Shown here piece after piece: positions 1 through 52,173 of a DNA stretch of 52,173 nucleotides. Both the position numbers and the translations under genes were made by a program. Position 1 is the stretch's first letter. Each line of letters opens with the position of its first letter. The notes under the pieces are model-generated. The model was not told where the DNA came from, searched no databases, and saw only the letters and a program-made list of their open reading frames with translations. The stretch is from Bacteroidota bacterium (GTDB taxonomy: Bacteria > Bacteroidota > Bacteroidia > Chitinophagales > LD1). The stretch lies in NCBI GenBank assembly GCA_947461105.1, contig CANHIG010000003.1, positions 1 through 52,173 on the forward strand, read 5' to 3'.

Positions 1-17
1 GATTTTACATCAGCCAT
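1..17 (-). CDS. 5' end of a gene running off the window (MADVK...), possibly ribosomal protein L7/L12
   Basis: ATG GCT GAT GTA AAA on the minus strand from 17, preceded by an A-rich leader and a consensus promoter. Only 5 codons are visible, so the identity is a guess. Confidence 0.35.
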
Positions 18-88
18 TTTAATATGTATTTATTGGTTTTAAAAGATTTTTTAATCCGCCTTGGAAGCTCCTTTCGGAAAACGGAACG

Positions 89-119
89 CAAATGTAGTAT
101 TATTTTTCAACATTTCAAA
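89..119 (-). promoter_or_regulatory. Bacteroidota sigma70 promoter, TTTG-N19-TACATTTG
   Basis: Minus strand: TTTG at 119-116 and TACATTTG at 96-89 with a 19-nt spacer, an exact consensus match. Confidence 0.7.
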
Positions 120-301
120 TGTGGAATTGCTTTTTAAAGAAAAACAACCAGACGAATCAACTTAAATTAATACAACCTATTGATTATAAATAATTTATGT
201 CTTTTAAACCTCAGTTTCGATATGTTATAAAAACTAATTTGATTTTGCAGCAAAGCAATAATAGCTTTACCTTCACGTTTGAAAACCCAAAAGTAAGAAT
301 A

Positions 302-1105
302 ATGAAAAAATTAATATTTGCGTTGTTTATCACCGCTGCCCCTTTTGCAGGCAAAGCCCAAATAGGCAATTTCGAAGAAGTCGTTTATCTGAAAAACGGT
401 AGCATATACAGAGGAGTGATTGTGGAAGAAATTCCCGGCAAATCCATCAAACTTTTAACTCGTGACCAAAACATCATCGCTTTCCAACTGGATGAGGTAG
501 AAAAGCTTACTAAAGAAAGACCTACTCAAAATTATTTCAAGCAAAATCAGGGAGATGCCGCTCCGCTTCGTGAAAAAACTAAATTCAATACCAAGTATAA
601 ACCGGGTGGCGTGTATTTGCTGGTGGGTTTTAACGGAGGCGCGCACCAGATAGGCGGTGGTGTGGGAATTGAAATGGATTTGGGGTACAAGATTTTTCCG
701 AAGAAAAAGGAATGGAAAAAGAAAGTGATGTGGGGCGGTGATATATTCGGTTTTGCTACCGTACAAGGTTTCCCTTTTGTAGGAACTAACTTTCAGGCAG
801 GAATTAACGGAGGCGCATCTATGGCACTTCGATTTGGCAAAGCAAACTATTTCTATGTGACTCCATACACAGGGCTAAACGTTATTACTGCCTCTCATCG
901 CGATGAATATTATGATGATTACTCAGGAGGCTATGTAAGAAGACAAAGAAGAGATTTTGGAGCAGCCATCCCCATTGGTCTTAAACTGGAGCTTACTTTC
1001 AGAAAGTTCTATTTCGGAAACAACACCAGCCTGGGCGGTTCTATCACCACAAGTGGCGGTGGCGGCTACTTCAGAACAGGTCTTTACCTTGGGGTGAAGT
1101 TCTGA
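302..1105 (+). CDS. Secreted/outer-membrane protein with an N-terminal small beta domain (VYLKNGSIYRGVIVE) and a C-terminal beta-barrel
   Basis: ORF 197..1105; the likely start is 302 (MKKLIFALFITAAPFAGKAQ signal peptide). Gly/aromatic beta-strands end in the barrel-type signature GLYLGVKF. Confidence 0.7.
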   Translation: MKKLIFALFITAAPFAGKAQIGNFEEVVYLKNGSIYRGVIVEEIPGKSIKLLTRDQNIIAFQLDEVEKLTKERPTQNYFKQNQGDAAPLREKTKFNTKYKPGGVYLLVGFNGGAHQIGGGVGIEMDLGYKIFPKKKEWKKKVMWGGDIFGFATVQGFPFVGTNFQAGINGGASMALRFGKANYFYVTPYTGLNVITASHRDEYYDDYSGGYVRRQRRDFGAAIPIGLKLELTFRKFYFGNNTSLGGSITTSGGGGYFRTGLYLGVKF

Positions 1106-1275
1106 GCTGAAACCTTTAGTACAATATCTCAGAATTAGAGTTACACGAGCCATGAAGATTGAGTATGGAAAATATCAATTAGAAAATTTTTTATTTGCTT
1201 TTTTTTATATATTCGTATTAAGTCTGGTGCTTGAAATTCCAAAATCAATTCATTAACCAATAAAAACTAACAACT

Positions 1276-2376
1276 ATGGCTTCTACACCAAATCCATCGC
1301 TTTTAAAGTATGTTAACCCATACACCCCAATTGCTCCAAAGTATTCTGAGGGGCTTAATTCAATTGTTGCCACATTGGCACCTTTATATCCAAACCAAAC
1401 TATTGACGACCTTGTGAATGCAGTTTACACTTATGTTACCACTACATATTCTCAAACACCTAGCCCAATAGAGGAGCAAAATTTTAAGTCATTAATATAT
1501 TCGTTGATAAATGGATATTTAAATTATCAGCTTGCCTACTCCACAAAACAAATGGATTTTATACACAAACTAATTGGAGGTACTCTTGCCAACGGCAATC
1601 CAGAAAATATACTGTGGCACATTTTAGATGTAGAAGAACAAATTGCGCAAAGTAATTTAACTACAATAGAGCAATCACCATTATTATACGCTACAGCTGT
1701 TGGTAAAGCAGCTTACAATTATTGGTCAGCAGTTGTAACTAGTCCAGAATCATGGAATGACTTTATCACATCGTTTACTCCTTCAATTATAAAATTTCCA
1801 TACTGGGTTGCAAGCTCTATGCAGGGTGTTTTAATAGGTATTAACCTGTTAAACTCAGTTGATGACAACATTGAAAAAACCTTACAAACTGTATTTCAGT
1901 TGCAAGGTTTTGAAGCATTAGCCTCTTTATACGGGTCTTTAAGTATTGGTGCAGGAAAGGTGGTATTTAATTGGCAACAGAAAGAAATTTTTGCTCAAAA
2001 AATCAACACAGGTAATGGTCCTGTACCAAACGCAGTAGTTAATATTCGCTTTTTGTGGGGTACCTATCGCGGTCAAAATAGAGGTTGTGAGCCAAGTTGG
2101 GGATTATGCGGCATAGATATTGGTTTTTTACATCCTACAAATGATTCATCTAGTGGGTCTGCACAAATATTAGAAGGCAAATTACATATCCATATAAATG
2201 CTGGAGATGTTCCAGCAAAATATGCAGAACAGATTGCAAGTAAAGTAATACCTGTTGCAAATAATATTCAGCTATCACCAGAAATTTGCAAACAACTTGG
2301 TGTTTGTAGTTATACTATTAATGCCGGGAATTATAATTTCACTTCATGTTGTGACGGCTACAGCTTCATATTCTAA
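1276..2376 (+). CDS. Hypothetical two-domain protein (helical N-domain plus Cys-containing C-domain), no signal peptide
   Basis: 366-aa ORF, A-rich leader before ATG, low GC. The C-domain motif is GCEPSWGLC...LSPEICKQLG...INAGNY. Confidence 0.75.
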   Translation: MASTPNPSLLKYVNPYTPIAPKYSEGLNSIVATLAPLYPNQTIDDLVNAVYTYVTTTYSQTPSPIEEQNFKSLIYSLINGYLNYQLAYSTKQMDFIHKLIGGTLANGNPENILWHILDVEEQIAQSNLTTIEQSPLLYATAVGKAAYNYWSAVVTSPESWNDFITSFTPSIIKFPYWVASSMQGVLIGINLLNSVDDNIEKTLQTVFQLQGFEALASLYGSLSIGAGKVVFNWQQKEIFAQKINTGNGPVPNAVVNIRFLWGTYRGQNRGCEPSWGLCGIDIGFLHPTNDSSSGSAQILEGKLHIHINAGDVPAKYAEQIASKVIPVANNIQLSPEICKQLGVCSYTINAGNYNFTSCCDGYSFIF

Positions 2377-2381
2377 ATTAC

Positions 2382-2954
2382 TTGATTAGATTGAAGAGTT
2401 TGTTAAAAGGAATCCTTAGCATAGTAGCAGTAATTCTACTGCTACTATGTTTAGTTACTGTAATTTTTTATTACGTGACTGGTATAAGCTACTTTGCTAT
2501 AGCTAAAACTTATACAAAAAGTGAAATTGAAGAAATAGCCAAAACTTACAAAAGTTCAGAGGTGTTTTTGATTAGGCCGAAATATTTTATCCAGTACGGG
2601 AAAGGTCATTTTCCAAAGTACAAAATTTATAACCCTTCTGGATTACAGATAAATGTTTATGCTTGTTATGAATCGCTACCCACTTTACCAGTTTTTATCA
2701 AGAAAAAATCAAATGATATTCTAGTTAATCAGACTTTTGAAAACGAGTTATTAAAAAGTAGAAATTTAAATTCAGACAGTATCAACGCACAGAGTACTTT
2801 TACTCAAGGTAAATACAACATGATATTCTATTACAAAAATGCAATGGATAGAATACAAAAAAAACAATTACACAATGTTCTTATCGGTAACCTTGGAGAT
2901 TTCAAAGATAGTTTAAATGTGATTTTTATAAATGTTGACAGAGTTAACTTCTAA
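2382..2954 (+). CDS. Hypothetical membrane-anchored protein, possibly with a degenerate thioredoxin-like C-terminus
   Basis: 190-aa ORF starting 5 nt after the upstream stop, with a strong N-terminal TM helix and a C-terminal YNMIFYY...VIFINVD pattern. Confidence 0.65.
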   Translation: MIRLKSLLKGILSIVAVILLLLCLVTVIFYYVTGISYFAIAKTYTKSEIEEIAKTYKSSEVFLIRPKYFIQYGKGHFPKYKIYNPSGLQINVYACYESLPTLPVFIKKKSNDILVNQTFENELLKSRNLNSDSINAQSTFTQGKYNMIFYYKNAMDRIQKKQLHNVLIGNLGDFKDSLNVIFINVDRVNF

Positions 2955-2970
2955 ACTCATATTCCCAACT

Positions 2971-3012
2971 GTCTGTAGTCTGAAGCAAAGCCATTGCGCT
3001 GTGACTACAGAC
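2971..3012. repeat. Inverted repeat/hairpin (REP-like or terminator) between convergent genes
   Basis: GTCTGTAGTC (2971-2980) and its exact reverse complement GACTACAGAC (3003-3012), with an inner GCAA/TTGC pairing. Confidence 0.6.
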
Positions 3013-3090
3013 TCAAATCAACTAAATCATTAAACCTTCAAATGTCATTTTTTTCCGTAGTCGCCTGCCACTTTACAGATAGAGGCTAAA

Positions 3091-3789
3091 TCAGCATATC
3101 AGCAACAACCTTTTCTGTCCGGTTTTTTCTTTTGGTGCACGGTGCACACATGGAAGCACTTCGCTCTCAGGATGATCAACTGCTAATCGCCATAAGTTTC
3201 CAATGCCTAAGCTGACAGGTTGTGCAGTTGGTTTTGCATTATAGTGTAGGTCAAAGAAATGTTCACTCAAAAATGATTCAAAACCTTCATCCGCTCCGTG
3301 ATATAATTTTTTGAGCTCAGCCCGAATTTCGGGAACAAGCACTTTTTGTATGGCTTCTGAACTAGGCAATATTTCACTCGACTCGCCATAGTAAGTACAT
3401 AAAAAAGTATCGGTTGGTACAGGAGAGCGATCCACATGAAAAGAATACACATCGGTTGGGAAAAACGGGTGGGCATCATCCCGCTCATAACACCTGATTA
3501 CATTCAGGATTGGAGATGCGCCATGCGCTTTCAATAGCTTCAGGTCTTGCAAAATAATTTCTCGGGCAAGCTGTCCCTGCTCACTTAATAGAAGAGAGAG
3601 AAGCTCATCCTCATAAATTTCTGCTATATTTTCGTTTAGTGCTATCTTGTTTACAATTTCAGAAAAATCACCTGTGAGTGTTCGGGTCCAGCAAATTGCA
3701 TTCATTGCTCCGCGAAAAGGAGTGGTAACAAGGTCTTGAAAATTAGAAACACAGTGAATTTGATGTTCAGTTTGAGATAAATCTGTCAT
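3091..3789 (-). CDS. DUF1826-like protein (putative Fe/2OG-type fold)
   Basis: Motifs FHVDRS, LCTYYG, VHRAP and RLLL, recognised as typical of DUF1826. Confidence 0.75.
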   Translation of the reverse strand: MTDLSQTEHQIHCVSNFQDLVTTPFRGAMNAICWTRTLTGDFSEIVNKIALNENIAEIYEDELLSLLLSEQGQLAREIILQDLKLLKAHGASPILNVIRCYERDDAHPFFPTDVYSFHVDRSPVPTDTFLCTYYGESSEILPSSEAIQKVLVPEIRAELKKLYHGADEGFESFLSEHFFDLHYNAKPTAQPVSLGIGNLWRLAVDHPESEVLPCVHRAPKEKTGQKRLLLIC

Positions 3790-3799
3790 AACAATTATT
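3776..3799 (+). repeat. 24-bp direct repeat, left copy (GATAAATCTGTCATAACAATTATT)
   Basis: Identical to 6260-6283. Contains the DUF1826 start codon (CAT at 3787-3789). Confidence 0.95.
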
Positions 3800-3903
3800 G
3801 ATAACGCCCGACCGTGAAAATACTATTCAAACCGGAATAACTGCTATTTTAAAGAGCCTGAGTCGTTATTGTATGTCTTGAAATTAAAACTTAATATTAT
3901 AGT

Positions 3904-6177
3904 ATGAAACAACTTTTAGCTATTGCTCTTCTTTTATTTTTTCGCAGCATATCTGCACAAGAGTATAACCCTGTAGCCCATGAAAAAGCAATAGTTATAA
4001 GCGGTAAAGCCCGCTTTACTGTTTTAACTGATGGTTTGATACGAATGGAATATTAGCCCGATTCCGTTTTTTGTAATCAGGCATCGCTAACTTTCGTGAA
4101 TAGAAACACACGCGTGCCTTCGTTCCAAGTGAAACATGAAAACGGAAAACTTATCATCACTACTTCGCTACTTACCTTAACTTATACTGAAAACAGCAGT
4201 GGGTTTACTTCTAAAAATCTGCGTATTGATTATAAAGATGCTGCCCGCAATTTTAGTTGGAAGCCGGGAGTGAAAGACCACAAAAATCTGAAAGGCACTA
4301 CGCGCACGCTTGATGGAGTGAGTGGCACGTTTAGTTATCAAACCATGAAAAAGATAAAACTGGAAGATGGAATTATTTCGCGCAGCGGCTGGGCTTTAGT
4401 GGATGATTCTGAAAAACCATTGTTTGATAACAGCGAATGGCAATGGGTAGAAGCGCGTAAAAATACTGGGCAGGATTTTTATTTTTTCGGTTACGGAAAC
4501 AACTACAAAAAAGCATTGTTTGATTTTACGCAAGTAGCAGGTAAAATTTCGCTGCCACCTAAATACACCTTCGGTGTTTGGTATTCACGTTACTGGAATT
4601 ACACCGAAGCAGAAATGAAAGACATTGTAAATGGCTACGAGAAAAACGATTTGCCGCTCGATGTACTGGTAGTGGATATGGATTGGCACATCACCGAAAA
4701 ATCTAGCCCGGAAATTTTCAGCCATGCAAATCCAAAACCCAATGGCTGGACAGGTTTTACCTGGGAGAAGAAATATTTTCCCGATTACAAAGGGTTTTTG
4801 AAATGGACAGATGAGAACCACTTGCAAACATGTTTAAACCTTCATCCCGCTGAAGGCGTGCAGGCACATGAAGCTGCTTATGATACTTTTGCAAAAGCCA
4901 TGAATGCTGATACTTCAAAGCACGCTGCCATTCCTTTCGACATTACGAACAAAAAATTTGCAAATAATTATTTCGATGTGTTGCTGCATCCTTATGAAAA
5001 AGCGGGTGTAGATTTCTGGTGGCTGGACTGGCAGCAGTGGGGCGGCACCAACATCAAAGGTGTGAACCCTACTTTCTATTTAAACTATGTGCACTATAGC
5101 GATATGCAGCGGCAAGGCAAGCGTCCGCTTATTTTCCACAGATGGGGCGGCTTGGGTAATCATCGTTATCAAATTGGTTTCAGTGGCGATTACTTTATTA
5201 ATTGGAAAGGCCTCTCGTATCAACCGGAGTTTACTTCAACGGCTGCCAATGTTGGTTTTGGATTCTGGAGCCATGACATTGGAGCGCACATGGGCGCATC
5301 GAAAAAAAATAAGCAAGATGCCGAGCTGTATACGCGCTGGGTACAATGGGGCGCGTTCAGTCCCATCTTCCGCACACATGCCACTAACGATAAAGAAATT
5401 GAAAGACGCATGTGGCTGTATCCGAAAGAAAATTTGGATGCCATGCGAAACGCTTTACAGTTGCGCTACTCGCTTATTCCGTATATCTATACTTATTCGC
5501 GTATGGCGTATGACAGTGGCGTGTCGCTCATTCGCCCTATGTATTATGAATATCCTGACAATGAAAAAGCATACAACGTTCCGCATCAATATTATTTTGG
5601 CAGCAATATGATTGCCGCACCGGTTCACCAAAGCATGAATGGAAATACCACAGCAACACAAACTGTTTGGCTGCCTGAAGGCAACTGGTATGATTACACT
5701 ACACAAGAATTAATAAAAGGCGGAAGAAATTTCACCGCCACATATTCCTTGAATCAAATTCCGTTGTTTGTAAAAGAAGGAAGCATCATACCCTCGCAAA
5801 CAAAAAAGCACCGCATTACCGGCAGCGTTATAGATACACTTACGCTCACCGTTTATGCTGACACCTCTGCCGAATTTAACTTATATGAAGACGATGGAAC
5901 CACAGAAGGATACAAAAGCAATGAATTTTCCTTTACTGCTTTCAGGTATACCAAAAATTTGACAGGAGCTGCGTTTACTATTCAACCGGATGGCAAACAA
6001 TACAGCGGCATGATTACCGAAAGATGCTACGAAATAAATTTGCCGTATGGCACAAAACCAAATTCAGTTACCAGCAACGGAGCAAATACAAATTGGAATT
6101 ATGATGAAGTGACAAAGCAACTCAATGTTCATTTAGCTAAAGACAAAATGGAACAAATCACTGTTCAAATAAACTGA
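3904..6177 (+). pseudogene. GH31 alpha-glycosidase with a DUF5110-like C-terminus, interrupted by an in-frame TAG at 4054-4056
   Basis: From ATG 3904 the frame reads MKQLLAIALLLFFRSISAQEYNPVAH...ARFTVLTDGLIRMEY*PDSVFCNQASLTFVNRN and is continuous with ORF 4096..6177. GH31 motifs DMDWH, FWWLDW, GFSGD, HDIG and LYEDDG are present. Confidence 0.85.
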
Positions 6178-6259
6178 TGTCGTTATTACGATTTTCAGGC
6201 TCTTAGTGTTTTGGATATTCCCTTTTTGCACGAGTGGAAAACACCTCACGCTATCGGAG

Positions 6260-6283
6260 GATAAATCTGTCATAACAATTATT
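6260..6283 (+). repeat. 24-bp direct repeat, right copy
   Basis: Identical to 3776-3799. Lies 40 nt downstream of the speA stop. Confidence 0.95.
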
Positions 6284-6323
6284 TATTCCATCACCAAATT
6301 ATCAGCTCATCACCAAATCGTTC

Positions 6324-7715
6324 TCAGTATCCCAAAATCTTCAACATACTCTCTGCCGTTTGCTCTTCGGCAAAAACTTTGTACGTAAATTTCCCTTTTA
6401 CTTCATCTACCAAAATATGAGGTGGTGAGGGTAAGAGACAATGTTTGATACCGCCATATCCGCTGAGTGTGTCCTGATAAGCTCCAGTATGAAAAAATCC
6501 AATAATGAGGTTTTCCCCCTCCTTAATCTCAGGAAGGTAAACCTGATTGATATGCGCATCGGAATTATAGTAATCGCCCACATCGCAAGTGATACCGCCC
6601 AAATTTACTTGCTTATATTGTCTGTTCCACATATTCACCGGCAGCATGATAAAGCGCTGCGACAAGCCCCAAATGTCGGGCAAATTATTCATCAGCGAGC
6701 CATCAAGCATATACCAGGTTTCGCGGTCATTTTGCTGTTTTTTACCGAGTACGGAAAATATCACTGCCCCCGATTCACCCACTGTATAGCTGCCAAACTC
6801 AGTGTAAATATGCGGTTCTTCCACACCTTCTTCTCCGCACACGTTTTTAATCTGAGTTACAATTTCATTAATCATATACTCATAATCAAAATCAAAAGCC
6901 AATGATTGCTTAATCGGCATTCCTCCGCCAAGATTTATGGAATTCAAATCAGGACAAATCTTTTTGAGTTCAACATATATTTTCAATGCCTTGTGAAACT
7001 CTGTCCAGTAGTAGTTTACATCCTTGATTCCCGTATCTATAAAAAAGTGGAGCATTTTCAATTTATACTTCGGGTTGTCCATTATTTTTTGCTGATAATA
7101 AGACACCACATCATTTGCCCTAATGCCAAGACGCGAAGTGTAGAACTCATACTTTGGCTCCTCCTCTGCTGCTATGCGCATTCCTAATTGAAGCGGCTCA
7201 TCAAGCAGTTGATATTTATCCAACTCTGCAATGTTGTCTAATACCGTGATTACATTTTTGTAGCCTTGTTTGATGGCATTGATAATATTGTCCTGATAAA
7301 TCTGCGTTTTATAGCCATTGCAAATGATTTGAATGTCTTTATTCAGTTTTTTCTTTGTCTCCAGTTTTTTAATCAATTCAAAATCGAAGGCAGAAGACGT
7401 TTCTAAAAAGACTTTGCTCTTTAATGCCTCTTCAAGCACAAATGAAAAGTGAGAACTTTTAGTGCAATAGCAGTAATAATAATTTCCTTTATAATCCAAA
7501 TTGGCAATAGATGAATTAAACAGCCTGCGAGCCTTTTGGATTTGCTGACCAATTTTCGGAAGATAAGTAAGCCGGAGCGGAGTGCCATATTTCTTTACGA
7601 TATCCATCAATGGCAGATTATTAAACAAAAGCGAATCATCTTCCACTTTAAATTCCTTTTGAGGGAAATCGAAAGTCTGCTCAATAAGCTCTTTGTACTT
7701 GGGGTTGTTGTGCAT
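6324..7715 (-). CDS. speA: Arginine decarboxylase (short Bacteroidota type, PLP-dependent)
   Basis: YCYCTKSSH (PLP Lys), FYTSRLGI, INLGGG, TEFG, GGITCD and HTGAYQ motifs. Confidence 0.85.
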   Translation of the reverse strand: MHNNPKYKELIEQTFDFPQKEFKVEDDSLLFNNLPLMDIVKKYGTPLRLTYLPKIGQQIQKARRLFNSSIANLDYKGNYYYCYCTKSSHFSFVLEEALKSKVFLETSSAFDFELIKKLETKKKLNKDIQIICNGYKTQIYQDNIINAIKQGYKNVITVLDNIAELDKYQLLDEPLQLGMRIAAEEEPKYEFYTSRLGIRANDVVSYYQQKIMDNPKYKLKMLHFFIDTGIKDVNYYWTEFHKALKIYVELKKICPDLNSINLGGGMPIKQSLAFDFDYEYMINEIVTQIKNVCGEEGVEEPHIYTEFGSYTVGESGAVIFSVLGKKQQNDRETWYMLDGSLMNNLPDIWGLSQRFIMLPVNMWNRQYKQVNLGGITCDVGDYYNSDAHINQVYLPEIKEGENLIIGFFHTGAYQDTLSGYGGIKHCLLPSPPHILVDEVKGKFTYKVFAEEQTAESMLKILGY

Positions 7716-7776
7716 AGCGTAAAATTAATCCGACACAAATAACGGAAAAAGGCGACACATTTAGTCCAAAAAAATA

Positions 7777-7784
7777 TAAGTTTG
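7777..7784 (+). promoter_or_regulatory. -7 promoter box of argS (TAAGTTTG)
   Basis: Exact TANNTTTG 4 nt before the ATG, implying a very short or leaderless mRNA. Confidence 0.55.
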
Positions 7785-7788
7785 ACCC

Positions 7789-9603
7789 ATGAGTATGATT
7801 AGCATTCAGGAACTATTGAAGCAGGAGGCGCAGAAAGCCTGCAAAAATCTTTTTGGTGAAGAAAGTTTAACGGCTGCTATTAATGTTGGTATTACCAACA
7901 AAGAATTTGAGGGAGACTATACGGTAGTTGTTTTTCCGCTGGTACGCTTTTCAAAACTATCGCCCGAAAAAACCGGTGAAGCTTTGGGCACCTATCTGAA
8001 AGAAAATACTGATTACATCAATGATTTCAATGTGGTAAAAGGATTTCTGAATCTCAGACTCACTGCTGCATTTTGGATAAAAAATCTGGAAGAGCGAAGT
8101 CAGAAAAAAGAATTGACAATATTCTCTGCAAAGAAAGAAAAAGTGTTGCTAGAATACTGCGGTCCAAATACTAACAAGCCTCTGCATATTGGTCACTTAA
8201 GAAATATGTTGTTGGGATTTTCGGTGAGTGAAATCCTGAAAGAAACCGGCTCTGATGTCACTAAAGTAAACATATACAACGACCGCGGAATTGCCATCTG
8301 CAAATCAATGGCGGCTTATATCGAGCGTGGCAATGGCGAAACTCCTGAAAGCAGCGGAATCAAAGGTGACCATTTTGTGGGCGATTATTATGTGATGTTC
8401 GGGAGAATTGTAGAAGAACAACTTCGTGCAAAATACAAGGTAAGCGGAGAAGAGAATGTGTTTAAAGCTATTGGAAAAGATCGTGAAATAGCAGAACAGG
8501 AAACTCCGATTTTCGAACTTGCGAAAAAACTTTTATTACAATGGGAAGCCAATGATGAATATGCTGTAAACCTATGGAAACGAATGAACGGCTGGGTTTA
8601 TGATGGTTTCAAAAAAACCTTTGATGTGCTCGGAGTGGATTTTGAAAAAGATTATTTCGAAAGCGAAACTTACAAGCTCGGTAAAGACATTATTGATGAA
8701 GGTGTTGCAAAGCAAGTGATATACAAACGAGTCGATGATGCAATGGCAATAGACTTGACTGCTGATGGCTTGGATGAAAAGGTATTACTGCGCAGTGACG
8801 GCACTTCTATTTATATAACTCAGGACTTGGGTACCGCAAAGCTTCGCCACGATGAATTTAAGATGGACAAGATGATTTATGTGGTGGCTAACGAGCAGGA
8901 CTATCACTTTAAAGTTTTGAAACTTGCCTTACAAAAACTCGGCAAGAAATGGGCTGATGGAATTTATCATTTGTCCTATGCATTAGTTGAATCACCAACA
9001 GGTCGGTTCAAATCTCGTGAAGGCAAAACAGCTGATGCTGATGATTTGATTGCAGAAGTTTTGCGCATTGCAGAAGAAAAAACAAAAGAGCACGGAAAGA
9101 TTGAAGACTTCACTGCTGAAGATGCACAGGCGCTTTATAAAACAATTGGATTAGGTGCATTGAAATTTTTTATTCTTCGTGTAAATCCGTTTAAGAAAAT
9201 AATTTTCAATCCTGAAGAATCAATAGACTTCCACGGACAAACAGGGCCCTTTATTCAATATACTCATGCAAGGATTAAATCTGTAATCAGAAAAGCAAAT
9301 ATTGCTTCGTTGACTTTGAATCAACAAACCGAGCTTAGTGAAACGGAACGCCAAATCATTCAGCAGTTGAGTGAATTTGAAAATATATTGATTGATGCTG
9401 CAGCTAAATATGATCCTTCTGAAGTAGCCAACTATTTGTACAATCTATCCAAGCTATACAATAAGTTCTACAATGAATCACCTATAATAGCTGCTAAATC
9501 AGAAGATGAAAAAACACTGAGAATTGCGCTATCATCAATCACTGCTCGCACCATTGCCAAAGGCATGAAATTATTGGGAATAGAGGTTCCTGAGAAGATG
9601 TAA
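7789..9603 (+). CDS. argS: Arginine--tRNA ligase
   Basis: PNTNKPLHIGH (HIGH motif), FKSREG, GPFIQYTHARI and C-terminal LLGIEVPEKM. Confidence 0.97.
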   Translation: MSMISIQELLKQEAQKACKNLFGEESLTAAINVGITNKEFEGDYTVVVFPLVRFSKLSPEKTGEALGTYLKENTDYINDFNVVKGFLNLRLTAAFWIKNLEERSQKKELTIFSAKKEKVLLEYCGPNTNKPLHIGHLRNMLLGFSVSEILKETGSDVTKVNIYNDRGIAICKSMAAYIERGNGETPESSGIKGDHFVGDYYVMFGRIVEEQLRAKYKVSGEENVFKAIGKDREIAEQETPIFELAKKLLLQWEANDEYAVNLWKRMNGWVYDGFKKTFDVLGVDFEKDYFESETYKLGKDIIDEGVAKQVIYKRVDDAMAIDLTADGLDEKVLLRSDGTSIYITQDLGTAKLRHDEFKMDKMIYVVANEQDYHFKVLKLALQKLGKKWADGIYHLSYALVESPTGRFKSREGKTADADDLIAEVLRIAEEKTKEHGKIEDFTAEDAQALYKTIGLGALKFFILRVNPFKKIIFNPEESIDFHGQTGPFIQYTHARIKSVIRKANIASLTLNQQTELSETERQIIQQLSEFENILIDAAAKYDPSEVANYLYNLSKLYNKFYNESPIIAAKSEDEKTLRIALSSITARTIAKGMKLLGIEVPEKM

Positions 9604-9652
9604 ATTTCTCTTGCTCCCGCTCCTTGCAAGGAGCGGGAGCAAGAGAAATTTA
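9601..9652. terminator. Perfect 52-bp palindrome, likely a bidirectional terminator or REP-like element
   Basis: TAAATTTCTCTTGCTCCCGCTCCTTG followed directly by its reverse complement. Spans both convergent stop codons. Confidence 0.75.
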
Positions 9653-10537
9653 TTTTAAAAACCGCTCCGAAACCACCAAATCTTTTGAATCTTTACTATG
9701 TTTATAAAATCCTTCGCCAGATTTTACTCCGAGTCTTCCGGCTGTAACCATATTAACCAATAACGGACAAGGCGCATATTTAGGATTTCCAAAACCATCA
9801 TGCAATACGCGCATAATCGCAAGGCAAACATCTAATCCTATGAAATCTGCTAATTGTAAAGGCCCCATTGGATGCGCCATACCGAGTTTCATTACAGTAT
9901 CAATTTCATAAACTCCTGCCACTCCCTCATACAAAGAATAAACGGCTTCATTAATCATCGGCATCAGAATTCTGTTTGCCACAAAGCCCGGATAATCGTT
10001 AACCTCTACAGGAACTTTCCCAATTTGTTTAGACAACTCCATAATGGTATTGCAAACTTCATTTGAAGTAGCATAACCACGAATCACCTCTATCAGCTTC
10101 ATCACCGGAACAGGATTCATAAAGTGCATTCCGATTACTTTGTCGGCTCGTTTGGTAGCAGCTGCAATCTTAGTAATAGAAATAGAACTTGTATTAGATG
10201 ACAGAATAGTTTCCGGCTTACATATTCCATCTAACTGTTTGAAAAGGCTCAACTTAATTGTTTCGTTCTCCGTAGCAGCTTCTACAACCAAATCTGCTGC
10301 AGCAGCACTTTTAAGCTCCGTATTTTTAGAAAGTCTGGAAAGTGTTTCTGCCTTTTGTGTTTCGCTTAATGCACCTTTTGCCACTTGCCTGTCAAGATTC
10401 TTATCAATAGTCTGCAACGCCTTATCTAAAGCTGCTTCTGAAATATCTATAATCGTTGTATCATATCCATTCAGTGCAAAAACATGCGCAATGCCGTTTC
10501 CCATTGTCCCTGCTCCTATTACCGCTATTTTCTTCAT
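9650..10537 (-). CDS. hbd: 3-hydroxybutyryl-CoA dehydrogenase
   Basis: GAGTMG Rossmann motif, SNTSS, GMHFMNP and HPMGPLQLADFIGLD. Confidence 0.93.
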   Translation of the reverse strand: MKKIAVIGAGTMGNGIAHVFALNGYDTTIIDISEAALDKALQTIDKNLDRQVAKGALSETQKAETLSRLSKNTELKSAAAADLVVEAATENETIKLSLFKQLDGICKPETILSSNTSSISITKIAAATKRADKVIGMHFMNPVPVMKLIEVIRGYATSNEVCNTIMELSKQIGKVPVEVNDYPGFVANRILMPMINEAVYSLYEGVAGVYEIDTVMKLGMAHPMGPLQLADFIGLDVCLAIMRVLHDGFGNPKYAPCPLLVNMVTAGRLGVKSGEGFYKHSKDSKDLVVSERFLK

Positions 10538-10652
10538 GATTTGTATTTATGCTGCTAAGATGGTATTCATTTTTTACTTGGCAAACTTTTAAGAGAAGAT
10601 GTTCGTTTCTTCAGGTATTCTGGCGACTTTAAGTCTTCCGACCACTATTAAT

Positions 10653-10683
10653 AAAAAAGGCTGAATCGAAACGATTCAGCCTT
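10653..10683 (-). terminator. Rho-independent terminator of the dcw operon (after ftsZ)
   Basis: 12-bp stem AAGGCTGAATCG/CGATTCAGCCTT with a 3-nt loop and a U-tract on the minus strand. Confidence 0.85.
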
Positions 10684-10706
10684 GCCTGTTTTAAAGGGAG
10701 AGTCTA

Positions 10707-12344
10707 TTAATCTACATTATCATCTAAAAAGGAATTATTTCTTCTAATAACCGGTCTGTCATTTTCGATATCATGAGACAAGGTGAATCGTGACACATTT
10801 TTCTCTTCTGAAGGTAGTGATGCATTGAGTTCGATATTCTTGCGCAAGTATGCAGGAGTATTTTCTAATTCCTCCATATTTTGTCTGCTCAAAGAACGGA
10901 TACTCAATTGATTCAAAATTCTCTTCCTATCCTGTAGTTCCTGAACTTGTTTTTCTTCCTGATACAATGAAGTAGGTTCATATTGCTTCACATTAGTTAC
11001 AACAAATTCTTCCTCAGAACTAACAGCAAGTGGAGTTTCTGTATTTTCTTCAACAGAAGTCAAATCTTCATTGAGCTCAGATTCCACCATTTCATCTTCA
11101 CTAAGATTGTTATTTATCTCAAACTCAACAGAAACAGTTTCATTGTTTGGAGCATTGAAGGTAAATAAGGTAAAAGAGTCTTCACTTTCAAGATTAGTTA
11201 CTACATCCTGAACCACTTCCTCCTCTTCCAAGAAATTTACCTTATTCTCAGCTTCCAATTTTTGCTCTACAACAGTTTCCTGAACCGGAGTATTTACAAA
11301 GGTTGCTTCTTCAGCGGGACTGTCAGTAAGCTCATGTACTTTTTTAGTTACTACTTTATTGAAAGCAGGTTTTCCTGTTGGTTCAAATCCAGTAGCTATA
11401 AGCGTTACAGAAATTTTGTTTTCAAGAGAAGCATCATCGCAAGTACCAAATATGATGTCAGTGTCTTTAGCTACATCCTGAATATACTCATTGATTTCAG
11501 TAATCTCATCAATAGTAATCTGATCGCTACCTGAACTGATATTCACCAATATTTTCTTCGCACCTCTGATGTCATTATCATTGAGCAATGGAGAGTTAAG
11601 CGCTCCTTGAATCGCTTTCATCGCTCTTCCTTCGCCTTCTGCAACAGCGGAACCCATGATAGCAGCACCTGAACAAGACATTACATATTTCACATCGGCA
11701 AAGTCAACATTGATATAACCAGGCACGGTGATAATTTCTGAAATACTTTTTGCCGCAGTAGTCAAAATATTATTCGCATAATTGAATGCTTCATTTTGCT
11801 TGGCGTTACCATGCATTTCACGAATCTTATCGTTTGAAATTACAAGTATAGTATCTACTTCCTTTTTCAATTTTTCGATTCCTTCCAAGGCCTGATTAAA
11901 CTTCCTCTTTCCCTCGAAAGAAAAAGGTGTAGTTACAATAGCCACTGTCAGGATTCCCATTTCACGAGCAATCTTTGCAATCACAGGTGCTCCACCGGTT
12001 CCTGTGCCACCTCCCATTCCGGCAGTGATGAATACCATCTTGGTATTTTTACTTAAGAGGGTTTTCAATTCTTCTATGGACTCTTCAGTTGCCTGCATTC
12101 CAATCTCAGGATTTGATCCTGCTCCTAATCCCTGAGTTAATTCAGGTCCAAGTTGAATTTTATTTGGAATCGGACTTACCTCCAATGCCTGAGCATCAGT
12201 ATTGCAAATTACAAAGTTTACACCTACGATACCCTGATGAAACATGTGATTGACAGCATTGCTGCCACCACCGCCTACTCCAAACACTTTAATGATAGAG
12301 GCTTGGTCTTTAGGTAAATCAAACTGTAATGATGTCATATACAT
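10707..12344 (-). CDS. ftsZ: Cell division protein FtsZ (long acidic linker)
   Basis: GVGGGGSNAVN, GMGGGTGTG, INVDFADV and the Bacteroidota C-terminus NNSFLDDNVD. The start may be 12338. Confidence 0.98.
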   Translation of the reverse strand: MYMTSLQFDLPKDQASIIKVFGVGGGGSNAVNHMFHQGIVGVNFVICNTDAQALEVSPIPNKIQLGPELTQGLGAGSNPEIGMQATEESIEELKTLLSKNTKMVFITAGMGGGTGTGGAPVIAKIAREMGILTVAIVTTPFSFEGKRKFNQALEGIEKLKKEVDTILVISNDKIREMHGNAKQNEAFNYANNILTTAAKSISEIITVPGYINVDFADVKYVMSCSGAAIMGSAVAEGEGRAMKAIQGALNSPLLNDNDIRGAKKILVNISSGSDQITIDEITEINEYIQDVAKDTDIIFGTCDDASLENKISVTLIATGFEPTGKPAFNKVVTKKVHELTDSPAEEATFVNTPVQETVVEQKLEAENKVNFLEEEEVVQDVVTNLESEDSFTLFTFNAPNNETVSVEFEINNNLSEDEMVESELNEDLTSVEENTETPLAVSSEEEFVVTNVKQYEPTSLYQEEKQVQELQDRKRILNQLSIRSLSRQNMEELENTPAYLRKNIELNASLPSEEKNVSRFTLSHDIENDRPVIRRNNSFLDDNVD

Positions 12345-12363
12345 TTTATTATTGGTTATTAAT

Positions 12364-13803
12364 TTATTTAAAATCGTTGTCGCTGTTTACTCTTTCATCT
12401 CCAAACCACTCGTGGGTATTTTCGATTAATTTATCCCACCATTTTTTCTGACGCTGTTGAGCTGGTGCTTCTTGTCTCACTTCCTTTTTTTGCTCAATTG
12501 GAGTTTCTTCAACTTCTTCTTCAAAATCCAATTCAATTTCCAACTCTTCCTCTTCAATAACCGTTTGCGGAACAACAACTTGCTCAACTCCTTTTTCAAA
12601 AACCAATTCTTCTTCAACTATTTTCAATAGTCCTTCTTCGCGTAATTGGTCGTAACCTTTGATAATCAGCCCCACACCTGTCGCAAAAATCGGGTTCTTC
12701 AATTCCTCTTTTGTTTCTTTTACCAAATACTCTGTTGGATAACCGATTCTGGTTGAAAGTCCTGTGTGGTATTCTACAAACTGTTTAAGATGTTTCAGCT
12801 GAGAACCACCACCTGTAATCACTATACCTGCAATAAGTTTCTTTTGATAACCTGATGATTTGATTTCAAAATAAACATGCTGAAATATTTCTTCCAATCT
12901 GGCATTGATAATATTGGCAAGATTTCTCATAGAGATTTCTTTGCGCGGACGCCCGCCAATTCCGGGAATTGAAATAATTTCATCATCACTTGTTCCTTCC
13001 GGTAAAGCATGTCCAAATCTTACTTTGAGTTTTTCAGCCTGCTTTTTTAAAACCATACAGCCTGTTTTAATATCTTCAGTAATGATATTTCCTGCTAAAG
13101 GAATCACGGCAGTATGTCTGATTACATTATCCTGAAATATAGCGATATCAGTAGTTCCGCCACCAATATCTACTAAAGCTACTCCAGCCTCAGTTTCTTC
13201 CTCACTCAAAACAGATGCTGAAGAAGCTAGTGGCTCAAGTATCAAACCTTTCATCACAAGCCCTGCTCTTTCAACGCACTTTTTAATGTTTTGAGCAGCG
13301 GCCACTCTCCCAGTTATAATATGGAAATTTGCTGATAAGCGGCTACCACACATACCTACTGGAGTTCTTGGAACCGGATTGTTATCAATCATAAATTCCT
13401 GAGGAATCACATGAATAATTTTTTCACCCGGGTTCACAGCTATTCTGAACATGTCGTCAATCATAGACTTTACATGCGCCTCTGTAACTTCTGTATCAGG
13501 CTGACCCAATGAATGGATACCATTGTTTTGCATGCTGGAAATATGCTCTCCCGCAATACCAACAAAAACCTCACTGATTGTTACTCCAGATTGACGCTCT
13601 GCATCTGCAACAGCTGATTTAATTGCAGCGACTGTCATTTCAATATTCACTACTTCACCTCTTGCAACACCATTTGAGTCAGATTTTCCAATTCCCAAAA
13701 TGGAAATTTTACCGCGCTGATCCATCTGACCTACTATGGCAGCAATTTTCGTTGTACCGATGTCCAGCCCAACAACAACCTGATATTTTTTAATTTCGCT
13801 CAT
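12364..13803 (-). CDS. ftsA: Cell division protein FtsA
   Basis: GLDIGTTK, DIGGGTTD, ITGGGSQL and a C-terminal amphipathic helix. Confidence 0.97.
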   Translation of the reverse strand: MSEIKKYQVVVGLDIGTTKIAAIVGQMDQRGKISILGIGKSDSNGVARGEVVNIEMTVAAIKSAVADAERQSGVTISEVFVGIAGEHISSMQNNGIHSLGQPDTEVTEAHVKSMIDDMFRIAVNPGEKIIHVIPQEFMIDNNPVPRTPVGMCGSRLSANFHIITGRVAAAQNIKKCVERAGLVMKGLILEPLASSASVLSEEETEAGVALVDIGGGTTDIAIFQDNVIRHTAVIPLAGNIITEDIKTGCMVLKKQAEKLKVRFGHALPEGTSDDEIISIPGIGGRPRKEISMRNLANIINARLEEIFQHVYFEIKSSGYQKKLIAGIVITGGGSQLKHLKQFVEYHTGLSTRIGYPTEYLVKETKEELKNPIFATGVGLIIKGYDQLREEGLLKIVEEELVFEKGVEQVVVPQTVIEEEELEIELDFEEEVEETPIEQKKEVRQEAPAQQRQKKWWDKLIENTHEWFGDERVNSDNDFK

Positions 13804-13823
13804 AGCTTTTATCTATTTTTTAA

Positions 13824-14615
13824 TTACTGTATTTCCGTTTTTTTCAGCGCTACAACCTGATTTGCTGACTCAATATTCAGCTGCCTATATTTGTTCCATC
13901 CCCTTTTCACCATTACTTTTTTATAAAACTCAGTCAAATTTTTGATCCTTACTTTCATAAACTCATTTGACTTCCCGAACCATACTGTGTGACTTCCGGT
14001 TTTAGGAATCAGCTCAAAATCTCCTGACTCATGCACGTATACATGATCTATAAAAGCACTCAAAAGAGTATCACTTGCTAAACAAAGAACTAAATCAAAC
14101 AACTGACTTTTTACAATACTGTCATCTGCTGCAACCCTGCCATTATCCAAATAACCGTATGCAAGGAATACATCGGTTGTAAATTTACCATGTAATGGCA
14201 TCTTATATCTGTCTTCACTCAAATAGTAACTAACATCGTTAGTGTTAATTACACGCAAAAATGGCGTACGCTGTTTTATGTCCACATGAAGAGATTGTTT
14301 CTGGTCATAGAACAATTCTGCATTTGCTATGTATGGGTTTCTTTCCAATACCTTCTCAAGAGTTCTGTAATCAATTGACTGTAATGGTTTGCCAACAATT
14401 TTGCCCCCTGATAAATGAAGCAGCTCCTCCATTACTTCTTTATCTTCAATTAATTGTTTATCATCTTCAAAATCTATATCAATCTGTACAGAAGAACATA
14501 CATAGGATTTTTCCTTATTCACAGTGGCTACAAGTGTAACAGCAAATGACACAACAACAGCAACAACAAATAAAATTTGCAGCACTCGTTTGAGTATGTG
14601 AAGAAAGCGTTTCAC
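13824..14615 (-). CDS. ftsQ: Cell division protein FtsQ/DivIB
   Basis: N-terminal TM helix, POTRA-like LEKVLERNPYIANAE, and position between murC and ftsA. Confidence 0.85.
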   Translation of the reverse strand: MKRFLHILKRVLQILFVVAVVVSFAVTLVATVNKEKSYVCSSVQIDIDFEDDKQLIEDKEVMEELLHLSGGKIVGKPLQSIDYRTLEKVLERNPYIANAELFYDQKQSLHVDIKQRTPFLRVINTNDVSYYLSEDRYKMPLHGKFTTDVFLAYGYLDNGRVAADDSIVKSQLFDLVLCLASDTLLSAFIDHVYVHESGDFELIPKTGSHTVWFGKSNEFMKVRIKNLTEFYKKVMVKRGWNKYRQLNIESANQVVALKKTEIQ

Positions 14616-15988
14616 CCTTTTGATTTTAATAATTCAAAAATCGGTTTCACAATCCTGTCAATATCTCCTGCTCCTATTGTAAGAATAATGCCATCATTCT
14701 TTGTTTCGATATGTCTGAGAATTTCTTCTCTACTTAAAACTTTTTTGAAACTGCACTTCACCTTATCAAGAATTAATTGGCTTGAAACTCCCTCAATCGG
14801 CAACTCTCGAGCAGGATAGATTTCCATTAAAATCACTTCATCAGCATCTGAAAGTGATTTCGCAAATTCCTTATCCAAATCCCTTGTACGTGAAAAAAGA
14901 TGCGGCTGAAAAATGGCAGTGATTTTCTTGTCGGGATAAAGTCCTTTTACCGACTGAATTAATGCACGAATCTCCTCAGGATGATGAGCGTAATCGTCAA
15001 TATAAATAAATTGATCATTGCTGAAAACCTTTTCAAATCTGCGCTTAATGCCTTGGAAAGATTCAAGTGCTGCTTTAATCTTTCTCGTTTCAATTCCCAA
15101 CTCTTTGGCAACTGCGAACGCTGCGATAGCGTTTTCAATATTATGAAGCCCACCCATATTTAATCTGAAGCCGACATATTCCTTTCCGTAGTATGAAATA
15201 CTGAAAACATAACCACCATCCACTACCCAATATTTACTGCAATACACATCACTGCTGCTTGAAGAAAATGAGTAGAAAGCTTTGTCCAAAACAGGAAGGC
15301 GCGATTCGATAGACTGATTTTCTTTAATCACTAAAAAGCCTTCCTCGTTAATTTTGTTTATAAACTCAACAAAGGCATCATCAATTTTTTCCTTAGAGCC
15401 ATAAATGTCCAGATGATCTGTATCCACGGCCGTTACCACAGCAATTTTAGGAGCAAGCTCATGAAACGAACGATCAAACTCATCCGCTTCTATCACAACA
15501 CAATTATTTTTTGAAAGCAAAAAATTAGTATTATAATTCACCGTAATTCCACCAAGAAAAGCTGTACAACCAAAACCGGAATGAGTCAAGATGTGAGCAA
15601 TCATCGATGAAACAGTTGTTTTACCATGAGAACCGCCAACACAAATAGCATACTTCGATTTACTGATTAATCCCAAAACCTGAGCGCGTTTAAGAACCGG
15701 ATAATTATTTGCCAAATAAAAATTCAGCTCAGTGTGCTCTTTAGGAATTGCCGGAGTGAAGACAACAAAATCTGCATCTTTCATCAACAGATTTACATCA
15801 TCAGTAAAATGAATTTTTATTCCTTCCTGTGCCAATTGTTTTGTGAGTTCAGTTTCGGTTTTATCATAACCCGCTACCTCTTTTCCCATAGCCTTGAAAT
15901 AGCGCGCAAGAGCAGACATACCGATGCCACCTATACCGATAAAGTATACTCTTTTTATTGCATTAAAATCTAATTCCTTTGCCTTCAT
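14612..15988 (-). CDS. murC: UDP-N-acetylmuramate--L-alanine ligase
   Basis: GIGGIGMSALA, GSHGKTT, EADEFDRSF and DDYAHHP. Confidence 0.97.
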   Translation of the reverse strand: MKAKELDFNAIKRVYFIGIGGIGMSALARYFKAMGKEVAGYDKTETELTKQLAQEGIKIHFTDDVNLLMKDADFVVFTPAIPKEHTELNFYLANNYPVLKRAQVLGLISKSKYAICVGGSHGKTTVSSMIAHILTHSGFGCTAFLGGITVNYNTNFLLSKNNCVVIEADEFDRSFHELAPKIAVVTAVDTDHLDIYGSKEKIDDAFVEFINKINEEGFLVIKENQSIESRLPVLDKAFYSFSSSSSDVYCSKYWVVDGGYVFSISYYGKEYVGFRLNMGGLHNIENAIAAFAVAKELGIETRKIKAALESFQGIKRRFEKVFSNDQFIYIDDYAHHPEEIRALIQSVKGLYPDKKITAIFQPHLFSRTRDLDKEFAKSLSDADEVILMEIYPARELPIEGVSSQLILDKVKCSFKKVLSREEILRHIETKNDGIILTIGAGDIDRIVKPIFELLKSKG

Positions 15989-15990
15989 TT

Positions 15991-17085
15991 CTATACAAGC
16001 TTTTCAATTTCATCAGCAATTCGCTCATCAGCATCAATAATTTCGAGTGCCTTTATGTTTTTTGATAAAGATTCCGATTGAGCAGAATGATTAAATAAGT
16101 CTTTAAGTGTAGTAAACAAAGTACTAACTGCATCTTTGTCATTTATATAAATAGCTGCCGCTGCTTTTTCAAGTGAAAGCACATTTCTTGTTTGCTGATC
16201 ATCTGTCACATTAGGAGAAGGAATAAAAATAACCGGCTTGCCAATCACCTGCAATTCGGCTATTGACAATGCTCCTGCGCGTGAGATTATCACATTAGCC
16301 GCAGTATAAGCATAATCCATTCTGTCAATAAACTTTACACACTTGACATTGAGATGAGCGGATGCGACATCTTTATATTGCTCAAAATAAAAACTACCTG
16401 TTTGCCATATCAACTGTATATTCATGGACAGAATCAAATCAAGATTTGCTTTCACGCTCTCGTTCAAAGTCTTTGCACCAAGGCTGCCACCGATAATCAA
16501 AACTGTTTTCCTATCGGCATTAAATCCGAAATAGTTCAACGAATCCTCCTTACTCACATCCAATTGCAATATCTCCTTCCTAATTGGATTTCCTGTTTTC
16601 ACCACATGCTTTCCTCTGTACACAGCAATCAACTCATCATAAGCAACACAAATTGTGTCGGCAAATTTTGAGAGTAATTTATTAGTAAGCCCTGCCACTG
16701 CATTCTGCTCCTGAATCACAGTGGGCACTCTGAGTAGTGAAGCAACAAACAAAAGCGGGCCGCTTGCGTAGCCTCCAACTCCCACTGCAACCTGCGGTTT
16801 GAATTTCAATACAATAAAAAATGCTTTCAGCAAAGAGTAAAACAACTTGAAAGGAAGCGAAAGATTTGTAACAAACTTTCCTCGCTGAAAGCCTGCAATT
16901 TTTAAGCCTGTAATTTTATATCCCGCAAGTGGAATTTTCTCCATTTCCATTTTTCCTTCAGCTCCAACAAATAAAATATCAATATTTGGATGTCGCCTTT
17001 TCAAGGCATTAGCTATAGCCAATGCAGGGAAAATATGACCTCCCGAGCCACCACCGCTAATGATTATTTTTTTCAATCCGCCCAT
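15991..17085 (-). CDS. murG: Undecaprenyl-PP-MurNAc-pentapeptide GlcNAc transferase
   Basis: GGGSGGHIFP, GVGGYAS, EQN, GGSLGA and SRAGA. Confidence 0.97.
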   Translation of the reverse strand: MGGLKKIIISGGGSGGHIFPALAIANALKRRHPNIDILFVGAEGKMEMEKIPLAGYKITGLKIAGFQRGKFVTNLSLPFKLFYSLLKAFFIVLKFKPQVAVGVGGYASGPLLFVASLLRVPTVIQEQNAVAGLTNKLLSKFADTICVAYDELIAVYRGKHVVKTGNPIRKEILQLDVSKEDSLNYFGFNADRKTVLIIGGSLGAKTLNESVKANLDLILSMNIQLIWQTGSFYFEQYKDVASAHLNVKCVKFIDRMDYAYTAANVIISRAGALSIAELQVIGKPVIFIPSPNVTDDQQTRNVLSLEKAAAAIYINDKDAVSTLFTTLKDLFNHSAQSESLSKNIKALEIIDADERIADEIEKLV

Positions 17086-18263
17086 TATATCGCTAAATTT
17101 TCTTCTCCTTTTTTCAATTCAATATTTCTACTCACACTCAGGATTATTCCAATCGCTATACTCGTAAACACAACTGAACTTCCACCCATACTCACCAGAG
17201 GAAGCGTAAGACCCGTAACTGGGAAAACACCTACTGCCACCGCCATATTAATCATAGCCTGAAGCAACAAACTCAACCCAAGTCCAACTGCGAGAAAAGC
17301 TCCAAATGCTTTCGGTGCCTGAAAAACAATTCTGATACATCGGTAAAAGAATATCAGATAAACCAGCATCACAACCACGCCACCAATCAATCCGTATTCT
17401 TCGATGATGATGGCATAAATAAAGTCCGAATATGCTTCAGGCAAAAAATGTTTCTGTGTGGAATTGCCTGGACCGTTAGGAAATATTCCGCCTTTTGCAA
17501 TGGCAATATTTGCCTGCAATGACTGATACGATTCGCCTCCTTCCAATCCCTTATGTAAAAAATGTGTTTCAATCCTGTTCTTCCATGTGTGCATCCTGCC
17601 CACAAGCATATCCTCGGGCAATAAGAGAAGTAATGAAAGAAAAATCCCCATTACCAATCCGCTTCCTCCCATAATCAAAGCGAGATGTTTATAGGAAACC
17701 CTGCCTATAAACAAAATGAACATTGATGTAAGAAAGAGAATAAGTGCGGTGGAGAGATTATCCTTTGCAATCAGTACAACAGGAATTATAATTGCTCCAA
17801 TCATCGGTAATACTGATTTTTTGAAGTCTTTGATTTGTCCCTGATTCTGTGTCAGCATTCGGGCAAGAAACATAATGAGTCCAAGTTTTGCCAAATCTGA
17901 AGTTTGGAATGTCCATCCAATTAACGGAAGCCTGATCCATCTGCTCGCACTGTTTATTGATGTTCCCCAAAACATAGTATATACAAGTAGCGGAATACTA
18001 ATAATCCAAAGAATTTGCGCGATACGCGAGTAATACTTGTAATTAATCAAATGTGCCAGATACATTAACCCAATTCCTCCAACTGCACTGAGCACCTGCT
18101 TAATCAAATAATAGGAAGTATCGCCATCGGTGTACTTATATGCAAGTGAGCCCGATGCACTATAAACAGCAAGCATCGAAAAAGTAAAGAGTATAAAAAC
18201 CACCATCCAAATGATTTTATCACCTTGGAAATTTTCGAAAAATTTTGAAATGCTGCTATTCAT
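17085..18263 (-). CDS. ftsW: SEDS peptidoglycan polymerase FtsW
   Basis: Multi-TM protein with RWI...FQTSDLAK, SDFIYAII and TGLTLPLVSMGGSS. Confidence 0.95.
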   Translation of the reverse strand: MNSSISKFFENFQGDKIIWMVVFILFTFSMLAVYSASGSLAYKYTDGDTSYYLIKQVLSAVGGIGLMYLAHLINYKYYSRIAQILWIISIPLLVYTMFWGTSINSASRWIRLPLIGWTFQTSDLAKLGLIMFLARMLTQNQGQIKDFKKSVLPMIGAIIIPVVLIAKDNLSTALILFLTSMFILFIGRVSYKHLALIMGGSGLVMGIFLSLLLLLPEDMLVGRMHTWKNRIETHFLHKGLEGGESYQSLQANIAIAKGGIFPNGPGNSTQKHFLPEAYSDFIYAIIIEEYGLIGGVVVMLVYLIFFYRCIRIVFQAPKAFGAFLAVGLGLSLLLQAMINMAVAVGVFPVTGLTLPLVSMGGSSVVFTSIAIGIILSVSRNIELKKGEENLAI

Positions 18264-18281
18264 ATCTTATACCTCAAAGAA

Positions 18282-19619
18282 TTATAGTTGATATACGCAC
18301 TCTTTAAATTTATTTCCTCTGTCCTCATAATTTTCGAACAAATCAAATGATGCACATGCCGGAGAGAGTAATACAGCCTCTCCTGTTTTTGCCATTTGAT
18401 ATGCAGTGCGAACAGCATCTCGCATTGTGGTACAATTGATAATTACATCAACCGACTTACCAAATGCACTATGAAGTTTAGTATTATCAAGTCCTAAGCA
18501 AATCATTGCTTTTACTTTTGACTTAACCAATGGTTCAAGAACAGCATAATCATTGCCTTTATCAACGCCACCTGCAATCCAGATTATTTCTTTACTCATA
18601 CTCTCCAATGCATACCATGTAGAATTTACATTGGTAGCTTTAGAGTCGTTGATAAATTCTACACCTCTAACCTTAGATACAGTCTCTAATCTGTGCTCTA
18701 AGCTTTTGAAGCTTGCCAGACTCTGGCGAATTTGTTCTTTTCGGAGACCATAGACGCTGCCTACGATTCCTGCTGCCATTGAGTTGTAAACGTTGTGGCG
18801 GCCTTTGATTCCTAATTCTTGGATGGACATGTTTAATTGGGTTTTATTGATTAAAAATTGGATTTCATTGTTGTGTACATAGGCTCCTTCTTCCACAGGC
18901 TTGTCATAGCTGAATGGGATTTTTCGCGCTTTAGTAGGATAGTTGTCGAGATTAGCCATCGTAATCTTATCATCGAGACAATAGATAAATATGTCCTGCT
19001 CGTTTTGATTCTTAGCGATATTAAATTTGGACGCTACATAATTTTGCAACTCATAATTATATCTGTCTAAATGATCGGGAGTAATATTTGTCAATACAGC
19101 CACATTTGGTCTGAAATTTTCTATATCATCCAGCTGAAAACTCGAAATCTCAAGCACATAGTAATCATGATTTTCAGTAGCTACCTGATATGCAAAACTC
19201 TTTCCGATGTTTCCTCCCAGCCCCACATTCAAACCTCCGTCTTTCAGAATCTGATATGTAAGACTTGTAACCGTTGTCTTCCCATTACTTCCAGTAATGC
19301 CAATTATTTGAGCATTTGTGAACCATGAAGCGAATTCAATTTCACTTACAACCTTGATTCCTTTTGCGCGAATCTTTTTCACGATTTCTGCTTTGTCAGG
19401 AATTCCCGGACTTTTCATCACAAGGTCAGCATTCAGAATTTTTTCCTCGCTATGCTGCTTTTCTTCAAATTCAATTCCGCGAGTTGCCAAATCATTTTTA
19501 TATAAATCTTTGATAGCTCCACCATCGCTCACGAACACGTCATAGCCTTGCTTAGCTGCAAGTACTGCTGTACCCCAACCGCTTTCGCCCGCGCCTAATA
19601 TGACTATTCGCTGTTTCAC
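18282..19619 (-). CDS. murD: UDP-MurNAc-L-Ala--D-glutamate ligase
   Basis: TGSNGKTT, EISSFQL, NDSKATN and LSPACASFD. Confidence 0.97.
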   Translation of the reverse strand: MKQRIVILGAGESGWGTAVLAAKQGYDVFVSDGGAIKDLYKNDLATRGIEFEEKQHSEEKILNADLVMKSPGIPDKAEIVKKIRAKGIKVVSEIEFASWFTNAQIIGITGSNGKTTVTSLTYQILKDGGLNVGLGGNIGKSFAYQVATENHDYYVLEISSFQLDDIENFRPNVAVLTNITPDHLDRYNYELQNYVASKFNIAKNQNEQDIFIYCLDDKITMANLDNYPTKARKIPFSYDKPVEEGAYVHNNEIQFLINKTQLNMSIQELGIKGRHNVYNSMAAGIVGSVYGLRKEQIRQSLASFKSLEHRLETVSKVRGVEFINDSKATNVNSTWYALESMSKEIIWIAGGVDKGNDYAVLEPLVKSKVKAMICLGLDNTKLHSAFGKSVDVIINCTTMRDAVRTAYQMAKTGEAVLLSPACASFDLFENYEDRGNKFKECVYQL

Positions 19620-19621
19620 TA

Positions 19622-20875
19622 TTATCTTACTTTCAAGGTTACTATTGACAATATTGCAAGTAGAATTCCTATAATCCAGAAACGAGAAACAATCTTACTC
19701 TCGTGCATTCCCAATTTCTGATAATGATGATGCAATGGTGACATAAGGAATACTCTTCTTCCTTCACCATACTTTCTTTTTGTGTATTTGAAATATGCAA
19801 CCTGAATCATCACGCTCAGATTTTCAACCAGAAAAATTCCGCACATCAGCGGAATGAGCAATTCCTTCCGCACTGCAAAAGCAAGTGTAGCAATGATTCC
19901 ACCAAGAGCAAGAGAGCCGGTATCGCCCATAAAAACTTGCGCAGGGTAAGCATTATACCATAAAAATCCTACACATGCTCCAATGAAAGCTGCTATAAAA
20001 ATGGCGAGTTCACCTGAGTTAGGTATATACATGATATTCAGGTAATCGGCAAAAATGATGTTACCGGAAACATAAGCAAACACAAGGAGAGTAGCGCCTA
20101 TAATAGCTGAAGTTCCGGTTGCAAGTCCGTCAATTCCATCTGTAAGATTCGCTCCGTTGGAAACTGCTGTGATAATAAAAATCACAATCGGAATAAAAAT
20201 CAACCATGAATATTTTTTCCAGTCGCTGTTGAAATAACCCAGAAATTCTTCATAATCTACTTCATGATTTTTCAGGAAAGGAATTGTTGTAATCAGGTTT
20301 CTCTGCGAAACCATGTAATGCGTTTCGCCCTGATGATCTTTCACTGCTGAAACATCTTTAGGATTATATTTCGCAACAGTAGTAACAGGAATTTCTTCCT
20401 TCACATATACATACTGATTGAAATAAAGAGTTGCGCCTACAATGATTCCCAAACCGATTTGCCCTATTACTTTGAATGTCCCTGCAAGTCCTTTTTTATC
20501 CTTCTTGAATACTTTAATATAATCATCAACAAAGCCAATCAAACCAAGCCAAATAGTGGTGATAATCATCAGCACGATATACACATTATCAAGTCTCGCT
20601 AGCAACAAAGTAGGAATCAGAATAGCTCCGTGAATAATCAAACCTCCCATTGTTGGCGTTCCCTTCTTTTGATTTTCCCCAGCCAATCCAAGCTCGCGAA
20701 TATTTTCTCCGATTTGTTTACGCTGTAAAAAATCAATAATTTTCTTTCCGTAAATCATTGAGATAACCAACGAAAGAATAATTGCCAATGCAGCGCGGAA
20801 TGAGATATAAGTGAACAATCTCGCTCCACTGATGTGGTAATGTTCGTTGAGGTATGTAAAAAAGTAGTATAGCAT
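19622..20875 (-). CDS. mraY: Phospho-N-acetylmuramoyl-pentapeptide transferase
   Basis: [30 protein letters not shown] and PLHHHY. Confidence 0.97.
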
Positions 20876-20879
20876 AATT

Positions 20880-22346
20880 TTATTTTTCTAATTCATAAAA
20901 TAATTCTGACAATACCGCCACATCATCATAATTGTGTTTCACTCCTGAAATCTCCTGATACTTTTCGTGTCCCTTTCCGGCAAGAAGAATGATATCATTA
21001 GGTCCCGCCAGTGATACTGCCATCTTTGTTGCCTCTCTCCTATCCGTATTAATTAAAACTATTTTCCTGTCAGTTATTTCAACACCCTGATACATTTCAT
21101 TAATTATCTCCGAGGGATTTTCACTTCTCGGATTATCTGAAGTGAGAATACATTTATCAGAAAATCGTGAAGCTACTTGCCCCATCAACGGGCGCTTTGT
21201 TTTATCTCTGTCGCCACCGCAACCAATGACTGTAATCAAAAGCTGATTATCTTGCTTTAACTCTCGAATCGTGTGAATCACATTTTTCAATGCATCAGGA
21301 GTATGCGCATAGTCAATGATACCAAGAATCTTTTCGTTCTTTGAAAGTATCTGCTGGAACCGTCCCGGTGGAGGCTGAAGACTGCTGATAATTTGCAACG
21401 CTTCCATTTTGTCAATGCCAAGTTGAACACAAGCAGCATAAACTGAAGTGATGTTATAAGCATTAAACTCTCCAATCAAACTCGTGTGTACTTCAATTCC
21501 GTCAAGCGAAATATGCAATCCAAAAACAGAGTTTTCAATAATCTTACATTTATAGTCACTATTAGATTTGAGACTATAACTGAATTTGCGTGCATTACAA
21601 TTTTGTAGCATAACCATTCCGTTTCTGTCATCGGCATTGGTAATGGCAAAAGCTGAACTTGAAAGATTATCAAAGAAAGCTTTCTTGGCCTTAAGATAAT
21701 TTTCAAAGGTCTTGTGATAGTCTAAATGATCATGAGTGATATTAGTAAAAATGGCACCTTCAAACTTTAAACCTGAAATACGCTTCTGGTCTACAGCATG
21801 TGAACTCACTTCCATAAAACAATACGCACAACCTGCATCAACCATTTTGCGCAGTAAAGTATTCAACTGAATCGGATCAGGAGTTGTGTGTGTTGCAGGA
21901 ATTACTTCTTCGTTGATTTTATTTTCAACAGTAGAAAGTAAACCAACATTAAAATCCAGTTTACTGAAAAATCTATAAAGCAATGTAGCTACTGATGTTT
22001 TGCCGTTCGTTCCGGTAACACCAACTAATTTTAAATCATGAGAAGGATTGCCGTAAAATGCTGCAGCCATTTTTCCTAACGCATCCGCACTATCTGTTAC
22101 CTGCACATAAACAATATTCTCCATCAACTGAGCCGGCAACTCCTGACAAACGACAACAACTGCTCCGGCAGCAATTACTGAATCAATAAACTGATGCGCA
22201 TCTACAGTTGTACCTTTAACTGCTACAAAGCAATCGCCAGATTTCACTTTTCTCGAATCAATCTGAATTGCATTTACAGCAATATCATTACTACCAAAAA
22301 GTTTTATTGGTGTAACATCGGATAATATTTGACTTAACTTAATCAC
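20880..22346 (-). CDS. murE: UDP-MurNAc-tripeptide synthetase (mDAP-specific)
   Basis: [27 protein letters not shown] (mDAP motif) and AGKGHE. Confidence 0.97.
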
Positions 22347-24433
22347 GATACTAATTCGAGTTTTACTTGCTGACCTTTTCTGATTACTTCTCCCGGTTGA
22401 ATAGATTGATTACTAATTAATCCTTTTCCGGAAAAAGAAACTTTCAGACCTATTGATTCCAATATGAATAAAGCATCACGCTGCGACATACCTTTTAAGT
22501 CAGGCATAATATTGTCCTTTACATCGAATGCTTTATATCTGCCGTTGTTCAACTGCACCCAATCTGCATCGGGCAGCTGCGTTTTAAATCCCAGTACATT
22601 GTAAATTTTCTCAACATCATAAGATTTTAATTTTGCGATTACAGGCATGGAAGGAGCTGCACCAAAAGGGTCTTTCTTCAAATGTTCAAACTGCAAATCC
22701 GTAGCATAAATTTTATCTGCAACTTCTCTGAAAATGTCACCTGCGACTTTATTTCCATAATACCCTCCAACAGTTGGGGAGTTAATCACCACAATCATAC
22801 TGTACTGAGGATTTTCAGAAGGGAAATAGCCGCAAAAAGACGCTTGATAAATTGCTTCTGTATACCCCATATTATTCTGTGCAATTTTTGCTGTACCTGT
22901 TTTTCCTGCTATATCCAAGTAATCGGTCTTTAGGTTCATTGCTGTTCCATTATTCACCACACCTTCAAGAATTTGCTTCAGTTGCGAAACAGTTTGCTCG
23001 CTCATGATTTTCTTAGAAACGATTTTCAAAGTGTCAACTACTTCAGAGTAATGTGTTATTTTCTCAATGAGTGTCGGCTTCACTAAAACTCCGTTATTGG
23101 CAATCGCATTGTAAAACTGAAGTGTGTGAAGCGGAGTAATTCGCAACTCATAACCATGGGCAATAAAGGCGGATGACACACCGCTCCATTTTTCGGGAGC
23201 ACTAATTACAGGCTTAGCGACACCGGACAATTCAATATTTACTAGCTCAGTAAAACCAAAGTCCTTAAGATGATTATAAAATTTCTTTGCAGCATGTCCG
23301 TAGTTATTAAATGCAAGTTTTGCCACTCCCACGTTGGATGACACTTCGATAATTCTTTTCACATCAAGCACGGGAGTTGCCGGTGGTTCGTGATCTTTAA
23401 TTTCCTTATCGTAAAATTTTGCAGTGCCGTTGCCGCAGTTCACAGTAGTAGAAGAATTAACAAGTCCGTCTTCCATCATGGCTGCAATCACAGGAACTTT
23501 GAATGTTGAACCGGGTTCAGTTGCTTCACGTACAGCATAGTTCAGAAATTCAAAATAATTTGCTGTATCTCTTTTACCCATGTTTGCAATGGCCCTAACT
23601 TTGCCCGTCTTCACTTCCATCACTACTACACAGCCGTGATCTGCCTGGTGTTTTATTAACGCTCTTCGCAATGCATCCTGAGCCACATCCTGGATGGTAA
23701 TATCTATTGTAGTATAGATATCTTTACCCGGTTGTGGAGCAACTTCTTCTTTAGTATCAAGCGGTCTGATAACTCCTGCGCCCAATTTCTGTACCAATTT
23801 TCTACCGGATGTTCCCTTGAGTAATTCATCGTACTTCAACTCAATTCCCGAAGAATAAATACCATCAAAATTTTCATCAACACCTAAAGTTCTGAGTGCC
23901 ATAGAACCAAAAGGATGATCTCTCCGCTCCTTATTTTCCTCAATCAGCCCGCTTACATTTCTCTTTAAACGCAACCAGGGCCAGTGTTTCATTTTCAACA
24001 ACTGATCATAAGCTACATTGCGCTTGAGTGCATAGTATCGGTTTTTCTTCTTATAATTTCTCACAAACTCTTTCCTGTATGTATCTTGCGATTTTTCAGG
24101 AAACATCTGCGACATAAGCAGCGATACCGAATCAACATTATTATCGAAAATTTCTTTCTTCAATCCTTCTGCTGCAAAGTCTATATACAAATCAAACAAA
24201 GGCAAAGACGCTGCAAGTAATTTACCATCATGCGAGTAGATATTTCCTCTCTCTGCTTTAATCGTTGTAGGATATATAGTTAAGCTATCAGCAAGACTTA
24301 TGTAATACTTTCCTTTTGCCGACTGTGTGTAAAAAGCTTTACCAACAATACCGGCAGCCAAAAGACAAATCATCAGGAATCCTATATAGATTCTGATGAT
24401 TACCTCCTTCTTTACATTTGTCTTTTCTGCCAT
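22343..24433 (-). CDS. ftsI: Class B penicillin-binding protein FtsI with a PASTA domain
   Basis: STFK, SSN and KTG motifs, an N-terminal TM helix and a C-terminal PASTA domain (MPDLKGMS). Confidence 0.93.
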   Translation of the reverse strand: MAEKTNVKKEVIIRIYIGFLMICLLAAGIVGKAFYTQSAKGKYYISLADSLTIYPTTIKAERGNIYSHDGKLLAASLPLFDLYIDFAAEGLKKEIFDNNVDSVSLLMSQMFPEKSQDTYRKEFVRNYKKKNRYYALKRNVAYDQLLKMKHWPWLRLKRNVSGLIEENKERRDHPFGSMALRTLGVDENFDGIYSSGIELKYDELLKGTSGRKLVQKLGAGVIRPLDTKEEVAPQPGKDIYTTIDITIQDVAQDALRRALIKHQADHGCVVVMEVKTGKVRAIANMGKRDTANYFEFLNYAVREATEPGSTFKVPVIAAMMEDGLVNSSTTVNCGNGTAKFYDKEIKDHEPPATPVLDVKRIIEVSSNVGVAKLAFNNYGHAAKKFYNHLKDFGFTELVNIELSGVAKPVISAPEKWSGVSSAFIAHGYELRITPLHTLQFYNAIANNGVLVKPTLIEKITHYSEVVDTLKIVSKKIMSEQTVSQLKQILEGVVNNGTAMNLKTDYLDIAGKTGTAKIAQNNMGYTEAIYQASFCGYFPSENPQYSMIVVINSPTVGGYYGNKVAGDIFREVADKIYATDLQFEHLKKDPFGAAPSMPVIAKLKSYDVEKIYNVLGFKTQLPDADWVQLNNGRYKAFDVKDNIMPDLKGMSQRDALFILESIGLKVSFSGKGLISNQSIQPGEVIRKGQQVKLELVS

Positions 24434-24829
24434 TTAAAAAAACTTCTTTTTCTCTTTTTGTTTTTCAATCACCAATACTTCCGGTGCTTGTCTCAATTCA
24501 TTAAGCCCATTTATTTTCACACGATTTGCAATCTCTGACTGGCTACCTGCTTTCATCAGCTTTGATGAAACGACCATGTATTCCCATCTGTATTGCTTAA
24601 GTTCCTTCTCCGCTCTGCTGATTCTACGCACCATCTGATCTGCGTAGTGATTATTAGCGATGTGCAGAAACGCAAGCAGTAGCAAAAACAAGATGAAAGG
24701 CAAACTGGTCAGAATCTGCTTCATACTGTTTTCTCCCATCACATCAAACACAGACATGTACTGCGACAATGTCCGCCTTTGCTGCTTTGGCGCTTCCTTT
24801 TCAGTTGTTATGTTTTCTGTTTCTGACAT
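24434..24829 (-). CDS. ftsL: FtsL-like cell division protein
   Basis: Single TM helix followed by a coiled coil, located between rsmH and ftsI. Confidence 0.8.
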   Translation of the reverse strand: MSETENITTEKEAPKQQRRTLSQYMSVFDVMGENSMKQILTSLPFILFLLLLAFLHIANNHYADQMVRRISRAEKELKQYRWEYMVVSSKLMKAGSQSEIANRVKINGLNELRQAPEVLVIEKQKEKKKFF

Positions 24830-25726
24830 CTATTTTTTAATACCAATTCTCAGCTTCGCACTTCGTGACCTGCTGTTTACTTTTTGTTCCAACTCACTTG
24901 CTTCTATCGGTTTTTTATTGAAGAGTTTGAACGGCACTTCAAATCTTCCGAACTCATCTTTCACTGGCTCTTCGCTGAATACTCCATTTTTAAAGAACTG
25001 CTTCACTAATCTGTCTTCGATAGAATGAAAAGTGATCACGCAAATTCTTCCTCCTTCATTCAGCACTTCAGCACTTTGTTCCAGAAATGCTTTCAATACG
25101 CCCAGCTCATTATTCACTTCCATTCTGATTGCCTGAAACACCTGCGACAGATATTTCCAGCGCTCACCCATGATTAATCCGCTCTCCAGAAAGTTCACAA
25201 AGCCATCAGTCGTTGCGAACTGCTTTGTTTTTCTCGCCTCTGCAACTGCTTTTGACAGACGTTTTGAATTTGGCACTTCGCCAAACTCGCTGAACATCTT
25301 CACCAGACTCTCTTCGTCATAAGTATTCAGCACATCCGCAGCAGTCAGCTCACTTTTTCTGTTCATACGCATATCGAGCGGCCCTTCAGAACGATAGCTG
25401 AAGCCGCGCTCTGCTGTATCAAACTGATAAGAACTCACTCCTAGGTCTGCCATGATTCCATCCACTTTTGTGATTCCTTCAAGGCGCAAAAACTTTTTCA
25501 AGTCGGCAAAGTTTGCATGAACCATCGCGAGTCTGCTATCCTTAATCGTATTCCTGAAAGCATCTTCGTCCTGGTCGAATGCAATCAAACGACCTTCAGA
25601 ACCCAACTGCTCAAGAATAGCATGCGAGTGACCACCACCACCGAAGGTGACATCTACATAAATGCCGTCAGGTTTAATCGCCAAACCGTCCACGCATTCT
25701 TTCAAAAGAACGCTGAGATGATACAT
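24830..25726 (-). CDS. rsmH: 16S rRNA m4C1402 methyltransferase
   Basis: DVTFGGGGHS, DLGVSSYQ, LDMRM, FHSIEDR and RSRSAKLR. Confidence 0.97.
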   Translation of the reverse strand: MYHLSVLLKECVDGLAIKPDGIYVDVTFGGGGHSHAILEQLGSEGRLIAFDQDEDAFRNTIKDSRLAMVHANFADLKKFLRLEGITKVDGIMADLGVSSYQFDTAERGFSYRSEGPLDMRMNRKSELTAADVLNTYDEESLVKMFSEFGEVPNSKRLSKAVAEARKTKQFATTDGFVNFLESGLIMGERWKYLSQVFQAIRMEVNNELGVLKAFLEQSAEVLNEGGRICVITFHSIEDRLVKQFFKNGVFSEEPVKDEFGRFEVPFKLFNKKPIEASELEQKVNSRSRSAKLRIGIKK

Positions 25727-25731
25727 TACTA

Positions 25732-26193
25732 TTATTTATTTTCTACCGAGTCAATATACTTGGCCACATCTTCCGCAATAGCACTGATATTGCTGATGTT
25801 ACCCTGTATGTATTGCTCGTATTTGTTTGCATCCCAGATTTGGATACGGTCGAACTGTCCTTTCAGGATCACTTCTTTAGCAGACGAGATATATCGCATC
25901 AGCGATTTTGAAATCAGAAAACGATCTGCGTTATCTAATTCCATCTCAGTAAGCCCAACCGTAATGGCATTTTTGAATGCCCGATGCGTAGGGTTGAAAT
26001 CAGAAAGCTTCGATAATTTTTGCTCTTGTTTATCCCAGGTCTGCATCGGATAAATCACTAAGCAGTCTTCAATGTCTTTGGCTATCATAAAACGTCCGGA
26101 ATCAGAAGCAGGAAACTGCTTCTTCATGACAGTCGGCATTTTGATTCTGCCTTTATCATCTACCGTACATTGTATTTCTCCTAAAAACCTCAT
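25732..26193 (-). CDS. mraZ: Transcriptional regulator MraZ
   Basis: Two SpoVT/AbrB repeats (VDDKGRI, LDNADRF). First gene of the dcw cluster. Confidence 0.93.
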   Translation of the reverse strand: MRFLGEIQCTVDDKGRIKMPTVMKKQFPASDSGRFMIAKDIEDCLVIYPMQTWDKQEQKLSKLSDFNPTHRAFKNAITVGLTEMELDNADRFLISKSLMRYISSAKEVILKGQFDRIQIWDANKYEQYIQGNISNISAIAEDVAKYIDSVENK

Positions 26194-26209
26194 AGTGATT
26201 TAACTGGTA

Positions 26210-26251
26210 CAAACTTAGGAATCATCAACGCATATTCCCACTTTCTACCAC
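26210..26251 (-). promoter_or_regulatory. dcw promoter (-7 TAAGTTTG) with tandem MraZ-type GTGG boxes
   Basis: Minus-strand TAAGTTTG at 26217-26210; GTGG-N6-GTGG at 26251-26238, overlapping the -33 region. Confidence 0.7.
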
Positions 26252-26353
26252 TAAAATAGTCAACAATTTGCAAACAAACCAAATATTAGCATTAAAATCT
26301 TTTAATATCAACGATTCTAGTTGTGGTAAATTGTGGGATTTACAAATAATAGT

Positions 26354-26400
26354 TTATACACAAAGCCATTTTCAACAGGGTTTTCAACCTGTTATCCACA
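26354..26400 (+). promoter_or_regulatory. Cluster of DnaA-box-like sites
   Basis: TTATACACA (26354-26362) and TTATCCACA (26392-26400) match TTATNCACA. The degenerate TTTTCAACA (26369) and TTTTCAACC (26381) lie between them. Confidence 0.6.
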
Positions 26401-26510
26401 GATATTGCCCGCTTATGAACGGTTAAAAAACTGGACGTGGAAAAGAATCGCTTCGACAAGCTCAGTAAGTGGAGAATTCAAGTACGAGGAAATCCTTTAT
26501 CTTCCGCCCG

Positions 26511-27119
26511 ATGATTGTATCCAACCTCTATTATCTGCCGCAAATCAGCTGGTTTAAAGAAGTGATTCATGAACATGAAATCACACTGGAACAGCATGAC
26601 AACTGGCAGAAATCTTCTTTCAGAAATAAAACGGTAATTGCAGGAGCAAACGAATTGCAAACATTAAGCATTCCCATAATTGGCGGAAGAGAACAGAAAA
26701 CAACATACAAAGACATAAGAATTTGCTATACCGACCGGTGGCAGCAAGTTCACCTTACAGCAATAAAATCAGCCTACAGCAGCGCTCCGTTTTTTGAGCA
26801 TTACGTAGATTACTTCAGTCCGTTTTACGAAAAGAAAACGGAATTTCTTTTTGATTATAATTTCGAATTGTTGCAACTGTGTTTCAAACTGCTGAAAACT
26901 GAAAGGAAAATATTGCGAACAGATGATTATAAAAAAGAAATTCCTGATGCTTTAGACATCAGGAATTCATATAATACGAAGAAAGAAATTTTCAAACCGA
27001 GCAAATCTTACATTCAGGTTTTTAGTGAGCGGCAAGGCTTTCAGCCGAATGTTTCAGTAATTGATTTACTATTCAATGAAGGACCGGAAACTGTTAAGTA
27101 CATCATGGATTTAAAGTGA
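26511..27119 (+). CDS. WbqC family protein
   Basis: YYLPQISW, KSSFRN, IKSAYSSAPFFEHY and SVIDLLFNEGP. The likely start is ATG 26511 (ORF track starts at 26469). Confidence 0.85.
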   Translation: MIVSNLYYLPQISWFKEVIHEHEITLEQHDNWQKSSFRNKTVIAGANELQTLSIPIIGGREQKTTYKDIRICYTDRWQQVHLTAIKSAYSSAPFFEHYVDYFSPFYEKKTEFLFDYNFELLQLCFKLLKTERKILRTDDYKKEIPDALDIRNSYNTKKEIFKPSKSYIQVFSERQGFQPNVSVIDLLFNEGPETVKYIMDLK

Positions 27120-27507
27120 TATTAACTTCCTTATTTGTAACATTTCCATCATGGTCTTCAAACTGAATAACAGCTTTCACGGGTGTAGCTTGAGTAACAG
27201 TCACTTGCAATTTTTCATTATAATCGTATGATTTAATCGAATGAACGTAGAGTGTTTTTGCGACCAATAAATACCCATCAGAATTTCGCGTAATCGAGAT
27301 TCGTCCAGTATGTAAATCTTCATTATCACTGGCATTTCCTGAGAATAAAATTGAATCCGTTGTACTAAAAACCGCTCCTTCAGCTGGAGACACAACAGTA
27401 ACAACAGGAGCCACTTTGGAGCTATCGGAATCAGTTGGCTTTTTACATGCATTGATAACAAAAAACCCAGTAATTAATACAACAACAAAGAGGTTTCTAC
27501 TATTCAT
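27103..27507 (-). CDS. Small Ig-like lipoprotein (DUF4625-like)
   Basis: Lipobox INAC, Ig-type APVVTVVSPAEG...ASDNEDLH and several His residues. Confidence 0.65.
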   Translation of the reverse strand: MNSRNLFVVVLITGFFVINACKKPTDSDSSKVAPVVTVVSPAEGAVFSTTDSILFSGNASDNEDLHTGRISITRNSDGYLLVAKTLYVHSIKSYDYNEKLQVTVTQATPVKAVIQFEDHDGNVTNKEVNITLNP

Positions 27508-27517
27508 AATTCAAATT

Positions 27518-28537
27518 TTAGAACTCAGCGAATAAAGGGTTTTTAATAAAGTCTTCATCAGAAAGTGTCTTTAAAAATAATATCAATTTCGATTTTTCAT
27601 CATTAGTAATTGTAATACCTGTATTTCCATTCTGCTGAAGAATCGTATCTAAAGTAGCCGATGGCTGAACACCAAGACGATAATGGTCTATCACTTCTTC
27701 CAACGAAAAGAATCTGCCATCGTGCATATAAGGAGCTGTATAGCCAACATTTCGCAGACTTGGCACTTTGAATTTGTATTCATCCGTAGCACTTAATGTT
27801 ATTACATATCTGCCCTTATCTGAATTTTGAGCCAATCCGTTATTCCTGAAATTTTGATCGGTAAACAAAACACCGGAATGACAAGAAGAACACTTCTGTT
27901 CAAAAATTTGTTTCCCTTCATTTTCATCGGCAGAAAAAGTTGCAGTACCGGCTATCACTTTATCATATTTTGAATTTGCAGAAACTAACATCACCATAAA
28001 CTGCGACATGGCTTGCATCATTTTTATCCCTGTAATGTCATCAGATCCAAAAGCATCCTTAAAAAGTTTTTTGTAATTGGAATCAGAACCGATTTTAGCC
28101 ACGACATTAGAAACCGTTTCATCCATTTCTACAGGGTTTTGAATTGGACTTATCGGAACTAAGTCAAGATTATGCACCCCACCATCCCAAAAGTAATTTT
28201 GCATCCATGCCATATTTTGAATTGCTGGCGCATTGCGTGTGCCCAACTTATCTTCAATTCCATGACTAACAACATGCCCGTGATGGGTAAATGCCGAAAA
28301 TGAAATATGGCAACTGCCGCAAGAGATAGTGCCATCCCGGGATAACCGCCCATCGTAAAAAAGTTTTTTACCTAACTCAAAACCTGCTTTTGTGACCGGA
28401 TTAGTTTGAGTTGGATAAGTTGGAGCAGGAAATCCCTGAGGGACTTCAAAGCCCTTAAATACCTCATTGCCGGGAGCCTCTTTGTTACAAGAAGCTACCA
28501 GCAATAAGGCAAATAAAAACAAGAAATACTTGTTCAT
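27518..28537 (-). CDS. Di-heme cytochrome c peroxidase/MauG-family lipoprotein (MbnH-like)
   Basis: Two heme motifs CGSCH and CSSCH, RNAPAIQN, FKVPSLRN and PYMHDGRF. Lipobox VASC with a likely start at 28537. Adjacent to an MbnP-family gene. Confidence 0.85.
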   Translation of the reverse strand: MNKYFLFLFALLLVASCNKEAPGNEVFKGFEVPQGFPAPTYPTQTNPVTKAGFELGKKLFYDGRLSRDGTISCGSCHISFSAFTHHGHVVSHGIEDKLGTRNAPAIQNMAWMQNYFWDGGVHNLDLVPISPIQNPVEMDETVSNVVAKIGSDSNYKKLFKDAFGSDDITGIKMMQAMSQFMVMLVSANSKYDKVIAGTATFSADENEGKQIFEQKCSSCHSGVLFTDQNFRNNGLAQNSDKGRYVITLSATDEYKFKVPSLRNVGYTAPYMHDGRFFSLEEVIDHYRLGVQPSATLDTILQQNGNTGITITNDEKSKLILFLKTLSDEDFIKNPLFAEF

Positions 28538-28541
28538 AAAT

Positions 28542-29351
28542 TTAATCGTTGTGAACATGATTTACAGAAATCATGCTTGAATAGTTATTAGCAATATTTA
28601 CTGAATACGCATTGAACATCACCATTGGATTTGCAAAGAAATCAACATTTGTTATTCCGTTTAATACTTTCAGCGCATCTACATAAAGATGAGCCTCAGG
28701 ACCAGAAGTCTTAGCTTTACGTACTTCCGCATTTGTACCATTGAATGAAAGCGTAACATTTTTAATATTATTGATTGTAGGCGAGCTGTAACCTCCGTAT
28801 CCTCCGATGTGGTACATGAACATTTTCATAGTAGAAACGCTATCATACATTCCTTCCATTTTAAGGAAGATGTATCCTGAATTCCAAGACCAGTACATAT
28901 CCTGCCCTGCAGCAGTAGGATCTAATGCTCCGGTGCGCTCACTTACAGGAAGTGTGTTGCGATTGCTATCCACTCCGATAACAAAAGAAACTCCGCTATA
29001 ATTGCCCTCAGGAATATCACTTAATTCCACATCAGCCGTGGTTTCATCAGACTCCTCCACTAAGAAATAAGAATTATTTTGCGGTACTGTATATTTTGAA
29101 CCATCGCTATTAAGTAAAACTACATTGCTGATATAGTAGTTAAACTTAGAGATATTAAAGCTTTGCCCCAAAGCATTAGAGTATGTTCCAGTATTAAGAA
29201 CTAAATCATCAGCACCTGCTCTGTTGTCAAAGTGAAGCATCATTTTCCCTTTTTGTGATGGGTCATAATCCTTTTTAGTTTCCTTTTTGCAGGATTGTAG
29301 TGTTAAAGCTGATACAGCAAAAATTGCGAATACAAATTTTAAATTTTTCAT
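28542..29351 (-). CDS. MbnP-family copper-binding lipoprotein
   Basis: Lipobox LQSC, FNYYISN, IGVDS, MYWSWNSGYIFLKMEG (WxW motif) and YHIGG. Confidence 0.85.
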   Translation of the reverse strand: MKNLKFVFAIFAVSALTLQSCKKETKKDYDPSQKGKMMLHFDNRAGADDLVLNTGTYSNALGQSFNISKFNYYISNVVLLNSDGSKYTVPQNNSYFLVEESDETTADVELSDIPEGNYSGVSFVIGVDSNRNTLPVSERTGALDPTAAGQDMYWSWNSGYIFLKMEGMYDSVSTMKMFMYHIGGYGGYSSPTINNIKNVTLSFNGTNAEVRKAKTSGPEAHLYVDALKVLNGITNVDFFANPMVMFNAYSVNIANNYSSMISVNHVHND

Positions 29352-29369
29352 GTTTTATTGTCTTGTTTT

Positions 29370-30272
29370 TTAAAAGAAATAATTGAATTGAATTGATGAA
29401 AAGCTTGCCATATTCAAATGACTTTTGGCAAGTGATTGAAAAACAGGTTGACGAAACCGGATACCGATACCATACTTTTCTTTGATACGGACATCAAATG
29501 TAGCTTCTGCAGACAAAAGGTTGCCTCCGCTTAAAGAGATGGCAGCTTCACGGAATTTGTTTTTCTTAAAATAGTCATATATCAACGACACTGACGGAAT
29601 AAAACGATTGGTATTCACTTTCTTGTTATAGGCTGCTCTTAGCCACAATTGTGAGCGACCACCAATCTGTAAATTATCTTTGTTGGGTAAAGCATAACGA
29701 TAAAAAGCGCCTATTGATGCAGTAAATGCCTTTATACCAAACTGATATTCGATTTGTGGAATAAATTGCCAGGCCGCATTGCCAGGCTGTATTAAAGGAG
29801 AAAAGCCTGTGGTGTCAATACTTTTCTTGAATTCACCGGTTGGGAAGCAAGTATTGAATCCAAAATAAAACACATGAAAGGTGTTCTTATATTTAATCTT
29901 TGGGGTCATAGCAGAAACACCGATAATGATGTCTCCTAGTCCATTATAGGATAGATTTTCTGTGCCGGTTCGCTTGTTAAAAACAAAAGGCAACTCAGCT
30001 TGAACAGATACATATTTCTGCACATTCCATCTGCCTGAAAAAACAACAGATTGGAAAATATCTCTATAGTCAATCGTCATTTGCTCATTGATATATGAGG
30101 GCAAACGGAATTTATCACCTGTCACAGCATATCTAACCCCAAGTGATGATTTTAAGCCATTAATAAAATTGTCGGCACTCATCATGGAAGAACAACCAGA
30201 TGCAGAGCAACAACTCTGAGCTTCAGCTACTGACCAATCCAGTAAAGCCAAAGCAAAAAATACATTTTTCAC
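29370..30272 (-). CDS. Outer-membrane beta-barrel transporter with an N-terminal Cys cluster (CCSASGC)
   Basis: Signal peptide, GLGDI...PTG motifs of small MetA-pathway-like barrels, terminal FNYFF. GTG start. Confidence 0.7.
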   Translation of the reverse strand: MKNVFFALALLDWSVAEAQSCCSASGCSSMMSADNFINGLKSSLGVRYAVTGDKFRLPSYINEQMTIDYRDIFQSVVFSGRWNVQKYVSVQAELPFVFNKRTGTENLSYNGLGDIIIGVSAMTPKIKYKNTFHVFYFGFNTCFPTGEFKKSIDTTGFSPLIQPGNAAWQFIPQIEYQFGIKAFTASIGAFYRYALPNKDNLQIGGRSQLWLRAAYNKKVNTNRFIPSVSLIYDYFKKNKFREAAISLSGGNLLSAEATFDVRIKEKYGIGIRFRQPVFQSLAKSHLNMASFSSIQFNYFF

Positions 30273-30316
30273 TTTTGATTTTTAAATTATAAAACAAGTA
30301 TGGTCTTGAGTTATAA

Positions 30317-30697
30317 TTATGCGCAAGGCGGATGAGAAACTTCTGCTATGTACGAATGCAAATACATCGCATTTCGCTGCGAAGAAAAAGGAATTTGAAC
30401 TTCTGAAATTGAAACGTCCATTTTTAAATAGGCATTGTCATTCTGACACCATACAAAGTCTTCAAATATTGAAATTGATTCCCGCTGTGGCTCAGACTTA
30501 TTTTCAGAATTGACTTGCGCCAATTCCTTTTTCAAATAACACTTACCGTTACATTTTTTGGCTGGTGCATTTTTATTTACACAAAGTGTTTGTGCAATCG
30601 CTTTTTGATTGATAAAAAAGGCTGTAACCAGAAAAGCCTTGCCTATAGAGGCTATAAGCACAATTGTAACCACAAAGTATATTAACGCCTTTTTCAC
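30317..30697 (-). CDS. Cys-rich small protein ending in HPP (DUF2946-like putative leader ORF)
   Basis: N-terminal TM helix, CVNK...CNGKCYL and C-terminal VSHPPCA. First gene of the operon. Confidence 0.7.
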   Translation of the reverse strand: MKKALIYFVVTIVLIASIGKAFLVTAFFINQKAIAQTLCVNKNAPAKKCNGKCYLKKELAQVNSENKSEPQRESISIFEDFVWCQNDNAYLKMDVSISEVQIPFSSQRNAMYLHSYIAEVSHPPCA

Positions 30698-30701
30698 GCC
30701 T

Positions 30702-30744
30702 CCAAGGTAAAGAATTTTTTATTCCTATTTATGACTTGAGTCAT
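30702..30744 (-). promoter_or_regulatory. Promoter -7 variant TACCTTGG plus palindromic operator ATGACT-TG-AGTCAT
   Basis: -7-like box at 30709-30702. The 14-bp palindrome at 30731-30744 is centred about 40 nt upstream of the inferred transcription start. Confidence 0.5.
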
Positions 30745-30751
30745 TTCGTGT

Positions 30752-32182
30752 TTAGAATATATCGTTTGTTGTTCTAATACTCATCTGAGGTGAAGTGTAA
30801 ACAGAAGCAACTCCGATTACTGTCTTTGCGCCACTAGGGTAATTTGTCGTACTGAATGTTGCTACGTTAGTTCCTGTTCTGCTATATAACGTGAAAGAGC
30901 CTGTGCCATCATTTAAAGTAACATTTCCGCCATAAACACCGCTATTTCCGCTTAACGTCACATTCAAAACCTTTACCAACATAGATTCGTATTTTTTCAG
31001 GTTGCTATTTAGCTGTTGAAATGTAAGCGTAGTGGTAGCAGCTGTGGTAACACCAACTTTAGTCACATTACTCAAAGAGAGATTATTAAGCTGAAGAAGA
31101 CCTTTAAATTCAGAAAGCTCGCCACCTGATGTGTTAATCTCTACAGAATCGCCTACCAAAAAAGAATGATTTGCAGAAAATCTAACAGTAATTCCAGCAG
31201 TGGCATCCTGAACTACCAAGTTTTTAGGGTCGAAATTATTTGCACTGTTATCAGAAATTACAACCGCATGTATTTTCCTGGCACATGGTGCAGGAACAGT
31301 AGCGCCTGAATAATAAGCACGCAAAGTGGCTAAATCTATATCTGCTGAAGAACCAACTTGTGTTCCATCACATCTCAAATTGCTTTTTTCATTTACATCG
31401 TTTGCATTTCTGATTAGTAATTGCTTTGTCCAAGTGCTTCCTGACCTATATACAGTGTATATGGAAGTAACATCACATTTGCCCGCAGGTGTAGGAGTGG
31501 AGGCAAACCTAGCATAGCCACTTGTTCTTACAGTAATAGTATTTGCCGAACAATCTTCTAATATTCTATTTAAAGAACCCTTGTTTATAGCATCAGCATA
31601 AGGCTGATAAATATCCTGACACTGAAACTCCAAGTCTTTTATTTTTATAAGCATGGATTGATATTTGGTATTATCCAAATCAGATATTTTTAACTCAACA
31701 GGAGTTACCGATATTCCCCATTTTCCTTTCAACAATTTATCCTGAGCAACAGTTGTATTAATATAACCCAAACTACCATCAGCATTGTCCACATAACCCC
31801 CAACCTGATATAAACCGGAATATTCCCCAACATATAAATCCTTGCATTTAACGAATACTCTTCTTCCAACAGGAAATTCATTATACAAAGAGGAATTATC
31901 CACTTTCAATTGGATACCTCCAGTAGAGTCCTGAATAGTTACTACTTTATATAAGTTACCATCTTTGTCATCAGCATTTACAATACCCGAAATAATCCAG
32001 TCGTTATCCACTTTCTTTGGCACTCCGGTTCCAAGCGTATAAATGGCTTTTAAATCTTTAATTGTAGTATTTGCTGACACGCCCTTAGGGTCTTCTCCGC
32101 CTGTTGGGGGCGCATCAAATTTTTCTTTAACACAGCCCGACAGGGCAAATGCAAGTAAAATAACGCCTGCGATATTTTTCAT
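30752..32182 (-). CDS. DUF5689-like lipoprotein with tandem OB-fold-type repeats
   Basis: Likely start 32182 (MKNIAGVILLAFALSGC lipobox). Two repeats: GNLYK..IQDSTGGI / NNF...VQDATAGI and YQSMLIKI / YESMLVKV. Confidence 0.75.
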   Translation of the reverse strand: MKNIAGVILLAFALSGCVKEKFDAPPTGGEDPKGVSANTTIKDLKAIYTLGTGVPKKVDNDWIISGIVNADDKDGNLYKVVTIQDSTGGIQLKVDNSSLYNEFPVGRRVFVKCKDLYVGEYSGLYQVGGYVDNADGSLGYINTTVAQDKLLKGKWGISVTPVELKISDLDNTKYQSMLIKIKDLEFQCQDIYQPYADAINKGSLNRILEDCSANTITVRTSGYARFASTPTPAGKCDVTSIYTVYRSGSTWTKQLLIRNANDVNEKSNLRCDGTQVGSSADIDLATLRAYYSGATVPAPCARKIHAVVISDNSANNFDPKNLVVQDATAGITVRFSANHSFLVGDSVEINTSGGELSEFKGLLQLNNLSLSNVTKVGVTTAATTTLTFQQLNSNLKKYESMLVKVLNVTLSGNSGVYGGNVTLNDGTGSFTLYSRTGTNVATFSTTNYPSGAKTVIGVASVYTSPQMSIRTTNDIF

Positions 32183-32231
32183 AATAATGATTTGTACTTG
32201 TTTGAAATATGGTGTTTTCATAATTGATTTC

Positions 32232-34784
32232 TTATTGCATTCTAAAGTTAATTGAAATAAAATATCCAATACCTCTGGCATATCTGTATCTGGTATCAAA
32301 TTTCTGCGGATTTTTATCAAAGTAGTCAAATCGGAGCTGCTCATTCGCGCTGATAACAAAGTTTGTGTTGTTAGTCACGTTTGAAATTGTTGCGTTAAAA
32401 ATCAGATAGAAGCGTTCTTTGGTTTTAAGCTTAAATGTTCGATTGATTAGCCAAGAGTATCCACCACGAATATCCATAGTAAATTGACCTTTCAATTTTT
32501 CCTGATCAATAATTCTATTCCATTGATCCGAACCGGCATCCAATCCACTAACAGCGTTAGAAGTTCTGCGAGCCGGATTAACCGCTACCCACATCCAATC
32601 AAAATAATTAAAGTTCACGCCTACATTCCAAAACTTAGGGGAGCGATATCGAAGACCCGCAGAAGCTGCAAGTTGCGGTGAACCTGCGATATTAAATCCT
32701 TGCCAATAAACAGTTTGCTGATTGTCCAAAACCTTTGAATCATTATTTCTTGTGATGTATGCTGTAGGACGTGTGGTATATGTGTATCGCCCGATACTTG
32801 CAACCGCATTGGCCCCAAAACCTTTATAAATCTCTGCATCCACTCCAAGCTCGCCACCAAAATAGCGCTTTCCAACTCCGCTCAAGGAATAGTTCACCAT
32901 TGTTCTGTAATCATCATTAAAGTACAAATAGTTCTGAATACCATCTTTAAATTCAGTGTAGAAGAAGTTTGCCTTAACTGATACCTTAGGTGCTTTAAAG
33001 ATATATCCACCCTCTATGCTCCATATCTTTTCACTTTTCAAGGTTGGAATAATTTCATTTCGCATTGTTGGTGCAAGGTATGTATCATGAAAGTTTGGAG
33101 CCTGTGTTTGATAAGTTGCGTTTGCATAAACATAATTTCGCCCGTTTATCTTAACTGAGCCTCCACCTTTCACCCCAAAATTGATGAAAATATTCTTTTT
33201 AGAATCGCCATAAGAACCGTTAGGGAAAAGACCATTTCTAATTAACCCCGTTCGCCAAAAATCGGTGTTGGATAATTGACCAGAAAGAAAAAAGTCAAAA
33301 CGATTGTATTTGAAAGCTAGCTGAGACCATGCCTGAGCTTTATGGACAGTCATGGTGTAATCATATCCATATTTATCGCCTACCATTATTATTCTGTTAG
33401 GTTGATTAAGATCAAATTGCGGAGCGTTATTATCATTTGGATAATCCCTTTCTGCAAACATATTCACGTTCACAAAAAAATCGCCTCCCAGCAAGTCTTT
33501 CAACTGCTTGTAATACCTGTTTCTCTCAAACTGATATGTAAGACCTCCGCTGTATGATATATGCTCATCCAGTGAATGATTGGCAATTGCACTAAATTGC
33601 GCAGAGTTCACCTCGGCAACTCTATCGCTTAACACATAGCGCGACCAAGCGCCATAAACAGCTTGCCCTGAGCCATTGGCATTAGGCACAGAATCATATC
33701 TATTAGCATTTATCTGATAAAATCTATCCCATTGAATCTGTAACAAATCTTTATCGCTCTCCAATATATTTCTTGCTTCTGCACTCGCAAAAGAATCAGT
33801 GATTAGACTTGGAATATTTTTGTAATAATCTGGCGCAGGATTAGTGGCATTATACCAGTCTATTCCAGAGTATCGCTGCTTACCAAACTGATACATGGCA
33901 GATAAAATAAGGTTTGTTTTTGAGCTAAACTTCCCTTCATAGATAAGCTGGAAAACAGGAATGAAATTATTGGTCTCATTAGCATTTCTAATTTGTCCAT
34001 TTTGATAACCCCATGAAGTATTGTAATATTTATTTCCTGAAATCTGTTGCATCTCTCTGGTTGAAACTGCCGCTCTGGTGTAGCGTGTGGGAGCACCAAA
34101 TGCGACTAATGAGAGGCTATGCTTTTCACTAATGAGCTTCTCCACTGAAAAGAAATAAGAATATCCATCATAGTAAGTACCAGGTTCATAGCCCTTCTCT
34201 GCCCATCGCCTTGCAAAAGCACCAGCCACAGCCCAATTTCCTTTCATAAATCCACTGACATAACTTGCTGCTATTCTGTTGCGGTAACGCTGATTGGTTA
34301 CAGCATAGGATGCATTCAACCCTTTAAATAAATGTCCCGCTCTGGAATCAAACATAATAGCTCCGCCAATATTACCATAACTAAATGTAGAATTTGCAAG
34401 TCCTATTGAGGATTGTCGGCTTCTAAACATATCGTTCAGTCCGCCCCATTCAGACCATGCTACATTTCCTGATTCCGGGTCATTCATAGAAAGCCCGTTA
34501 ATCAATACATTGGAATATTCACCTGCGTAACCCCTATATCTGTATCCACCTGATGAAAGCTGAAAAGATGCGGCTGATAAAAAAGCATCTCTTGACGATG
34601 ATAAAATGCTTGATACATTTTGGGAGACAGTATTATCCTCTAATTCAGACTCAGATAAATTAACTACAGGAATATTCTCCGGATTTTTCAGGCTGCTTAT
34701 TGCTGAAGTAGTATCCACCCCAAAATCCTGAGCAAAAAGATGAAATCCTATCGCAACAAAGAATAACGTAAATAATTTTTTCAT
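32232..34784 (-). CDS. TonB-dependent receptor
   Basis: Signal peptide, plug region (YRYRGY...LINGLSMND...WSEWGGLND) and a long beta-barrel. Confidence 0.85.
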   Translation of the reverse strand: MKKLFTLFFVAIGFHLFAQDFGVDTTSAISSLKNPENIPVVNLSESELEDNTVSQNVSSILSSSRDAFLSAASFQLSSGGYRYRGYAGEYSNVLINGLSMNDPESGNVAWSEWGGLNDMFRSRQSSIGLANSTFSYGNIGGAIMFDSRAGHLFKGLNASYAVTNQRYRNRIAASYVSGFMKGNWAVAGAFARRWAEKGYEPGTYYDGYSYFFSVEKLISEKHSLSLVAFGAPTRYTRAAVSTREMQQISGNKYYNTSWGYQNGQIRNANETNNFIPVFQLIYEGKFSSKTNLILSAMYQFGKQRYSGIDWYNATNPAPDYYKNIPSLITDSFASAEARNILESDKDLLQIQWDRFYQINANRYDSVPNANGSGQAVYGAWSRYVLSDRVAEVNSAQFSAIANHSLDEHISYSGGLTYQFERNRYYKQLKDLLGGDFFVNVNMFAERDYPNDNNAPQFDLNQPNRIIMVGDKYGYDYTMTVHKAQAWSQLAFKYNRFDFFLSGQLSNTDFWRTGLIRNGLFPNGSYGDSKKNIFINFGVKGGGSVKINGRNYVYANATYQTQAPNFHDTYLAPTMRNEIIPTLKSEKIWSIEGGYIFKAPKVSVKANFFYTEFKDGIQNYLYFNDDYRTMVNYSLSGVGKRYFGGELGVDAEIYKGFGANAVASIGRYTYTTRPTAYITRNNDSKVLDNQQTVYWQGFNIAGSPQLAASAGLRYRSPKFWNVGVNFNYFDWMWVAVNPARRTSNAVSGLDAGSDQWNRIIDQEKLKGQFTMDIRGGYSWLINRTFKLKTKERFYLIFNATISNVTNNTNFVISANEQLRFDYFDKNPQKFDTRYRYARGIGYFISINFRMQ

Positions 34785-34889
34785 TCGCTAAAAATATTTT
34801 ATTCCAAATAGTCAGAACAATAACATACCTAATTTTTCATCCCAATCTTAATAACAATTAAACCTTGATTCAACATTAATGACCTACGC

Positions 34890-34897
34890 CAAAAGTA
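34890..34897 (-). promoter_or_regulatory. -7 box TACTTTTG upstream of the TonB receptor
   Basis: Exact TANNTTTG on the minus strand about 105 nt upstream of the ATG. Confidence 0.45.
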
Positions 34898-35007
34898 TAT
34901 AAATCTATCACTTTTTAAAAAGTTTGGCACATTAATTTAATGGATGAAATAATTATTAATATTCACATAAAATTGATTCATTAGCTTTATCAAAATTCAA
35001 TTCATAT

Positions 35008-36054
35008 ATGTTTAAAAAGGAAATCACTCTTTTAGTCTTCTTATTATCATTGTTAAATGCTTTTTCTCAGGAAAAAAAGGCTTATCAGGTTTCAGTCATT
35101 GGGTTTTACAATTTGGAAAACTTTTATGATACCATCAATCAAAAAAATGTAAATGATGATGAGTTTACTCCCGAAGGTCCAAGACATTACAACGCTTCGG
35201 TATACAAAGACAAAATTGAGCGCTTAACCGAAGTGTTATCCAAAGTCGGAACAGATATTAGCCCGGATGGATTAGCATTTTTCGGAGTGGCTGAAATTGA
35301 GAATGAATCCGTGCTATATGATTTGGTAAATCATTCTTCAATTAAAGGAAGAGGTTATAAAATTATCCATTATGATTCGCCTGACGACCGTGGTGTGGAT
35401 GTCGGACTGATATACAACCCGAAATATTTTAAGGTGCTAGGCAGTGAACCTCTTCGTGTTCCATTAGTAGATGAAAATGGGCTTCCCAGGAGAACTCGTG
35501 ATGTGTTGTGGGTTTCAGGAAGTTACCTTGGTGAGGAAATGCATGTTTTTGTAAATCACTGGCCATCGAGACGAGGAGGCGAGTTTGCCTCTGCTCCCGG
35601 AAGAGCTTTAGCTGCAAGCGTTTCAAAGAAAATAATTGATTCCTTAATGGTAATTAACCCAAATACGAAAGTGGTTTTAATGGGAGATTTGAATGATGAC
35701 CCTGTAAGTCCGAGTGTAGCTAAAGTATTAGGGGCGAAAGGAAAAGCTGAAAGCGTGAAAGAAGGAGAATTGTTTAATCCCTGGGTAGATTTTTTCAAGA
35801 AAGGAATCGGCACACTTGCTTATAATGATTCATGGAATCTATTTGACCAAATCATTATCAGTTACGGATTTTTACCTAAATATCAAGAGGGCGTTTTTTT
35901 TAAAGAGGCGCGTATTTTCAACCGAAATTTCATGGTACAGCAGACAGGTCGCTATAAAGGATACCCTCTAAGAACCTGGGATGGAATGATATACAACCAT
36001 GGCTACTCCGATCACTTCCCAACTTACCTTGTATTATTGAAAGAAGTAAAATAA
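35008..36054 (+). CDS. Secreted endonuclease/exonuclease/phosphatase-family nuclease
   Basis: Signal peptide, FYNLEN, EIEN, NHWPSR, MGDLND, FDQII and GYSDHFP. Confidence 0.9.
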   Translation: MFKKEITLLVFLLSLLNAFSQEKKAYQVSVIGFYNLENFYDTINQKNVNDDEFTPEGPRHYNASVYKDKIERLTEVLSKVGTDISPDGLAFFGVAEIENESVLYDLVNHSSIKGRGYKIIHYDSPDDRGVDVGLIYNPKYFKVLGSEPLRVPLVDENGLPRRTRDVLWVSGSYLGEEMHVFVNHWPSRRGGEFASAPGRALAASVSKKIIDSLMVINPNTKVVLMGDLNDDPVSPSVAKVLGAKGKAESVKEGELFNPWVDFFKKGIGTLAYNDSWNLFDQIIISYGFLPKYQEGVFFKEARIFNRNFMVQQTGRYKGYPLRTWDGMIYNHGYSDHFPTYLVLLKEVK

Positions 36055-36058
36055 CCCC

Positions 36059-36913
36059 ATGCAATACAAGCTATTCATAATTACTGCTCTTATCCATGTA
36101 ACTGCTTATGGGCAAAATGAAGTGTCATATGCCAGATACGCAAAGGATTCTGTAGTTGTAAACGGTCATTCTGATGAATGGCAGAAACCCTTTAATTTTT
36201 ATGATAGTAATACCGGATTCTATTTCAGTATCTCAAATAATGCTCAATATCTTTTCCTATGCTTTGAGACATCCAATCCAATGAATCAGCTGAAAATAAT
36301 CAAAACCGGGCTGAGTGTTTCTCTATCTACAAAAGGCAAAAACAAAAAAAACACTATTATCAATTTCCCACTTCCGGATAAAAATCTAGCAGCGAACCAT
36401 CCAGCTGGCAATATGGACATGCTGACCTTGAGAACAGATTTCTTTTTGAACCAAACAGAGGCTCAAACACTAGGCTTTTCAAGTGTAAACGGAACTATTT
36501 TGCTTAATAATGATAAAATTTCGATTGGTGCAAATTGGGATAAAGAAAATAATATGGTTTTTGAGTATAAAATTAGTCTGAAAGAAATTTTTGGCAATGA
36601 TTTTGATTTTAAATCAAACAAAGAGCAAGTACAGTTGAAGGCAGAAATTAATGGATTGCCGAAAAAAAATATTGCAAACATGAACTCCAAAGCTATGAGC
36701 GGCAGAACTATAGTGAATAACGGACAACAAAATCTAAATGCAAATCAAGGCGTGATGGGAACCAATACTATGGGAAATCCTATGGCTCAGCAAATGCAAC
36801 CATTGGCAACTGATAATAGTGATAATGAGAACACTGATGCGGATGCAGAAAGAGGTTTCCTCTATGAAAAAGCAGAACTAAAACAGAAATTCTTATTAAA
36901 CACAGATTTCTAA
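36059..36913 (+). CDS. Hypothetical secreted protein
   Basis: Signal peptide, VVNGHSDEW (CBM9-like start) and an N/M/Q-rich low-complexity segment near the C-terminus. Confidence 0.7.
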   Translation: MQYKLFIITALIHVTAYGQNEVSYARYAKDSVVVNGHSDEWQKPFNFYDSNTGFYFSISNNAQYLFLCFETSNPMNQLKIIKTGLSVSLSTKGKNKKNTIINFPLPDKNLAANHPAGNMDMLTLRTDFFLNQTEAQTLGFSSVNGTILLNNDKISIGANWDKENNMVFEYKISLKEIFGNDFDFKSNKEQVQLKAEINGLPKKNIANMNSKAMSGRTIVNNGQQNLNANQGVMGTNTMGNPMAQQMQPLATDNSDNENTDADAERGFLYEKAELKQKFLLNTDF

Positions 36914-37080
36914 TCTTCTTGATATAGACTTTCCTAAGATGGGAAATCCCCCTTATTACTCTTGAAATACAAGACACAAATCCTTTTCTCAGCCTTATTT
37001 GACTGCATGCTGAAACAGAAGCCGACTTTACATCAAAAAGCATGGTGTTCAGAAAGATTAGTCAATAAATTTACTCATAA

Positions 37081-37107
37081 AAAAGCCACGCTGCTCGCGT
37101 GGCTTTT
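37081..37107. terminator. Bidirectional Rho-independent terminator
   Basis: AAAAGCCACGC-TGCTC-GCGTGGCTTTT between convergent genes. Confidence 0.85.
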
Positions 37108-37111
37108 AGAG

Positions 37112-39181
37112 TTATTTTTTATCGTATCCTGGACCTGTTTTCGTATCGTCCACAGGAGCGTTAGGATCGTATTCAATTTCCGGAGCCTCTTCAGGTTTAT
37201 CAGGCAAGATTTTAAACTCAACCCTTCTGTTTCTAGCTCTACCCTCTGGATCATCTTCTCCTTGAACATCATTAGGTGCAATTGGCGCAGTTTCACCAAA
37301 GCCTATTGCAATTACTCTCGCTTCTTCTATACCTTTTGAAACCAGATATGCCTTAGCTTCGTCAGCTCTTCTTTGAGATAGCTTTACGTTGTATTCATCG
37401 CTACCTTTGCTATCTGTGTGACCTTGTACTTCTACACTATAACCAGGATGCTGAACTAATATTGCAAACACTGAGTCCATTTTCAATTTGTAAAAATCTA
37501 TAACTAAAGACTTATCAAATGCAAAATATATGTTTTCAATTTTCACTTTGTTTTTGATGATTGGGTCAATTAAGAATACTTGATAAACAGTATCCTTAGT
37601 TTCATTTTCATCTACAGCAAAGTTCTCAACAGATGGCCAGTAACCTTCTTTAGTTCCATTCACTTTAAATTTATCACCACGCTTGATAACCAAACTAAAT
37701 GGCTTAGCTACATCTGTAACCTGATCTCCTACAAAATCAAAGTTTTTACCATCAACTTTATAAAAAGAGGAAGTAACACCCGCAATAGGTTTTTTATCAG
37801 GATCTGTTCTCAAGGCATAAATACCTTGAAGGATGATTTCCTCATTTATTGCAACATTCCAAATGTCATCGCAGCAAGTTTCACCTCTGATTGTTTTGGT
37901 TCCGGAACGGTTAGAAACCACATAGCCTCTCTTGCCTCTTTCATCCAAAACAAAATAGATATCATCCGCTGAAGAGTTCACAGGAGCACCAAGATTATAT
38001 GCAACACCCCAAGCATCAGGAGTTCCTTTCACTTTAAATACATCTAAGCCTCCAAGATTTGGACGACCATTAGTACTAAAATAAAGCGCTTTCTCTTTTC
38101 TATCATAATATGGAGAGTATTCATCCCCTGATGTGTTTACATCATTTCCGATATTCTTAATTGGACCAAAAGATTCTCCTTTTATCTCAGCATAGAATAT
38201 ATCTAATCCTCCTCTTCCACCTCTATCAGAGACGAAATACAAAGCTTCTTTTCCATCTTTTGTAATACCAAAGGCAGGCTGAGTTGTAGTTCCCTCAGGA
38301 TTGTTCAATGCTTTTAACTCTTCAGGTTCACCCCAGTCTTTTCCTACTCTTTTAGAACGGAAAAGCTTACACTTCATAGAAACAATTTCAGATTGATCAC
38401 ACTTTGTAAAATAAAGAACCTTTTCATCAGCATTCATAACCCCATTACCAACGTGAGTTTTTGAGTCATTTGGAGGATATGAAAGTCTGGTATCGCTTTT
38501 CCATGTTTTACCATCTTTAGTTGCAATATACATTTTAGCGAAATAGTCCTGATCACTCTTGGTGATGTTTATTGCAGTATCAGATTTAAGAGAAGAATAC
38601 AAAAGTCTGTTTCCACTTAAAGGTTTTGGAGCAAAATCAGTCAAAATGTTGTTTACAGAACCTTCTTCATGCTCCACTTTCATTTTGTATGGATTTGCCA
38701 ACCAGGCATTTGATGAATCACAACCAATAATCTCGGTTTTTGCCAAGCTTTTGTAGCTAATATCCTTTTTGTCGAGCTTAAGCTTCAAATAACCCTGAAA
38801 AGTCTTTTTTGCTTCCGCATACTTCCCATTCATTTTTTGCATTTGCCCCAGAAAAAAAGTACTGTTTGGCCACTTATCAGCTACTTTTTGAATTTCAAGT
38901 ACATAATATTTCTCTGCAGCCTGATAGTCGCGTAAACTTCTGTTCAGCTCCGCCAAAAGGTGAATTACTTTGACTTTGTCCGGCTTTGCTTTTACAACAT
39001 CTTCCAAGTACCCGACAGCATTAAAGTAACTTCCCTCTTTAACGAGGTCTTTTGCCAACTTAGTTTTTTTGCCGGTCTTTACATTTGGGTATTTCAGAAC
39101 CTTCTGTTTTACACCTTCTTCATCTTGAGCACTTACGGTTATCGTAACTAAAGACAAAAGTGCGATTAATACTTTTTTCAT
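37112..39181 (-). CDS. PorE-like OmpA-family protein (TPR + PD40 propeller + OmpA_C)
   Basis: TPR helices, LYFVSDRGGRGGLDIF repeats, IYFAFDK, GHTDSKG, LSQRRA and NRRVEF. Confidence 0.9.
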   Translation of the reverse strand: MKKVLIALLSLVTITVSAQDEEGVKQKVLKYPNVKTGKKTKLAKDLVKEGSYFNAVGYLEDVVKAKPDKVKVIHLLAELNRSLRDYQAAEKYYVLEIQKVADKWPNSTFFLGQMQKMNGKYAEAKKTFQGYLKLKLDKKDISYKSLAKTEIIGCDSSNAWLANPYKMKVEHEEGSVNNILTDFAPKPLSGNRLLYSSLKSDTAINITKSDQDYFAKMYIATKDGKTWKSDTRLSYPPNDSKTHVGNGVMNADEKVLYFTKCDQSEIVSMKCKLFRSKRVGKDWGEPEELKALNNPEGTTTQPAFGITKDGKEALYFVSDRGGRGGLDIFYAEIKGESFGPIKNIGNDVNTSGDEYSPYYDRKEKALYFSTNGRPNLGGLDVFKVKGTPDAWGVAYNLGAPVNSSADDIYFVLDERGKRGYVVSNRSGTKTIRGETCCDDIWNVAINEEIILQGIYALRTDPDKKPIAGVTSSFYKVDGKNFDFVGDQVTDVAKPFSLVIKRGDKFKVNGTKEGYWPSVENFAVDENETKDTVYQVFLIDPIIKNKVKIENIYFAFDKSLVIDFYKLKMDSVFAILVQHPGYSVEVQGHTDSKGSDEYNVKLSQRRADEAKAYLVSKGIEEARVIAIGFGETAPIAPNDVQGEDDPEGRARNRRVEFKILPDKPEEAPEIEYDPNAPVDDTKTGPGYDKK

Positions 39182-39218
39182 TTTTACAGGTTGGGGTAAT
39201 TAAGGTTTAAAATTGATT

Positions 39219-40304
39219 TTAGTAACGTGGGTTAAATAGATAATTATTTTCAGCAAGTTTTTTCAAACCTCCGATGTAAGTAAGACTTAACTCAAATGCG
39301 AGTGGCTGGGTTGATTGCGCAATCGCAGCTTTTGAGTCTTTTTGTAATTGAGTTAAACGAACATCAAATGCGGCTCCAAATCTGAATTTATTGTATTCAA
39401 ATCCTAGTTTAGGGATGATATCTCTACCTACCCTACCCCAGCAACCCAAAAATAGAATTGCAGTCTTATCGTCAGAATTCAATATTTTATATCCTAATGT
39501 AGCTCCTAAATCAATCTCAGTTGATTTTGCCATGTATTGGAAGTAAGCACCAGGAATAATTAAAAACTTCTTTTTGATTTCAAATTCAAACCCTGCGCTG
39601 GCAGAGTGCCTGAAATCTCTTTTTGCGGCAGTACCAGTATTTAAAACATGATCACTAGGTCTTGCAATGTTAAACATAGAATAGCCAGAATAGAAAGTTA
39701 ACCAGTCAATTGGCTTAGTATTGAAAAACGCACCAGCGCTAAAGTTAAATGCTACTGGCTTGGTAGATACTGATAAAACTTCTCCTGCCTTTGAAGGGTC
39801 ATAAGTTAAATCAGGATTAAATCCGTCATTGAAAGTGTAATTAAAATTTAGCTTTCTAAATTCTAACTGCGGTTGGAAACCAACAGAAAGCTGAGTGCTT
39901 TTCTTTTTTCCGAAACCCAAGGTATAGGCCAAGTCAAGAGCGATTTTTGTATTGTTTATGGTATTGGTTTTGCCATAATATGGATTGCTAGCATCTGCTA
40001 TTGAGCGGAAATTCTGCATATCGTTTATCACCAATAATCCCACTCCAAGAGCATTTCCTTTCATTTTGTCTTTCAAAAGTGAAAAATCCACAGAGCCTGC
40101 GACAGTAGAATATGGCTGAATGTCTTTAGGAGCAAACCATTGACCACGATAGATAACATTTGCTCGGTAAAGCCCATCAAACTTACCGGCCAATGCTGGG
40201 TTCAAAGTGAGTGGAGACGCATAATATTGTGAGAAATGTATGTCCTGAGCATAAGTACCTATGCAACATACAAACATCAAAAATGGAAATAAAACTTTTC
40301 TCAT
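39219..40304 (-). CDS. PorP/SprF-family T9SS membrane protein
   Basis: QDIHFSQYYASPLTLNPALAG...YRGQW signature and C-terminal AFELSLTY. Confidence 0.92.
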   Translation of the reverse strand: MRKVLFPFLMFVCCIGTYAQDIHFSQYYASPLTLNPALAGKFDGLYRANVIYRGQWFAPKDIQPYSTVAGSVDFSLLKDKMKGNALGVGLLVINDMQNFRSIADASNPYYGKTNTINNTKIALDLAYTLGFGKKKSTQLSVGFQPQLEFRKLNFNYTFNDGFNPDLTYDPSKAGEVLSVSTKPVAFNFSAGAFFNTKPIDWLTFYSGYSMFNIARPSDHVLNTGTAAKRDFRHSASAGFEFEIKKKFLIIPGAYFQYMAKSTEIDLGATLGYKILNSDDKTAILFLGCWGRVGRDIIPKLGFEYNKFRFGAAFDVRLTQLQKDSKAAIAQSTQPLAFELSLTYIGGLKKLAENNYLFNPRY

Positions 40305-40370
40305 GATTTATGGGTTGAATAAATTTATTGTTACAATAATCGGTCTTTTATTTTATTTTATGAAATATTT

Positions 40371-43300
40371 CTAGCGCAATAATGCAAAACTGCCAACAAG
40401 ATTATTAACAATTGCTCCATTTGGCTGATTTGCATCAGGACTTGATATTTGAATGTAATATGTATATGTATCAATAGCAGCAATTAATCCACCTACTTTT
40501 CCATCCCATCCCGGAGCGACAGCTCCGCTATAGACCAACTGTCCCCAACGATTATAAATTCGCATTGAAATTACTGAAGCAGACGAACCAGGAGGGAAAT
40601 ATGGGTAAAAATACTCATTAGAACCATCTGCATTGGGGGAGAATCCTGTAGGTACTGCAAATAGTCCGGGTGGATTTACCGTTAATGAAAACGAGTCCAA
40701 TGCTGTGCAGCCATTAATCGCATCAAACACATAAACAGTATACAAGGTTGTTTCCAGAGGAGAAGCATTTGGACTTGCCAAAATAGAATCAGTGATGTAG
40801 GCTGTAGGAATCCAGTTATAAGTTAAGGATGGAGTATAGTTACTGCCTGAAATGTTTGAGAACAACTGGGTGCTATCTCCCTTGTTAATTGTATTCTTAT
40901 CGGCTGATGATGAAGCTTTTACTTTAAGACAATAAATATTTACTTGTTGACTTGAAGAGGCAGTACAATCGTTACCATCAGTGATAGTAAGCGCATAGAT
41001 CCCAGAATTGCTCACACTCAAATCGGAGTTGGTAGTTGAATTAGACCATAAGTATTGAGTATTCCCTGTAAAATCGGTAATGACAGGATTTAGATTTATA
41101 GAAGTATCGCAAGCACAAACATCAAAATCAGAACCTAGTGAAACTAATGGAGGAGTATAAACAAACACTACTGCTGAATCTTTAATTAAACATCCAGCAG
41201 CATTCTTTGCAACTACACCAAACTTAGTTGTATTAGAGACCGTTGCAATAGGGTTAGGCAAAGTAGAATCATTCAATAAACTTGCGGGAGTCCATGCAAA
41301 ATCAACGCCCTGCCCCGACATAAACAATTGCGCCTGACTTCCCGGGCAAACTGTATCTGGATTTACATCGATGGAATACAAAAAAGTAGAGAGACTTACA
41401 CAGACCGTATCTCGAACTTTACATCCATTATTATATGTAACCTCAGCTGTGTAGCATGTATTCTGAGCTGGAGCTGCTACAGGATTGAAGATTGATGTGT
41501 CACTAAGTGAAATACCCGGTGACCAAGAGATGCCAGTGATAGAAACACCGCTTGTTTGAGGTGTGAAACGATATGCATCAGGTGTTGAAACAGTCCATGC
41601 CTGGGCATCTCTACCCGGCACAGGAATGCCAATTGTTCCTGAAGAATCTTCTATTCCTTGCGTATGTGTAGTATTATCCGTCAAAGATTGTGTGTGTATC
41701 TCTATTACGTTAGTCCCTTCGTATAAATGTGCCTCGGTGGTCACTAACCCATTTCCCGAGAGAAAGGCAATTGCAGTATACCGAACTACTAATACCCTAT
41801 TAGGAGATATGCCTGAAATAAAGTAGTCTATGGTACCTCCATCTGGCGGATATAAGTCGTCCCAGCATAGGGAAATTATTCCATTTGGAGCAGCAGAGTT
41901 TGGCAAAACTGACGGAGCAGTGTATGAGCCTGTTTGTCCGGATACAAGGGTAAGAAACCCATTTGCATGGATATAAAATTTAGAGAAAGTTTTGCAGAAG
42001 AAATCAAAGTTGAATCCGATGTTTTGAACAGAAGTTATTTGATCATCACTAAGACTAAATGAGGTAGTAGAGCCGGTTGGAAGTATTGGGGCAAAGGGAA
42101 TTGCAGCTAGACTGTAATTTTTTACACAAGCCGGAGGTGCAGGATTTGTTTGAGCAACATTGAGCATCGCGCCACCAGAGCAAATTGTAGTATCATTAGT
42201 AACTGTAATTGCTACACCCGGATTTACAAATAGTGAAATCAAAGTGTCCCCGGTGCATGTTCCATCATCCACTGTTAGACTATAAGTGATATTCTTATCC
42301 ACTACAGCTTTAGGATTTATGCAATTAGAACAACTTAATCCACTGTTGGGAGTCCATGAAATATTATAAGACGGTAGAGGTGGAGTGCAATTCCCAAAAA
42401 TAATATTGGGTCTGATATTATATGCAATTGGATTTGTCAAATTACAACCCGATGTAGCACTGCCGATTGCAGCAATAGTTGCTCCATTGAAAGCATTTGA
42501 GACAAAAACCTCATCATTGCCAACGGAAGTTGTATTGTCAAAACATACTTCAACAATCAAATTAGAAAATCCGTCCCAATCAAAAGGTTGATCAAATATA
42601 AGTTTATTCCATGCACCTGTTGTAGTTGTAATTGTTTTTGGAGTGAAAACATTATCAAGTCCCGGAACAAAACCTGAAGCCGAGAGTTGGCTCAATGAAG
42701 TACATCCCATGCTGACACTGAATCCTCTATACCCAAGAGTAGAAGCTTTTGCTGTAACAAAAAAAGAAATATCTCTGATTGTTCCGCTGGTCATTCCTAG
42801 ACCCTGAAGTTCAGAAGAGAGAATTAAATACTGAGCCCTCGCATCCTGAACTCCACCCCGAAAAGGAGTAACAGTTAAAGATGCTGTATTGGAGCTCCCC
42901 AAAGTATCTGAACGAAATACACTCCCTGATGGGCAAGATAGTGCAAGACCACCAGGACTTAAACCGCATGCGAGTGCACTGATATTTGTTCTAAGCAAAA
43001 CTGTGTCACCGGGACATACATAGTTTTTGTCAGGACTTATTGAAATTCGAGGCGCAACTCCACTAACCTGAATTGTTGTAGTATCAGTTATTACACATCC
43101 ATCTTTTGAAGTTGCACTGATTGAGTATTTTGTTGTAACATATGGTCTTACTGTGGCGGATGTATTCGAATCAGTAGCTAAAATATTAGAAACACTCGGT
43201 TGCCATAGGAATGTATATGGACCTAAACTATCCGGCCTTGCTAAAAAATCAATTTCAGAAGAAGAAAATTTACAAATAACCGGACGAGTAACTGACAAAA

Positions 43301-44747
43301 ACTTCGAGAAACCACTTACCCTATTAATTGTGATGGTATCAAGTTGCTTGCAACCTCCAATCAAATTTCCCTTAACAACATAGGTGGTGGTAACTAATGG
43401 TGCAAATGATACAATATTGCTGTCCGCTGTGGCAGAAACCATTCCAACCGGGGCTCCTCCACCCAAAGTTGTCCAAGAAAAGTGACTCCCTCCTGTAACT
43501 AAAACAGATACTGGACCTCCTTCGAGGCAAAATGCTCTGTCAGGGCCGGCATTTACACCTTTTAGAACAGTTATGTCATAAGTAAGTATTTGATTTCCGG
43601 GAATTGGACAAACATTGTCAGTGACAGTAATTGTAAAATACCTGAATCCTGAGTCGAGCACCCCGGGTGTCCAAGTAAAGGTGATTTTAACCGAATCGGA
43701 TCGTCCGTTAATAGGCGTTGAGCTGAGCGAAGAGCCGGGAATTGATGTGGCGTTGTTAGAAGAAAAAGAGATTGGCTGCCCTGTAGGATCAGATGCTATA
43801 ATCGTAAAAGTAACTGTACCACCGGGACAAACCCCAACTGAATTGTTATCAATCACCTCTCCACCCGTTGTGTTAGTATTATTCAAATTTCCCTGAACAA
43901 CAGGCGGTGCATTATTACAGTTGATGACTACTATTTGAATATCTCTCATAGTAGTGCCGATTAAAACTCCATTTCGATATTCATAAACTAAAACGGAAAC
44001 AACATAATTTCCAACCGTTGTAGGCGAGAAAGTCATCTGGCCTGACTGCGGATCAAAAATAAATCCTCCGTTTGAGGGCACTGGATTTACAGGAGTGAAC
44101 GGACTTATATAAGCTAATGAGGTTCCAGTAGCACCTAATGGAGCAACCAGCGAAAAAACCAGAGAGTCGCCATCAGGTTCTGATGTGCCATGACTATAGT
44201 TGTATGTTTGCCCTATACAATAATATGGAACAGGATACGATGTAAATCTGGGGCCACTATTACAAATATTATTGTTGGTATTAATAGTAGTCTCGACATA
44301 CAAATCATAAATCTGTGAACTACTGATGTTATTTGAGGTATTTCTAGAGCCTTCTCCATAACCAACTATATAAATGCAATTTGGCGATAGAGAAACTACT
44401 GCTGTGAATGTATATACCTGAACTCCGGGAAGTGCCCCCCCATTACAGGTGCTGGATACGGATCCACAAAGTTGAGACACCTCTACTCCATTTGGATAAT
44501 TGGGATCCTGTGTGAGTATTTGAGATACAGAGCCACCACAAGATGATGTAATAGTAGCTGATATAGAACTTGAAATACTTATTCCACTACAATCGCGATA
44601 AAACTGATAAATAATTCTGTACTGCCCATTGCCCAAACATTCATAAGAGATATCTGCACCCTGAGCATGGGAAGCAAATAAATCAAGACTGCTAAATAAA
44701 GAGATTAAGAAAAAAAAGATCGATAAAGTCTTATTCAATTTTGCCAT
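40371..44747 (-). CDS. Large T9SS cargo with a type B (gliding-motility-associated) CTD, probable adhesin
   Basis: Signal peptide, SHAQGADISY start, Cys/Thr-rich Ig-like repeats and the CTD VPTGFSPNADGSNE...IYNRWGQLVY...GWDG...LLR. Confidence 0.9.
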   Translation of the reverse strand: MAKLNKTLSIFFFLISLFSSLDLFASHAQGADISYECLGNGQYRIIYQFYRDCSGISISSSISATITSSCGGSVSQILTQDPNYPNGVEVSQLCGSVSSTCNGGALPGVQVYTFTAVVSLSPNCIYIVGYGEGSRNTSNNISSSQIYDLYVETTINTNNNICNSGPRFTSYPVPYYCIGQTYNYSHGTSEPDGDSLVFSLVAPLGATGTSLAYISPFTPVNPVPSNGGFIFDPQSGQMTFSPTTVGNYVVSVLVYEYRNGVLIGTTMRDIQIVVINCNNAPPVVQGNLNNTNTTGGEVIDNNSVGVCPGGTVTFTIIASDPTGQPISFSSNNATSIPGSSLSSTPINGRSDSVKITFTWTPGVLDSGFRYFTITVTDNVCPIPGNQILTYDITVLKGVNAGPDRAFCLEGGPVSVLVTGGSHFSWTTLGGGAPVGMVSATADSNIVSFAPLVTTTYVVKGNLIGGCKQLDTITINRVSGFSKFLSVTRPVICKFSSSEIDFLARPDSLGPYTFLWQPSVSNILATDSNTSATVRPYVTTKYSISATSKDGCVITDTTTIQVSGVAPRISISPDKNYVCPGDTVLLRTNISALACGLSPGGLALSCPSGSVFRSDTLGSSNTASLTVTPFRGGVQDARAQYLILSSELQGLGMTSGTIRDISFFVTAKASTLGYRGFSVSMGCTSLSQLSASGFVPGLDNVFTPKTITTTTGAWNKLIFDQPFDWDGFSNLIVEVCFDNTTSVGNDEVFVSNAFNGATIAAIGSATSGCNLTNPIAYNIRPNIIFGNCTPPLPSYNISWTPNSGLSCSNCINPKAVVDKNITYSLTVDDGTCTGDTLISLFVNPGVAITVTNDTTICSGGAMLNVAQTNPAPPACVKNYSLAAIPFAPILPTGSTTSFSLSDDQITSVQNIGFNFDFFCKTFSKFYIHANGFLTLVSGQTGSYTAPSVLPNSAAPNGIISLCWDDLYPPDGGTIDYFISGISPNRVLVVRYTAIAFLSGNGLVTTEAHLYEGTNVIEIHTQSLTDNTTHTQGIEDSSGTIGIPVPGRDAQAWTVSTPDAYRFTPQTSGVSITGISWSPGISLSDTSIFNPVAAPAQNTCYTAEVTYNNGCKVRDTVCVSLSTFLYSIDVNPDTVCPGSQAQLFMSGQGVDFAWTPASLLNDSTLPNPIATVSNTTKFGVVAKNAAGCLIKDSAVVFVYTPPLVSLGSDFDVCACDTSINLNPVITDFTGNTQYLWSNSTTNSDLSVSNSGIYALTITDGNDCTASSSQQVNIYCLKVKASSSADKNTINKGDSTQLFSNISGSNYTPSLTYNWIPTAYITDSILASPNASPLETTLYTVYVFDAINGCTALDSFSLTVNPPGLFAVPTGFSPNADGSNEYFYPYFPPGSSASVISMRIYNRWGQLVYSGAVAPGWDGKVGGLIAAIDTYTYYIQISSPDANQPNGAIVNNLVGSFALLR

Positions 44748-44902
44748 CAGTTTTGCTCACTTTTTTACAATTTTATTAAAATATTTTAAAACCTCATTAA
44801 GCTCTTATTGGGAAAATTTAAGGACATATTTCAATCCGCTTAAACTCCATTATTTTTTCAATATACAACAAAAATTTGTGCGAAAAAAAATACCCACAAA
44901 TG

Positions 44903-44910
44903 CAAACTTA
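44903..44910 (-). promoter_or_regulatory. -7 box TAAGTTTG upstream of the T9SS cargo operon
   Basis: Exact TANNTTTG on the minus strand. Confidence 0.45.
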
Positions 44911-44987
44911 AAAGTCAATTTAATTTGACAGGGCAGTAGCCTATAATAATATTTTAATTTACCTATGTTATCTTCTAAATTTACATC

Positions 44988-45360
44988 ATGAAAATCTCAA
45001 TTCTTTCGAGTTTCATCTTAATTGCTTCACTGGCTGAAGCACAAAACGGCTTTAATCCCATAAAAGATGAAGCTGATGCTCGAAAAAAATCGCTCAAATT
45101 CCTACTAGTATTAATTCTATTCAATCCACTTTTACGCAGGAAAAAACCTTGCAGCGCTCTCTTATAAACTGATTTCAAAAGACAACTTTTACTTTGAAAG
45201 GAAAACAAAGTAAGGCTTGAATACAGCAGCCCATTTTAGTATCTGATGGTAATGAATAGCAGCAAAGTCTTGATGCAGGACAACGGCAAAAGCACAAAAA
45301 TGGATTTAAAATCAAATAAAATCTTTCAGCAAATCAATCGAATAATGACCGATTATATTC
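44988..45360 (+). pseudogene. Truncated, frameshifted LolA-like lipoprotein carrier
   Basis: Stitched reading: MKISILSSFILIASLAEAQNGF...SIQSTFTQEK/NLAALSYKLISKDNFYFE/ENKVRLEYSSPF*YLMVMN...SNKIFQQINRIMTD. Three frameshifts and one TAG. Confidence 0.7.
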
Positions 45361-45572
45361 ATGAAGAAGAGGCAAAAGAATAAAGATTTATATGGCTTTC
45401 AGAATTTTTCTCCACCAACTTCGGATTAAATAAAATGGGACATGGCAAACTGTTTTTCACATCTCAGAAAAGACTGGAAGCTATCGCAACTAAATACAAT
45501 CTCATTCTTGAAGTAGCTTAAGCACCGAAATATTCTTCAAATACAATTTGGACTTTGAGAAAAAAGATTTGA
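45361..45572 (+). pseudogene. C-terminal remnant of a SAM methyltransferase domain (as in MMPL/acyltransferase/methyltransferase fusions)
   Basis: WLSEFFSTNFGLNKMGHGKLFFTSQKRLEAIATKYNLILEVA*APKYSSNTIWTLRKKI*, with internal stops. Confidence 0.55.
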
Positions 45573-45619
45573 GACAGCTGCGCTATTTGATTCTATATCG
45601 CTTCGCTGTTAGATTATAA

Positions 45620-46034
45620 TTATAAGTTGATGAGCTGAGGTCCTGAGACCTTAATAATGTGGCAGCAATCTTTGGTTACAATAAAAGGAATCTACTTGAT
45701 AACTGCTCCATGACTATATATTCTATAAAAAACACCTCTGCTTCTTTCCTGAAATTCAGGTCTTTAATGTTGCTATCATCTATAACTAAGTAATAGCCAT
45801 TGTAAACATTACTTGAATCCTGAGTGAGAATAACTCCTCCGTTCAGTATGGTTTCTGTTTTTTGTATAACAATTGAATTTGGAGAATCAATAATCGAAGG
45901 TGTGATAGATCTGAAATCCATAGTACAAGCAACACCTTCACAGGATCCCAAGGACGGGTTTTGTTGCACTTGTGGCACAGCTAATCATAAATATAGCTAG
46001 TGCGCTTAAAACTATTGCTACTTTACTTTTTCAT
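45620..46034 (-). pseudogene. Frameshifted Cys-rich lipoprotein
   Basis: Stitched reading: M(K)SKVAIVLSALAIFMISC / ..SCEGVACTMDFRSIT...YYLVIDD... / GAVIK*IPFIVTKDCCHIIKVSGPQLINL*. Confidence 0.65.
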
Positions 46035-46087
46035 AAAAAAATTCATCCAAAATACTGAATTACCAGAAACCAATAGTTAAGTATTGT

Positions 46088-46471
46088 TTATTCAAATAAA
46101 TCCTCCAAATCTCTCCTGTTTCTTTTGGTCGGTCTGCCTTGCTTACTTTGGCGTTTTCCGGTTTGCTCTATAAAGGCTTTTACAGGTAGTTTGGTCTTGT
46201 CTTTTTCCGGAGTTAAATCAGTGTAGTGCTTTATGGCTTCTTCATAAGCCACTCTATTGCATAACAAGGCTGTAACCTTCACTAGTATTTTATCTCCGTT
46301 TTCTCTTTTGATTTCGTATTGGTCGCCAATGGCAACTTGCTTCGATGGCTTCACTTCGCTGCCAGCCATGCGCACTTTTTTACCTTCAATGGCATTTGCT
46401 ACCTGAGTGCGCGTTTTAAACATACGAATAGCCCAAAGGTATTTGTCTATTCGCAGTTTTTCCTCAGCCAT
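46088..46471 (-). CDS. hslR: S4-domain RNA-binding protein (Hsp15/HslR-like)
   Basis: RIDKYLWAIRMFKTR and GRPTKRNRR. Confidence 0.85.
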   Translation of the reverse strand: MAEEKLRIDKYLWAIRMFKTRTQVANAIEGKKVRMAGSEVKPSKQVAIGDQYEIKRENGDKILVKVTALLCNRVAYEEAIKHYTDLTPEKDKTKLPVKAFIEQTGKRQSKQGRPTKRNRRDLEDLFE

Positions 46472-46474
46472 GAT

Positions 46475-48103
46475 TTATTTTTCTAAAAAAGGATAACGAT
46501 AATCTGTAGGCGAAACAAAAGTCTCTTTAATCGTTTGCGGAGAAACCCAGCGCATCAGATTAATCATAGACCCTGCCTTGTCATTGGTTCCTGAGCCGCG
46601 CGCACCGCCAAATGGTTGCTGACCAACCACAGCGCCAGTTGGTTTGTCATTGATATAGAAATTCCCTGCTGCATTGCGCAGCTTTTTTGTTGCCTGCTCA
46701 ATGGCATATCTATCCTGTGAAAGAATGGCTCCTGTAAGTGCATAATTTGAAGTGCTATCTACTAAATCCATAGTCTCTTCAAATTTGTTTTCTTCATACA
46801 CATATACTGTAAGCACCGGACCAAATAATTCTTCACACATCGTCACATATTTTGGGTCGCTTACTTTTATGATAGTTGGCTCAATGAAATAGCCTTTTGA
46901 TTTATCGTAATTCCCTCCTGCAATGATTTCACAGTCCTTGTCTTTTTTCGCATTATCAATGTATGAAGCTAACTTGTCAAAAGACTTTTCATCAATTACT
47001 GCATTAATGAAATTGCTCAAATCTTCTGTGCCTCCTATTTGCATTGTTTTCAAATCAGCTGCGATATCTTTTTTTACCGCATCCCAAATATTTGATGGGA
47101 TATAAGCCCGTGAAGCAGCAGAGCATTTCTGCCCTTGATATTCAAATGCGCCACGAGAAAGTGCCACAGAAACTGCTTTTGCATCTGCAGATTTATGCGC
47201 CACAACAAAATCCTTTCCGCCTGTTTCACCAACTATTCGCGGATAGGTTTTGTATTTATGAATGTTAGTACCGATTTGCTGCCAGATAGTTTGGAACACT
47301 TTTGTAGAACCTGTAAAATGCAATCCTGCAAAATCAGAATGATTAAAAACCACCTCTCCGGCTTCAGGTCCATGAGGATAAACTAAGTTTATGACTCCAT
47401 CAGGAACTCCCGCTTCGCGGAAAATTTTCATCAATACGTAAGCTGAATAAATCTGTGTATCTGCAGGTTTCCAAACTACTACGTTACCCATCATGGCGCA
47501 ACTTGTTGGCAGATTTCCTGCAATGGCCGTGAAATTGAAAGGGGTAAGCGCAAAAACAAAACCTTCTAAAGGTCGCCATTCTGTTCTGTTCCACATTCCG
47601 GGGTTTGACTCAGGCTGCATGGTATAGATTTGAGTCATAAACTGCACATTGAAGCGCAGAAAGTCTATGATTTCACAGGCAGAATCTATTTCTGCCTGAT
47701 ACACATTTTTGGATTGACCAAGCATTGTTGCTGCATTTAACTCAGCCCTGTATGGTCCTGAAATTAAATCTGCGGCTTTCAGAAAAATAGCCGCACGCTG
47801 CTCCCAAGCTAAATTTTGCCATTGTTTGCGGGATGCAAGTGCTACATCAATGGCATCACTGACTTGATGCTTGGTGCTTCGATAAAAATATCCTAAAAGA
47901 TGCTTGTGGTCATGTGGCGGATGTATGGAGATTTTCTCTCCTGCTCTGATTTCCTTACCTCCGATATACATCGGAATATCGCGAACTTCAGCACGAAGCT
48001 CAGCGAGTTTTGCAATAATTTCTTTACGCTCTATACTTCCTAAACCGTATTGTTTTACTGGCTCATTTTTCGCAACCGGCACATGAAAAAATCCATTACT
48101 CAT
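46475..48103 (-). CDS. pruA: L-glutamate gamma-semialdehyde (P5C) dehydrogenase
   Basis: PFNFT, FTGST, GETGGK, YQGQKCSA, EELFGP and QQPFGGARGSGTNDKAG. Confidence 0.95.
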   Translation of the reverse strand: MSNGFFHVPVAKNEPVKQYGLGSIERKEIIAKLAELRAEVRDIPMYIGGKEIRAGEKISIHPPHDHKHLLGYFYRSTKHQVSDAIDVALASRKQWQNLAWEQRAAIFLKAADLISGPYRAELNAATMLGQSKNVYQAEIDSACEIIDFLRFNVQFMTQIYTMQPESNPGMWNRTEWRPLEGFVFALTPFNFTAIAGNLPTSCAMMGNVVVWKPADTQIYSAYVLMKIFREAGVPDGVINLVYPHGPEAGEVVFNHSDFAGLHFTGSTKVFQTIWQQIGTNIHKYKTYPRIVGETGGKDFVVAHKSADAKAVSVALSRGAFEYQGQKCSAASRAYIPSNIWDAVKKDIAADLKTMQIGGTEDLSNFINAVIDEKSFDKLASYIDNAKKDKDCEIIAGGNYDKSKGYFIEPTIIKVSDPKYVTMCEELFGPVLTVYVYEENKFEETMDLVDSTSNYALTGAILSQDRYAIEQATKKLRNAAGNFYINDKPTGAVVGQQPFGGARGSGTNDKAGSMINLMRWVSPQTIKETFVSPTDYRYPFLEK

Positions 48104-48126
48104 AACGAAATGTTTTTGACAATAAA

Positions 48127-49470
48127 TTATTTAAACAGCCAACGCATCAAGTCGTTTCCATTGGCATAAATCATCAGTCCGAAAATCAGAACCATACCCA
48201 CTACCTGCGCATGCTCCAGAAACTTATCACTTGGTTTGCGACCTGTAATCATTTCTACCAAAGTAAAAAGTGCGTGCCCGCCATCCAAAGCAGGAATTGG
48301 CAATAAGTTCATGAAAGCAAGAAGGATAGAAATGAATGCAGTGCTATTCCAGAAAGCCGTCCAGTCCCAGGTATCAGGGTATAATTTTGATATAGCCGCA
48401 AAGCCACCAAGTTGTTTGTAGCCCTTCAACTCAGGCGAGAAGATAATTCGAAACTGCTTCACATAATCACGCAGAATATGCCATGAATGCAATACTCCCG
48501 CAGGAAAACAAGTAAGTAAATTGTACTCTTTCTTTTCGATTTTGAAATAGTCAGTGATATTTCTGCCTACTACTTTCAGCAAAGCATCTTCTCCGATTTT
48601 TATTTTTTGGGAAACAGTTGAATCTCCCCTCTGAAGCGTGATTTCTATTTCCTTACCCTTGTTTCGTTGCAGAATGCTTCCAATTTCAGCAAAATACTGA
48701 ATCGGTACACTGCCCAGGGAAACTACCTTATCGCCCTTCTGTGCAAACCCATTGAGCGGAGATTCAGGAAAAATAGAATCCAGTTCACTAGGAAATGCAA
48801 GTTTTACGAAAGGTACTTTGCCTTCGCCATTGATAATTTGCTTGTAAACAGATTGCGGAATATTAATGTCAATCTTCTCCCCGTTTCTGTCAATATGAAG
48901 GACCTTTGCGTTATCTAATAGTAAATCTTTCACTACAGGTACCGTAGCATCTTCAAAAACTTTATCATCATAACCGATAAATTTGTCACCTGTTTTCAAA
49001 CCAATTGATTGAGCCAGAGAATCGCAAACAAAGCCGTATTGCGCATTTTTCATAGGAATACTTTCTTCCCCATTTTGCCATAGCAACATTGCATAAATGA
49101 AAAATGCTAAAAGAACATTTACAATAATTCCACCGAGCATAATGATGAGGCGCTGATAAGCAGGTTTTACACGAAATTCATCAGGCTGTGGAGGCCGTTT
49201 CAGCGCTTCTTCGTCCATGCTTTCATCCATCATTCCGGCAATTTTCACATAGCCGCCAAATGGAAACCAACCAAGTCCGTATTCTGTATCACCGATTTTC
49301 TTTTTAAATAAAGCAAAGTTGAGTAGACCCGGAAAAGGGAAAAGGAAATCAAAGAACAAATAGAACTTCTCTACACGTGTTTTGAAAAAACGAGCAGCCA
49401 GAAAGTGACCTAATTCATGGAGGGTTATGAGGATAGATAAACCAAGAAATAAATAAGTAATTCGAATCAT
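48127..49470 (-). CDS. rseP: RIP metalloprotease RseP
   Basis: HELGH, GGYVKIAGM, PDZ region and NLLPIPALDGG. Confidence 0.95.
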   Translation of the reverse strand: MIRITYLFLGLSILITLHELGHFLAARFFKTRVEKFYLFFDFLFPFPGLLNFALFKKKIGDTEYGLGWFPFGGYVKIAGMMDESMDEEALKRPPQPDEFRVKPAYQRLIIMLGGIIVNVLLAFFIYAMLLWQNGEESIPMKNAQYGFVCDSLAQSIGLKTGDKFIGYDDKVFEDATVPVVKDLLLDNAKVLHIDRNGEKIDINIPQSVYKQIINGEGKVPFVKLAFPSELDSIFPESPLNGFAQKGDKVVSLGSVPIQYFAEIGSILQRNKGKEIEITLQRGDSTVSQKIKIGEDALLKVVGRNITDYFKIEKKEYNLLTCFPAGVLHSWHILRDYVKQFRIIFSPELKGYKQLGGFAAISKLYPDTWDWTAFWNSTAFISILLAFMNLLPIPALDGGHALFTLVEMITGRKPSDKFLEHAQVVGMVLIFGLMIYANGNDLMRWLFK

Positions 49471-49645
49471 TATAGTTATTTTGAATAGCGATTTTTCACG
49501 GCTGATGCGCTAAGGTAAAAAGATTATTGATTTGGGTGATTTTTGGGAAGGGAGTTAAGGAATATTTGGTTTTGGAAAAGTAGTCATTTGTTGTGAATTT
49601 TCGATGTTCTTGGACGTTTCCACTGAAAGAAATGTAATTGCGAAA

Positions 49646-49677
49646 TTTGTTAAGAATAGGCAAAGTTAGTATATTTG
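49646..49677 (+). promoter_or_regulatory. Consensus promoter TTTG-N20-TATATTTG upstream of the desaturase
   Basis: TTTG at 49646-49649 and TATATTTG at 49670-49677. Confidence 0.65.
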
Positions 49678-49811
49678 GGTAAGTGATTTTCATTGTCTGT
49701 GTTTTCGGGTGGGAAAACTCGACATCGCGAAATTTCAATATACAATTGAAAATAAAGTTAATAGTCGGTGAACAATAATATAAAATGCATATTTGTAGAT
49801 TAAGCCAAAGA

Positions 49812-50921
49812 ATGTATAAGCCAATTCGATTTATTCCACAAGAAAAAAGTGATTTTTACACTACAGTAAAAAAAAGGGTAGCAAGTTATTTTAGCGAAAA
49901 GAAGATTTCGCGTAATGCAAATGGCGCCATGGTGCTTAAAAGCATAGTCCTGATTGCTGCTTATGTTTTTTCTTTCATCATAATTCTATTCGCTGGTCTT
50001 CCATGGGGCGTGAATTTGCTTTTTTGGAGCATAATGGGCTTTTCGCTTGCAGGAATCGGGATGAGCGTAATGCATGACGCAAATCACGGAGCATATTCTA
50101 AAAGTGCTATTGTGAATTACATTATGGGACACACGTTAACAATGATTGGGGGCTCTGTTTTTAACTGGAAATTGCAGCATAATAATCTGCATCACATGTT
50201 CACCAATATTGTTCATGTAGATGATGATATTTCGGATAAACCCATGCTTCGTTTTTCACCCCACACTAAGGTTAATGCTACGCACAGATTTCAGCACTTA
50301 TATTGTATTTTTTTTTACGGAATTTCTACATTTTACTGGATACTCGCAAAAGATTTCATGCAGCTGTACCGTTACTCAAAATTCGGAGTCAATAAATCTA
50401 CACCCTCGCAAAACCGATGGGTAATTGCCCGCCTGCTTATTAGTAAAATTGCTTACTTCTTTGTGATGCTTGTGGTACCGACATTATTGTTGAAGATTCC
50501 TTTTTATGAGTTAATAGTCGGGTACTTGCTCATGCATTTTATTTCGGGTATCGTGCTCACCTTTGTTTTTCAGTTAGCACATACCGTTGAAGGAACCACA
50601 CATCCACTGCCCATCGAAAACGGTATAATCGAGAACGACTGGGCTATTCACCAGATGGAGACTACCATGAACTTTGCACCTGACAATAAAATTCTTTCGT
50701 GGTATGTTGGCGGACTGAACTATCAGGTTGAGCATCATCTTTTCCCGAAAGTCTGTCATGTGCATTACCCTCAGATAGCAACTATTGTGAAGCAAACAGC
50801 TTCTGAATTCGGCATTAAATATTTAGAGCACAAAAGCTTTAAAGATGCATTAAATGCTCACTTCCAAATGCTTGCAAGTTTGGGAAAGTTACCCACGGTT
50901 GATGAAGCAATTGCAGGGTAA
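49812..50921 (+). CDS. Membrane fatty-acid (acyl-CoA) desaturase
   Basis: His boxes HDANH, HNNLHH and QVEHH. The likely start is 49812 (ORF track starts at 49785). Confidence 0.9.
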   Translation: MYKPIRFIPQEKSDFYTTVKKRVASYFSEKKISRNANGAMVLKSIVLIAAYVFSFIIILFAGLPWGVNLLFWSIMGFSLAGIGMSVMHDANHGAYSKSAIVNYIMGHTLTMIGGSVFNWKLQHNNLHHMFTNIVHVDDDISDKPMLRFSPHTKVNATHRFQHLYCIFFYGISTFYWILAKDFMQLYRYSKFGVNKSTPSQNRWVIARLLISKIAYFFVMLVVPTLLLKIPFYELIVGYLLMHFISGIVLTFVFQLAHTVEGTTHPLPIENGIIENDWAIHQMETTMNFAPDNKILSWYVGGLNYQVEHHLFPKVCHVHYPQIATIVKQTASEFGIKYLEHKSFKDALNAHFQMLASLGKLPTVDEAIAG

Positions 50922-50931
50922 ATTCATTACA

Positions 50932-52173
50932 TTAATCAACAATAAAAGCTTCTAACTTCTCCGCAATTTTCCTGTCATTTGATAAACGTGGCACTTTGTT
51001 TTGTCCGCCCAGCTTACCGATGAATTTCATGTATTCTATGAATGCTCCGCGCTTCAACTTTCTGAGTTCCAGTCTTTTGAGCATGCCGCCATCTCGCAAG
51101 TCAAAGTAATAAGAGTTTTTTTGCTGGAGATATTTATCTGTTCTTTCAATGAAAGCCTCTAAATCATTTGGTTCATTTTCAAACTCCACAAACCACTCAT
51201 GATAAGATTGCCCTTTTTCATCGCTCACAAAAGGGGCAACTGTAAACTCAGTCACAGAAACATTCATTTCTTTGGCGGTTTCCATCAGCGCATATTCCAC
51301 CTCTTCGCCAATCACATGCTCTCCAAATGCTGAAATGAAATGTTTGATTCTGCCGGTTACCACTATTCGATATGGGTCGGTGGAAATGAATTTAACAGTA
51401 TCGCCAATATTGTAGCCCCATAGTCCGGCATTGGTATTGAGAATGAGCGCATAGTTTACCCCAATTTCTACCTGAGCTAAATAAATGCGCTCAGGATTTT
51501 CATTGAATACTTCATCAGCTTTTATAAACTCATAAAATATGCCCCCATTGACATTCAGCAGTAAACCTTCTTTGTTTTGGTCCGAATAGTTGCAATCTTG
51601 ATACGCAATGAATCCTTCGGATGCCGGAAAGGTTTCTATGCCGTCTATCTTGCCACCAACTAGTGTTTCAATCTTGTTGCGATATGGCTCAAAGTTTACA
51701 CCGCCATAGGCAAAAACAGAAAAGTTTGAGAAGATTTGCTTGATGTTTTTCTTTCCGGTTTTCTCCAGCAGCTTTTCAAAATACATCACTACCCAAGGCG
51801 GAATACCGCTGATGAGCGAAAGATTTTCTTTGCTGGTTTCATCAACTATCGCTGCAACTTTTTGCTCCCAATCTTCGATACAATTGGTCTCATAACTCGG
51901 CATTCTGTTTTTATTCAGATAGGCAGGAACATGATGATAGACAATACCCGAAAGCCTCCCGCTGTCTATTACTCCATGCTTATCCAATTCGGGAGAACCT
52001 TGCAGGAAAATCATTTTGTAATCAAAGAAGTCCGATTTGCCTGTGTGATGAACGTATAGCAGCAATGAGTTTCGGGCAGCGTTGATTTGCTCTTTGATAG
52101 AAACTTCTGTAAGCGGAATATATTTAGTACCGGAAGTAGTGCCACTAGATTTGCAGAAATAAAGCGGTTTTCC
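50932..52173 (-). CDS. GH3 auxin-responsive-family acyl-amido synthetase (5' truncated by the window edge)
   Basis: The frame is open to 52173 and reads GKPLYFCKSSGTTSGTKYIP, then FPASEGF, YNIGDTV and GGQNKVPRL. Confidence 0.9.
   Translation of the reverse strand, partial: GKPLYFCKSSGTTSGTKYIPLTEVSIKEQINAARNSLLLYVHHTGKSDFFDYKMIFLQGSPELDKHGVIDSGRLSGIVYHHVPAYLNKNRMPSYETNCIEDWEQKVAAIVDETSKENLSLISGIPPWVVMYFEKLLEKTGKKNIKQIFSNFSVFAYGGVNFEPYRNKIETLVGGKIDGIETFPASEGFIAYQDCNYSDQNKEGLLLNVNGGIFYEFIKADEVFNENPERIYLAQVEIGVNYALILNTNAGLWGYNIGDTVKFISTDPYRIVVTGRIKHFISAFGEHVIGEEVEYALMETAKEMNVSVTEFTVAPFVSDEKGQSYHEWFVEFENEPNDLEAFIERTDKYLQQKNSYYFDLRDGGMLKRLELRKLKRGAFIEYMKFIGKLGGQNKVPRLSNDRKIAEKLEAFIVD

Follow-up and report, generated by a model that had tools for sequence, protein, structure and literature searches.

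Small non-autonomous elements that are moved in trans, such as cis-mobilisable elements, Xer-dependent elements and pdif modules, carry att- or dif-like sites. Families of this kind recur across many sites and genomes, and their sites have recognisable recombinase-binding arms. Long target-site duplications are made by a few elements, among them casposons (14-15 bp) and the Mycoplasma element IS1634 (from tens to hundreds of bp), and rearrangement joints can contain insertions templated by adjacent DNA, as in the template-switch models of amplification in E. coli.

Direct repeats around a segment are also reported from host recombination. In E. coli, according to PMC3240628, DNA that is homologous at one end only is mostly integrated by a single crossover of the re-circularised, trimmed molecule, and the remaining homology (109-950 bp) was duplicated around the insert in 56 of 60 clones. 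In the three-species comparison of PMC2884548, approximately 10% of the small variable segments had direct repeats on their flanks, for the most part of less than 30 bp; the same paper cites a threshold of approximately 30 bp for RecA-dependent recombination in E. coli (Shen and Huang 1986, cited in PMC2884548).

Here, a perfect 24-bp direct repeat is described that brackets a GH31 glycoside hydrolase gene in a genome of the Bacteroidota. The window, that is, the whole stretch of DNA analysed, is 52,173 nt long and belongs to a metagenome bin of 197 contigs (87.65% complete, 3.12% contamination). The repeat looks like a one-off scar of host recombination from the acquisition of GH31, and not like an att site or the target duplication of a mobile element. 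The features of the locus are as follows.

197-1105, plus strand: 302-aa gene, left border of the islet; homologs lie directly beside speA in same-genus genomes
1112-3088, plus strand: two family-less ORFs (1276-2376 and 2382-2954), second variable piece of the islet
3091-3789, minus strand: DUF1826-family gene, 232 aa (Pfam PF08856, E 1.2e-5, above the cut-off)
3776-3799: repeat copy 1, apparently the native DUF1826 5' end; 10 nt of leader, ATG and 11 coding nt on the minus strand
3800-3903: DUF1826-GH31 intergenic DNA; the first ~60 nt are the conserved upstream region of DUF1826
3904-6177, plus strand: GH31 glycoside hydrolase gene (Pfam), 757 codons, signal-peptide-like N-terminus
6178-6259: 3' flank of GH31, forming the right-hand inner end of the bracketed segment; single copy in the assembly
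6260-6283: repeat copy 2, an orphan between the GH31 and speA 3' flanks; exact match
6284-6323: speA 3' flank, 40 nt, with CATCACCAAAT twice (6289-6299 and 6308-6318)
6324-7715, minus strand: speA-like PLP-dependent decarboxylase gene, 463 aa (Pfam PF02784 and PF00278)

The unit resembles Campbell-type integration and homology-facilitated illegitimate recombination, as treated in PMC3240628, in that a foreign segment lies beside a common stretch that is repeated on both sides, in the lack of a dedicated recombinase, inverted repeats or multiple copies, and in that the end of the insert next to the repeat is related to the neighbourhood of the target. However, the repeat here is 24 bp, compared with 109-950 bp in those E. 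coli experiments. Additionally, the donor arrangement and the empty site are not observed here, and the host is an uncultured freshwater Bacteroidota. The small variable segments of PMC2884548 are similarly strain-variable, carry direct repeats of less than 30 bp without a known mobile element, and share with this locus the presence of patches of diverged sequence; they are mostly shorter than 500 bp, however, and their repeats are read as deletion substrates, whereas the present unit comprises a whole 2.3-kb gene and its repeat includes a gene start. With the att/dif elements that are moved in trans, the unit shares the lack of its own recombinase, a cargo of one or a few genes and repeats of 20-30 bp, but it is a singleton, no arm-spacer-arm structure is evident in its repeat, and at its left end stands the leader of the target gene itself.

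The repeat and its support in independent contigs

The window contains exactly two copies of GATAAATCTGTCATAACAATTATT, at 3776-3799 and 6260-6283; they lie on the plus strand with 0 mismatches and a spacing of 2484 bp, and no third site is present in the window at up to 3 mismatches. Two matches of the 24-mer were obtained in none of 100 dinucleotide shuffles, the whole 2.51-Mb assembly contains only the same two sites, and the 24-mer is the longest exact direct repeat with a spacing of 1-20 kb in the assembly, the next longest being 21 nt. A chance origin is ruled out by the shuffles and by this assembly-wide ranking. Identity near the repeat extends to 26 of 27 positions (3776-3802 against 6260-6286) and stops abruptly on both sides, and the flanks of copy 1 and copy 2, left against left and right against right, give alignment scores no better than those of shuffles. 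The possibility that copy 2 is the remnant of a decayed second DUF1826 copy was also considered and rejected, as no similarity reaches past the 24-27 nt on either side.

On the minus strand, copy 1 reads AATAATTGTT ATG ACA GAT TTA TC, that is, 10 nt of leader followed by M-T-D-L of DUF1826. From the end of copy 2, it is 40 nt to the stop codon of the speA-like gene (6324-6326), which lies on the same strand as DUF1826. An ORF of 46 codons begins at copy 2, but it extends antisense into the 3' end of GH31, which likewise speaks against a decayed DUF1826 copy. These data confirm three statements of the first-pass annotation, namely that an identical 24-mer recurs with a period of 2484 bp, which is exact and reproduced in three lake samples, that the 24-mer holds the ATG and the MTDL codons of DUF1826, and that the DNA between the copies, with GH31 as its only long ORF, encodes neither an integrase nor a transposase.

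Logan contigs, which were built by another assembler with 31-letter words and thus with words longer than the repeat, bridge both copies in the lake runs X1, X4 and X8. A single contig from X1, which is possibly the source sample, spans 3403-8446 with 1 difference, X4 contigs span 3773-4743 and 4742-6825 with 0 differences, and X8 contigs span 3731-4142 and 5154-7139. Contig depth is even across the 2484-bp unit. One X9 contig, of depth 2.4, stops exactly at 6283, an end to which no weight is given. An assembly or binning artefact that fused two strains at the common 24-mer might be suspected in a bin of 197 contigs with 3.12% contamination and in the presence of co-occurring strains, but separately built contigs cross both copies in X1, X4 and X8 at even depth, and the truncated GH31 protein is on record from a 182-kb contig. 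Misassembly, which had been named earlier as a finding that would overturn the insertion, is therefore rejected, and it is the least credible of the explanations considered.

The DUF1826 gene and its upstream region

The assembly contains one DUF1826 match, which is 57-74% identical to the proteins of related genomes and up to 83% identical to those of metagenome contigs. The start of the gene, ATGA(C/T)(A/T)GATTT(A/G)TC, is conserved in the relatives. The adjoining region 3800-3860 is homologous to the sequence that precedes DUF1826 in same-genus genomes and lies collinear with it, and an alignment of five genomes is collinear across the 3799/3800 boundary. In the closest same-genus relative, 17 nt are shared at the matching position, 16 of which are identical with an exact run of 14 nt; the match scores 29, compared with a maximum of 28 for 40 shuffled queries, each run against all 89 upstream regions. 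Because the alignment crosses 3799/3800, the DUF1826 start and its leader look uninterrupted, and since 3800-3860 is DUF1826-type upstream DNA, it is taken as the gene's own leader and not as the arm of an element. Judging from these alignments, the DNA on both sides of copy 1 looks native. The repeat thus coincides with the DUF1826 5' end and the adjoining 60 nt with a DUF1826-type leader, which is the pattern sought for host recombination.

The other side of the repeated unit behaves differently. When 6284-6323 was compared with the DUF1826 upstream regions, the top score was 19, a value reached by 38 of the 40 shuffled-query maxima, and no conservation of speA 3' flanks was seen among the 21 relatives inspected. 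The speA-like protein itself is 90% identical to its same-genus counterparts; its best NCBIfam matches are arginine decarboxylase models, below their cut-offs.

A second copy of the gene start, with up to 4 mismatches allowed, is missing from all 99 DUF1826 loci compared (a few of these loci come from the same genomes), and of the 254 fetched loci the other 249 lack the 24-mer even when 3 mismatches are allowed. In lake contigs, a DUF1826 allele that is approximately 10% diverged becomes identical to the window from 3773 onward; it is represented by an X4 contig at 3403-3802 and by X8 contigs at 929-3681 and 3731-4142.

The GH31 segment

The GH31 gene matches PF01055 (E 4e-61), PF21365 (E 4e-24) and PF17137 (E 3.4e-16), and both the TIM-barrel and the C-terminal domains are present. 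The reading frame is broken by an in-frame TAG at 4054-4056 (codon 51), a column that is occupied by Ser in four and by Ala in one of five orthologs. Compared with an 80% identical homolog, 49 of 63 residues are identical before residue 65 and 555 of 693 after it, and the truncated form of 693 aa is on record from 2 contigs; an identical truncated GH31 lies on a contig of 182 kb. To judge by its sequence, the gene is already inactivated by the nonsense codon.

No GH31 ortholog was found in the 6 same-genus genomes searched, one of which is only 68% complete; orthologs of 61-69% identity are present in five genomes from two other genera. The GC content of the segment is 41.2%, compared with 37.9% for the genome (94th percentile of 926 windows). 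The GH31 segment is a lineage-specific addition that was recently gained. An earlier proposal that the DNA between the copies is an insertion therefore stands insofar as this DNA was added in the present lineage; its mobilisation in trans as an element is unsupported. In the X8 variant, 10 changes and 2 indels are clustered at 6065-6192. A search for structured RNA or a terminator between GH31 and speA gave fold z-scores of -0.36 and +0.68 and no terminator-like site.

Neighbourhood in related genomes

The DUF1826, speA and GH31 proteins were searched against 40 related genomes, for which 12 larger flanks were fetched; additionally, DUF1826 was searched in metagenome contigs and GH31 in species-representative genomes. 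In tblastn searches, homologs of the 197-1105 gene (37-56% identical) end between 2 and approximately 660 nt from the speA stop in four same-genus genomes (G001, G003, G005 and G006). Since such a gene abuts speA in all four, the 5.2 kb from 1106 to 6323 represents a strain-variable islet. A second piece of this islet is itself variable: the GC content of 1112-3088 is 33.2%, which places it at the 1.5th percentile of the genome, no family in Pfam, NCBIfam or PHROG is matched by the ORFs at 1276-2954, and an X8 contig of approximately 90-92% identity passes from 1111 to 3089 through 38 other letters, which reveals a co-occurring lineage without 1112-3088. The smallest islet seen, in X8 contigs, holds DUF1826 and apparently GH31, with no single contig linking the two. 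The locus is thus a recombination-prone, strain-variable islet.

The relatives with readable context are all distant (at most 83% amino-acid identity for DUF1826 and at most 69% for GH31, of which homologs of 80-82% identity are also on record). Among them, none of the 15 related genomes has speA next to DUF1826, and neither does any of the 80 metagenome loci with DUF1826 or any of the larger flanks; G001 carries both genes on one contig, at a distance of 200 kb. The order speA then DUF1826 occurs in 0 of 95 loci, all from distant relatives. DUF1826 lies beside GH31 in 0 of 95 DUF1826 loci and 0 of 85 GH31 loci, again all from distant relatives, five of the GH31 loci being judged from contig positions. 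The first-pass annotation had considered an ancestral speA-DUF1826 operon plausible and had suggested looking for relatives with the corresponding empty site. The adjacency counts (0/15 genomes, 0/80 metagenome loci, relatives at most 83% identical) agree, as far as these data go, with what the annotation itself had named as a refutation, namely that the two genes are never neighbours, and no empty site was found among these distant relatives.

Search for hallmarks of a mobile element

The same annotation had read the unit as a non-autonomous element that is mobilised in trans and restores the gene start, and had proposed to search for its arms across the genome and for excision junctions or a 2484-bp circle. 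The supposed left arm is the leader of DUF1826, as described above, and neither arm has another copy in the assembly. A search of the assembly with the PF00589 profile found no tyrosine recombinase on the 52-kb contig, the only matches being on four other contigs (C47, C79, C66 and C23). No terminal inverted repeats are present at 3800 or 6259. Near the ends, only one inverted pair is seen, a 10-mer (3852-3861 and 6195-6204); it is set back from the ends by 52-55 nt and is a common word, with 12 occurrences in the assembly. A repeated intergenic element was rejected as the arms are unique, and the 10-mer and a 9-mer that are common to the inner ends are ordinary genome words. By eye, nothing convincing in the way of a dif-like or arm-spacer-arm structure was seen in the 24-mer. 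The plasmid and phage collections contain no match to the 2484-bp unit, which rules out known plasmid or phage DNA.

In the contigs of 4 runs, neither an excision joint (skipping 3800-6283) nor a circle joint (6259 back to 3776) was found; contigs drop rare variants, and the absence of these joints therefore says little. The proposed checks thus yielded no second copy of the arms in the assembly, no tyrosine recombinase on the contig and, in contigs from which rare variants drop out, no junction or circle.

Origin of the repeat

We favour, with a probability of roughly 40%, an event in which incoming DNA that had only 24 bp in common with the chromosome was joined to it by a single crossover or through a homologous anchor. 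DNA from a relative in which GH31 lies beside DUF1826 would have entered the cell, and the end of the incoming fragment would have consisted of the native upstream region of DUF1826 and only the first 14 nt of the gene. The fragment may have re-circularised and undergone one crossover with the resident DUF1826 5' end, that is, a Campbell-type single crossover; alternatively, a homologous anchor may have been combined with an illegitimate end-join at the DUF1826 5' end. Because the partners would share only 24 bp, 24 bp would flank the 2460-bp insert on both sides. We infer the donor arrangement, the earlier speA-DUF1826 arrangement of the recipient and the crossover itself. The perfect 24 nt, the sharp ends, the dissimilar flanks, the uniqueness of the event, the lack of a tyrosine recombinase on the contig, the recombination-prone islet, the GC content of the segment and the precedents of PMC3240628 and PMC2884548 argue for a scar, and a DUF1826-type leader inside copy 1 is predicted by homology-driven insertion and not by the arm of an unrelated element. 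However, 24 bp is at or below the E. coli threshold of approximately 30 bp, and the experimental duplications are at least 109 bp. Additionally, the donor and recipient arrangements are seen in no relative, all of which are distant, and two events are needed, the placement of DUF1826 behind speA with 10 nt of leader and then the addition of GH31. In the same-genus genomes, a 197-1105-like gene adjoins speA, and the assumed recipient state would therefore be derived; it is not observed.

The main rival to a recombination scar is a template-switch filler, which is possible but somewhat unlikely. According to this explanation, a block of DUF1826, leader, GH31 and 3' flank was placed once between the 197-1105-like gene and speA, and at the right joint the polymerase switched to a template 2.46 kb back, where it copied 24 nt from the start of DUF1826 before it resumed in the speA flank, so that copy 2 would be a templated insertion with non-native DNA on both sides. 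Indeed, copy 1 has native DNA on both sides and neither side of copy 2 resembles a DUF1826 flank. As the 197-1105-like gene lies directly beside speA in same-genus genomes, DUF1826 and GH31 may have arrived together; the smallest islet seen, in X8, holds DUF1826 and apparently GH31, and one event suffices. However, no microhomology is present at the switch points (A at 3775 against G at 6259, and G at 3800 against T at 6284), no donor with DUF1826 beside GH31 was found, and no bacterial precedent was found in the literature on recombination mechanisms, which was searched without aiming at template switching. The model of the first-pass annotation, in which a recombinase-less integrative cassette is moved in trans by a site-specific recombinase, attL and attR have the 24-mer as their shared core, and the cassette carries a replacement start and leader for the target gene, is unlikely. 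A perfect repeat of att-core length around a single cargo gene that is absent from the same-genus genomes searched, a target ORF that the repeat keeps intact, and the presence elsewhere in the assembly of tyrosine recombinases, which in principle could supply the activity in trans, are all consistent with it, and the unit could have captured its DUF1826-like leader as a substitute for the upstream DNA of the target. The diverged DUF1826 allele that becomes identical from 3773, 3 nt before the repeat, resembles a boundary, but X8 is near-identical on the right of copy 2 as well, and this boundary thus has no counterpart on the other side. Moreover, the assembly (87.65% complete) has no second unit or end copy, the 52-kb contig has no tyrosine recombinase, and the 24-mer has no convincing inverted-repeat arms around a spacer by eye. 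No empty site was seen in the relatives examined, no contig in 4 runs skips the unit, a similar duplication of the start occurs in 0 of 99 DUF1826 loci, and the plasmid and phage collections give no match. Transposition with a long target-site duplication, by cuts staggered by 24 nt and a transposase or Cas1-like integrase acting in trans, would also leave a direct, perfect repeat around a discrete segment. It is nevertheless highly improbable, given that no terminal inverted repeats are present (the sole 10-nt inverted pair lies 52-55 nt inside), that the segment encodes no transposase and occurs once in the assembly, and that its left end is the leader of DUF1826 itself.

Implications

A perfect direct repeat of att length that holds a gene start is insufficient to call an integrative element; in the present case, the matter was decided by asking whether the sequence immediately inside the repeat is foreign or belongs to the target itself. 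Slightly less likely than the recombinase-less cassette considered above is its more specific form, a 2484-bp cassette that is moved by a chromosomal recombinase into the first codons of DUF1826 with a 24-bp core and that carries its own start and leader. If this were true, the cassette would keep the interrupted gene expressed and would be a 5'-end counterpart of the elements that integrate at the 3' end of tRNA genes.

The biological stakes are modest, as the cargo is an ordinary glycosidase gene that is already inactivated. Slippage or recombination between the two 24-bp copies offers a route to the precise loss of GH31, after which DUF1826 would lie 50 nt behind speA. If the repeat is a scar of host recombination, a homology of only 24 bp can mark the joint, and the locus would be a natural example of the entry and exit of a single gene without the machinery of a mobile element in a small genome of an uncultured freshwater Bacteroidota.

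A 24-bp repeat brackets a single GH31 gene

The 24-mer GATAAATCTGTCATAACAATTATT has two exact sites in the window, 3776-3799 (copy 1) and 6260-6283 (copy 2), and no third site at up to 3 mismatches; two matches were obtained in 0 of 100 shuffles. The same two sites and no others are found in the whole assembly, where the 24-mer is the longest exact direct repeat at 1-20 kb spacing (the next longest is 21 nt). This assembly was binned from a metagenome (197 contigs, 2.51 Mb, 87.65% complete), and the window makes up the whole of its contig C3. The identity between the copies extends over 26 of 27 positions and then ends abruptly, and gapped local alignments of their outer and inner flanks score no higher than shuffles. 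The local arrangement is as follows.

3091-3789, minus strand: DUF1826 gene, 232 aa
3776-3799: copy 1
3904-6177, plus strand: GH31 glycosidase gene (PF01055, PF21365, PF17137), the sole gene between the copies
6260-6283: copy 2
6324-7715, minus strand: speA-like decarboxylase gene, 463 aa

Read on the minus strand, copy 1 consists of a 10-nt leader followed by ATG ACA GAT TTA TC, the start of the DUF1826 gene, and copy 2 lies 40 nt from the stop of the speA-like gene, which is on the same strand as DUF1826; the first-pass annotation had described the repeat correctly in all these respects. A 46-codon ORF (6133-6273, minus strand) opens at copy 2 with MTDLS, overlaps the 3' end of GH31 in antisense orientation and is probably a by-product of the duplication. 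The 40-nt speA 3' flank contains CATCACCAAAT twice (6289-6299 and 6308-6318, 19 nt apart), and a similar GTGATGAG-rich stretch follows speA in one relative, G019.

The stretch is present in 11 public lake and freshwater runs. Logan contigs of four runs, which are built from 31-letter words and thus from words longer than the repeat, were compared with window positions 1-10000. In run X1, possibly the source sample, one 5044-nt contig corresponds to 3403-8446 with 1 difference and spans both copies; the X4 contigs match the window without a single difference over 3773-4743 and 4742-6825. X8 dates from a later year, and its contigs differ from the window at 6 positions over 3731-4142 and, over 5154-7139, at 10 positions plus 2 small gaps. 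Contig depth is even across the bracketed 2484-bp unit. The structure is genuine DNA, and an artefact is extremely improbable as its explanation. No joint that skips the 2484 bp or leads from 6259 back to 3776 is listed for the four runs, which carries little weight in contigs.

The GH31 gene is an addition in this lineage

No GH31 ortholog was found in the six same-genus genomes searched (one only 68% complete), which yield at best a paralog of 25-27% identity, and orthologs of 61-69% identity occur in five genomes from two other genera of the family. In a large protein collection the nearest sequences have 80-82% identity, and the source labels of several homologs at approximately 60-65% identity read Chitinophagales. 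At 41.2% GC the unit lies at the 94th percentile of 926 windows; the genome as a whole has 37.9%. The ortholog distribution and the GC content thus indicate that GH31 was added in this lineage, in agreement with the inserted segment proposed earlier.

The GH31 N-terminus is signal-peptide-like, and translation reveals an in-frame TAG at 4054-4056 (codon 51), where five orthologs carry Ser (4/5) or Ala (1/5). Identity to an 80% homolog is equal before (49/63) and after (555/693) an internal restart codon, which indicates that the nonsense change is recent; apart from this single stop the 757-codon frame is unbroken and conserved to the same degree. Because the X1 and X4 contigs do not differ from the window at this site, and two recorded contigs, one of them 182 kb long, encode the truncated 693-aa product, the TAG is not a read error. 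Judged from the sequence, GH31 may have become a pseudogene only recently, or its translation may restart at GTG 4096 and give a protein that lacks the signal peptide.

Copy 1 lies in native DNA and copy 2 is an orphan

An element inserted at the DUF1826 start should leave foreign DNA just inside copy 1. Comparison of 3800-3860 with the corresponding position in G006, the closest same-genus relative, reveals 17 nt in common, of which 16 are identical with a 14-nt exact run (score 29; 40 shuffled queries, each run against all 89 upstream regions, reached at most 28). The same motif upstream of DUF1826 is aligned in G001, G003 and G005, and the five-genome alignment is collinear over the ATG, the 10-nt leader and the 3799/3800 boundary. 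Against the DUF1826 upstream regions, the flank of copy 2 (6284-6323) scores at most 19, a value reached by 38 of 40 shuffled-query maxima, and it has nothing in common with the speA 3' flanks of 21 relatives. Copy 1 is therefore flanked on either side by native DUF1826 DNA, and copy 2 is an orphan; the supposed element arm inside copy 1 is DUF1826-type upstream DNA and not foreign.

Many metagenome DUF1826 genes (loci L091-L170) carry a motif close to CAAATGATTTTATAC approximately 14-16 nt before the ATG, and a variant lies 11-24 nt before the ATG in the window and the same-genus genomes. The motif is a candidate for a conserved promoter or operator of the DUF1826 family. Three papers name DUF1826, and two of these concern zinc homeostasis.

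The repeat lies in a variable islet

In G001, G003, G005 and G006, speA lies between argS and a homolog of the 197-1105 gene, which ends 2 to approximately 660 nt from the speA stop; G004 has no match to this gene within 1.2 kb beyond speA, and the sixth same-genus speA locus is truncated. DUF1826 is away from speA in the same four genomes (200 kb apart on one contig in G001), and its neighbours vary between same-genus genomes. Because relatives have a 197-1105-like gene by speA and DUF1826 elsewhere, the 5.2 kb at 1106-6323, which contain two family-less ORFs, DUF1826 and GH31, are lineage-specific. For the same reason, the ancestral speA-DUF1826 operon envisaged by the first-pass annotation is not ancestral in the genus, and this adjacency was at most a short-lived intermediate.

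The segment with the family-less ORFs (1112-3088; one of 366 aa that is Cys-rich at its C-terminus, the other of 190 aa) has a GC content of 33.2%, the 1.5th percentile, and no family matches were found for the ORFs at 1276-2954. In one X8 contig, of approximately 90-92% identity, 38 other letters connect 1111 with 3089; a co-occurring X8 lineage is therefore without both ORFs. A DUF1826 allele in X4 has 34 differences in 400 nt and is identical to the window from 3773 onward; its diverged patch (3433-3772) is flanked by identical 30-mers at 3403-3432 and 3773-3802, and its right edge lies 3 nt before copy 1, either by coincidence or as a forced crossover site. In X8, changes are tightly clustered at 6065-6192. 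The X1, X8 and X9 contigs have the same 11-14 substitutions within 190 nt (343-532) of the 197-1105 gene, a cluster that looks like a recombination patch, and the X4 contig matches the window there. X8 contig depth rises several-fold at 3341-3674 (55.7 of 61.2 at 3406); a much more abundant X8 organism has approximately 300 nt of DUF1826 in common, at no less than 88% identity, and is divergent to either side, with loose ends at 3365 and 3672.

Origin of the repeat

Any integration model implies that the DUF1826 body, the 24-mer, the DNA from 6284 onward and speA were once contiguous, and that the incoming DNA comprised the 24-mer, a DUF1826-type leader, GH31 and the GH31 3' flank. Homology-driven integration by host recombination is our leading, still tentative reading (probability roughly 0.4): a fragment would have arrived from a relative with GH31 beside DUF1826, and the 24-mer, as the sole stretch common to fragment and recipient, would have been duplicated on integration. 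Such an event predicts a DUF1826-type leader beside the 24-mer in the insert. In an E. coli study with DNA that had homology at one end, 56 of 60 recombinants arose by a single crossover of a molecule that had been trimmed and re-circularised, and the homology left over (109-950 bp) then stood once on each side of the insert (PMC3240628). A survey of three species describes about one tenth of small strain-variable segments as flanked by short direct repeats, mostly <30 bp, and quotes a threshold of ~30 bp for RecA-dependent recombination in E. coli (PMC2884548). The unit resembles a Campbell-type or homology-anchored insertion in how the structure works and is grouped with the variable segments between short repeats that comparisons of strains have revealed. 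However, 24 bp is at or below the RecA-dependent threshold, and a prior event must have put DUF1826 behind speA with 10 nt of leader; neither the donor (GH31-DUF1826) nor the recipient (speA-DUF1826) arrangement was seen among the loci examined.

The main rival, a single event in which a DUF1826-GH31 block was inserted next to speA and 24 nt of filler were copied into the right-hand joint from a template at a distance of 2.46 kb, fits the non-native DNA on both sides of copy 2 and needs no further step, but microhomology is absent at the switch points and no bacterial precedent was found in literature searches on recombination mechanisms in general; we regard it as unlikely, though a serious contender. 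The trans-mobilised, non-autonomous element of the first-pass annotation is improbable, given the native DNA inside copy 1. Both arms are unique in the assembly, and the tyrosine-recombinase matches are confined to four contigs other than this one. With up to 3 mismatches allowed, the 24-mer has no match in the remaining 249 of the 254 loci fetched, and none of 99 DUF1826 loci (a few from the same genomes) has a second own-start 24-mer at up to 4 mismatches. Neither speA nor GH31 is near DUF1826 in any of 80 metagenome DUF1826 loci, nor DUF1826 or speA near GH31 in 80 GH31 loci. The unit has zero matches in plasmid and phage collections. Of five features that define integrative elements flanked by att sites, it shows the direct repeats and lacks three (a recombinase within or beside it, ends foreign to the target locus, and recurrence); as to the fifth, no empty site was seen among relatives at most 83% identical in DUF1826 or in the contigs of four runs. 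Transposition with a long target duplication is very improbable, as the unit has no terminal inverted repeats and both transposon features tested were absent.

The inner ends also carry a 10-nt inverted pair (AAGAGCCTGA at 3852-3861, repeated in inverted orientation at 6195-6204) and a 9-nt direct pair (GTCGTTATT at 3862-3870, copy at 6179-6187). Both pairs lie 52-80 nt inside, tightly around the GH31 ORF, and each word is ordinary in the genome; by a rough estimate, their joint occurrence is probably not due to chance.

Between them, the two 24-bp copies offer a substrate for a precise deletion that would place DUF1826 50 nt behind speA. The unit gives the impression of a recent gene gain that is being lost again.
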